In this document: positions 1 through 64,000 of the stretch, in pieces
Numbering within the stretch: position 1 is the first letter of the stretch
How the letters are laid out: every line of letters begins with the position of its first letter
DNA from: Podarcis vaucheri
Lineage: Eukaryota
NCBI GenBank assembly: GCA_965113315.1
Contig: OZ220368.1
Direction: 5' to 3' (one strand)
DNA length: 64,000 nucleotides
The notes under the pieces: model-generated
Seen by the model: the letters and a program-made list of their open reading frames with translations, nothing else
Databases searched by the model: none
What the model was told of the DNA's origin: nothing
Made by a program: the position numbers and the translations under genes

Positions 1-186
1 ATATTTTGCAAACAATCCACAGTGGGCTGCCATAGGGCCCACCATCTCCTTTGGGCTAAAGTGTAAAAGATCCCTTTTAGATAAGCTCCACTAAATGGAA
101 CAATGAGAATAATGGAGTGGCAAAGGAGGTAGGAACATTGTAGGGAAAGCTCTATTACTATGTAGCTTTTATCTGTGCAATGTGTA

Positions 187-231
187 TGCGCGCGCGCGCG
201 CACACACACACACGCACACACACACACACAC
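187..231. repeat. Compound (GC)n(CA)n microsatellite
   Basis: gcgcgcgcgcgcgcacacacacac seen directly. Confidence 0.9.
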
Positions 232-2844
232 TCTTTTGTAGAACCTTCCTTGAAGGAAGTCTGTAGTGCTTGCAGATCGTCCCCACTCGGCAAACCTAAA
301 ATGCTTGCTACAAGAGTCTTTGCATGCAGTATTCATTTAAAGGGAGTGCAAGGTCCTCTTGACTGTAATGCCATACTGGGTTCTTCTAGCAGTACTGCTA
401 GTCATAAAGTATGTAACATAATTTCCAAGATGCTTTACAGTCTTTATTGTGCTCACCCTCAATGGTGATTCATTTAAATACATTTTGCCTTCCTTTTGCC
501 ATTCATTGCCATTTACTCTCATTTTCTATGCACACGGTATGCCGGCTGCCTGCTAACTGCTCTTCAATGTCTCTGCCGCATAGCAGTGCTGGAAAAGGAC
601 GTCTTTTTAATTTGGTTATGCCAGTATGATTGAGGAGTCCTTTGAGTATTATGCAGTTTGAACTTGGGTTGCTCCAAGCATCTGGATAATAGATGGTGAA
701 AGATTTCAGGTACAATAGGGTAAATGGCCCGGAGGTGCATCATATTGAAATGAAAGACTACAACAGACATCAAATATTCAGCAGCAAGTATTTTCACAGC
801 ATAATGGCTTCCTCAAGCCTTGTTAACACTTTCTTTTTTACTCATTCCACTTCTCATTAAGGCCTGCACCCACTGCCTATTCAGGATGATGATGATGATC
901 GGACTAGACAGGACCTATTGCTCTGAATATAGAAAGGCAAGTGTGAATGGTTCTGTCAGTGAATAAAAGTTGCTATGGTGGACTTTGGAGTAGTGTTGCA
1001 ATGGCCGACTGTAAAAGCACATATAGGGTGCTTTGACAACATGCTAAAATAACTTCCCACCCATTGCAAATAGCAGGCTCAGAAGGAGAGTGGTTTCAGT
1101 TGGGGGAATCTGGCTAGTTGTTCAGCCAAGCAAGGCCAAATCATGTGATTGAGATTGCATCTAGTTAGTAGTGTGGTCCGTCCATTGCTTTAAAATGGGG
1201 GCTAGAGGAATTCATGGAGGACAGGGTCCATCAGTTATTCTTGCAGCACACAAATCCATGTCTGCCAAGAACTAAGTCCAATGGGACCTAGGGCAAGTGT
1301 GTATAGGATTTCAGCCTTAGTTGTGACGGCTTTGTGAGTGGAAGCAGTATGAATTGAAGGATAACTTGTTTCAGGTACACCTTGTATGCTTCCTGGGTGC
1401 GTCTGACTGGTTATTGTGGGAAGCGGGGGTTTCAAATCAAGCAGAATTAGTTCTCTGTGCATGCAGCTGTATGTGGATGTCTCTACGTGTAATCAGCAAG
1501 CACATCTTGACCTCTTTACACGTTTATTGTCTCTTAAGAGGGCTTTGGTAGCAGTACTGTGGCTCCTTTGTGAAATGTGAAGAATACCCCAAAATACCCA
1601 TTTGGAGAAAAGTAATTTGATACCCTTAAAAAACCCATACAAGCCTTTGGGAGGAAAATAAGATTGGTTGTGCCTATTTATCTGTATTAATCAATACATT
1701 TTTCTCTGATGCTTTGATATGCAAGAGAGAAACTTCAGTCTTATGGATTTTGACAGCTTTTTTACATTCATAGGGCATCTAAAAGCTCTTCTCCTCTCTG
1801 ATTTGAACTCTGTGACCAGCACGCAAGGCTTCCTGTAAGGGAAAGAAAGTCATTCCATACAGAGAATTCAGGGGTTGTGAGCAAAGATCCTGATATTGCT
1901 TTCCTTTTCTTTGAGCCTTTTCACAGCTTGACAGTTTTCTGACTAGAGATTATTCCCTTTATAGCTAGCATGACTCATAAAATTAAGATCCGACTTCCAG
2001 CTACCACACTGTTTTAGAGAAGAATCTAGGACTGTGAAAATGCCCCCATGCCATCCCAGAGATGCCACCTCATTCACAGGGAGTGAATTTTAGGGTTTAT
2101 TTTAGTTGGATGAGATACCACTCTCTCTCACACACACATTCATGGGACCATTTGTGCCTTGTGAGTTAGGTTTTTTTAAAAAAAATGAAACTAAAGCTTT
2201 GGTTTGTCTTGAGCAACCTAGTGTTACTTCTTTCTAAATGGAAAAGAATGGCCCAATGGAAACAACAATACTGGTTGGCTGGCACTGCCTAGATACAGAC
2301 AAAGTAGATTCGACCCACCCTGAGGGTGTGTTTCAGGATGGAGAGAGAAAAGCCAGGTATGCTTCAAGCAGTGGGCTGCCCCATGATGGGCCACTGTTAG
2401 CGGGAGTCTCCTTGGCAGGGAGATACCATAGAGAATTACCCCTCTGGTGTCTCCCACTCTGGGCTGCCATTGGGAGCCAAGGGCTTCACCCATGAAGCAG
2501 TGGCAGATAGTTTGTGGAAGGACCTTGAGTGAGAGACAAGGAAGTAAAGATTTGCCAGGTAAGAACTGGGAGGGTCCATCATTTTCCGTAGGTGGCCAGA
2601 ATTAAGTGCTGCTTTTGAGAGATGGTTCTGTATTTGTGCACTATCTGTTTATTTTAGATACCCTGATGCTGATTTTCTGTTTATGCTGTTGCTGTTACCA
2701 GAATCTGTGTCTTATCCTGCATTCCTTATCATAATTGTATTCATAGGGGTTTTGGTTTTGTTTGTTTTTAAGTTATGTTCTGGCATCTAGGCTGTATGTT
2801 GTAAGCTGCCCTGTGGTCTTTTGATGAAGGGTGCTGTATAAATT

Positions 2845-2846
<2 letters not shown>

Positions 2847-2885
<39 letters not shown>

Positions 2886-2886
2886 T
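2847..2886. repeat. (TAA)n microsatellite, probably the tail of an old L2-like 3' end
   Basis: Perfect taa array preceded by tgtaagctgccctg...gggtgctgtataaatt. Confidence 0.8.
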
Positions 2887-4310
2887 ATACAGAATCTTTT
2901 CAAACTGAATTTTGAAGTTCAGTCCAGCAATGTGGTGTCTTCTAGGAGCTCCAACATATTTAACTATCTTATTATAACCTGAAGACTAGTTTTAGAAAGT
3001 GTTCTTTGGAATGTTGCTAAATATAAATATGAACACACAAACAAATTCACAAGTCACTTTTGTAATAGGAAAATATCTAGGAGAAACTGCCACGTGGATG
3101 ATTTGAGGTTCATAATAAGGCGAAACACATACACGCTTCATTGTTATTTTTGCACATTGGAAAGGAATTATCAACAGCCAGGATGTGCACAATTTGAGCA
3201 TGCCCTGTCAGAATGAAAGTGAAGGCAGTCTGTGGTTACATTTCCATTTTCTTTGAATGGGAAATCTATAAGGAAAAGGAAAGGCAGAGCAGAAGTTATG
3301 ACCCAGACCATTGGGAAGAGGAAGGAACAGTGGCTACAGAAAGCAATCATTATGAATTGGGGCTGTTTTTGTCCACCTTTGGTTAGAAACTCTTGGCAGT
3401 TATAATAATTGCACCAATGAAGCTTTTATTATTTTTTTCCAAAAAAAACTTTTGACTATTGTATACACAGACCTAAAGGCATGGAGGGAGGACCAAATCT
3501 ATTTTTAGACACCAATTAAGTAGTGTTTGCACACAGCTTTGAAAAACAGGAGCACTTTCCAGTCCATGCATTCTAGGGTCTTAATAAGAGGTGATTAAAA
3601 CACACACACACACACACCAGGCTTGCTTTTCTCTTTGAGTTTTGCTGCTTACCACGGTGTCAGCTGCTTCAATTATTTCTATTTAATTACATCCTAGCAT
3701 TTGAACTATCCTCATTAACCTTCATCAGAGAGTCATCTAGGATAACACAGTTCATGGAGCCAACATCTTGTGTGAATCTCCCCCCGCCCCCTTCCTCCCT
3801 TTCCCTTTCCCTGTATCCCTCAGATTCATTAGCTGAATGTTAGAGCACTGGGCCACTTAGGTATTCAAATCATGAAGCAATGTGAGTAGTGGGAGGCTGC
3901 AATGGCTCAGTAGCCCTCACGTTCTCTTCTTCATGGTTCATTTGCATTTTGCAGAAGAGACTACAGAAAAGGAGGCGCTGAGAAAAACGCTTCAGCTAAC
4001 ATCAGCAGGACGTGAAGGACAAATGTTTACTCTGAGCAAGTTGTTAATATGTCACTGTTATTCTGCCAGTTGAAGTGGTAGCATTTGGGACAGATGAATA
4101 GCAAAGAGACAGACACTAGCCTTCCCGGTATCACAGTCAACCACTGTGATATCTGTTTATGCAATGATATGCAGCAATCATACACTTTCAGGGCAAATAT
4201 AGATTTCACTAAGGTTTAGAGTGGTAGAGAATTGTGAACTTGTGACCCTACAACTGCAGCTTCCAGTTTCCTTGACCATTAGCCATTCTAGCCGGGGTTG
4301 ATGGCAGTTC

Positions 4311-4680
4311 TAAACGGCCTCGGTCCCGTATACCTGAAGGAGCGTCTCCACCCCCATCGTTCAGCCCGGACACTGATATCCAGCGCCGAGGGCCTTCTGG
4401 CGGTTCCCTCATTGCGAGAAGTGAGGCTACAGGGAACCAGACAGAGGGCCTTCTCGGTAGTGGCACCCGCCCTGTGGAACCCCCTCCCATCAGATGTCAA
4501 AGAGATAAATAATTACCTGACATTCAGAAGACATCTTAAGGCAGCCCTGTTCAGGGAAGTTTTTAATATGTAACGCTGTACTGTTTTTAACACTGATTGG
4601 GAGCCGCCCAGAGTGGCTGGGGAAACTCAGCCAGATGGGCGGGGTATAAATAATAAATTGTTGTTGTTGTTGTTGTTGTT
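4311..4680 (+). mobile_element. L2 LINE 3' fragment
   Basis: ORF2 C-terminus LNGLGPVYLKERL...RAFSVVAPALWN.LP...FRRHLKAALF, the L2-type 3' end (gagccgcccagagtggctgggg...gggcggggtataaataataaa) and a (TTG)n tail. Confidence 0.85.
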
Positions 4681-4716
4681 CTGGTTCCCCATTGCTGGAT
4701 GAGAGTGTCAAACGAG

Positions 4717-4866
4717 TGCTATTTTTCTAGAAAAAGAGGTGCCAGAACTCACCATGAATGCCTCCCTCTTTCTCTTAGAATGGCAATGGCACTCACCTCA
4801 GAGATGCCAGAACTCTGAGAAGTGTCAAAACTGAGTTCCAGAGAGTTCCCCCTGAAAAAAGCCCTG
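4717..4866. mobile_element. Short interspersed MITE-like repeat; inverted relative at about 23330-23455
   Basis: Shared ttctagaaaaagagg...aatggcaatggc...ggaactc...aaagccctgg with the reverse complement of 23330-23455. Confidence 0.55.
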
Positions 4867-5549
4867 GACCTAACCAACCTTACAGAGTATTAAAATTGGG
4901 CATTTGTGGAACAACAATGTATCTTGGCATGTGGTCCTTGAAGGACAGGTGGGATATAAATGCAGTAGTAGTAATGCCCATTCAGAAATATACCCAGGGG
5001 TGTACTGAGTGGTTGGGCACAGGACCAGGGGCACAGAACCAGGATGGTGGTGCAAAAATCACCCCAGAAAGGACTCCAACTCCAGGCAGGACTTAGCAGA
5101 CATGGCTCTCTCTGTGCATGCCCTCTTCCTCCCCACTGGTCTCAGCCACTCAGCATCGCCCTGGTGCCAGGGGAGGAAGCACTTGTCACCTATGGGAGCC
5201 CACCCAGGGAGGGATTCAACTGTGCAGGCTTTCTCTGGGGTTGCCCCTGCCAGCTGCCTGATTCCAAGGGAAGGCTGCTCAATTTGGGGGCAGCAGCGAG
5301 GGTCGAGGAGAGAAGCACATCCCTAGCGCCTCCTGGTTTGCTGAGGAGAGGAGGCAGCTGCAGAGTCTGTGCAGGGTGGCGAGCGGGCAAGGCAGGGCCA
5401 CTGCAGGTGGCAGCGCTGCTATGGCCATGGTGGCATGTGAGAGAGAGTGGGGATAAGAAAATGGGAACAAAGAAAGTTGATTGAAATAGCAGGGGGAGAG
5501 CAGGAGAAGGAAGTGGGGACAGAGAAGAGGATAGAGGAGAGAACCAGCC

Positions 5550-5602
<53 letters not shown>

Positions 5603-5680
5603 TTTCGTAGATTTTCACGGGTACAGGAATGCAGGTTTTGGTGTCTTCGGGTGTCTTCCCGTGTAAGAGTCGGGGTGTCT

Positions 5681-5722
5681 GTGCGACGTTTCGACGAGGT
5701 CTCACTCGTCATCTTCAGGCTG
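5681..5722 (-). ncRNA. Minimal hammerhead ribozyme motif, antisense copy in the inverted arm
   Basis: Reverse complement of 7301-7342. Confidence 0.75.
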
Positions 5723-6470
5723 GTGCTTTCGGCTTCTTGTTACTGGAACAGAGCAGAGTCTGGTGTTTGAGTTCCTATAAATACTGTTGAGGGGTGTGGT
5801 GTATAGCCTCCAACGTTCTGGGCAAAGAGGAAGTTCCTAGATTAGTGTGCCTTTTCTTCTTTTGTTCCTTAATTACTTGAGGGATATCTTGGGTGATTTC
5901 ATGAGTGATATTCAGAATATCACTGGGTGGGTCATTAAGTGTAGATTAGTTGCTAAAGCTTTCGTGTCTTGACCTCTTGAGCTTGTGAAGAGTTTTTCTG
6001 AGAAGATGGCTGTGCTGCATTTAGTTGTGCTCTGGCTTGGCTTCGTGTATAGGGGCGAGCTATGGTTTTGTGCCTTGTGCCAGCCAGATCTGTGTAGGGA
6101 TTGTAGGGGGGTGCAGCATCCGGAGGTGCCACTATAGTTTGGCTACTGGATGGAGTCTGTAATATGTCTGTGGAGAGGGTCTGGGTTTGGGTCTGGTGTG
6201 GTTGATTGGTGACGGCGTTCTGTGTGCCTCTGGTTCTGGTGTCGGTTTTTGTGGGGAGGGCTAATTTCCAGATGTCTGGCAGGCGGGACGTGTCGTCACG
6301 CTTGTTCATGTTGTGAGGGTGTTTCTCTATCTCGATGGCTTCCATGATTATTCTCTTGTGGTGATGTTCCATGTTAAAGAGCAATTTGGAATCTGCAAAA
6401 TTAATTTCATGTCCTGTTTCTTTCATGTGTTGGAAAAGAGAGGAAGTTTTTTCTTCTTTTTTGACGGCAT

Positions 6471-7070
6471 GAAATACCCTGCAAAGTCTGCCCAGCCACG
6501 TACATTGGACAAACAAACAGACGAATAAATGCACGTATCGCAGAACACAAGAATGCCGTCAAAAAAGAAGAAAAAACTTCCTCTCTTTTCCAACACATGA
6601 AAGAAACAGGACATGAAATTAATTTTGCAGATTCCAAATTGCTCTTTAACATGGAACATCACCACAAGAGAATAATCATGGAAGCCATCGAGATAGAGAA
6701 ACACCCTCACAACATGAACAAGCGTGACGACACGTCCCGCCTGCCAGACATCTGGAAATTAGCCCTCCCCACAAAAACCGACACCAGAACCAGAGGCACA
6801 CAGAACGCCGTCACCAATCAACCACACCAGACCCAAACCCAGACCCTCTCCACAGACATATTACAGACTCCATCCAGTAGCCAAACTATAGTGGCACCTC
6901 CGGATGCTGCACCCCCCTACAATCCCTACACAGATCTGGCTGGCACAAGGCACAAAACCATAGCTCGCCCCTATACACGAAGCCAAGCCAGAGCACAACT
7001 AAATGCAGCACAGCCATCTTCTCAGAAAAACTCTTCACAAGCTCAAGAGGTCAAGACACGAAAGCTTTAG
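6471..7070 (+). pseudogene. 5'-truncated PLE ORF: GIY-YIG endonuclease domain plus a low-complexity tail
   Basis: The frame from 6471 reads EIPCKVCPATYIGQTNRRINARIAEHKNAVKKEEKTSSLFQHMKETGH...EAIEI...MNKRDD, stop at 7070. It contains CxxC, YIG, R, H, E and N residues typical of PLE GIY-YIG. There is no RT and no start codon. A mirrored partial copy is on the - strand (5953-6470). Confidence 0.9.
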
Positions 7071-7300
7071 CAACTAATCTACACTTAATGACCCACCCAG
7101 TGATATTCTGAATATCACTCATGAAATCACCCAAGATATCCCTCAAGTAATTAAGGAACAAAAGAAGAAAAGGCACACTAATCTAGGAACTTCCTCTTTG
7201 CCCAGAACGTTGGAGGCTATACACCACACCCCTCAACAGTATTTATAGGAACTCAAACACCAGACTCTGCTCTGTTCCAGTAACAAGAAGCCGAAAGCAC

Positions 7301-7342
7301 CAGCCTGAAGATGACGAGTGAGACCTCGTCGAAACGTCGCAC
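7301..7342 (+). ncRNA. Minimal hammerhead ribozyme motif (PLE pLTR), tandem copy 1
   Basis: CUGAAGA (7305-7311), an extra U, stem II GACGAG/ugagac/CUCGUC, GAAA (7331-7334), palindromic ACGU in place of stem III, GUC site ending 7338. Stem I is only about 2 bp. Confidence 0.78.
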
Positions 7343-7449
7343 AGACACCCCGACTCTTACACGGGAAGACACCCGAAGACACCAAAACCTGCATATATAT
7401 ATACAGGAATGCAAGGGGCTCTGTTCCAGTAACAAGAAGCCGAAAGCAC

Positions 7450-7491
7450 CAGCCTGAAGATGACGAGTGAGACCTCGTCGAAACGTCGCAC
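7450..7491 (+). ncRNA. Minimal hammerhead ribozyme motif, tandem copy 2
   Basis: Same sequence as copy 1, offset by 149 nt: CUGAAGA 7454-7460, GAAA 7480-7483, GUC ends 7487. Confidence 0.78.
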
Positions 7492-8057
7492 AGACACCCC
7501 GACTCTTACACGGGAAGACACCCGAAGACACCAAAACCTGCATTCCTGTACCCGTGAAAATCTACGAAAGCATATATATATATATATATATGGCGGTGAA
7601 ACAGAAAATGAGCCTCTGGGAAAGTTGGTGGGGCAGAAGCTTTCTTGGACTGGAGGAACCGTGTGATGCTCCTTTATTTAATTTTTTTAGACACGAATCT
7701 GTTAAATTTGCCAGTGGTGCAGCTAAGTGATTTTAGAACCTGGACTTAATATTCTTAATACTCCGCCTATGGCTGCATGTATTGTTTTAGTTGCGCAGTG
7801 AAGTGCAGAAGTAACACTTCTCGTCTTCTCCTCCCCCTGCCTTGTGATTCCATGCTTTATAACTGCTTTGACATTCCTGGTATGTCACAACAAACATATG
7901 TTTGCCAAACCAGAATACGGGGGGAAGAAATACTCTGTGGCTCCCTTGCAAGGGAGCAAGAGATGGGGAGGGCACTGATGCAGCTCTTCAGCAAGAGCGC
8001 AATATATCATATATTGTGAAAAAAATTTCAGGGAACCTGGAGAAGTCTAATAAAGTA

Positions 8058-8666
8058 CCGTATTTTTCGCTCTATAGGACGCACCTGGCGCTGCGCAGAG
8101 AGGGGGAGAATTCCCCCCCTTGTTTTCCCCCTATGAAACAAGGTGCCATTCAAGGTGCGTTCAGGCGGCTAATTTGGAAGCCTGGAGAGCTAGAGGGGTC
8201 GGTGCACACCGAACCCTCTTGCTCTCCAGGCTTCAGGTTCCTTTCGACCCACTCTTTGGGGCTGGTGGGGGGAAGCCCAAAGCCAGCCACAAAGAGCAGG
8301 TCGGGGAGCAGCGGAAAGGCACGCAGCCTTCCCGTTGCTCCACGAGCTTCTTGGGGCTGCCAGGGAAGCCCAGGGCTATGGCTTCTTTAGCCCCATGCAT
8401 GCTCTCCCAGCTGGTGAGGTGGTGCACGGCTAAAGAGGCTGCTGCCATAGCCGTGCGCCACCTCTCCAGCCGGGAGAGGCTGCATGCGGCTATGGCAATA
8501 CCTCCACCTCCCGCAAAAGCCCGCAAGAGCCGTGCAGAGCTTGTGTGCGGCTTTTGGGGGCTTTTCTTGCCTGCCTCCCCCCCTGAATTCTCTCCATAGG
8601 ACGCACACACATTTCCCCTTCATTTTTCGAGGGGAAAAAGTGCGTCCTATAGAGTGAAAAATACAG
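8058..8666. mobile_element. Non-autonomous Tc1/mariner-pogo type DNA transposon (MITE)
   Basis: TIRs ccgtatttttcgctctataggacgcac / gtgcgtcctatagagtgaaaaatacag, flanked by TA (8056-8057 and 8667-8668). GC-rich interior, no transposase. Confidence 0.88.
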
Positions 8667-10859
8667 TATTCATGGTCACACCATGGTTTTAGTAGAACCA
8701 AATATATGGAAGAAGCAGGCTGGCTAGAATCTCACATGGCTTAAGCAGGTTACCATGGTGAAAGAGAAGTTGAGTCTTGGATTATAACTGGTCCAGATTC
8801 TGGTGTTGAAAAGCATGGAGTGGACACCTGATGGAACAATCCCATCTCTTCTCCTGTGCCCTGTTCTGGGGCTTCTCCTGACTCTCCAGAGAAGATTGGG
8901 GGAAAGAGTGGAATGTGCTTGGCGGTTGGGAGCTCCATTGCGCAGGTGGAGTCTTTGCCCTGGTTTCCCCAAGTGGAACAGGTTAGTTGAATCTGATGCT
9001 TGATATGACTGAACTTAGGCGTAAAAGCAGCCCAAAGCCATAGGTCTTCTAATGCAAACATTATTGCCTAGAGCTTGTGCACACGAACAGGCTTTACACA
9101 GTGTTTTTGAACTCCAGTTTTAATTTGCCTGCCACTGTTATCTCTACGAGGTTTGCTGTATGGTACAATATGGCTCATGCGGTCGCTCTCCTATCTCCTC
9201 CTATTATAGGGTGCTATTTTTCTCTTGTCACGTTTTGATGGCAAAGTCTTTTATAACCCGATCATCAGAGAAAAATGGTTTTGTCATTCTCCTCAACATT
9301 TGGAAAAGTGAAGTAGATAATATCTGCAATTCTGAAGCTATGTGCTCTGGTGTAAAGCCATTGAACCCAATGTAACTACTCTGGGTAAATGGGTAAACAA
9401 TGGCAGACTGTCACCTGAGATGGGGGAGTCATTCCTTCTGTAGATTACATTACACTCTCTGCTGCACACTTCTGTATGTTTCATTTTGGCTTCCGCACAA
9501 GTGAAGTGTAACCTGTGACCCTTCCTCTATGCAAAGCCTTTGGACAATTTCAAGTGGCTAAATCAAAGCTGTCTTCGCCACCTTTCTCCCCTTCTTCCCT
9601 TTCTGGTGTTGAGAACTGGTGTCATTTCTCTCTCTCTCACACACACACCAACCCCCGCATCAGAAACTATCAGAAAATAGTTATTCTTGCAGTTGGAAGC
9701 AAAAGTGGCAAGGAGAAATGAAGGAGCCGTAAATAGTGTAAAGAAAATGACAGCCTGCTTTGTGTCACTAACGTTGGAAAACAGGTCACCAGTCTGAGAC
9801 GCTTCTTGCGTCTTTATTGCTGCTGCTCAGTATTTCATACTTTTGATTTGTGTTTACCTTGATTTAGCTGATGTAGCAACACCCCTCTCCCCCAGCAATC
9901 ACCGTCCAATAATGCCACATTTATCTGAGAGAAAATGAGATAATCATCATATGGCTCAGTATTATAGGAAGGGTAAATTAGATTTGCTCTTACCCAATGG
10001 CATTTTATTGCTACTTTTTATGCTCTGTAAATAGAAAAGGGGCAGATTGGAGCGATTACTTTACAAAAATAAAACCTTCTACCACCAAATGCAATTTTAA
10101 GTCACTGGGGAAGTAGGTAACCTTGAAAACTGAACTTTGCATAAGAATGCAGTGGAAAAACAGGGAAGCATCAAGATTTCTTACTGACGAATGTAATTAC
10201 CCATGCCTTTTCCTCTGTCACATTCATTCTCCACCTTGGTCACATGGCTCCTCTCTTAAATATGATTCTGTGCACATCTACTTAGACTCACATTTCATTT
10301 GGATGTGTTGTTTTATTTACTCATGTATTCAGATTAGTTGTCCTGCCTGCCCTGTGCCAAAGGCTCAGGGTGGGTTTACAGCACTTTTCAATCAAACACA
10401 TAAAATCCCTCTAAAAACAAGATTGATAAAATGCTGTGATACAAATATGCTCAGGCTTTGCCTTAAACAAGCACACATGGTAACAATTCAAGGCCAGCTT
10501 ATCCGCCACAAAGACAGATTGCCTGTCGGGGCACTTAGTTCATGAGGGTACCAAATAGCCTTTTGCTGGTAGGATGGGAAAGGAAGCTGGCATATTTTCA
10601 GAGAGGAAAAAAGGAGGATGGAAACAAGGGGAAAGGATAAGGGAAAGGGTCAGAGCTCAAGTTTGTAAGAACTGTGATATAAGAGAGCGTGAAGATTCAC
10701 ACCAAGGGAAAAGGTTCACGTACAAGTTATTTCTAACCACTGCACCTACTTGAGATGCTAAGGAGAAGCAGCTGCATCTCCTCAGTATATTGATAATGCG
10801 CTCAAAAGCACCAGCTGACACCACTCAGCAGTTTTGTGTTGATGTGAAACACAACCAGG

Positions 10860-11200
10860 GACAAAATCAACCTCTGCAGAACCCCACATTGGAAGCTCCA
10901 CAAGACTGAGGAGCACTCTTCAAGCACCACCTTCGGAGGGCAGCTATCCGAGTAGAATGGAAGCTATTCACAAAGTGGTGCTACCTTCCCCCAAGAAAAC
11001 TTCCGCAATACCATGGTTGATGGTGTCAAAAACTGCTGAGAGAACAAAGAGAACCAACCTGGTCACAATCCCTCTGTCTCTCCTCACAAAGCAGCAGAGT
11101 AGCAATGGACACAGAAAATTAATCTCATTTGGAAGAGTCCAGTGACCACCAGCCCAGGAAGGGAGCACTAGTGACTAGACAATAGATTTTCAGGTCTTTC
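10860..11200 (-). mobile_element. Degenerate L2-like RT fragment
   Basis: Translation LVLFVLSAVFDTINHG resembles the L2 RT motif LLDLSAAFDTVDH. Confidence 0.5.
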
Positions 11201-14200
11201 TGGTCCAGGGAGGATTTCTTAATGAGCGGTTTTACCACCATCTCCATCAGGAAGAGCTGAAAGTAGCAAGAGTTGATCCTGTAGACATTTCAGCTTACCA
11301 GGCTAGTAAAAGAAAAGATTTAATTACGGTATTTGTTTATTTTAAAAAAGCGGGCTCTAAATCAGGCTGTGAAATATTCGGAATGAATTCTATATTTGTG
11401 GTCAATTACCAATAATAAGTCCTCTCCTACCTATTCTCAGTTCTCAGTTAAAAGTCAGGCACATACAAAACTTGCAGGAAGAACTGTAACTTGTGATTCT
11501 GTTCTCAAATACTTTGCAGAAGATTTTTTGCAGAAAAACTGACCACCTGTCTGAATTTCGAGCGATTCCATATTTGTAGCCGTTTCTTCAGGGCAATGTA
11601 GCTTCTCAATATGATGTCCCACATGCTTTCACAAATGTTTCACTTGTCCATGGTTGAACTGCATCATGGGCTTTGTACTCCTAAGGGTACTTAAGCAGTT
11701 AGTTTTTCATATGCGTGCATGTTTTGCATGTTCATACAGAGATGGACTCCAAGTGAATGATATTGTGAGATTAGAGATTGTTTAGCATGGCTGTTCACAC
11801 TCTTGGTACATGCTTGTAGGAGTAGTGCTGGCACAACTAGTCCAGATCTTACTCTGTCAGCTATATAATTGCTATAAGGAAAGAGCACTTTCCTTTGATC
11901 TGCTCCCAAACTTCCTCATCTTCTTTGTATGGGTACATGCAGTCAAACATCAGGAAATGAGCCACTAGAAAGTCTCTAGTGCAGTGAGGCTCTAAAAAAA
12001 TATATGAGGCAGGGCTTCTTCAGAAGCAAAAGCTTGGCATTTTTAGCAATTCATCTGGATTTGAGGGTCCCTTATCCTGCACCTTGCAGGCCCAGCCCCT
12101 GTTAAGCTTTCTTTGTGACGAAGCAGCTCTGAAAGGGCACAGGGTAGCCAGTTTTTGAAAACTTGAAATAATCCCAGTTTCTCTGGCTTCTCTAAAGATG
12201 TTGTGTTGTTGAAAAATATATATACACTTTAACAGAAATACTTTTCCTTCATTAAATTAAATCTCTAAAGCCCAATAGCATTTCTAGTGCTTATATGAAA
12301 ATGCCAGTGGGGATTGGAGATTAAAAGCGGTGTTTTTATACAAGCCAATGAAGATCTCAATAGGAAAGAACACTCTTCAAATATAAATTGCTCCAGTGTT
12401 GGAAAAGACAGCTTTTTATATACTTAGCTCCTTGATAATGCAGTTCCCAGCTTTGTTATGATAATGTCTGTTTACATGTATCTGATAGGAGAGTGTTACA
12501 CATTAGCTCTCCATTTAATGATATCTTATTAATTGTGCCAGTTTTATTACACAGATATGCCGATATACTCAGATTTCACAATAATCATGAGCTGTTGACC
12601 TATTTGCATGCAGCTCAAGAGCTTTATTCTCAACTGAAGGATAGGAAAGTGGAATGTTTTTCACGCAGTGTTTTGTGTAGATTTCATTCTATGACATACT
12701 GGCACCAAATCATCAAATGCATCTTTTTTTCCTTTTTGCATGACCTTCAGGGGGTAACCCAGCATCATTTATGTGGAAAACAATGGGACTTGTCTCCTCA
12801 GCAAACTTACGTTCTTTTCTCTAATGCCTCCTGTCTTCTCAGGGAACAAATCTTGATGTCTGATTTTTAAAGCTAACTCTACAACAGGAAGGTTGTCATA
12901 TGAATAGTAATAGATACTTAGTGTTCATACCTTCCTCCTAATCGGATTAAGAAAAGTTTCAAAAATATATATTTTTAAAAATCAAGTTACATACTATACA
13001 TTTATGTCCCCTTGGTTATGATTGTTGCATTTGCAATATTCAGCTCCTTATGGGTGAATTTAATTGCATTCTGCGTCTCTCAAGGTTTCATTAGCTTTCC
13101 TGTTCCTCTTCTGCGTTGTACTTATTCCCTTCTTTCTTTTCCCCACTACACATGCACCACCCTCCTCAGATCTGTACATGGTCAGATGGCAAAGAGCTTT
13201 ACGGTGATCTTCTAATGTAATGTGTTCTATACAAAAAGAATTAAACTGGTTGATTGCTAAAGCTGCAGTGGACCTGAGGTTGGCTGTTATGTCTGACTGT
13301 GAAAAGGGAAGCTTTTCATGGATTTAAGCTGTGCTGAGAAACCATTAACATTCTCCCGCTGTATTGTATTGCATGCAGATCTCCTTAGCTCACAAGAACG
13401 GCTTTACAAAGTGAGAACAAAATTAACAAGATGAGAAACACTTATGTCCACACAGCTGAAGTGTAATAGATTTATTAGTAGGTCTATATATGTAGGCACA
13501 ATAGGACAATGGATTCTGCAAGCCAAAGACAATGCTAAATTAAATCAATATTCCTTTGGCTATTATTTTAAACTCAGGTTTTTGGGTTGAGATTGTATGC
13601 CCTCCCCCTAGTGAAATCCTTACTTTGGCACAAAACCTGCTATCTGTGGAATTGGGGTGTTTGTGAACCCTGCTTTATTGGGGTTTCACCTGTCTTCACA
13701 GGATAGATTTCAGATTTGTAGTCTTAGTTCATTAAACCAATGGGTATCAGAAAAGAAAATTGGTATAGAGATGTATGAACACCATTATTTTTTTTATTTC
13801 ACACTTTCTCCAAGGAGCCCAGGACAGCATACATGGCTCTTTCCCTCCCCATCCATTTTATCCTTACAACAGCCCTGTGAGCTAGTTTAGCCCAAGGGTG
13901 AGACTGGCTCACAATCACCCATTGAGCTTCATGGACAATTGGTGAGTTGAACCCTGGTTCCCCAGGTCCTAGCCCAACATTTTAACCCCTACATCATGGC
14001 TCTTGGGATCTCCTGAAAATGCTTCCATATCAGCACAACATAAACCAAGGCAGTTTTATGCTGGCCCTGGTGTTTTAAAAGGAACTCTGCCAAGAATTCC
14101 AACTAAGAATCTGTCCTAGGATAACACATCATGGGCAATGTCTTCTGCTGTCTGCTGGTCAACATGCAACAGCTGCCCCAACACACACACACACACACAC

Positions 14201-16980
14201 ACACACACTGAATGAGACACAAGCAGCAGAAGCATAGATTGGAATAAAAGCCACAGCCTTAGCTGGGGTGGCCATATGCCCAGCTTCTGAAGGGCTGTCA
14301 GAGAACAGTCCTTTATTTAGAGATATAGTTTGGTTTAAAGATAACCATAAGAAGGGAGAGCAGGAGGAGGGGCTCTTGAAATTGCCCATCAATATTTAGC
14401 ACTGGGACAGCAGACTGAGCAGGTGCACAGGTCACTTTGTCAGCCTTCCACACTATGGTGAGATGTATTGTATTTCTGTTTAAATTATAGCAATTACTTT
14501 TATGCTTGAATCAATGTATGGAAAGTGCAAATTTAATGCAAAACTGTTTTCCCCCTCTTTTCTGGTGATGCATTTCCTTTGTGTGTGCGATACTTAAATG
14601 GCCACTCTACCATTAGCTAGACAGCTAGGTTTATTATATGTTGCTGGTCCTTAACATTCACCAGGAAAAAAGTTCCTCTCATGGTCAAGAGCAGTAGTAG
14701 TGGCAGGGGAGGAACATGAAGTGGTCTTGTATGCTAATAGCATATTACTTCTTTTGTCACAAACCCAGAGAGAGTCATCCCTGATTTGACATTAGAACAT
14801 ACGATCTGGTCTTGTCCTGTGGTGGTTCTCTGAAATTTTTGGATGTTCACCTCATAATCCTAATCCTAATACCCTAATATCCTGGAATTTGAAGGAGGGG
14901 CACCACAGTGGGATCCTGCATACTTTATCTGTGGCCAAATGACTGTGGGTTTTTGTTTAGTTGTTTTTCCAAAACTGGAAAGACTGAACAGCTCCCCTGA
15001 TACCTCCTTGTTTGGAGGGCCTTTCCTCTCTTGCCTATGAAAAAGCTACTTTGTCCCAGAGGTGCAAAGAGCATATCTATTCTGAGATCTGGGAACCCTT
15101 TAGAGCTATTTGCATGAAAGGTCATATGAGCTCTGCCAGAGGCTCCCCCCCTTCCCCTTCTTTATCCGACCCTCCTCTATCACTTTCTCTCTTTTTTCCT
15201 CTTGGCGTTGACCACATGTGCCCGGTTTTGTAAAATGGTATTATGAATGGTCGTGTTCTGCTAATGTGTTTTCTTTTTCCTTTATTTATTGCTTATTATA
15301 GGTTTTTATAAAACAAACAAACACCCAATAAACTATGCATTAAAAAAGAGAATACTAGCGCTAGTGCTGGTAAATATGCCTGGCTAGATTCTGCCTTGAC
15401 AAAATCAGGCATCCAGTTTTCCATCGCTTTTTTTCTCCTTCTTTCTTTCACAGCATCTCTCCACTGACATATCCCATCCTTTAAATAAATGATGGCTGTG
15501 AACAAGGCCCTTGGGCTTCAGCATGCTGCATTTATTTTATTAATTTAGTTCTTGCTGTGCTAGATTATTTTCCCCCCAGACTATTAAAGCTGCCTTTGAC
15601 GTTAATTAAAAGCTCTCCCTAGGCTGGTAGACTTGGGTTTTTCCTTTCCCTTTTTTAAACACATTTTGCTGGGTAGGCTTTTTAAAATATTTTTTTAGAC
15701 ACATAATTTAATATTCTGCAGAGCCTGTTTGTGTGTTTTGTGTTTGTGAGTGATAGAGTGTGCACAATAATCTGCATTTTTATAGCCTCATTTATCTGGA
15801 CATTCGTCCTGTAATTATAACCCCTTGACATTTTGTATTGGATTTTACTATATGACCAAACTCTAAGGCTGAAATGAATTTAAAATAAAAAAGAGCTCCA
15901 GAGTAATCAAAATCTCCTTGCTTGTTCATGTTGTCATCGCATAGTAATAGTTATTTAGGTAGGTCACTAAACAGGCAGTGACAGCATTAGGCATGCTATA
16001 AAGGCAAAAGAGATGTTCCTAGTGAATTGATGCCCTTTATTATCTTTCTTGATGACCACTCAGAAGACCACAGGACACCAATAAGAAGATCCACGAAGTC
16101 CAGGATCCTGTGACCCACAGTGGCTCATCCATATGCCTACAGGCTTGACCTGAAGGCAATTGTCATCTTCTATGTTTGCTTTCCATCATCTGGGATTCAG
16201 TAGCAAATTGCCTCTGGGTGTGGAGGTTCCATCTAGCTACCCTGTGTGCTAATAGTGAACTCATTCTCTCAGTTTCAATCTCTATGGAGCCGAATTGTCA
16301 TCATCCATGCACAAGAGAGGGAGGTATCAGCAGGCTCCAGGAAGCCAGAAGGTTTGCATCAGTGGTCAGTGCAAAAAAGAGTCACCATGGCTATTGGAAG
16401 GGGGGGGGACAGAAAGGGGAATTGGGAATGGAGTCTCCCTGAGAAGAGCCTGGTTGACTGACACCTGAAACAGAAGCATTCACCACTGCAACATTTTCTG
16501 ACAGATTTCTTGGTATGAATTTGTCTAAAACCAATTTTCCTGGCACAACTCATACCTGGCAACGTATCTCATCTGCCTGCATTTTCCCCCATGTACAATT
16601 ACTGGCAAATCTGTTGTTTTTGCCCCAGACTGCACTGCAAACTCCCCCAGGGCTGATCTTCCCTCATAGCACCTTGCACTCCCTATTGGCATGATACACT
16701 ATCAGAGAAAACCTATTATAATAACGCGACGTATGCTGTGCATTAGCAAGCACTGCATACTTGGCTGGAATATAAATCCTCTGCCCCCTTGCAGGACCAT
16801 GTTTCATCTTCAATATTTCATTAAGTGTGTGCCCTGCAAAAGTTCAAGCCATTCAACATGATCAGATTGATCTCTGAAACACAACTGATAGTGGCAGTGA
16901 GAGGAAAATCTAGTTATGTTAGTGTAACTGCAGCATAATGAAAATATGCTGCTCTGCCATAGCTTCTGTGATGTCATTTT

Positions 16981-17126
16981 TAGGGTTGCCATATGTCCTC
17001 TTTTTTCCAGGACACACCTTCTTTTTCATGGGTCTGTAACATGAGAGTCGTCATAGCGATTCATAGTTAAAAGTAGAAGTCAGAAAATGTGTCCTCTTTT
17101 TTGCTCTTCGAAATATGGCAACCCTA
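16981..17126. mobile_element. hAT-like MITE with tagggttgccata TIRs
   Basis: tagggttgccatat...atatggcaacccta, the same TIR as 59837-59962. The TSD is not preserved. Confidence 0.7.
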
Positions 17127-17562
17127 ATTTATCTAGACAAAACCAGTGCAGCTTACGACCTTCTAAGCTGAAGGAAACCCCCTAGCTACGCAATGTGTTT
17201 TGTTAGGGGCTGGACAACTGCCCCATAATTGCAGTTCTAGGTGACCGGGCACACAAGGAGGGAGGAGAAGAGCTTTATCAAATCTTTGATTCATGCAATC
17301 CAACTGGATGGGTTTTCATATAGGACTGGTCTAGACCAGGTATCAAAGTTTTGTTAGTGTCAGACTATTAACATTATAAAAGTCTGATTAAATTGAGCAT
17401 CTGTCCTGGAAGTGAAAGCCTTTTGTACTGCATGACAAGCCCTAGTGCCAGCTGGTGAACCCATGGGGACCCACCCATCAATATAATAAAACCTACTAAC
17501 TGGGGAATCATAATGCAAATGGAACAATACTGTACATGGAACACATACTGATTATTTATAAT

Positions 17563-17725
17563 AAAAAAATTCCTTCCAGTAGTACAGTACAGTGTGTATC
17601 TGAAGAAGTGTGCATGCACACGAAAGCTCATACCAAGAACTAACTTAGTTGGTCTTTAAGGTGCTACTGGAAGGGGTTTTTTTATTTTGACTATGGCAGA
17701 CCAACACGGCTACCTATCTGTAACT
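17563..17725 (+). mobile_element. Short Penelope-like (possibly Neptune-like) terminal remnant with hammerhead and a short 5' inversion
   Basis: Reads gtatctgaagaagtgtgcatgcacacgaaagctcataccaagaactaacttagttggtctttaaggtgctactggaagg...; the leading ccttccagtag (17572-17582) is the reverse complement of the downstream ctactggaagg. A near-identical copy is at 45195-45283. Confidence 0.8.
17596..17633 (+). ncRNA. Minimal type I hammerhead ribozyme motif (second family)
   Basis: Stem I GUAU/AUAC, core CUGAAGA (17600-17606), an extra A, stem II GUGUGC-au-GCACAC, GAAA (17622-17625), palindromic AGCU, CUC cleavage triplet ending 17629. Confidence 0.85.
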
Positions 17726-19774
17726 GATTATTTATGTATTGTAACTGGTGCCTATGGTCTCAAAATTCCAGATGTGCCCACTGCTCCAAAAAGGTTGACG
17801 ACCCTTGCAAGTTAGGAACCCCTTATTATGTATTGGCTGGGAAAGCGCACAGGGCTTCATCAAGTTGCTCTGCATTAGGCAGAGCATGGATGACAATAAA
17901 GCCCAATGTTGCTCAGTGCTGGGGAGAAACTCTGGGATCAAGCCTTCCTTCTTTTCTTGGTGCTGCAGTCTATTTTCTCTTGTTTCCAGTAGTACCAAAC
18001 TACAACGATCGAGGCTGGAGAAGAAAGCACAAGACAGATCAGTCACCCTTCAGACCTGTCACTGCAAATGTTGGGGATACCTCGTTCATCCTTCTTATGT
18101 GGTGTTAAGTGTACCAATACTATGTGACATGTTGTGGCAGGCAACTAGACTCAACAGTTTTCTTGGGGTGGTAGTGGTAAAGTTAAGTTAATCTGAAGTC
18201 AAATCGGCCTAGTAGTAGATATTGCTGACCCATCTGTGCTCACCGATCCATATTTTAATCACATATAACAACTAGTTGCCCAAGATGGTGATGCACATCT
18301 GCATCCAAAAATGAGCAAAGATACTTTCATGGGTCTTGAGCAAGCAGATCTGCACCCATATGCACACCATATGTGGACTTGGCATCCATGTTGATGGCAC
18401 GTGCAAAAGCCTGATTCCACAACATAATCCCTTTGCTGGAATAGACCGTGGTATTTAGTATTCAAGGGAACAGAAGACACATACCCAAAACACCTTTCTT
18501 TGGAAAATAACATCTAAATAATTATGCTGTGGGAAAGAAATGGCTTGAATTGTATGTCCTGAATATTATTTCCCCTCCCACTCTTGCTCTAGTACTTCTT
18601 CAGATGACATTTTGAGGATATTGGGGTTGGTTTTTTGGAATTTTGGGATTATACATCAAATGCAAGCAGATGATCTATGCCTTTGAGGAGGCATGTTTTT
18701 AATGTACCACTTATCTTTAGCATCAGAAGCTGCCTTTCTTTCATCTCTGAGGGGCATGGGGGTTTATCTGTTCTATGGTCTTATAAATAGCAAAGCTGGA
18801 AAGGGGGAAAGAGAGCAAGCAAAGGACTTGTCTGCTGAACTATTATGCTTACAGTGAGGATGCAGGCAGGTGACAATAAATGCTATGTGCTGCACCCTTA
18901 ATTGCACATTACTATAATCTTGGCTGTTGGAATAAAATAACATGCCACTCATACTCCTCTTTTTTCTATTCCATTCCATGGGAAAGTACATTCCAAAAAT
19001 GCAGATGCTTGTGAATAATCTAAATGCAAAATCCTGTCCAGAGGAAGAGAGGGGTGGGAGGAAAAGCATAAACCTAGCAGCTTTTGTGTGCTAGTTAATT
19101 TCCTTTCCTTGCAGGGGCATTGAGCATGACAGTGTCAGAAAGCACAGATGCAGAAATGTTTGCTTCCAAGACTTCATGCAGATTAAAAACAAACAAATAA
19201 GAAGTGGGGAGGGCAAAAATCCCCTCTCTCAAAATTGCTTTGCCATTTCTGACTTTCTGTATTTGGAAATAATTTTACCAGGAGATATTGCTGGCCTTTT
19301 GCTTGACAAGAACATTCCCTTGCTGGGCTATTAAGTTGAAAATGCAGTCAAGTATTAACACTGAAACAGTTTGCATAATTTCACCCTCTGCATAGAACAC
19401 CTTCAATGAGGAAAGTGTGAGGGAGAAGTACACTATTTCCATTAAGGGGGTGGGGGGGATGGGGGGAGGAAATGGTATTGAGTAGTTCAAGGGCTGGCTT
19501 GTTCCTCTTGGATCTAAGCAGATCAGCTGATTTTTGTCTAGAGATCTCAGGCTGCTGATCAGCTGCCTGCCAAAGCTACCATTGCAGTTCACTTTCTCGC
19601 AATCCACTGGAAACTCTTATCTTTCAGATGGTGCAAAAAGAAAGAAGAAAAATAACAGCTAAGTAAAGAGATCACACATAATATATTTACACTTCCAAAA
19701 TCCCAGTGTCGCAAAGATTAGTGGCAAGTGGCTTCAGCCTTTGACTTCCAAATGTCTTTATAAGATTTATTTGT

Positions 19775-19904
19775 NNNNNNNNNNNNNNNNNNNNNNNNNN
19801 NNNNNNNNNNNNNNNNNNNNNNNNNNNNNNNNNNNNNNNNNNNNNNNNNNNNNNNNNNNNNNNNNNNNNNNNNNNNNNNNNNNNNNNNNNNNNNNNNNNN
19901 NNNN
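19775..19904. other. Assembly gap (N run)
   Basis: 130 N. Confidence 1.
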
Positions 19905-20869
19905 GGGATTCAGCCCCACTAAATTTAGTGGGACTTACTTCTGAGTAAGCAAGTATAGGACAGCACTGTAAATCCTCCATTTCTCTTGTTTGATCATGTT
20001 TGTCTCTATGCTTTTCTCCTGACCACTCACCAGGGCTTTAATAAACTGCATATGTGGATGGGAATGAGGCAACAGATGTGCTAATTTCCTGTCACTCTGT
20101 CTTAGAAATGCTGCACTACATTAAAGTGATTTTGCAAATGAAAGCTAAAAGCTAAGCAAAAGCCCCTATCTATTTTCCCTAAAGATGATTATAGCGTTCT
20201 TTATGTTCCCCTAAATGACAAACCAATTTGTTACCTGCCTGCATAAACATTTCCTTGCATTAGGACCAGAAATGTTTTATTTTTATTAGCCCAAACTTTA
20301 CCTTTTTATGAAGACACAAGGGCGCAATAAAATTAGCGTGCAAATATAATGCCCAATTTGCATTTTCCCCCTATGGTCAGCAGAAAAAAGCGGAAGAAAA
20401 TCAATTGTCTATTAGGTCAACAGCATACACATCAAGAGCTCAAATTAGATCATTGTAATGGCTCTAATTTTCAGACTGCCAGATTAATATGAAATGGTTG
20501 GAATCCACCTCACTTTCACAGGAACATTTGAATTTCAGCAGGGAACACAAACCACCATGGGTTTTCTGTTTTGAATGCCTATCCTCAAATATCTGGGATG
20601 GCAGATTCAATGACATGTTCTGAATGCATAATGAGTATTAGCATTGTTAGTGCAACCAGACAATATTATTTTTCTGATTGGATTGAAAGCCCGTCAGCTC
20701 TCTCTTTTGGCTAGCTCTCAGCGTGATAACAACACAGCAGAGAAATGAAACTAAATGAAAACAAACACCCGGTAATTCTACATATTTCTATCTGTAATGA
20801 AAGGTCATTTCTGCAACTGTGTCACCATTTCACTTTGGCAGATGGACAACCTGATCTTCTCAGTACATC

Positions 20870-21185
20870 TGCATAGCATGGGTTGCCAGTGCCCAGGGCT
20901 GTGCAGCGGGTGGGGAGGGAAATGGTGTGTGCACATTCAACCGCCTAACGGCGTCTGCGTCACTCAGGAAATCACAACCACGGAGATAAGAAAAGAAGAG
21001 CTGTTACGTTGTCTGGAGAGGTCACTTCCTGGTTTGCATGGAGAAGCCGTTTTCAACGGAGCCCAGCAACAGAAGCATGCAGCTGCATTGAGGCAGCACC
21101 GGGTGTTGCGCCCCTAACCATGTTGGGGCCCCTAACAATTTTGCACCCAGGGCAGCCACCCCTGTGCTCCTCCCCCATGCTATTG
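20870..21185. mobile_element. Second copy (inverted) of the 62739-63032 family
   Basis: Shares gggttgccagtgcc.gggctg and ctggagaggtcactt.ctggtttgcatggagaagc.gttttcaacg.agccc. Confidence 0.6.
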
Positions 21186-21706
21186 CATCTGAAGGCCCCG
21201 TGGCATGAAGGAGGCAGATTCAGGCAGTCAGCAGAGCAGTCTGAGAGTCAACATGTTATTGATGTGTCACCTTTCTTGAATAGCGGAGCTGAATGGTGTG
21301 TGTGTGTGTGTGTGTGTTGTTCTGTGCTGACAAGTGGCACAAAACAAAAACATTTCCTTTCTGTCTTTTCTCTCTCGTCCACATCTCCTTCCACGTTTTA
21401 TAAATATCTTGTACATTCCAGCATCTACCTATCACATTTCTTATCTTCCTTCATTTTCTCACAGCCTGGCTACTGTCCCAAAATAGAAAGGATGTGTTAT
21501 CTTACACTGAAGTCAATAAAGGAGACGATTCCCCCACCTGCCCCAACAGATATACCACTAACAGTAAAGACAAGACTATATACAGTATCGTTTATTTTAT
21601 CCTGAGTTCTGTTTCTTGGTAGCAACATTGTCGCTTCCTCATTTTTTTCATTTAAAGGTGTTATAGCCAGTGAGAAATGTTATTGCTTCATATATAAGAA
21701 TAGTGA

Positions 21707-21742
<36 letters not shown>

Positions 21743-23978
21743 TGTTTTGACATTTAAGACACATGGCAGAGGAAAAGGTTAGAGAAGATACATAACATGC
21801 TGAAACACTTCAATACTTGGAAATGTGTATAACTGGGCGTGAAGTTGTAAAATATGTTTTATTAACTGAGTGACTGATTTCCAAAAAAAAAAATCTGGTA
21901 GTGTGTATTCGCTAATGCTACTTGAACTGCCCCACCATGTTAATGAGGGAAAAGATGCATAAACTTCATACCTGATATTTTCTAGTTTCAAACTTTCTGT
22001 TCATTTATTTTTACATGTTTTTTGGCCTTGAATGTTCCCGCCACACTTGCCATCCCCTCCTGCCACACCAGTGTGGTGTGCCACACCCTTTGAGAACCAC
22101 TGCTTGTCTACCCTGGCGCAGCACTGAAAGCCAGGTGGGCACAGTTCGGTAAGGTCAGGCCCACCCAGTTCACCCACCCAAGTCTCAGTAATGCAAGCCA
22201 GATCCCATATCTATCCAAGTGTGGTAATATTTGTCTTCCCTGGTTGCTATTTTCTTCCATCTTATATTGTGTAAGAAGAGCGGATATTTCCCCTTTTAAA
22301 GTTACAGTTAAAGGGGATGTGCTAGAGGAAATGTGTTTTAAGAAATCCATTATTAGACTGCCCCAGTTCTTTTCTCCTCCCCACCCCTGCAAATGTCAAA
22401 GCTGCTGAGATCCAATCCAATCACTAGAGCTGTGCCTATGGCAGGGGTGTTTGATCTGTGGCCCTACACCATTTTCCTGATCACATAGGTCTCATCTATT
22501 AGCCCTGTATTACAGTTTGGCAGCTATATAATGCACACCTATATCACGGTTTCCATACTGACTGTAAATTAATAGAATGATATACATTATTTAATGGAGC
22601 ACAGCAGAAAACATAATAAAAAGTAAGAGAAACAAAAACTGTGGCACATGTTACCTATTGATGGTTACTTAACATAATTCTCTCTTTCTCTCTCTTTAAC
22701 AATTTGCAGCTTCAGAAACTTCAGTTTCTACCTCTCACCTTGTATAGTTCATGGCTAATTTATCTCCACCCTTCTTCATCACTCTGTGCTAATCCTGATG
22801 ACACTGGTTGATCATCAGTTTTTTGCTGATATTATTATGTTCCTTTCTGCTGCTTCTCATTTTTCTTCTAGAGACAGGGTTGACCCCACCAGCTGCTGCT
22901 TTTGTCAGAAACATTCTCTTGAAAGATTTCTCTGCCTCTAGGGCTCAAATTTGCACCAGAGATGTGTGATGTTAGCACATCAAAGACCAAATAAATGGTT
23001 GGACTACAGGCTAAGCAGTTGTAGGACTTCTTAAGAGACTAAAAGAATACAAGTGTAGAGAATATTTCCAGGGCTGTTTGGCTAATTGCTTCTGGAGAGG
23101 AACTGAAAATGTATTGATAAGTGTTGTTGTTTTCTTTCAGATTTTCAGGCTTCTGATTGACACAGGCTGGAACAACCATTTCTATTTAAAATAAAAATAA
23201 TTAAATATAACTTTCCTTTGAATATAACTATCCAGTAGGTTGCCTTGCGGCAATACCTGGCCAGAGCCTGGGACTTAACAGAAGAGTGTTAATAGACCAC
23301 AATATGTTTCTATGAGAACTAATTGTTAGCCAGGGCTTTCTTTCTTTTTTCCATCTGGAACTCAGTTCTGCCACTTCTCAGGTGGGCGCCATTGCCATTA
23401 TAAGAGAACATGGGAGGTGAGTCCCGGCTCCTCTTTTTCTAGAAAGATAGTGCTGTTGTTAGCCATTCCCTTTTTAATGGCGTAGAAATATCTGGATTTT
23501 TTTTCCTACTCACATTTATTGTCCAGCAGCTGAAATCATGTTTGAATTGGTAAAAACAGAATATAAGGCCAGTGCAATTATTTGATGTACACTATGTGCT
23601 GTAACTCTCCAATGGTTTAACTTTACCCCCCCCCCCCCGCCATGGCACACTCTTCTATTGTCTCTTGAGACAGAAGGATTGCCAACTCAGTATGCATGGA
23701 GGAAAGGGGGATAATTGGTGTGTCTGCCTGTGCCCCCCCCTGCACACTTCATCTCCATCAATTAGTGACCTATGTGGGTAGACTCCAACTGTGCAAGAAA
23801 AAAATAGGGACAGTCAAGATTTTTCTTTACAAATTTGAATCTCTTACATATCTGATGGTTCTGAAGCTCCAATTCATTAAGATAAAATAAATAATGGGGG
23901 AAAACTATGCCCTGCATACAAGTACAAAATTTCAGAGTTGTTACTATCAATTTTTTGTCTCTTTGTTTTCCTCAACAG

Positions 23979-24068
23979 TGAACCTTCGTCCTGGAACAGA
24001 GCAGAAAGTTGTGTTTATTACAGCCCGTGTGCACCCTGGCGAAACACCATCATCTTTTGTGTGCCAAG
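23979..24068 (+). CDS. AGBL4: AGBL4/CCP6 internal coding exon (90 bp, phase 1-1; probably equivalent to human exon 7)
   Basis: Polypyrimidine tract plus AG (ttttcctcaacag|, AG at 23977-23978) and donor |gtaagt at 24069. Translates xNLRPGTEQKVVFITARVHPGETPSSFVCQG, including the M14 carboxypeptidase HxxE zinc-ligand motif. The sequence matches CCP6 as I recall it. Confidence 0.95.
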
Positions 24069-25083
24069 GTAAGTAGCTTCATATGACGGTGCTTGAAATG
24101 AAAGCTAGGAATGGGAACTTCTCATCCCTGCATTTGATATGTCCATGGTCTTTAAGGTCCTTAGAGCATCTCCAACCCCTAAGCAGGTGTTCCTTGATTT
24201 TAAATTTTAAACAAAGTCTTAATAAGCACATTAATAAGCCGGAGGAATGATAAAACTCACATTTGTTCATACTCGAGAGCTTCCAGAAGCATCTGGCAGT
24301 CTGGATCTGCATGTAAACCAGCAAGGCTGTTATAATCTAGCACTGGAGATTAACTGGAATGAAATAATTAAACATGTAGAAGGGTAACCTGATCAAAAGG
24401 CCCCGAAGGAAGCTATGGTCTGTTTTTCAAGTTTTGACTCCGAATGCATCAAAACTCTTTGTAAGACAATAAAAGAATGAGAGCTGGAAATGTATATTGG
24501 AAATTTTCTTGTCTGCAGTTATGGTGCATGCTTGATTTATTTGGGAATTCATGGATTGGAACTTGGTGAATTTCTATGTTCACTGAGCCATTCTGCTTAA
24601 TGCCCCTTGCGAAACTGCCTCTTGTGTGCCATTAGTATTGTAAGGGCTGATATGGAATCAGAGTACCCCAACCCCTCTGGAAAAGTAGACTTAGATGCTG
24701 CTGTACCACTGATCACACAAAATGAAGGGCGCAACTGTATATTCAGAGGACTCAGTGACATACTTCTGAGAGCCTATGACTGAAATGACATTGAACTGAA
24801 TAAGAATTTCTACTGATTGCATTTTCAACTTTGCTTTGGATTTAACTGATATAATGACAGAGGTTTTGCTATATCCATTCTATGTCTTACAGTTGATTAG
24901 AGATGCACACAAAATTACCTGAGAACTGTAATAGATCTGATCTATAGATCATCTCTTCTCTGAGTAAATCTGGCTGAACAGCTGCCCAGTTATTATTGGT
25001 TACATACACCTAACAAATTAGACTCTCTCACACACAGCCTCAGCATAATTAGGAGAGAGCTTTAGTCTGCTATCCTAGGCATA

Positions 25084-25352
25084 CAGTGGTGCCTCGCAAG
25101 ACGAAATTAATCCGTTCCGCGAGTCTCTTCGTCTTGCAGTTTTTTCGTCTTGCGAAGCACGGCTATTAGCGGCTTAGCGGCTATTAACGACTTAGCGGCT
25201 TTAAGAAAAAGGAAACAAACTCACAAGACGTTTCGTCTTGCGAAGCAAGCCCATAGGGAAATTCGTCTTGCGGAACTGCTCAAAAAACGGAAAACTCTTT
25301 CGTCTTGCGCACTTTTCGTCTAGCGAGGCATTCGTCTTGCGAGGTACCACTG
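25084..25352. mobile_element. Tigger/pogo-like MITE
   Basis: TIRs cagtggtgcctcgcaagacgaa / ttcgtcttgcgaggtaccactg with TA TSDs. The motif ttcgtcttgc repeats many times internally. Confidence 0.88.
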
Positions 25353-25379
25353 TATTTTCCTGTAAGCAAACCCTATTGA

Positions 25380-25850
25380 GGGGTGTATGGGGTGTTAGGG
25401 GAGGAGTAGTATCTCTGGTGGGGGACTCATCGTGGTCCCTCGGGGTACTTGGTCCACCTTTGGTCCCCACCCAGCACTCAAGCTCTCACCTGTGGCTCCT
25501 AGAAGCTGTCAAAATGTGACAGCAGTCACACCCTGAGAATTGCTTCAACTGGCTTGCTAAACCAGGTGAGGGTTGCAGATGGATCTCAAACCCCTGCATG
25601 CGAAGACAGGCTCTGGCAGACGAGACCAGTAGTGGGTCCAGTTGTCAAGAAGGTGGTTACTGCATGTGCTATAGAGTAAATGAGGGGCAGATGGGGCTCA
25701 TGAACCTGGGAAGGTAGCATATTTGGGAGAAGGAAAACTCTTACGCTAAACCTCCACTGTCATTCAGGAGAAAGGCTTTGGGAGTAAATCCCAAGGAATA
25801 ATTCGTACCTGCTGCTTTGCAGGACATCTTGAAGAGGAACAAAAGGCTAA
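25380..25850 (+). mobile_element. Possible RTE-type LINE 5'UTR-derived repeat
   Basis: Compositionally distinct block resembling my recollection of squamate RTE 5' regions. No ORF or TSD confirmed. Confidence 0.3.
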
Positions 25851-25859
25851 GGAGGAGTA

Positions 25860-26228
25860 GTAGTAGTAGTAGTAATAATAAATAATAATTTATTATTTAT
25901 ACCCCACCCATCTGGCTGGGTTTCCCCAGCCACTCTGGGTGGCTTCCAACAGAACACTAAAATACAATAACCTATTAAACATTAAAAGCTTCCCTAAACA
26001 GGGCTGCCTTCAGATGTCTTCTAAAAGTTTGGTAGTTATTTTTCTCTTTGACATCTGGTGGGAGGGCGTTCCACAGGGTGGGTGCCACTACCGAGAAGGC
26101 CCTCTGCCTGGTCCCCTGTAACTTGACTTCTTGTAGTGAGGGAACTGCCAGAAGGCCCTCAGCGCTAGACCTCAGTGTCCAGGCAGAACGATGGAGGTGG
26201 AGACGCTCCTTCAGGTATACTGGACTGA
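25860..26228 (-). mobile_element. L2 LINE 3' fragment, same family as 4311-4680
   Basis: ORF 25975-26241(-) is nearly identical in protein to ORF 4298-4573(+), with the same 3' end. Confidence 0.85.
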
Positions 26229-29200
26229 GTAAACCTTGCATAAATCCAGAGTGGAGTTAGTTGGATGGTATCTTGTACTCCTCCTTCCAAGAACCAAGCT
26301 GGTGCAAAATATATTGCTCTGCTTTCCTTTGGACCACATCAGTCAGGCTGAGGGTGTGTGTGGGTGTGGGTGTTGTTTTCTGGGCAGCCCAGGACCTCCA
26401 TACACACTTCCCAGGCTTGCGCTCTAAAGAGATCTCTTTGCTAATGCAATAGATTACCCAGCATCAGATGAAGTGTGCCTCTGAATGCCTGTTGCTGTGA
26501 AGCACAACCAGGAGAGGGCTATTGCACTCCTGTACTGCTGGTGGGGATAGGGATCTGGGAGCTGAGTGCTGGATTAGATGGGTCTTTTGTCTGATCCAGC
26601 AGGACTCTTCTTACATTCTCTGTATTTTTAATTCCAATACTTAACACCCAATTTCCAAAACTAACCCAGGTTACAACCAGGTATGTTCTCTGTGATGTTA
26701 GTTGCTCCATTGCCTGACCTTAAGTGAAGTAGTCACATAGGAAATGTTATCTTGATTTTTGACCCGTGGATCATCTCCTTGCCTTGAGATCACTGCAAAT
26801 TTTTATTTACTTCTTTCTTGTGTAAACAAAGCTCAGTCAGGAGTTAAAGATCTGATTGTATAATAAGTCCACTCTTTGGCTGTGTTCTTAAAGACTTCTG
26901 TTTCTTCACATTTTCATGGCATGTAAATGAGGTCTCAACCCTTGTAAATCACAGCCTGCAGAAGAGCTTCACAGAATTACTAAATCTACTTAAGCAATTT
27001 CCCATTTTTAGTTTCATTGTTCCAGGCATTTTGTGTGTGAAAGAGAATACCACCTTTGCACCCTGGTCTTTTTACTGTAATATATTCTGCATGGTTGTAA
27101 TGCCCTCCCTACAACCTTGGAACATTTCTTTATCTGGGGGCGGGGGGGGGAGAGAGACCGAATATCCAATGGCTGGACACATATAGTTCATCTTCAGCTA
27201 AGCATAGTTTGACCTCCAAGAGACCTTGACGTTTTGTAAACTGCAAAATGAGCATGTATTCCGATGAGCAAGAGGGCAACAGCAAAACTGACATCTGAGA
27301 TTGTAATATCTTAAAAGAGTGGGGCCAAAATGTGGCTTTTAGATCTCTTCTCATTACACAATTTAAGTGTATGTTCTCTCTCGCCAAACCAAGTTAAATC
27401 AAGTGGCGTGAAATGAAAATCTATTCAGTGCCAAACAGCAGGTTGAGCCTAATGTCTTTACTTTTAGTACATAGCCTCTTTCCATTATGGTGGAGAAAGA
27501 ACCTGAAACTTTCTAAGTAAGTTTGGATCCACTGGGGCTATGGATTTGGGAGTTGGGCACAGCATCTATTTAATGCATCTCATGCTAGGTGACCTGGATG
27601 TTCCATCATATACAGATGCTCACTCTTCCAACATGTAATGGAACGTCTAGTGATTACAATGTTTCTTTGTGTTCTGATGGTCTTGGGAATTTATTCCCTG
27701 GAAGAGTCCAGTGTAGCCCCTCCAAATGGGTGATGGTTTTCCAGCTCACTTCTCAGAGACATCATCCAAGGGACTTAACCAATAAAAAGATATTCCCATG
27801 AGCATAAATATAAGAGACCATTACTTTTCTCTACTATAGTCACAAGAAAGCTTTCTCTCTCTCAGCCCCAATAATGTGACCTTAGGGAAATTGTAATAGC
27901 TGTGGTTCATAGTTGCATGTGCCTGAGTTTGGGAACTTAGGAAACTTGTTCTGCCCTACAGTAGTGAAAATAGCAAATTTCTTTAAAATGTCATTTTGCA
28001 TTTTTTTTCAGGTAATTTGAACGGTCTTTAATTACCTGTTTATTCTCCAATAAATTTTCAGGCAATATATATATATAAAACACTAGCTTTTGAAAATATT
28101 TATTTAGAGTTGAATTTAATTTTAAGGAGTAATTAAGGAGCAGAGATGCCCAGAGGTTTTTTCAGTTGTGTGTGTGCATACATACACATCTATATGATCA
28201 ATCCAATCACATTCTGTCGTTCTATTTCCTCCACCTTTAGCTACTTTTAAAAATGTCTTTTATCTGTGTTCAGCAGCAGGACTAGCACTAGGATTTAATA
28301 GTAAGTTCTAAAACAGACCAATAGCTTCCTATCTATGAGTAAACCCAGCAAATAGGCCAGACAAAAGATGGCAATAGGTGATGGGGCCTTGACTGAAGAG
28401 ATAGGATCATTGCAGATTTAGATTTCATTTTTGTGAAACATTTCCATTTCTCTAGCGGATTAGACAGTCCCCTATGGGGAAAAAGAACTGAATTAACTAT
28501 TTTTCTACCTGTGGGCCTGCTGTAATCTCAAAATGATGGTATCTGCGGATTGAGATATGAAAGTAAATTTGTCTCAATACCCTCTGTGCAGCTCTCTGAC
28601 CTGAAACACCCACAAAGATGCAGACACTATGCTTCTTGCTATAATCCAGTGATACCACCACCGGGAGATGTTGCTTAAACAGCATTTCAAATATTCAGTA
28701 GCAGATAAGTCTACGTACTGTTCACCCATATGAACTCCTGCTATGAAAGTTTGTTAGAACTGTTCCATGATCCTTCATTTCCAACTATAAGAGACCCAAC
28801 TGAAGTAACCTCTACTGTTGCATGGCAATGTGTTCCCGCATGCGTACTCTATAGCAAGCCATTGTAAAGCCATTTTCAACAATATTAGATTCACACAATA
28901 TTAGCAATAAAAACCACTATAGCAGCGTCCTTAATTGTGCTCAACGGCCTGATAGTCTGGGTAAATTTGTTGGGGAGGTAGATAGCAGAGCTACTTGGGA
29001 AAGGCACTTTGTATTCATGGCACCGCCACTTAAAAGGCTGTCTCTGAGACCTCATGATATATACCACCCTTTATAGGATGGGACCTGGAGCAAGTCTTCC
29101 CCAGGTGAATTCAACTGCTAGGAGGGATGTTTGGGACAAGGTGTTTGCTAAGGTATGCTCTAGTATCACCATGTATGAGGGTAATCATTGAGGGCTCATA

Positions 29201-29235
29201 TTCTCAGTATTCTCATGACCTTTAGAACACCATAG

Positions 29236-29418
29236 CAGGGGTGCCCAAACTTTTTTCAAAGAGGGCCAGATTTGATGAAGTCAACGTGTGTGTTGAGCTT
29301 TTTTTAAAGACTGAGCTTGTTGAGATTTTTGACCCCAATAAATAAACTGCCACAGCGGCCAGATAAAACTGGCCAGGGGGCTGAATTAGGCCCACAAAAT
29401 AGACTTTGGACATGCCTG
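29236..29418. mobile_element. hAT/Charlie-like MITE
   Basis: Ends caggggtgcccaaac / ctttggacatgcctg. Confidence 0.6.
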
Positions 29419-30999
29419 CTACCATACGCCTGGGAGCAAAAGACTTGAGATTCATTTCACATGCTCCTTTGACATAGTAAAAGTATCATGCCTCCATGAT
29501 AGCATACCAAATTTGCATGGTGAATATGTTTGAATGCAGCCTCGCCGGTGAGAGCAGATATTAACCACATCACTTCAGATGTTCCAAATTTTCACCATGG
29601 GGTATGCCCCCAATTCGGGTGCAAAATATTTTGCTGCTGGAAATAACACCCAAAATGGCACACACACACACACACACACACACACGCTTCCAGGCTGCTG
29701 GAGCAAATATTACATAAAACCTTGCTACCCCATTCTTGCATTAGTTTGTGCCCAGGGAGTTACTTGAAGCTATTTCCTTCACTCTACTACATGGCAGGGC
29801 TGCCCCCATGGGGGGGGGGGGCATTTGTTTGGAGACTGTAGCATGCAACATTTTTACTTAGAGGGGGGAAATCAGCTTCCCGGTTGATATTTCAAGCTCA
29901 TGGCACCCTACCTCTCAGCTGCCATGATTATGAGACTTGCTTCTGGGAAGCTGTAGCTATCTCCATGGAAACCACACTTTACACTTTCCATGGGAATGCC
30001 ACCTGATGACATTCACAGAAGACCTTGAATGTCTGAACCAGCAAGATATGTCAGTACTGTGGGTTACTAAGATTTTTTTTTCTTGCTAAAAATTAGGAAG
30101 TTTCCCTTTCTTTCCAAGCTATTTATTTGGCCTCACAAAGAAAAAGAAATCTCTTTTAACCTTGAATAAGAAGGCTAAAATGGTTTCCCCTCCCTCTCTT
30201 TGTGAGGTCAAAGTTTGCACCATTCAGCATGCCCACTTAGTGTCTGTCCATTGTGGTACCCCTTAAATTGGTATATATTCTTGATTTTCTTTTACCACAA
30301 CAGCTGATGCACAACTTTAAAAGCTGCCATTGGTTCCTTCTTTCTTTATTTTTTGTAGCAACTAATATAAATAATACTAATTTCCACAGTAGCTATCATT
30401 AATATGAGCTCAGTTTCATAATGATAAAATGGTTTCAGGGTGGGGTTGTTCCCAGATTTGACATATGGTGGGGCAGAGTGATATGAGCTGGGTTAATGAT
30501 TAAGGTGTCCAGCCATGGTTACCTTCTGAAAAAGCCTTTTTTCCATTTACCTTCAATAGTTTTCGAGATTTCCCCCGCAACTGATATTAATCTTGCTAGT
30601 CTATAGTTTCCTGCTTTGTCTGTTGACCCTTTGTTCTTTGCCTGCCCTGGCACAGTTCAGCTGAATTGATTTTTATTTTTATTTGGTTTCAGTTCCTTTC
30701 TTTCTAAATTGCCCTCCACTTGCTTCCTGCTCTCCCTGGATATCTCCACACAGTGCTGTGAGAAGTGGCATTCATGTGTGACTGTGACCCAGCCACTGGA
30801 AACGGTTCCTTGTTGGGAGGCCATAGCTGTGTAATGTCTCCATTTATAAACTGGTAAAGAACTCTTGTAACAGCAGAGATGAAAATAGCCTTACAGACAG
30901 GCAGCCTTGAGTTGCTGTCTGGCACAAATGGTGTATATATCAGGCATGGAGTTATGCTTTGCTTGAGTGTTCCTAGTCTTTTATATTTCCTTACATCAT

Positions 31000-31220
31000 C
31001 ATCATTATCATCATCATTTTATTATTTATATGCTGCCCATCTGACTGGGTTGCCCCAGCCACCCTGGGCAGATTCCAAGAAAATACTAAAAGCACAAAAA
31101 ACCTCAAACATTAAAAACATCCCTAGCCTTCAGATACCTTCTCAAAGTTAGATAGTTGTTTATTTCCTTGACACCTGATGGGAGGGCATTACACAAGGCA
31201 GGCGTCAATACCGAGAAGGC
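31000..31220 (-). mobile_element. L2 3' fragment (more diverged)
   Basis: gcccatctgactgggttgccccagccaccctgggc...ccgagaaggc is similar to 25900-26100. Confidence 0.7.
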
Positions 31221-31262
31221 TAGATCTGATTTCTCATTCATCATTGTGTTCCTACTTTCTTT

Positions 31263-31351
31263 CTTCTTTGCCCTCGCTCAGTTTTTAGCCTTCTCCGATC
31301 CTTTTTAGCCTTCTTTGCCCTCGCTCAGTTTTTAGCCTTCTCCGATCCTTT
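31263..31351. repeat. Tandem duplication, period 47 bp
   Basis: cttctttgccctcgctcagtttttagccttctccgatccttt occurs at 31263 and 31310. Confidence 0.9.
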
Positions 31352-34300
31352 CTAAGACCAAACCAAACCTAATACTAAACGTGTAACTTGCTGGTGCATG
31401 TTTTGTTTTTCAGTTGTCAGTAGCAGCCATAGGGTTTTATCAAAGTTGCAGCATTTGATCTTTTCTTGTTTTACTGCTGTATTAACTGTTTTGATTAATT
31501 GTATGGAATATACACCACTTTGTGATGTGATTGCCCCCTAAATGATACAGAAGCCTTTTGTATAAAGAAAAAGAGGTGAGAGTCAGGTGTAACCTGAGGT
31601 TCAGTTGAAATTATCCTTGTGGTTACTTTAATAACACATATTTGTGCAATAGCACTGAAATGAAAGCACTTTAATGGAAATTTTAAAATTTGATTTAAAA
31701 TAGGCATTCTACTAAATCTATTTATTTTATTTTTTATTTATTAGATATATATACCACCCTTCCTCAAAAGATTTCAGGGTGGTTCACAAGAAAAAAATAC
31801 AATATAAAACCACAAATAAGTAATCAAACCCAAAACACCGAAACAATAGCCCCCCCCAACATATTTTAAAAAGCTGTAGAATATTAATCACCCAAATGAA
31901 GAGGAACATTTTTGCCTGGTGCCTAATGATATATAACAAAGGTGTCAGATGAACCACCCTGGGGAGAGCATTCCAAAAAACACTAAATGGTGTGGTATAG
32001 TGCATCACAACTCACTCACCCACATGACTCACTATGTGAGTGGAACACAGCAGGCTGCATACACACAAAAAGAGCTGCACCCAAAAGTGTGGGAAGCCTG
32101 GTACAATTCTGCCTGTTGCTTACAATGGAAGACAAATGGCTGGATAGTACTAAAACAATCTGGACCCACCTCTGGCCTACTGAACTGAGAAAGCAGCAGC
32201 TGCTCAACATGCAAGATGCAACAGAAACGTAAGCTTGATTATTATTTTTTAACTTAAAATGTTTTTTAGATCACCTTTCAGGTGACGCTTCCAAGGTAGC
32301 TAATGATCACTGCAACAGTTAAAAATAAAAAATAAAATTCACACACAATTAAACTATAGCTAACAAGCACATATAAAAGCATTAATAAAGCAAGATAGAA
32401 AGAAATGAATGTATTAATTAAAACCCCATGAGAATAAAATCACCTTGAGCAGGTGCTGGAAAGTTAATAAAGTCAGCACCAGCTAAGTCTCACTGGAGCT
32501 ATTCTGTTACAGCCAGGCCTGGGAGTCAAATCAAATCAAATCAAATCCCTTTATTGGCATCACAGTATAAAACATTTCAAGTCACTGGGATAATTAAAAC
32601 AACAAGGGTGAAGCTGTCGAGGGTCATAAGGTCTTTCTTGCCCCTGTCCACTTTTAGCATCCACGTACTGGATTGACTTCTCAAGACATAAGCATAAGGA
32701 AACATCTGTTGCTATATATTGTGTGAGACAAGTCCATTTTGTAAAGCAAACAAACAAAACCTCTATTTTCTCCATCAGCTATTATCATGAGCTTTACAGT
32801 CCCTGACATACCACTGCTTCTACAGTGAAATATATATATTTGCTATATAAAGCTTGTAGCATAACATTTGTGCTCCGTTGCAGCCATCAGAAATGGGCAA
32901 CCAAGTCTTCATTCTATGAAACTCAGTCGGGCCATGTAAATATTAGAACAAACTCAACCTTGCTGATAAGGGGCATAGCTGATAGGCAGCAGTACTTTAT
33001 TCTAATGCACATCTTAGACTGGGGCGGAGGGTGGCTGGAAACCTTTCCTATGTAGGAGTTCAGTTGATATGGCAACCAGCAAACTCTCTCAGCAGCAGAG
33101 TAACCTCCGTGTGTGACTTTCATCTCAAATTCAGAGATTTCTGAATCTGAAGAGATTTCTGATGCATGCAGGATTCTGTGGACATAGGATTCCCCAGGAG
33201 GTTTAGCCTTTCATCATATAAATCACTTCTTTTCTTCTTCTCTTGTCTGAAATACTCATGATCCATCCTGAAGAAATGTGGGTTCTTCCACTCTCATTGA
33301 TTGCAAGATATTCATTATCAGACTTTGTCAGGCAATTTCAGCATTTTCTGCTCACTGTGCTCTGGAGGTTTTTTTCAGGAGCCAAACTCACTCACCCCCA
33401 GAACGTCCAGAGGTTCATATTTCTCCAAGAATCAGCAGGATTTCTGGAAGCAGCATTTTGCAAGGCACAAACCTAGATATTTAATTAATGTTCTTGCCAT
33501 ACTGTAATTTTTAGCTTACCAAAGATGTGCTCTCTTTTTCTATGCTGGAGAAAGAGGGAAGATTTGTAACTCACTTTAAAGGGCACATTGTAAGGCTTTG
33601 CAGCCTATATTTCTTTGCTTTATTTCATAGCAAAAGTTGTGATTTTAAATCTCCGCTGGGGTTCTCTCACCAAAGAGTACTTGCCCCCAACTTGGATCTT
33701 GGCATCCAGGAATTCTCCTTTTATACATACCTGTTCCTTAAACCAACATTATCTTCAAAATATATAAACTGAAAATGAAATTATATTTCGTGAACTTTCC
33801 AAATAAAGTCATCCATAGGTCATATCCCCACCTACAGTGACTCAGTATGGCACATTACTTTGCAAAAGAGGCCCAGCAGTATTTTGGCAGAGATGGATGA
33901 AAAGCACTCAGAACACACTTAAAAGCTATAGGTTGTTGACATTGTTCTTTGCACAATATTTGATGTTTTTGATTCTTTACTTCTAAGGTCATTGTTGGGG
34001 AGGAAAAGGTCTCACATTGTGGGGTCAGCTATAGTGCTTACATTAATTCTGCCCATAATGTGTCAATTTAACTATTGTCTTTTCACTCAGAACTTATGTC
34101 TCACCCCTGAAATGCAGTAATCGATTTTTTCAAGGTTGTGACCCTTTCATATTAGACATCACAAAAAGCCATATTCTTATTCATTTCTACGGCGTTAACA
34201 TTTCGGCTGCATTTAACACTAGCTAATTCTCTTAAAATGAGCACCATAATCCGGCAAAAATTTACTGCTGTCTGAAGCACACCAAGTCACAAGAGGGACT

Positions 34301-34811
34301 AACTTTGAATAATAATGAACAAGCTTGCCATTCTTTTGCAGAATGTCTTCAAAATGATTCAGATAAATCCAGCATCGTTCATTAAGAAAACCTATATCAT
34401 ATGGTCCCGGCATGGTCCTCCGGGGATCCCTCTTTCGTTTGCTCTGCAGTGAGAAAAGACAAGCTACCTCACAGAAAGGGCAGCAACAGATTTCATTTGG
34501 GGGGCAAGAAATTCTCTAAGTGCCTTACTGTGTGCATTAGGAAAATTAAAGAAAACAAAAGCCAAGGAACAAAACCACCCACTTAGCTCAGGATACGCAA
34601 GTGAATTTATGAATCCCCGGGGCAATGTGAGAGCAGCTGCACTATCCCTCAGATATGTCCTCTTACTGATGGGTCTGACACAATCTTCCAAACTATAATT
34701 TACAGGCTGTTCCTGTAGCATAAATTAAACTCCTGTAGATATTTTTTATAGCTCCTAAAACATTTGGTTGCTAAGCAAGTTAAATGAGCTGCAAGGGTGA
34801 TCCATTATCAA

Positions 34812-35160
34812 GTGCTGGAGCTGTGGGTTAAACCACAGAGCCTAGGACTTGCCAATCAGAAGGTTGGCGGTTCGAATCCCTGCGACGGGGTGAGCTCCCA
34901 TTGCTCAGTCCCTGCTCCTGCCAACCTAGCAGTTCAAAAGCACATCAAAGTGCAAGTAGATAAATAGGTACCGCTCCAGCGGGAAGGAAAACCGTGTTTC
35001 TGTGCGCTGCTCTGGTTCACCAGAAGCCGCTTAGTCATGCTGGCCACATGACCCGGAAGCTGTACGCCGGCTCCCTCGGCCAATAAAGCGAGATGAGTGC
35101 CAGAACCCCAGAGTCGGCCACGACTGGACCTAATGGTCAGGGGTTCCTTTACCTTTACCT
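34812..35160 (+). mobile_element. Sauria SINE (POM-like)
   Basis: tRNA-like head with B box ggttcgaatccc, central gtagataaataggtacc, (ACCTTT)n tail. Homologous to 54920-55273. Confidence 0.88.
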
Positions 35161-36058
35161 ATGTATACAGTATTTAACTCTATTGTCTGTCCCATCCTGA
35201 GGATTTTTACTAAGGGAATATTTAGTAAGAGAATAAAAAAATACATGTTAATTTGTTTAAAATCCAGGACAAACCCCAGCCCCGACTGATTGAGACCTAG
35301 CTCCAAAAAGGCATTCTTTCAATAGTATCTTTCAAAAGAAACCAGAGACTCAGCTATACAGCTGCAAATAAAGCGTTTTAAGTGTGTTTTAAGTGCAATA
35401 CACAATGTGACGCTAGATGGCGATGGTGAGGCTTATGGAAAATTTTGTGTATTTTTTAAAACGCTTTTTAAAAAAGCATTTTCAGAATGTTTTTAATATG
35501 TGTGTAGATTCAACCCAGATGTCTTGGGAGCAGGGTGCAATAGTGGAGTAATCTAACTACAAATACCTTATGCAGATTTTGTGTGTGTGTGGACCCTTCT
35601 ATTTTGAACCTGGTACATGGATAAAGGATATTTATCCTTTAAAACATGTTAAAAGGATGATCTGAGTTCATCTTGGAGTTCATCATCTCACTGGAATTTA
35701 GGACAACGTTATATTGGGTTCAAATCATTTACAGGTCACAAACAAGATCCTTAAATTGTAATCTGAAGACAATTTGGTATTGTATGAAATGCTAGAACAT
35801 GAATGTATGACATGCTAAAACATAAGAAAAACTAGAATTAATAAGATACAGCAAAGGATGACTTTGTCTATGGTGAATATGCTTGAGTATGCCTTACCTC
35901 TAGTTCCAGAGAGCCCAGCAAATCCAATAAAACATATTTAAATATGAAATTCTAAATAAGATGTTGGCAAGTGATAAATGCCCTTAAAAAAAAAGAAAAG
36001 AAGAAGCCCAAAATGATTTTTGTTTCGGCTTACTCCATCTAGATACTGCCAGCAGCTT

Positions 36059-36130
36059 CATATCATATCATATCATATCATATCATATCATATCATATAT
36101 CCTATCATCATATCATAATCATATCATATC
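36059..36130. repeat. (ATATC)n pentanucleotide microsatellite
   Basis: Seen directly. Confidence 0.9.
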
Positions 36131-36982
36131 TCTAATATAATATTCCTGACTATCAGATGATACATATGAGGAATCTTCTGTCACAGCATCTCAGCCACAG
36201 TTTTTGCGGACGCTGTACTGTTGCTATATTTTGTTACTGGGATTGCTGCTCATAATCTTATTTCCCAAACCAGGAGCTTTTTTTACAGCTTGAGGTTTTT
36301 TCCTACTACAAGTCTACATACATCGCATCAAAATGGGGCCTGAGGCTATGATTTGATGGTTTGCAACAAAATGAGTGATAGAAGTTCAAACCACCATGTT
36401 TCTAGGAATCTTGGAAGATGACTGGTCACCCAGACAACAGAGTGAGCTGGAAGAAATGCCAGGAGACTATTTTATTTTTACCACATTACATAAAATCACA
36501 CGCACAGAGTCAAGATCTGGTGTGATTCTGCAGCAGCTCTTTTATTCTTGAGTCACTGCTTCTCGTGCTCTGTTTGCCAATCTCATTTTCAAGGTAATCC
36601 CAGTAAAATAAAAAGAAGGCTTCCAAGCAGCCAGCAGAAGTATCTTCTATTGCTTAGGACTACTCTGCATTTCAAAACCTCAAGATATAGTTGCCTCATA
36701 GTTATGCCAGTTGTGTTGATACTGTGGAGCTGTTTTCACATCTCCAGACCTGTCTCTGCGCTCCATGTGGGGGCTGCCCTGAGGTTGGCCAGGAAGTTGT
36801 GCAAAAAGCAGCAGCTCTACTACTCACTACCAGGGGCAGACTATTGCCGTATGTTATCACATTGCTGAAGGAACTGCACTGCTTGCCAATTAGCTACCGA
36901 GCCAAGTTTGTGTTGGTAAGAGTGTAAAAACCCTACACAGCTTGGCATTAGGTTATCTAAACTTTAATCTCACCATTTAAAT

Positions 36983-38125
36983 TATGGTTACTAGACGTCC
37001 CCGTTTCCCGGGGACAGTCACCGGATTTACAGATCTGTCCCTGGGCAAAATCCGCCCCTGGAATGTCCCCAGATTTCATTTAATGTCCCTGGATTTATAT
37101 TTTAAGTGTTGTAGATTTATTAGTAGGAATTGAATGTTGTGTGATTGGTTCAACGGCACAAGACACACCATATGGGGACTTCTGGCGATGCAAAATGGTG
37201 GATGCCATGCCAGCGAGCAGCTCCTAAAGCCAGCCAGAGCCAACTGCGCTACCAGGCTGGCTCCGGGCTGCTGAGACTGCCACTGCCACCGCCACTGCCA
37301 AGGAGGAACCGGGGACACCCAGTGCATCAACTGGGGAAACTGCTGAAGAAGGAGGAGGAGGAGGAGGAGTTTGGAGGATCTATCTTGGGAGAAGAACAGC
37401 TTACCCATTTGTAATCATTTCAGCCTGCACAACCCCAGAAGGGGCACGTACACACACATGGGAACAAAAGAAGAAGAAGAGGAGTTTGGATTTGATATCC
37501 CGCTTTATCACTACCCGAAGGAGTCTCAAAGCAGCTAACATTCTCCTTTCCCTTCCTCCCCCGCAACAAACACTCTGTGAGGTGAGTGGGGCTGAGAGAC
37601 TTCAAAGAATTGTGACTGGCCCAAGGTCACCCAGCAGCTGCATGTGGAGGAGCGGAGACGCGAACCCGGTTCCCCAGATTACGAGTCTACCACTTTTAAC
37701 CACTACACCACACTGGCTCTCCAGCTACTCTGCCGACTGCTCAGCAGGTTCTGGGGCCAGGAAAACCCCATAGCCAATGCAGGGAGAAGGAGAGGTGAAG
37801 GAGAAGGAAAAGAGAGAAAGAGGAAGGAGAAAAAAGAGGGGAGCCCTGACATTGCCGCACTGCTGCCGCCACTGAGGAAAAGAGGTAGGAGAGCACTGGG
37901 AGGGCAAGGACATGTGGCCAAGCCCAAGCCCAATCGGAGCCTACTCCACAGCAGCTAGCACTTCAAGAGAACAGGCTGGGGTCCAGAGGAAGGCCGCGTG
38001 ACAGAGGATACCACAGAAGAGAAGATATTACTTCTTAATTATTATTTTTTAAATTTAATAATATTTTTTCTCTCTTTTTTAAAAAAAGTTTCCCTGGATT
38101 CTTTGGAAAAAATCTGGTAACCTTA
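36983..38125. mobile_element. Non-autonomous hAT DNA transposon with an 8-bp TSD
   Basis: Degenerate TIRs tatggttactaga / tctggtaacctta. TSD atttaaat at 36975-36982 and 38126-38133. It interrupts an older L2-like sequence. Confidence 0.75.
37468..37722 (-). mobile_element. Squam3-like SINE nested in a hAT element
   Basis: Reverse complement of the 50716-50973 family, with a (CTT)n tail. Confidence 0.85.
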
Positions 38126-40124
38126 ATTTAAATGCCCAGCTGATCACCGGGCTCTTCAGGTGAGGGTCTCTTGCAGATGTCAGCTCATCAGCATGTCAGG
38201 ATGCCTGTCACGAGTATCCACTCTGACTCAACTTGGATAGGGTGGTCAAATCATTCATTCATTTTCTGTACTGCCCTTCATCTGAAGTTCACAAGGCAGT
38301 GTACAATACAAACACACCAAAATACATGCCGCAATAGCAAACAAAAACAACACTGCCCCCCCCAACACACACAGATTAAAAGCCCATAGATGAAGCAGCA
38401 AAAATTGGCTTGGAACCTTTGGGCCAGGGTAGTGAACTTGGTGCCATTCAGATGTTGTTGGGGCTCCAGTTCCCACTGGTCCAAGCCAACGTGGCTTACG
38501 GTTGGGAATGATGGTGAGTCACAGTTCAACAATATCTGGAGGGCATCATGGTAGCTCTTGCTGTATTAGGCAAAGTGAGGCAGCTGATTCTGGGTGTCAT
38601 GAAAAGGCAGTAAACTGTGAGTTACTCGAGTTGCTGTCGTTGCATTGTTACTGCTTGGAAGAGGGAGAGGCAGTTGTAGAATATTCTGATTCAGGTGCCA
38701 AAATAACTTGAGCAGCCTTGGGTACTATATACCATGATTGGATTGCTGCCTCAGGCAGCAAAAAGTGTTAGGCTGGCATTGGAACCAAACCTGTAATGCT
38801 GCGTGCTTTTAGGCATCTGTGTAGTTTACTCTCATGTTGTCCTATTAGACAACAGGGCTGTATTGACTGGTGTGACACACTGCAGAATATGCGAACTGCT
38901 GATTTGAGAACGTGGGCATTTTCTCATTTTAGTGGAGCACCAAATTACCCAGATGCCTTGCATTTTGTAGTGCATCCACTGCAATCTAATTCAATCACTT
39001 ATTTTCTACACACTCGTTTTATCCCATTATTTGAGATTTCCTTTGCTTTTAATCCTGTACTTCAGGGAGCCCCTTAGTTCCACTGGAAATGCAGAGAACT
39101 CTGATATGGTAAATAAAAGAACAAATCTGCTGTAATAAAGCTCAGCATTCCTCTAAATCAATCAGCTTTCTTTCCCCCAGTGGACAGCATAAAGCCAGGC
39201 AAGTGACTCTTCTTTCATCTGTTGATTAAAAATGGTTCCTTCAGCTTAGCTAAAATTGGAGCCCATGCAGGTAATGCTTTCCATAGGGCTGCCATTCTAG
39301 AAGCACATTAACCAAAAGAAGTGCATCAAAAGACACATTAGATATCTGTGAACTGAAGAAGAGGTTAATTTCATTCTATCTCTCTAACTGCCCACCCCCA
39401 TAAGAAATGAAAGAAGAAATTGCTCATTATGCATTGTCCATAGGAATTAATGGGGGGGGGGAGACTTTTTCTGAACACATCTTGTAATTGGAGTATATAG
39501 CTGGATTTTTATGTATTCAAAATATTTATAATGTTTAATTGACCGGGTTTTTAAAGCTAAAGAAGCAATGAGGAACCAGCCCCAGCCAGCATGGCCAATG
39601 ATCAGGGACAGCAGGAGTTTAGAATGCAACGGTTTATGGAGGGCACCATGTTAGCTACTCCTCTTTAGCTTCTGCCCAGATTTAGCATGTTTGAGTCATA
39701 TGGGATTCAGTAGAAGAAATCTGAAATGTGTTTAACTTTTCCATTTAGATTAGTGACTCAGTTTTGACTGGGCCATGTTTATGATAATCATGTCGTATTT
39801 CATAATGGTATAAGATTTCCTGCTAGTTAGTCATTGTTTTTTATTTTTTCTATTTTTATTTTTGAACTGTGTACCTTTTAAAGGCAGCTTATCTTTCATC
39901 ATGCCAAACACTAAGATAGCACATAGGATCTATAAAATCAAACCCTAAATATTATGCACAGTTGCTGAAGCAACCAATATGACAGCAACCAATAGCATCT
40001 GCATTTGTTTTTATTTTGTGTTATTCTTCACAAAATAAGTGATGCCCAACCTGGTGATAACAGAATAAATGGTGTAAGAAGGGAGCTGCAGCCCAAGACA
40101 GGAAAAGAGGTGGTAAGGTCATGA

Positions 40125-40485
40125 GCATTTAGAAAAGGATGCTGTGATTACTAAGACCCAGCATGGGTTTCTCAAAAATAAGTCATGCCAGACCAATCTG
40201 ATTTCTTTTTTTTGATGGAATTACAAACTTGGTAGATCAGGGAAATGCTGTGGGCATCGTGTATCTTGATTTCAGTAAGGCTTTTGACAAAGTCCCCCAT
40301 GATATTCTCGTGAGGAAACTGCTAAAATGTAGGTTGAACAAGGTAACTGTTAGGTGGATTTGTAGCTGGTTGACCCAAACCCAAAGAGTACCCAAAGAGT
40401 ACTCATTAATGGTTCTTCATCATCCTGGAAAACAGTGACAAGTGGGGTGCCGCAAGATTCTGACCTGAGCCCATTGTTGTTCAGT
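40125..40485 (+). mobile_element. CR1 LINE reverse transcriptase fragment (degenerate)
   Basis: QHGFLKNKSCQTNLISF...VYLDFSKAFDKVPH...WICSWL...SGVPQ, with frameshifts. Confidence 0.88.
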
Positions 40486-40599
40486 GCCTACCAAGTTATG
40501 TGTCCAAACGTATTATAAGAAAACAGCATCAGCAAGTATGTGAGCAAAATTTGGGGAAAGCATTTTACTAGTATTTATATTAAAATATAAGCATTGGGA

Positions 40600-40945
40600 G
40601 ACTCTTGAGAGTCCCATGGACTGCAAGAAGATCAAACCTATCCATTCTTAAGGAAATCAGCCCTGAGTGCTCACTGGAAGGACAGATTGTGAAGCTGAGG
40701 CTCCAAAACTTTGGCCACCTCATGAGAAGAGAAGACTCCCTGGAAAAGACCCTGATGTTGGGAAAGATGGAGGGCACAAGGAGAAGGGGACAACAGAGGA
40801 TGAGATGGTTGGATGGTGTTTGCAAAGCTACCAGCATGAGTTTGACCAAACTGTGGGAGGCAGTGGAAGACAGAAATGCCTGGCATGCTCTGGTCCATGG
40901 TCTCACGAAGAGTGGGACACGACTAAACGACTAAACAACAACAAC
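40600..40945 (+). mobile_element. BovB (RTE) LINE 3' fragment
   Basis: RVPWTARRSNLSILKEISPECSLEG...LEKTLMLGK.EG.RRRG.QRMRWLDG...RLND* followed by a (CAA)n tail. 13-bp TSD ataag(c/t)attggga at 40587-40599 and 40946-40958. Confidence 0.92.
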
Positions 40946-42195
40946 ATAAGTATTGGGATTTTTATTAAGCTGGCTTTTAGTTAAGAGATAAGTAGTGCAC
41001 CATGCGTAGCAGTAAGTCTTCTAACAGTTTCAGTTGGTTCATGTTTTTTTTAAAAAAAATCATTAAGTTGAAATTAAGTCATGAGTGGCTATATATCATG
41101 AAGCATATGTACCTGTCTTTGCTGCTCGATATGCCCTTGATTGACTGCCATCCTTTCTGTCATATGTAATTATCTTATCCAGCTGGTTTTCTCTTGCCGT
41201 GAGATTAAAACTCTTTAAGATACTTATTTGCTGTGGGCTTAAAAGAGTTCTCTCTCCAGTACTGAAAGTTTGTCTACCACCTGTCACTACTGAAGTAGTG
41301 TGAGAGTTGAATGTGATTCCTGCTTCTGAGAATTGTGCATTTAAACGCAAAATACAGTCAAGGCAGATACATGTCATTAGCTTCAGGGAACTCAAGTTCA
41401 GTATCCAGTGTGGTGGCTTAAGGCTCAGGATGTATTTATTTATTATTTATATTTTAGGTTAGTTTTCTGCCAAAAAGCCTTCATCAAAATCATCTGATAA
41501 GGACAGGAGAGACTGCTGGATCAGGCCAATGGGCCAACCGGTACAGGATACTGTTTTTCACAATGGCTAACCTGATGCCTGTATCCAGAAGAACATGTGT
41601 GCAATGGCACTCCATCAGAATACCCCAAAATAATGCCAGTCAATAACAGTTAAAGGTACAAGAGCAGCAAAAAGCTCCAAACTGCAGCTGCAGAATTTTG
41701 AAACAGCTAAACCATGTGAAAAAAATACTGCATTAAAACGCATGAACATCTGCAGTATGGAATGAATGGTCCTCCAAGGAAACAGAGATACAGCTTACCC
41801 TATACCTACCTCCCATGAATTGATATGATGAAATACAGACACTGCCGCTGAAAGTAATGTGCAGGCAACTCACACAGAGGTTATGTTCCCGTGCGCGTAA
41901 GTGAAATCATGTAAAGTTGGGGAACACCCGGATTTAATGGGGAGGGTGCGCAGGGAGGAGAGAGGGAGAAAGAGAGAGACTCCCCCTGGAAGTTGCTTGG
42001 GGCCACTGCCCAGCCTTTCCCTGCCTGCCTTAGCGGAGACAGTGCACACAGCTGGCCACAGAGGGTGAGAAGGTGCCCAGCAGAAATGGTGCCAGGATGG
42101 GAGCGCGGATACACGGCGGAGCAGCGGGGGGGGAGGTCTCCCCCCCCGCATCACTGGTCGACCGAAGGCTACCTTCCCTCACTTGGGCAGCAGCT

Positions 42196-42380
42196 NNNNN
42201 NNNNNNNNNNNNNNNNNNNNNNNNNNNNNNNNNNNNNNNNNNNNNNNNNNNNNNNNNNNNNNNNNNNNNNNNNNNNNNNNNNNNNNNNNNNNNNNNNNNN
42301 NNNNNNNNNNNNNNNNNNNNNNNNNNNNNNNNNNNNNNNNNNNNNNNNNNNNNNNNNNNNNNNNNNNNNNNNNNNNNNNN
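42196..42380. other. Assembly gap (N run)
   Basis: 185 N. Confidence 1.
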
Positions 42381-42766
42381 GCTATATCTAGCTATCTATC
42401 ATCTATCTATCTATTTTGCGGTGACCTACATAAAAGCAGTCACACATGACACATGGGCCTTACTTTCTTTGTCTGGGAGTGCACTAGACACTTCCAGTGA
42501 TTTTGTGATAATTGCTTCCCCACCCCCAGCAAATATAGAAGCAGAGTATAAGTGGAAGCAAATACCAGGTACTCCTATAAAGTAACAGAGCAGTTACCCA
42601 ACATCGGATCCCAAGATATGCACTGCCCCCCCAAAATATGTTTAAGCTTCAAACCAATATGCACTACGGTCTCCTCCAAATTATTTCCACTCCTCCTTCA
42701 TATACCCCTCTATTCAGCTGGAGGAGTGTCATCTTCTTAAGCTCTGGTGGCTATCTCCTTAAAAAC

Positions 42767-42806
<40 letters not shown>

Positions 42807-42943
42807 CCAGTTGTGAAAAGACCCATTCCTTTTATCACCTTCCATCGAGAAATCATCAACCAGACATCATGGGCTATTAGCCTAAAACCAGATCTGTCAT
42901 CCATGTAACAGCCCAGCTGTAGACTAAGTAGCTTCCTAGAAAA

Positions 42944-43120
42944 TCAGTGTGGTGTGGGGATCAGAACGTTGGACTAGGATTGGGAAAACTCAGCTTCAAA
43001 TATCACATTAAACTATGAAGCTGACTGGGTGACCTTTGTCCAGTCACTATCTTTCAGCCAAATCTACCTCAATACATGAACAGGGGGAATAGGAGTATGC
43101 ATGCCACTCTGCACTCCTTG
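42944..43120 (+). mobile_element. Old CORE/MIR-like SINE remnant (related remnant at about 13790-14000, - strand)
   Basis: cagtgtggtgtggg...gactgggtgacctttgtccagtcac...ctacctca core. Confidence 0.5.
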
Positions 43121-45194
43121 GATATAACCACCGGGCAACCCCTTGATCATTTGATGGAAGAATGTTTTTAACTGTAATTAAGCTAATCTTTCAAACTCTA
43201 ATAATGATTGAAGATGGAACTTTTCAATTAATAGGGTTCTCTCACTCTGCTTTTCTGCTCTTTTCTTCTTCTAGGTTCTCTAGTTTATTGATGCCTTTGA
43301 TCTAGCACTGGCAACTTACATTAGTTTAACCCAAAGGATGTATCACAATACGATACATCGTGCGGTTTATATAATGGACTTAGGGCTATTGCCTGAATAA
43401 AGAAATCTATAGCCAATTGATCATATGGGTTTTAATCAATTAGTCAGTGCATTTGAGTAAAAATATTAGTTCTGAAGGCACTTTATCCTACCTTTTTCAG
43501 ATGATGTGCACATGGGCTACTGCAATCACCACCTTAGAATATAGATTTCCTTCTGTGTGGCAAATAAGGGGGGTGGGATACCTCTTCTAAGATGGCGCCT
43601 GACATCTACCGGTTTTGTAAATGCTGTTGTTAAAAAGTAATTAACTTTTTTTAAAAAAAGAAAAGCCTTCTCCTTGATTAATTTTAACTGTTCAAAGGTT
43701 TTTAATTAAAATCTAACTGATTAATTGATTAAATGTTACAGCCTTAAATGAACTTGATGACCTTAGAGGTCACATTCCTGTGATTCCACAACGTTGGCTT
43801 GGTAGTTATTGAATTTGTCTAATGATATTGTTCACTGCATACCTGCTTCGGCAGAGGAACCACAAAACCAGAACACAGCTGCTAGTTTGACTGGCGTGCA
43901 GATTCTATTTTTGTGAGAGTTTTCTGAATGTAGACTACATGATGATGACATAAATCAAGACTTTGCTTTCCTCACGGGGTGGACTGAATTTACTATCTTC
44001 TTCCTTCTTTCCAGTGCATAGTCAGTTCTGTCAGTGACTTATCTGAAAAGGTATTAAAGATTTCTTCCTTAACAGTGCATACTGTATACTGATGATCATT
44101 TTGCTTAAAGAATGGGAGGCCTTGACCCAAGGAGCTTACGATTTGAAAACAGATGCATGTTTATATTAATTTTGCATGTCAGCAAAAACCTACTAATAGA
44201 AAGGCAGGCTAGACAACACATGTCCTCTGAAATATTAAAGAGTAGTGTTGTGTGTGCTAAATAAAACAACCCTTGGTAAAATATTTAAAAATAAACATTG
44301 AACTTCACCTTTCCTCACAAATTTTTCTACAACTTGTCTCACACACAACTTAACTATTTTTTTAAAAATAAAAACTCGGTAGCAGACCCCCCCATGCCTA
44401 AAATAAGTAGTGTTAGCATTCACATTGACCTTCCATTATGGATTCTTTGGGGCAATCATCCTTTCTAGAGAAAATTTCCATGACAGCACAATGCTTGATC
44501 TTGTCGATATCTATTATACTAGCCAACATGGGTCATTTATCAACATTCATTTTGAATGTATATCAGAAAAACTTCAGGACAGGGGCTTCAATGAGTAATT
44601 CCAGTGAACAGCGCTGTGGTGAATATGCATTGTGCACAGAAATGTGTTTAATACTGGCATTACCCATATATTTGGTTTTGATTTTCCAAATAATTAAGGC
44701 GAAAATAGAGGATGTTGTTATTGTAGTGGTTCACACATGGGATATTTATTTATATTTATTTATTTATATTTCTTAAATTTGTATGCCGCCCTTCATCCAA
44801 AGATCACAGTGCACAACATAAAAATACAAAACGAGAACACAAAATGCATAATGAAACAAAAACAAACCAATAAACTCCCCTCCCACAAACACATTTTAAA
44901 AAACATTTAGAATGTTAATCAGCCGAAGGTTCTATATGAACTAAGAGTATGGTCTCTGTCCTGAGAAATGTACTGTGTACAGTTGAGCACAGTTAAAGTA
45001 CCTCAGTAGGACCAAAGGAGAAAGAAGATATAATAGCTGAAGCATATATATGTGAAGAAATGCTCCTCTCCACAGCACATAGCTTAAGTGCAGCGTATGA
45101 AAAGTTTTCTGGAATATTTTAAGAGGCACTTGAAAGAGAGGGCATGCCAGCATTATATATATATTTTTATTAAAGATTTTCTTGTTTTACAGAA

Positions 45195-45283
45195 TAAAAA
45201 AATTCCTTCCAGTAGCGCCTTAAAGACCAACTAAGTTAGTTCTTGGTATGAGCTTTCGTGTGCATGCACACTTCTTCAGATAC
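45195..45283 (-). mobile_element. 89-bp PLE-derived hammerhead mini-insertion with an 11-bp target-site duplication
   Basis: Flanked by gttttacagaa at 45184-45194 and 45284-45294. Reverse complement of the element starting at 17596. Confidence 0.85.
45246..45283 (-). ncRNA. Minimal type I hammerhead ribozyme motif (second family, antisense to AGBL4)
   Basis: Reverse complement reads GUAU CUGAAGA A GUGUGCAUGCACAC GAAA GCUC AUAC, identical to 17596-17633. Confidence 0.85.
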
Positions 45284-48200
45284 GTTTTACAGAAGTATGT
45301 GTAATGTCTCTCGTATTTTTTCCATGTAACTTTTTTACAAATTGGTTTCATTTGTTGAGACATTAGGAAGAAAAGGGGTGGAGGGGGAAGATGGGTGGGG
45401 GTGGGGTCGGGTGGCGATGTTTCTATATTGCTGAATGTATGTAGGGTTTGGTGTCAGCGTTGCTCGTGCAGGTTCTCTGCTGTTCACTTGTGTTCCTTTG
45501 TTTGTGATTGGCTGTGGCGATCTTTGTTTTCGTGTGTGAGTGGGGTGGGTGGGTGGGCATGCCAGCATTATATAAAGGAATTCAATGTGTTATGAGCATA
45601 CAGAAGGAATGGTGAAACCATGGGATACGTTTAGTGTGAGCAACCTGAATAGGTAAGATGTATAATTTTTACAACAAAGTTTTGGTCATAGATCAAGGAA
45701 GCTTAAAGGAACACTACAAAGGGAAATACAAGAGATCAACAGGCGATATCACATGTCTGACACCAAAGTTGTAGAGAAGCCTGAATCTGTTCAAAGCATT
45801 AGGAGAGTAAAACTATGTCTGTGTGTCCCTCCCCCACCCCACTTTTTTGTGTACAGTTAGTAGACTGTGTTTGAAGAAGGAGGGCATCAAATAAATAAAG
45901 CGTATTCTTTTTGGTACTGCCCATTGCCTCTGTAATAAATCAGACTATTGGCTTACAAAATTTGCAAAGCTTGCTATGAATTTGACTGAAATACCACTTC
46001 TGTGTGAGCTCTAATAAATTATTCTACGTATATTTATTTATTACAGTAACACTAGAGTCTAAAGCTGCATTTGAATCTGTGCCTATATTATTACTTGTTG
46101 TATGTTGTGCCAACCTATAACACAATATGGTTTTCAGTAGTTGTGGCTCAAGCATATCTAATATGCTTACTTTTTGCTTCCAAATCTTTTTCTGAGTCCA
46201 TGGATTTGGGATAGGCATGAGTGTGATGTGGAGGTGCCATAAAAAAAGACTGTATTGAGCATTGGTTTGAAAATCTTCACTATTTAATTCTGGTCTTAGG
46301 CGACAGGTAAATCTCCTAGAAGACTAGCTGGCTATCCACAACATTTTTCAGTATCTTACCGTATCTTATAGTTCTTATGCAATAAGAAGAGGGCAATCTT
46401 GAATTTAGTACCAGCAGTAACTTTATGTCCTGAGAAGCAACTCATGCATTCTTTTGCATATGCAACCAGACAGTAATATATTTCAGATTATCCTAATTCA
46501 TCCTGTCTGAGCTGAAAGAATGATGGTTATTTATGCTTGAGTCTAGCAATGCAATGGAGAGCTGTTTTCTTTTTGAATTTCCATTGGTTCCTTCCAAGTT
46601 TTATTTGGATACTACCAAAAGAACAGCTGTGGTGTTATTATCTTTTATTTTTGCATGTGATTTTCCATTCAGTCCAATGGAGGAAGCAAATATATGTTCA
46701 TAAAAATATGTGAGTTATAGCCAGTTATGTCTCCCTGCAAGTGGAATAGACATCCATGAGTGGAATGACCTCCCTCTCAATTCCTTTACTTTCCCCTCCA
46801 GCCCATGTGCCCCCCAAATATTCTTTGGGGAGTTGGGAAATGCTCCTGAGCAGATGTGGGGCACATGGGGGAGGAGAGGAAAGGGGTCCAGTCACCTGAG
46901 TGAAAGTCCATTCGAGTGATGTTTGATATCACATTCTGCATATAGATACAGTTCTTTTACTGACATAAATAGAGAAGTATCCAGCAGAGCTATGCATATT
47001 TATTAGAGCAGTACAAGCCCAATACATTTTGTTCCCATAAGCAGAGCCCAAATAGTTTGTTCAGTCCATACTGGGGTCACCATTTTGTTCTATCCAAACA
47101 ACAGTTCCTACCCCCATGGCACCACCTGAAGCAGGGCACTCAACCCTAATGCATGGGAGGGCTGGACCTGTATAAATTCATCCAGAACTGAATGCTAGTT
47201 TGAGGAATTGATCTTTTAGCCATCAAGACATCTTTCCCCCCTCCTTCTTTCAAAACTAACTTACTTATATTTCATGTTTGGTTTGCTGATTCAATCTGGA
47301 TCACACCATTTGACCAGGAGCAGCATAATAATTCCAAAATCCAAAGAAATATATGGGAATACATTTTTTATTATTTTTTTAAAAATAGGGCACTAATTGG
47401 CAACCCAATTAATCTGCTCATCTGTGAAGAGAAAATATATTGCAACAAGTAGTTCCATTTCCAGAAGTCATTCTCAGAGGTAACATTATAGTGGTCTTGT
47501 TTTCTTCCAGCACTGCAACACGGTCCAACGCCTCAACAGTAGCATAGGTCAATTAGTGGACAAATTAAGCAATTATTAGCCACTAACAAGGGTGACTGGC
47601 ATCATTAGTCTTCCTGTTTACCAGCAAACTGTTATTCTAATAGAAGGACCAACAAATAAATTAGGGCATCTGTTCTATCACAGTGTCTGTCTTCAAGTAA
47701 ATTATATTAAATGGACCTGGTTTCTGCCAGATTCTTCACCTTAGTTTAACGAAATACAAGATATGTTTCTTGCTGATTATAGAAGATGTAAGTTTTAGTT
47801 TGCATTGATTAATTAACACAACAAGCAAATTATTTTAGTTTTAAATCTTCTTGATCTGAAGGCTATCATCTTCATCTGAAAGAAAAGCTTTGAGTCCTCA
47901 CTATAATTTGATTGTGGGGTATTAACATACATATAAGGAAGGTTTCATTTGCATCTTTGTCATGATGATCAATAGACCATTTCTTTCTTGTCTTTAGAAC
48001 TGAGATTTGCCTTTGACTTTTGCTATAAAGGTTTTAAGATACAATCTTCACTGAAGGCTGTCATAATGTTTGTTTTTGTTTTTCTTGAAGCTGGGTATAT
48101 ATATATATGCCTATTTCCCCATCCTCTCAGCAATTTCTTTTGTCTCAAAACCTCTCAGAGAAAAAGGAAAACATAATGGGAAAAACATTTGGGAAATGTA

Positions 48201-49211
48201 GTTCAAATAAGGCAGATGTATACGGTCCCAGTTTTTAACGCAGAATAATTGGAAACACAGAAACAGCATGCTTTATGGAATCTTGTATTGTTGAGGAAAG
48301 TGATTCATCTGTAACATCATGTTTACCTCACAATACTTGTACTGAAATGGTTTCCTCCATTTCTGCCACTGTAACTGCTTAGATCTGTTGTGTATAAAGC
48401 AAATACTCATTATGCCAAAATTGGTCAGTTTTGAGAGAGCATTGCTTTGAATCCTTCCCATCGCCATGTGCCTCAGTTCTGCCAAATGGATTTTTAATGT
48501 TCTTTCATGCAGTGCATATTAGTTTAACACCAAATGTTGACTGTATTATAAAAAAACAAAAAAGAGAGAAGGCTTTCCAAGGCATCCAATTAGTCTATGC
48601 CAACCCATTTTGGAGGTATAGTGAGAAGTTATATTTCTTTCGTATTCCATAGATCTTTTTCCTCTCCTATTTTAAACTATTCATATGCCTTTCTTTACTT
48701 CCCAGGAGAGATTATTCCAAAGTGTAACATCACATTAGAGAAGTTATGCTGATCAGATTTGATTCTCATTTCCAGTTTGCTTTAATCCAACCTGTTGCAG
48801 AAATTAAATGACAGACATGTTGGTAGGTGACAATTCAGTACAAGTGTTCAGCTTCACAGAGTAGCCTTTGGAATATATAGAGTAATTTGCCACATTTTCA
48901 CCGCACTTTCCCTCTAAATAGCCCAGGGCAGCTTACATGGGGTTATCTGATTTTATCATTGCATAAAACCTCTATGGTAAGTTAGGATGAGAGATTGTGA
49001 TAGACACAAATCTACTCACTTTGTGAGATACATGGCAAAAAGAAAATTTAGTTTCCCTGCTTCAAGTTCAGTATTAGAGACACAAGACTGCATTTGATCT
49101 TGATTAGAAAACTTCTGTGCCTTTAATGAATTATGTTGAAATTCCACATTCTCATTTAGGACCAAACTAGATGTGATACTAATTGTGTGAATGTAATTCA
49201 TAGGTATTCTA

Positions 49212-49569
49212 AAAGGTAAAGGTACCCCTGCCCGAACGGGCCAGTCTTGACAGACTCTGGGGTTTGTGCACCCATCTCACTCAAGAGGCCGGGGGCCAGT
49301 GCTGTCCGGAGACACTTCCGGGTCACGTGGCCAGCGTGACAAAGCTGCATCTGGCGAGCCAGCGCAGCACACGGAACGCCGTTTACCTTCCCGCTGGTAA
49401 GCGGTCCCTATTTATCTACTTGCACCCGGGGGTGATTTCGAACTGCTAGGTTGGCAGGCGCTGGGACCGAGCAGCGGGAGCGCACCCCGCCGCGGGGATT
49501 CGAACCGCCGACCTTTCGATCGGCAAGCCCTAGGCGCTGAGGCTTTTACCCACAGCGCCACCCGCGTCC
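49212..49569 (-). mobile_element. Sauria SINE, CpG-rich (young) variant
   Basis: Reverse complement begins ggacgcgggtggcgctgtggg...ggttcgaatccccgcggcgggg and ends acctttacctt. Confidence 0.88.
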
Positions 49570-50715
49570 TCTATATTCAGGGCCCCATACAAATTGGCCT
49601 CGCAGTATAAAATTGGAATACCTGTTGAATAATTTACTGTAGCGAAGCACAACTTGCTGCCTTGCAGATGCCCTAGACTGGGGCATTCACAAGAGGTCCT
49701 GTGTAGGCCATCCCACCGCACCACCCCTGAGCTCATAAGTAATCTTGCCAACTATAGCTATATGCCCAATGGATCAGTAGATCCTCCCAGCAGTGCATCT
49801 CAAGACATGATAACCCTAGAGTCCCCTAGCAAACACAAAGGAACTCACATCATCTCAAATCCTATTTGTAGAGAAGTTCCCTTCTGTTTAGTTGGTAGGA
49901 AAGCAGGAAAACCTTCTTGAGAGCTAAAGAATTCAGCGGTGGGAGGTATGGCTTGTGTTTGCACAGCTCTCCTACCTTCTAGGAGACCTCCTGTGTTTAT
50001 CAGCTTTCTGCTTTTCTTATTCATTTCTTTCTTTCCTTCCCTATGGTGACATTCTCTTGCAGTTAGTTTTAGCTGCTAAATTGTTCTCCAAGAAATGAGA
50101 GCGTAAGTAGAGCCTCAGGCCAGTGGCCCATTTACCCAGCATCTTGTTCTCACAATGAGCACCTTGGACCTGAACACAAGAGCACTCTCCCCTCTTGCAA
50201 CTGGTATCCCCCCCCCAAAAAATAGTGCCTTCGACTATGGAGGCAAAGCATAGGTGCTCCTCTGTATAAGTTTTTCTAGAAGTTTAATTTGTGCTTTCAG
50301 AGCAACTAAACAAAAAGGATAGTGTGACTAACTTCCCTTGATGGCAAATAATGATGGTGGTGGTGGTGATTTTATTTGTACCCTACCCATCTGACTGGGT
50401 TGCACCAGCAGCTATGGGTGACTTCCACCATATATAAAAGCATAATAAAACATCACACATCAAAAAAGCATAATATAACAGATTCCCTCAGACCCTGAGC
50501 AAGTTCTATTTTTTGCAGAATGGAATAGAGAAGGCAATGAAAAGTTCATAGCCCACATGACTCCACCCATAGCTCTCTGGAGTGCTTAAGGACCAACAGT
50601 GGCAAAAGCAGGCAGTCCCATGTGGGCAGATGCAGACAGTGTGTGGGCTGAATCAGTCTCTTCAGTGGGAAACTTCTGGCCATGGCCTAGCCCTACCTCT
50701 GCAATATCAAGTTAG

Positions 50716-50973
50716 GAGGAGGAGGAGCCAGTGTGGTGTAGTGGTTAAGAGCGGTAGTCTCGTAATCTGGGGAACCGGGTTCACGTCTCCGCTCCTCCAC
50801 ATGCAGCTGCTGGGTGACCTTGGGCCAGTCACACTTCTCTGAAGTCTCTCAGCCCCACTCACCTCACAGAGTGTTTGTTGTGGGGGAGGAAGGGAAAGGA
50901 GAATGTTAGCCGCTTTGAGACTCCTGAAGGGGAGTGAAAGGCGGGATATCAAATCCAAACTCCTCCTCCTCCT
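50716..50973 (+). mobile_element. tRNA-derived squamate SINE (Squam3-like) with a 14-bp TSD
   Basis: gagccagtgtggtgtagtggttaagagc head and (CTC)n tail. TSD caatatcaagttag at 50702-50715 and 50974-50987. Confidence 0.88.
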
Positions 50974-51396
50974 CAATATCAAGTTAGCTATGTCAAACTA
51001 GGTTAACATGAATATTCTGAGTATCGACAGTATCTAGTCTTTGACAAGACTTCAATTGCCTTCATTATTGGGCTTGCTGGATTGTATAGGCTGCAAAAGA
51101 GTATTTTTGATTCAAGTAATGCCTAAGTAACTCCTAAGTAACTTAAATTTATTCAGTTCAAGAAACATATCTCTTCTGCACCAACTTCAGTAAGTAGTAC
51201 AAAGCTTTTAGAGAGGCAGTGACCATAAAGCAGCCTTGTTGACTCATGACAGCATGTGGAAGAAATCTGTATGGTTGTCAGATATGTGCATACTGATTTT
51301 TGTACTGCTAAAATGTTTAATTGCATTTTATTTTTAATGTATTTTTATATCTTTTCATTGGATTGATTTTGATATCTTATAAGCTGTGGTGTGATC

Positions 51397-52372
51397 ATAT
51401 TGAAATTGATATACTTTATTGTCACTTGTACAACTTGTATACAGTGAGATTACATGAGCACCCCCCCTCAGCTCTCTTAGTCTTAATTCCCCTCGTTTAC
51501 TGATGCATACCCACCAAACCCGAAAATCAGTTGCCCTGTTGTTATCTTTTCATTCAGCAGCCTAACAGCCCATGGATAGAAGCTGTTCTTTACCCTGTTG
51601 GTGCGACTAATCATGCTTCTATATCTTCTGCCTTAGGGCAGGAGATCAAGAAAGTTCTGGCCAGGGTGTGAATAATCCCTGAGACTTTTCCTCACTCTCC
51701 TGAGGCAACGTTCGTCCGCTATTTCATCTAGCGGATTCACGGGACAGCCCGTAATATCTTGTGCTGTATTCACCACCCTCTGTAGGCACTTCCTATCAGA
51801 TGATGTCAAACCAGCATACCACACTGTGATGCAGTATGAAAGGACACTTTCTATTGTTGACCCGTAGAAGGAGATCATCAGATGTTGATTGACATTGTTC
51901 TTCCACAATACTCTGAGGAGATGGAGTCTCTGTTGGGCTTTCTTAACCACCTGGGTTGTATTTAGTTTCCAAGTAAGGTCTTCACTGAGATAAACTCCTA
52001 GGAATTTAAAGGAAGAGATTCTCTCCACACAGCCCTCCCCGATGTACAGCGGGGCTAGTTCTCCTCTCTTCCTCCGAAAGTCCAACACCATCTCCTTTCT
52101 CTTGCTGATATTAAGGTGCAAGTTGTTCCCTAGGCACCATGTAGATATTTTTTGGACCTCACCTCTATACGCTGATTCGTCTCCACCTGTTATTAAACCC
52201 ATTATGGTGGCGTCATCTGCAAACTTAATAACTGCAGTAGATGGGTTAGATGATACACAATCGTATGTATACAATGAATACAGGTAGGGACTTAGCACAC
52301 ATCCCTGTGGTGTGCCAGTGCTGATTTCTAAGGAATTAGATGTTACATGTCCAATCCTCACTGTTTGTGTGA
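51397..52372 (-). mobile_element. Rex1/Babar-like LINE, 5'-truncated (RT C-terminal part)
   Basis: ORF 51633-52388(-) reads STGTPQGCVLSPYLYSLYT.DC...KFADD...LNISK.KEMVLDFRR...FKFLG...KKAQQRL. The 3' end is tgacaataaa plus a caatt-type tail. Confidence 0.85.
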
Positions 52373-52878
52373 TGGGCTGGATATACATTCATACATAAAT
52401 AGAGAAATTATCTGTTGTCCATTCAGAGCAGCATCCTGGGTATTCTGTTTTAATTTTAGAATTTTAGTTTTATTATAATGCAACAATTTTCATGTAAATA
52501 TTTATTATGTAATTTGGAATGTGTTTTTGTTTTTCTAGTCTAGATAGGAAAACCTGCCTTGAGACATTTAACTTTGGGTTGAATGAGAAGGATGGTGTGT
52601 AAACTGTTCATAGGAAGGGGATGGGAACTGAAGCAGTACTAATCACCATTTCTACACATGTACAATCAAACCAAAGTCTACTCATTTCTTTCATTACTTC
52701 ATATTAACATTATGATATGCGGAATCTATGTTCTTATTAAATTAGTGTGTGGGTAATGGAAAGCCTTTGTGAAATCTAGTCAGCCAAATGCCAGAATTAA
52801 ATATATATTGTATAACATATTTTGAATTTCTGATTTATAATAATGGCAAATTAATATTCTTTCCCCTGTTTCTCCCAG

Positions 52879-52993
52879 GTATCATTGATTTTCTTGTGAG
52901 TCCACATCCAATTGCCAAAGTGTTGCGTGATCATTTGGTCTTCAAGATTGCGCCGATGCTTAATCCAGATGGAGTTTATCTTGGCAATTACAG
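52879..52993 (+). CDS. AGBL4: AGBL4/CCP6 next internal coding exon (115 bp; probably equivalent to human exon 8)
   Basis: Acceptor ttcccctgtttctcccag| and donor |gtatga. Joins the previous exon in frame (G|GT = Gly) and reads IIDFLVSPHPIAKVLRDHLVFKIAPMLNPDGVYLGNYR, with the NPDG motif typical of CCPs. Confidence 0.95.
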
Positions 52994-54919
52994 GTATGAG
53001 TTTTCATTCCAAGACTGTGGAAGTTTGCTTATAATGTGCATTGTAATTAAAGCAAATATTGTATGTTGCCAGAAAATAGGGGTGAGAGGTTAAAATGGTG
53101 GCACGAGGTACCATCAGTTCAACTTTATTCAGAATAATAGATTGATGATGAAATGATGTTTTTAATACTGCATACTTTCTTGAATGCAGGAGTCAAATTT
53201 CACTATACTTTGTTCAGCTTTGTTTCATTTTGCCAAAAGCTAAACAAAAAAATATCCCAACCAGCCAACCTTTACACAATTTAACCGGAGTTTTCCTTCC
53301 TCTTTTGGAGTTACTCAACAATAACTGAATGCATTCCTCCCAATTAATACTTTACTTTTATAGCTCTGGATGCTCTGAGGAAAGTAGTAATGTTATCCTG
53401 TGTTACTTTTGCTCCATTTTTCATACCTGAAATTCCTCTTACCCTTCTCAGTAACTCTCAGGCCAAATCAGGTGTTCAACCAAAGCACATGCTATGTCCT
53501 GGGACCATACCACTTAAGAATCCAGGGTGGAAGAATAATGTTGTAAGCCTCTCTGCATTTTGAAATTAAACAATTCAGGGAGAAGCTTTCAGTATGGAAG
53601 CATTCATGTGAAGCATCATTCAGGCTTCCATTTTGAAGTATCATGAGGCCTTCTGTGGGGAAGGAGAGGTTAATGCTCAGAAATTAGTGCTATAGGTCAG
53701 ATTTTCTATCTGTGAAGCACACAAATTCTGTTGTAAATGCTTGGATGCTGCTGAGAAGGCCCCACAATTCAAGAATTGTTTTGCCTCTGTAGTAGAAATT
53801 TGAGGTAGGGGTAAGATTATGTTGTAGCAATAACTGTAATAACTACAGCGAAGTAACTTTTCTTACCTGCATGCATTCATCCACCCTTCATTGATTTTTT
53901 GATTTTTGTGTAAGCAGGGTTATGATAATTTATGGTGACTACAACTGAGGTGCCCAATATTTCTTAGACACATCTGGCCCATCATTTTCAGTGTCCCCTG
54001 AGAAGCTAGGTATTATTACAAAAAGAAAATTATATTTCGTTCCTTAATTGCTGAACTGATAGCACATTATAATTTTAGCCTTTTCATCAGATGCAGGAAA
54101 TTTAGCTATTCTGAAGTAAAAGGACTGCTAATGAGGTGGATGGAAAAGCATTAGATTTGCTTGCATTTCACCACACCATTTACAAAAATGCCTAATGTAA
54201 CTAATAACTTAAAAATGAATATAGTAAGCAGAATGCTGCCTATTATTGGAAGAAGGATATTAAAATCTTGATAATGTGAATACTTGATGGCTATTGAATA
54301 ATTCACAGCAAGAGTTTCATTTGCTGAAGTTTACTGAATGACCTTTTATCAGTCCCATTTGAAATCTGAGTTCTGGTACTCCAGTAAAATGTAGTTTCAG
54401 TGTGATCCACCAATTAATTAAGTCAGTGTTTCTGGATTTAAGTTAATTTTGCTGAGAGAAGTACCCTGCCTAAACTGAATTACACTCCACACCACTAGCT
54501 GCGTGTGACAACGTACTTAGTACCTTCTTCTAGCAGTTATGGGATGTATAAAATATCCTTTAAATGTTAGTCTGGCATGGTCAGCATTAATCAATGTCAT
54601 TTATTGTTGGGCAGCAAACCAGAATAATTTCCCTATGTTGCCACTATGCTGTTGAAGATAAGGCTGTATCGGCCTCATTAGTCATTAGCCATTTTTGCCA
54701 GGTCTTAGATAGAAGCAGTATGCTGCCTCTATGCATCCTGTGCTCTTGACCCTGAATATATTTGTTTGAGTACTTCATATCATGCTGATTTGCTGCTGCT
54801 GCTGTTATATTTATAACCCACCCTTTATTAGCAGGTCCCAGATACATTTCCCAATGCAAATTAATTATCCCACTTCCTAAACATCTATTACTTATCTGTA
54901 TTGTTTGATCTGTATTGTT

Positions 54920-55273
54920 GGGACGCAGGTGGCGCTGTGGGTTAAACCACAGAGCCTAGAACTTGCCAATCAGAAGGTCGGCGGTACGAATCCCCGCGAC
55001 GGGGTGAGCTCCTGTTGCTTGGTCCCTGCTTCTGTCAACCTACAGTTTGAAAGCATGTCAAAGTGCAAGTAGATAAATAGGTACCGCTCCAGTAGGAAGG
55101 TAAACGGTGTTTCCGTGCGCTGCTCTGGTTCGCCAGAAGCGGCTTAGTTATGCTGCCCACATGACCTGGAAGCTGTATGCCGGCTACCTCAGCCAATAAA
55201 GCGAGATGAACGCAGCAACCCCAGAGTCGGTCATGACCGGACCTAATGGTCAGGGGTCCCTTTACCTTTACCT
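54920..55273 (+). mobile_element. Sauria SINE, full length
   Basis: Starts gggacgcaggtggcgctgtggg, has A/B boxes and an (ACCTTT)n tail, with a short tattgtt flanking duplication. Confidence 0.9.
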
Positions 55274-56589
55274 ATTGTTTGATCAAATTGTACAAAGTGC
55301 AATCCACAGGAGATTAGACAATACTAGTAGTACCTAGAACTGGTTGATGCCCAGACACTTTGTTGTTCAAGAGGATGTAGCAGAAAGCTTGTGATTTTGT
55401 TACCCAGTCAACATAGTTCTGTCCTGTTTCTGCATCCATGTTCAACTTTTCTGAAAAGCACAAAAATCTTTTAAACATTTATTTCTCTTTACAAAATACA
55501 CTGTTTCCTACAAATTTTCCTAAAGCATACATTTTTATACTTATTTTATCTTCTCTATACATTTCAACCTAAAATATGCTTCAGGGGGTGATTTTTTGAG
55601 CCAATAAGTATTTCACAAGATTCTGCAGAGTGTGAAACCAAAGGATAAATGCATTCTGATACACATACTCATCCTGAAAGTGAGAATCAGGTCCGTTTGC
55701 TTAACAATGTGGACCTAATGAAATCTTCGCGCATTCTCCCTGCGAAACATTCAGATAAATACGATTCCATAATCTTTAATGCTTGGCAACTTCTGAGCAA
55801 GATCCTTTTTTTGGATTTTGGATATGTCTTTTCGTGTTTCCCAGCAGTTTACCATTAACACCTTCTGGATATATTCCGATACCTACGGCAACAATAGACA
55901 GGCCAAGGAAAGGCAACATAGTACTCTTGATTTAAAAGCTGCACCTCCTGAGGCCTCTGCTGAACTTTCCTTTATCCCAAGCTTGCTCTAAACTTGTCAC
56001 TGTGTAGCTGAACGAGTGAAATCTGTTCCTGCAGGCGAGACGGCTGTAATTGTGCCATCTTCAGCTTAGATTAGTTCCAATTTGTCATTCTCACTTTGCC
56101 GAGATGAGAGACCCCAAGATGGCATGGAAGGGAATATGTTTTTTAATAGTGGCAGATCTCTGCTGAAGCACCCTTGAAATGCGGTGACAAGGCAGCGGCA
56201 AAAGATGCCTACACTTCCTCTGAAAGCTTTGTAGTCTATGAATCGGGAGCTAGCAGGTAGCAGCTGCTGTTCTCTATTCCACACCCTTTCATTATTGCTT
56301 TCACTTATTTGCTGTGACAGTGACACACGTTGGGCAAGGAAAGTATACATGCTAATTATAACATGCAGACCTGTCACATCTCAAACCTGAAATCTTTGCA
56401 GTGTCTGTGCTGGTAGGAAAAGGTCTTTCTGCTGCTCTCTCTATATACTAGCATGGTGTTAAGGGTCAGTGGTGATAGAGAGCTGTCTAACTTTTATAAG
56501 CGCCTTCCTATTTCACTTCAGTGCTTCCCATAGGATGTTCTGAAGCCCAAACAGAACATTACATACAAATGTCTGTAACAATAACCTGA

Positions 56590-56742
56590 TAAGCATTTAA
56601 CAACAACAACAACAACCACCACCACCAGAGTGGCTGGTTTCCCCAGCCACTCTGGGCTGCTTCCAACAGAATATTAAAATACAATAACCAATTAAACATT
56701 AAAAGCTTCCCTAAACAGGTCTGCCTTCAGATATCTTCTAAA
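56590..56742 (-). mobile_element. L2 3' fragment
   Basis: ctggtttccccagccactctgggctgcttccaacagaa...cttcagatatcttctaaa matches 25915-26025. Confidence 0.7.
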
Positions 56743-59700
56743 GGTCCCCAATAAAATATTTGAGCTCCCTACCAAAGTCGATGGACATTGCCATTCAAAT
56801 GGTGTGCATGCGCCACATTATGTGATCGATTCTGTGGGGCAATGCTTCCCTGCTTCCCTCTCCCCCCCCCAATATTTTATTCAAGATGGCACCCCTGGTC
56901 ATGAGCAACATGGTTAAGTGACCCTTCCCCACTGTTTTTCCATTCCTGATCACCCTCACCGCACTGGAAGATGTGAGATGGATGGGATCTTCTCAGTGAT
57001 CTAGTCAGTCACAAATGTGTAGGTATGCATTATGAGGATGTGGAAACAAGTACATATTATTCTTATCTCAGCACATCAGTTCAGTCCTTCTAGAATCCAA
57101 AATGTTTAGCTTCTCAGCTCTGCTTGATGTTCAACTCTTTTGGACAGGATTGACTCCAACAGACAGGAAGTGATCGTGGAGGGGTATCATTTCCCCCATT
57201 CATATCCCTTAGCTTTCAGTCATCATATATTCATATTTAATGTATATATATCTTCTCCCCCCCCCCGAAGAACTGGTCTTACTACTCCTTCACACCCCCA
57301 AACTTGTTTTTTTCCTATGGAGTCACTCTTGTTTTTCACCCCAACTCATGTCATTCCCCTCCCACCCAGTGTATATTGAGGAACACCCATCGGCAGATCA
57401 AGGTTCCCCAAATGCATTCTGAACTGGCTTTAGAAAAAGAGCAATATAATTGCCTATTAGTATTCCTAGTATCCTACTAATAAGGAGGCCATGCAAAGCC
57501 CAAAGGGAGGCTTTTAATAATAGGACAGGATGACTTACACCAATAGCATTTCGGCATGGTGATTCCTTCCCCTGCATTTATTGAATTTTGTGTTGCATAA
57601 CCCTAAAATGTTTAAATCTGAATTTAATGCAATTACAGTTTAAAACTGTATATAAAGCTGCACCTGCCACAATTCTACAACAAAGGAAGTCTGGTGACAA
57701 CTTAAAGCCTTACAAATTTGTTATGTAGTTTGCAAACTACAGTCTGCTTCATAAAATGCAAGTTCCTGAAATATATGCCTTAATAAATTTGTTAATTTTG
57801 TTACTAAGCTGCTAAGATTCTAAGCTGCAAGAGGCTAACATGGCTACTGCTCTCTAAATTTTGAAACAGAACAAATTGGGTTGGATCAAAAGTTGTGCAA
57901 GCAGGAAGTGCTTTTTTGTAGAAGTGTCTCCCACGATGACACCACCCACCAAATAGGCTTTTCTGAGAGTGCAAGGGACTTTAGTACAGCAAAAGCAACA
58001 GAAAATATTTGTTACATGAGCGGTCTTATAGTTGTGCAATTTTAGATCCTACCAATTAATGTTATTAACCTCAGACTAGCACATTTTTGCCAGGTAGGAA
58101 GGAAAATAGCTTTTCCCAAGGTAGCAAAACAAAACAAAAACCAATCCAGCCATGCATGGGATAAGCTGGTAAATAAATCTTTCAAACCCAAGAGCACACA
58201 CAAGCATGCAATGGTTACTTAGAGATTTGTTCCTCTGAAGGCCATCTCACAAAGGGAGAATAATAGTGTCCCCAGTGGATGCTGTCCAACCTGAAATCAT
58301 CACTCAGTGCAAAAACCAAAAAGCCCAAACTTTCTCCTTCCCAGCTGGCATCGAACTGAAATTATACTAAGACCTGCTAGGAAGAGATAATAAGGAATCA
58401 CAATCTTGTTGTTTATATGTGGAAGTAGCATGATCCTTAGGTGAGGAATCTGCAAGAAAGATGGCAAAAAGAAAACCTTCTGTGGAGTTGAGAGCCTTTC
58501 CTTTCTTTCTGAGTCACTATTCCCCCTTTTATCTCCTCTTCACATGCTCCTGGGAGAATGTGCTTTTCCCCTCCTTTGCACTCTGGTGAAGATAGTGAAT
58601 GCTGATGAGAGAATGCCCTGCTAGGGGGATGCTCCAGGCAGTCATTTGCTAGACTTATTCTTAGGAAGTTCGCAATGTGCCCAATTAGTTGGGGGAAGCG
58701 ATGGGGAGCCAGCGTTAACAAATTCAGTTACACCCACCTACTTTAGAGAAGGAATGCCACAAAGCGCCACTCTTTCTCTGTTTTCACCTCTGTTGAATGG
58801 AGCTGGATACATTTTTATTTTTGTTATTTGCAAAATATAGTGCCTGTGATACCTGAAAGAGGATTCAGTATTATTTCTACTTTCAAATGGAATAACATGG
58901 GAAAATGTGAGGACTGCCTACTCTATTGTCCTATTTCCCAATCCATCCACAGCATTTTTTTAATCAGGTCTCATTGTTGGTTGATTTATCTGACCCTCTA
59001 GGATATTATTGTAAAAATAATGGCATTCATATCTGTATAACCTGCCTTGGAATTTAGGATGAGATAGATTTTTTAAAAATAAATAAAACAAAACACACAA
59101 AGATTGTGATTGGGTGAATGGGAACATTGGAATGGCTTGTATATTTCATTATCCCCCCCCCCTCTACCTTTCCTCTAAAGTTAGCATTGTATCTACATGG
59201 GCCTTGCCACAAACCATTGTTAGCTCCAAACCAAGCTCCCTGTTCTTTATTGTTTCACCTACTAAATGACTGGCCCTGATGCTGAAAACAGGTTTCAGGA
59301 TTGAGACCAAACATTTGAGGGCTGAACGCTGCCTCAAGGCAAGAGCGCCTGTCCCCTGGTCCATACCCAGTGTTATACCTACTATTACCAAAGCATTTGG
59401 GACTGTTGTTTCAATGCACCACCAGATAAACATAACATGTTAACATTGCAACAGTGGTTTCCCGCCACCATCTTCCTTTGGGTTGAAGAAGAATTCACTC
59501 TCACATGGAAACTTGTTTCCACATTTACAGTATCATCCTATACTCAAAAGTAAGTTTGTGTGAATTCAATGTGGCTTGCTTCCAGGTACATGGGTGCAAC
59601 CTAAGTAGCACATTAAAGGTTCTGTATGACACCCCAGTCCTCCTCAGGGATTCAGACTGAAAACATGAAGGCAAATGTGTATAGGGGGGAAAGGGCAGGC

Positions 59701-59836
59701 ATTTTGCCAAACACACCCCCATTTTGCCAAACACACCAGCACTTTTTTCCTAGAAGAAAAGCACTTACTGTAACAAATTTATGGTAAGTACCAGCAATGA
59801 CCCCAGCCATGTTCCCATATTTACTAGGCTCATCCC

Positions 59837-59962
59837 TAGGGTTGCCATACGTCCAGATTTTCCTGGACATTACCAGAATTCCAAAGGCAGAACTGATGTC
59901 CAGGGGGTTTCCTTAAAAAAGCTCAACAACAACTTTCGGGGTGTTGAAATATGGTGACCCTA
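59837..59962. mobile_element. hAT MITE
   Basis: TIRs tagggttgccata / tatggtgacccta. Perfect 8-bp TSD ctcatccc at 59829-59836 and 59963-59970. Confidence 0.85.
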
Positions 59963-60023
59963 CTCATCCCTGACCTCCTGACTTTTTCATGTTTAGTGTG
60001 GCAGTCTGGAGGGGACTTGTGAG

Positions 60024-60420
60024 CAGGGTCGTCTGAAGCATATCCTGTGCTGTGGTGCAAAGCTCCCTCCCACCCACCCACCCCGTTTCCTAGAGTTGTC
60101 CACCTTTTTTTAGGGAGGACGGTGCTGCCGGTGGGGCTGGAGGAGGTGGGCAGTGGCTGGAGGGTGGCTCCTCCGTCGGGAAAGAGGCAGAGGCTGGACA
60201 CGGCGCCTCCCGGCTCAGCTGGACGCTTCATGTTGTGGTGGCCACGGCAGATGGAGGCGCCAGGCGTGGCGCTGCTTCGGTGCGGCATGGCTGAGGCAGG
60301 CGAGGGCGGCGAGCTAAGCCAGGAGGCGCCGCGGCCAGCCTCCGCCTCTTCCTTGGCGCCCTCCAGCACTTGGCACCCTGGCACCCCGCACCACTAGCCT
60401 CTATGGGTAAGACACCCCTG
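60024..60420. mobile_element. GC-rich non-autonomous hAT element
   Basis: Ends cagggtcgtct / agacacccctg. Perfect 8-bp TSD cttgtgag at 60016-60023 and 60421-60428. Confidence 0.8.
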
Positions 60421-61714
60421 CTTGTGAGCATATCTGGCTGAATATTCTTAGGATCTTCCTAAAACTGAGAGTTCTGTCTTAATGTGAGCTCCCAGTCAGG
60501 GCCAGCCCACCCATGAAGCCCACTCACTTCAGATAGCAGAATCCCATGAGGCGCCACTCCACCTTCTAAGCTCATTAATCCAAATGTATTAAGAAACCCC
60601 TTCAGACTTTCCTGCTGAATGTGGGGATTTGGGAGCCCCTGCGTCACTGAGGGTGGGCTGGTGCGTGTGCTCCTTTGTGTTCCTAATTCTATCCCAGACA
60701 CATTCATTCTCATGCGATCAACACTCACTATCATGTGGTAAGGGCAGATTTGATAGTTTTGTACTAAACACACTGCCTCTTTCTCTGTTAAGCCCAAGTC
60801 TTAGTTTTAGTTTCATTTCATGTACCGGTATGTGTAATTTATAAATTACTTCAAGTTGTAACGGGGAATATCCATCTCAGGATGACAAAACAAAGCTCTT
60901 CATGGGGCTTATTTTTCCTAATTAGGCATTTGTCATTGCAAGTGCTATATAGTATCATTATTATTTATATAGCACCTAAAAGTGTATATAAGTAAACAAT
61001 CATAAACCTACGAATAAATGTATTGGTTTATTTATGTTTCTAGGCGTAAAAAAATCTATAATTACCAGGTACAGCCACAGCATAACTGCTATTTAATGAC
61101 AATTCCTTTTTGTTACCATAGAAATGGGTCTGGAATAGTTACCTATAATTTCTCATTCCGATACCTCACACATGTTGTATTGCAGAATTACCATAGTAAT
61201 TGCCTATTAGTCATCATAAAATAAGCAGTTATCCTAAAGATATCTGGATACTGTGAAATTTCTCTTCAGTTTCTTCAAAACTTACCACTGCATGCATTCA
61301 TTTTCCTCTTGCAGAGTCTGAATGACAAAATCAAGAGTACAATTATCTCAGTGAAAGGCAAAGCTGTGGGGGCAGCTCTATGGGCAGAGCATTGTGTTCA
61401 GATGTGGGAAGCGCAATAACGGGATTCCACTCAGTCATGAAATTTGGGTTGCTCCCTGTTTCTCATCCTAATCTCTCTACATCATACCCTTGTGGTTATG
61501 TCTATAAACTAATAATTGCACAGTATTCTGTCTATTAAAATGTATTTACTTACATATTTTAAATATTTATTAACTGCCCTTTGGAAGAAGATTCTAGGGC
61601 AGTGAACAAAAGTGCAAAAGCAATTCACACAGTATAGATACAATCTTTTTAAAAAGCCTAAACAACAATAAATAATAAACTAAAAATACTAAAGTTAAGT
61701 AACAAAAGCATAGG

Positions 61715-61860
61715 CTAACAGAATTGTAGAGTTGGAAGGGACCACAAGGGTCATCTAGTCCAACCCCCCGCAATGCAGGAATTGTTTGCCCAACATGCGG
61801 CGTGAACCAATGATCATGCGATTAAGAGTCTGATGCTGTAGCGACTCAGCGACTCAGCTG
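61715..61860 (-). mobile_element. tRNA(Lys-like)-headed SINE with a CR1-type 3' tail (Squam2-like)
   Basis: Reverse complement: agcatcagactcttaatc...ggttcacgcc...gggttggactagatgacc...gtcccttccaactctacaattct. Confidence 0.65.
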
Positions 61861-61884
61861 TCACAGCAGTTCTAAGCAAAATTC

Positions 61885-62620
61885 CATCTCATAATGCCCA
61901 GACAAACAGGAAAGGCTTAACTTCACTCCAGAAAGATTGTAATGTTGCCACTAGACATGTCTTTTTAGGGAGGATATGCCAAAGTTGGGCTACCACCACA
62001 GAAAAGGCCCTCTCCTGTGTGACACTATCAACGACCTTTGTCCTTGAGGAAGCACAGAGTACAGTTTCTACTAACTTTGTACCTCTACAAAAGATCATAA
62101 GACATAAGCAGACTGGAATGGGAAGAGACACTCCCTCAGATACTGGGTCCCAAGTGAATTATTTGTTTATTTGATTTCTATACTGCCCTTATTCATAAGT
62201 GATCTCAGCATCTACAAAAATACATTAAAATTGTAAAAGATAGTATAACAAATTAAAAACAAATCTGAACTCCATACCAAATCAACAGCAGAAAGGGAGT
62301 CCTCAATTACAAACGGGCAACACTGGCTTTGTCTTCAGCTGGCACTAAAACTCATACAGTATTGGTGCCAGCCATATTTCTGGCAGGAGAGTGTTCCACA
62401 GTTGGGGTGTCACCACAGACAATGCTCTGTCTTGAGTCGCCATCCACTGTACCACAGTTCCTGATGGGACTTCCAAAAAGACCTCCCCTGCAGATCTAAA
62501 GACCCAGGCAGGTTGATATAGGGAGAGATGTTCCTGCACATATTTGTCCCCCAATTTATTCACAGCTTTACATGTCAGCAGCAACCTTGAAGTGGACTGG
62601 TAGCATATAGGCAACCAGTG
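61885..62620 (-). mobile_element. Two old L2-like fragments (about 61885-62150 and 62330-62620)
   Basis: Translations ERAFSVVVAQLWHILP and DRALSVVTPQLWNTLL match the L2 ORF2 C-terminal motif. Confidence 0.6.
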
Positions 62621-62738
62621 TAGATTTTACAGGTCTCTGCCGTTCACAGCAACAACCAATGTGACCTCTGTTGCATTGGTAAGATTGGCAGGGTATGCAA
62701 CCAATGTCTTTCTTTTGGGGTGGTACAGCTGATCAGGG

Positions 62739-63032
62739 CAGTGGTGTATCATGGGGGCCACAGGGGTGGTTGCCCCAGGTGCAAAATCATTAGGGATGCA
62801 AAATTTCAACAACCAGGGCTGCCTCAATACAACTGCACACTTCTTTTGCAGGGCTTCGTTGAAAACAGCTTCTCCATGCAAACCAGAAAGTGACCTCTCC
62901 AGAAAACAGAATGGCTCTCCCCCCTCCCCCTTATTTCTGTGCTTAAATGCATAAGCCATCTGTTTTCCTCCCTCCCTCCCACTAACCCACTCCACGCAGC
63001 CCCGGGCACTGGCAACCCACTCTATGTCACTG
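62739..63032. mobile_element. hAT-like non-autonomous element
   Basis: Ends cagtggtgta / tatgtcactg with imperfect 8-bp flanks (gatcaggg / gatgagga). The interior is the reverse complement of the family at 20870-21185. Confidence 0.65.
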
Positions 63033-64000
63033 GATGAGGAACAGGTAGTTTTTCACTTACTGTGAAAAATTATCAGAAATTCACTCCCCAGGACACCCAA
63101 AGACTAAAACAAAAACAAACAAACAAAAATCCCACATGTTTTAAACAGCTTTGGCACAACCCAAAATTATATGTAAGAAGCCATTCTCTTACTTGTAATC
63201 AGTTACATTTAAGGGACTGAGAATGAGGTAAAGAGCTCCTTGACTAGTTTTATCACCCTTTGGTCAGGGCGTACTAACAGGAACTGCCTTAGAGACAAGT
63301 ACCATCTTTTGCATGAAAATTGTGGTTCAAACATGTCTGTATCATACACATGTTTATGCATATATATGCATGTATATATTTCCATTCTGGTTTCACCGTT
63401 CATTTTGCTGACAGTTTTAAGTCAGTTTTTCAGTCATTTTGAGATTTTTCTTGCTGTTGCTTTAAAAAACTCCCTTGTAAAATGGTTGTCATCTCTTATC
63501 TTAAAACAAATACCAGCTTGCAAAAGGGTTTCTACTGCCTGATGCTGAAAATGCTCTTTATATTGATGTGGTAACTGCTCATTTAAACCATATTACAGCT
63601 CCTGAGTATTTTTCAGTTGCTATTGATGTGACAAATTCTCTTGCACAGAGGATTGCACCAATCAATAGCATGTGCGTAAGCGCTTTAGCAACAAAACCTC
63701 ACACTTTGGGATGTCAATTGAATCTGAACCTTTTTAGCAACATTAAATAAAGCATCCTTTACTTTTCTTTTGGTGCAGAAATGTCTAATTTAATCCGGCA
63801 TGTATAAAAGGCTGGGCAATTTTGTGGTGGCAGTCTTAATAATGTGTCATATTGTAGCTAGTTTGAGTGTGACTGCTCTGTCCTTCACCTTCTAGTAACA
63901 TTGATCTGAAAATACAAAGTAACCCATTTCCTCTCATGAGAAGATGGCACAAGGAGACCTAATGTGAGAGAATTGAAACCATAGTTCTTTTTATAACTGC

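Follow-up and report, generated by a model that had tools for sequence, protein, structure and literature searches.

In a 64,000-nt stretch of Podarcis vaucheri DNA (contig OZ220368.1 of assembly GCA_965113315.1; hereafter the window), a short insertion splits the remnant of another retroelement (Table 1). The 11-bp sequence GTTTTACAGAA occurs exactly twice in the window, the two copies being separated by 89 bp, and a match of 11 nucleotides at a fixed place has a chance probability of about 5e-7. The 3' boundary of the insert carries a 2-nt ambiguity, since TT is common to the element and its target. By its other copies and reading frames, the host appears to be the 5'-truncated 3' end of a LINE-type repeat; comparison with Pfam gave no usable match to name this repeat, which we take to be L1-like by the CCHC motif of its longer copies. 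From 1,691 candidates 40 were scored, and in the 24 best matches below the window itself the insert is absent and the target single, with at most one mismatch to the target in 20 copies and at least two in the other four. The exact target-site duplication (TSD) claimed in an earlier note on this DNA, and the empty site that it expected in other copies of the host, were thus both found, and the duplication is no feature of the host repeat. The host remnant has its own exact 19-bp TSD, and one insertion is therefore nested in the other, each with its duplication intact. Taken singly, the insertion is an ordinary dead copy within another repeat.

Table 1. Features of the nested insertion and of a second stub in the window.
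Feature	Position	Strand	Basis or remark
11-bp TSD, copy at the element's 3' end	45184..45194	.	exact repeat; target single in 24/24 other host copies
11-bp TSD, copy at the element's 5' end	45284..45294	.	exact repeat
Neptune-type PLE stub, 89 bp (0 to +88 of the pseudo-LTR/5' leader)	45195..45283	-	comparison with copies L086 and L181
T-run end, first of the two preferred 3' ends of the PLE family	45195..45202	-	inferred reverse-transcription start site
Minimal type I hammerhead motif	45246..45283	-	predicted cut between 45250 and 45249; sequence, folds, features as in the available text of PMC4209133
Hammerhead stem I	45280-45283 / 45246-45249	-	
Hammerhead core CUGAAGA	45273-45279	-	
Bulged A	45272	-	
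Palindromic stem II	45258-45271	-	
GAAA	45254-45257	-	
Host: LINE-type repeat 3' end, 5'-truncated, split by the stub	45159..45554	-	other copies and reading frames; own 19-bp TSD
19-bp TSD of the host (window 45140-45573)	45140-45158 and 45555-45573		exact repeat
Second stub, same PLE family	17560..17722	+	inverted piece 17560-17582, spacer, arm 17594-17722
13-bp TSD of the second stub	17547-17559 and 17723-17735		

Other repeats were seen in the window. An 842-bp inverted repeat with 100% complementarity and an 82-nt spacer (positions 5581-7591) adjoins a TA run and a further duplicate of 126-174 bp, and may reflect the assembly or a very young inverted insertion. A 29-bp inverted pair lies at 8056-8668, 555 bp apart and MITE-like, and another young repeat is present in two copies that are 96% identical (37470-37719 and 50725-50974).

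On the minus strand, the first base of the 89-bp insert is the first base of hammerhead stem I, as the earlier note had stated; this G (position 45283) is numbered 0 below, and negative numbers lie upstream. The 5' strand of stem I is followed in order by the core, the bulged A, the palindromic stem II, GAAA, GCUC and the 3' side of stem I, after which come 51 nt more with the T-run last, where about 50 nt to an A/T-rich end had been described. Characters given for minimal type I hammerheads in the available text of PMC4209133 are all present, namely a CUGANGA and GAAA core, a bulged base, a G10.1-C11.1 pair, a short stem I and a palindromic remnant of stem III. The Rfam scan returned no hammerhead match in the insert, whose fold does not surpass those of shuffled sequences in stability (z +0.9), so the assignment rests on the motif, by which the insert carries a minimal type I hammerhead.

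Searched with a 33-mer taken from the insert, the genome gave 11,077 exact matches; the reversed control gave none. The 89-mer belongs to the pseudo-LTR of a Penelope-like element (PLE) that is young and of Neptune type. Compared with the corresponding stretch of a long copy (L086), it has a single difference in 89 bases; compared with an intact tandem copy (L181), it has four. Upstream of stem I many copies run on into a GIY-YIG frame. L181 (G000:C25:3428500-3436500) is a partial tandem PLE copy with pseudo-LTRs, situated inside another LINE, and its single ORF of 921 open codons joins a reverse transcriptase (RVT_1, E 3e-12) to a C-terminal GIY-YIG domain (E 3e-5), as in EN+ PLEs. Also as in EN+ PLEs, the family has pseudo-LTRs in partial tandem, inverted 5' copies and an optional tail of 30-40 bp. 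A CX4CxxC linker is found in L181 and L182; a CX2-5CxxC linker ahead of the GIY-YIG domain is given in the accessible part of PMC8557442 as a mark of Neptune that is common to Nematis. The parent is therefore an EN+ PLE, by its linker apparently of Neptune type, the choice of Neptune over Nematis resting on its occurrence in a vertebrate. Its first ATG lies within the tail, about 60 nt past the hammerhead. Many copies besides L181 keep long open frames, and the family is hence recent. In the second stub of the window, the arm begins at -2 and includes the tail. Another PLE family of this genome, Poseidon-like and lacking the Zn-finger linker, was met at L332:3-1184 (minus strand; 27% identical).

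The 5' and 3' endpoints of the family were counted from genome-wide pattern searches and from a position-ordered sample; our first DNA search was not used for this purpose because it was biased to copies with the 3' junction of the query. Exact copies number 9,329 from position 0, 3,458 reaching -13 and 2,431 reaching -31. The loss is thus 7.4% per nt between 0 and -13 and 1.9% per nt between -13 and -31, and the excess of about 4,870, or some 52% of the 9,329, corresponds to copies whose 5' end lies at stem I or within the 13 nt ahead of it, 0 and -2 being the commonest points. Breaks were counted at 0 in 1,756 copies, at -2 in 2,024 and at -3 in 408, compared with only 72 copies that start at the hammerhead cut site (+34). 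The position-ordered sample comprised 70 loci in the first 5.2 Mb of one contig (C1; anchor +26..+48; 6 of the first 100 matches listed left out), and its 106 arms include 14 with an end at 0, 13 with one at -2 and none with one at -1. By event, 33 of 69 end within -6..+3, 30 are long and six end further inside. Long arms, whose endpoints come from a separate count since those of the 106-arm sample are shortened by private indels of the reference, have ends spread over 24-903 nt (47/50). The 3' ends fall into two groups, one at the T-run (48/106 arms) and one about 35-45 nt beyond, at the end of the tail (46/106). A further 10 of the 106 arms were classed as ending before the T-run, which speaks against the idea that 89 nt is close to the smallest conceivable mobilised unit. 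Inverted events make up 38 of the 69, and the tail is on exactly one arm in 33 of 36 inverted pairs. Random 5' endpoints, as expected of ordinary truncation, are therefore not what this family displays, and the peak at stem I anticipated by the earlier note exists; the discrete element that it was to indicate was not borne out. Because about half of the PLE copies stop near the same point, the 89-bp stub is likely a complete short copy rather than a separate ribozyme-only element; of the mobile insertion first proposed, the true TSD and the origin by a PLE stand.

Head-to-tail arrays of stubs also occur in this genome. At G000:C1:5631960-5632404 (L183) five units of about 101-104 nt form a retrozyme-like array, and three further arrays (L184, L207, L241) have units of 91, 74 and 85 nt. 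Units of all four start between -6 and 0 and have 3' breaks at differing points.

Short and long copies could not be told apart by lineage. Over 76 positions, 262 short arms diverge by 1.17% and 82 long arms by 1.11% from one reference, to which 147 and 46 of them, respectively, are identical. No variant private to short copies was found among these arms and positions, and two variants had a slight excess in long arms (p 0.048 each, uncorrected). A simple pattern based on the consensus found no Pol III B box, and one weak A-like match. As short and long copies agree in divergence and in variants, the short ones form no separate lineage. The marks of a SINE or independent non-autonomous element, namely diagnostic variants and an internal Pol III promoter, are missing, and so is that of a non-LTR retrozyme, tandem units each with a hammerhead, the 89-bp copy being solo and some of its relatives tandem.

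Several signs point to a template end at 0 or -2. The base preceding 0 is G in 72 of 100 matches listed, where about 30 would be expected (hand count, p 7e-18). In a set of 255 short arms from all fetched loci, deliberately enriched for such classes and assigned heuristically, 10 clean cases have one untemplated base at 0, a G in 9 of them (two rows being one repeated unit); of 11 arms with two untemplated bases, 6 have TG. Ends at -2 carry T in 82 of 100 matches listed and in all seven clean cases, so that position -3 has T in these copies versus A in the template; candidate causes are slippage on the GU repeat, addition of CA to a capped end at -1, or a modified A that was misread. A source variant with T at -3 was ruled out, since 89 of 91 long arms have A. 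The stub's own 5' junction is without an extra base (junction row L001). A TATATAG begins at -33 and TCAGT spans -5..-1, and re-primed fragments and tandem jumps restart at 0. Because the 5' end falls 31-33 nt past the TATA box and carries an untemplated G, it fits a capped RNA end. An extra G marks capped full-length L1 insertions (available text of PMC11702581), and MMLV reverse transcriptase on capped RNA adds C and then A (available text of PMC6885630). In four raw-read RNA runs of a related organism, loose ends pile up at 0 in all four and a single G occurs in two tandem joints (4 and 2 reads); 83-90% of the matched reads continue into unlike sequence and ORF depth is low. These runs, mostly of embedded copies, gave no start flagged at 0 and no splice, and their back-joints to 0 are as compatible with genomic tandems as with circular RNA.

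Secondary-structure prediction links this end to the ribozyme. Stem I has a predicted probability of 0.61-0.87 when the RNA begins at 0 or -2; once six or more upstream bases are present, these pair with the core and the value is at most 0.23. The bases adjoining stem I upstream (L181:3772-3797) are complementary to the hammerhead core and also resemble a 3' splice site. In the predicted folds the hammerhead would therefore form only in RNA that starts at 0 or -2, its core being paired with upstream bases in read-through RNA, and this would be why the probable RNA start coincides with stem I. Lunse et al. have reportedly described dimers of PLE hammerheads.

We consider it probable that the stub is a short insertion of the Neptune-type PLE for which reverse transcription started inside the RNA, about 90 nt from its 5' end, and ran off an end that was likely capped. 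Pol II would start at 0 or -2 from the TATA box of the upstream pseudo-LTR, placing a priming region near the 5' end of the RNA and, where the copy is tandem, a second one close to its 3' end. The PLE protein would nick AT-rich DNA and prime at the T-run or at the end of the tail. Priming in the 5' region would give complete copies of 90 or 130 nt, and priming in the 3' repeat long copies with scattered truncation; head-to-head pairs would arise where both nicked strands are primed, and tandem arrays by jumps from the RNA end. The 89-bp stub would then be one T-run-primed arm joined with an 11-bp stagger; it has no TATA box and was likely dead on arrival. This run-off model is supported by the parent with an intact ORF, the two fixed 3' ends, the 0/-2 peak, the untemplated G, the TSD, the lack of a peak at the cut site and the sequence and age that short copies share with long ones. 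Against it stand the RNA runs with no start flagged at 0, the missing extra G of the stub itself, the T of the -2 ends, which the model does not explain, and the many G junctions that are also compatible with microhomology of 1-4 nt. A(-3), the textbook initiator base, is only a minor end. The cap and priming behaviour that the model assumes is borrowed by analogy from the Poseidon PAc, L1 and MMLV enzymes, not from a Neptune reverse transcriptase. More tentatively, and as a possibility to which we do not commit ourselves, about half of the Neptune family insertions may be complete strong-stop-like copies that record the capped start, with a hammerhead that folds only in the 5' copy and is silenced by upstream bases in the 3' copy, hence a start-site-gated ribozyme, and with template jumping as a route from PLE by-products to retrozyme-like arrays.

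An RNA end at 0 or -2 could be real and yet come from processing (cutting or a splice-related event at the acceptor-like TTTCAG directly upstream, perhaps with re-capping) instead of a transcription start. The 13 nt upstream resemble a 3' splice site with an exon start at -1, addition of CA to a capped end at -1 would look exactly like the -2 class with T, and the intron end of Drosophila virilis Penelope maps to helix I in the available text of PMC4209133. We hold this to be unlikely, as no arm among 106 ends at -1, the TATA spacing fits a transcription start, and the -2 ends share no recurring upstream exon, two single matches lying upstream of the leader on a partly reliable position map; the lack of a skip-type joint in the four RNA runs weighs little, element RNA being scarce there. 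We give little credence to extreme 5' truncation, by stalling at structure near the ribozyme on a continuous RNA or by fold-back of the cDNA, in spite of the hairpin of -6..-2 with +4..+8 predicted in read-through RNA and of the inverted pairs that make up 23 of 33 peak events. The enzyme reaches the 3' side of stem I first, so that a stall is expected at the 3' foot of the structure and not at its 5' base, and in RNA that extends upstream no stem I is predicted; ends at -6, which fold-back would give, occur in none of 106 arms. The untemplated G and the solo copies with clean TSDs are left unexplained, and untemplated bases with repeated re-priming are what a physical template end would give. 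The first of the earlier note's two explanations, a reverse transcriptase halting at the ribozyme boundary, accordingly finds little in its favour.

Its other explanation, a discrete non-autonomous hammerhead mini-element with source copies of its own that is mobilised in trans by a PLE, seems very unlikely to us. A fixed 5' end, two fixed 3' ends, TSDs and copies in thousands would suit such an element, as would tandem arrays of 74-104-nt units, the arrangement by which the accessible parts of PMC7229834 and bioRxiv 10.64898/2026.07.22.740005 define retrozymes. The near identity of the 89-mer to a long copy, the equal divergence and shared variants of short and long arms and the missing B box all argue against it, and the tandem units break at differing places, some within the ORF. 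That hammerhead self-cleavage sets the 5' end we regard as scarcely tenable. In R2 elements the 5' end is defined by an HDV-like ribozyme, and here too the 5' end is the first base of a ribozyme; the cut would fall after +33, however, and a cleavage-defined end is contradicted by the ratio of starts there to those at 0.

The family-wide footprint makes 5'-end formation in PLEs testable and bears on the role of their hammerheads. If the run-off model is true, thousands of genomic stubs are a free map of the PLE RNA start and of both priming sites, uncleaved RNA is the template in vivo, and the conditions under which the hammerhead can fold follow a rule that lends itself to bench tests. Stubs of PLEs that have minimal hammerheads, tails and inverted arms are already known. 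The open-access literature searched reports no 5' pile-up or fixed 5' end of PLEs, no cap G and no folding switch.

The closest system is PAc (Poseidon_Ac) of Anolis carolinensis (Frangieh et al. 2024, PMC11167929), of which the following is taken from the available text. PAc likewise has a reverse transcriptase with GIY-YIG, a hammerhead at the pLTR-ORF junction, two internal start sites that bound the tail, AT-rich targets and extension of both strands, and its hammerhead cleavage is dispensable for insertion. Unlike PAc, the element described here has a Neptune-type Zn-finger linker and an ORF that starts about 60 nt past the hammerhead, that of PAc starting inside it; that text mentions no genomic 5' pile-up, cap G or transcript start. 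The architecture of our motif is that of the minimal hammerheads of metazoan PLEs, and the same source (Cervera and de la Pena 2014, PMC4209133), in the text at hand, interprets thousands of single motifs per genome as truncated PLEs, whereas the short copies here are not randomly truncated, about half ending at one point that is not the cut site. According to the accessible parts of PMC3846280 and PMC2377424, the rotifer Pen2a pLTR and Drosophila virilis Penelope also have a promoter inside the pLTR (in Pen2a a TATA plus an initiator-like motif), a tail on one inverted arm, a tail that encodes the first residues and TSDs of 8-10 bp; the D. virilis promoter differs in being TATA-less and internal with an intron, and in neither case do these parts connect the start with short insertions as a class. 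Non-LTR retrozymes, as described in the available portions of PMC7229834 and bioRxiv 10.64898/2026.07.22.740005, resemble the stubs in being pLTR-related and hammerhead-bearing, with short tandem units and dispersed monomers, reptiles included. In contrast to them, the 89-bp copy is solo, has a minimal hammerhead and gives no sign of a lineage of its own, and the stub arrays in this genome look like template jumps of the PLE enzyme.
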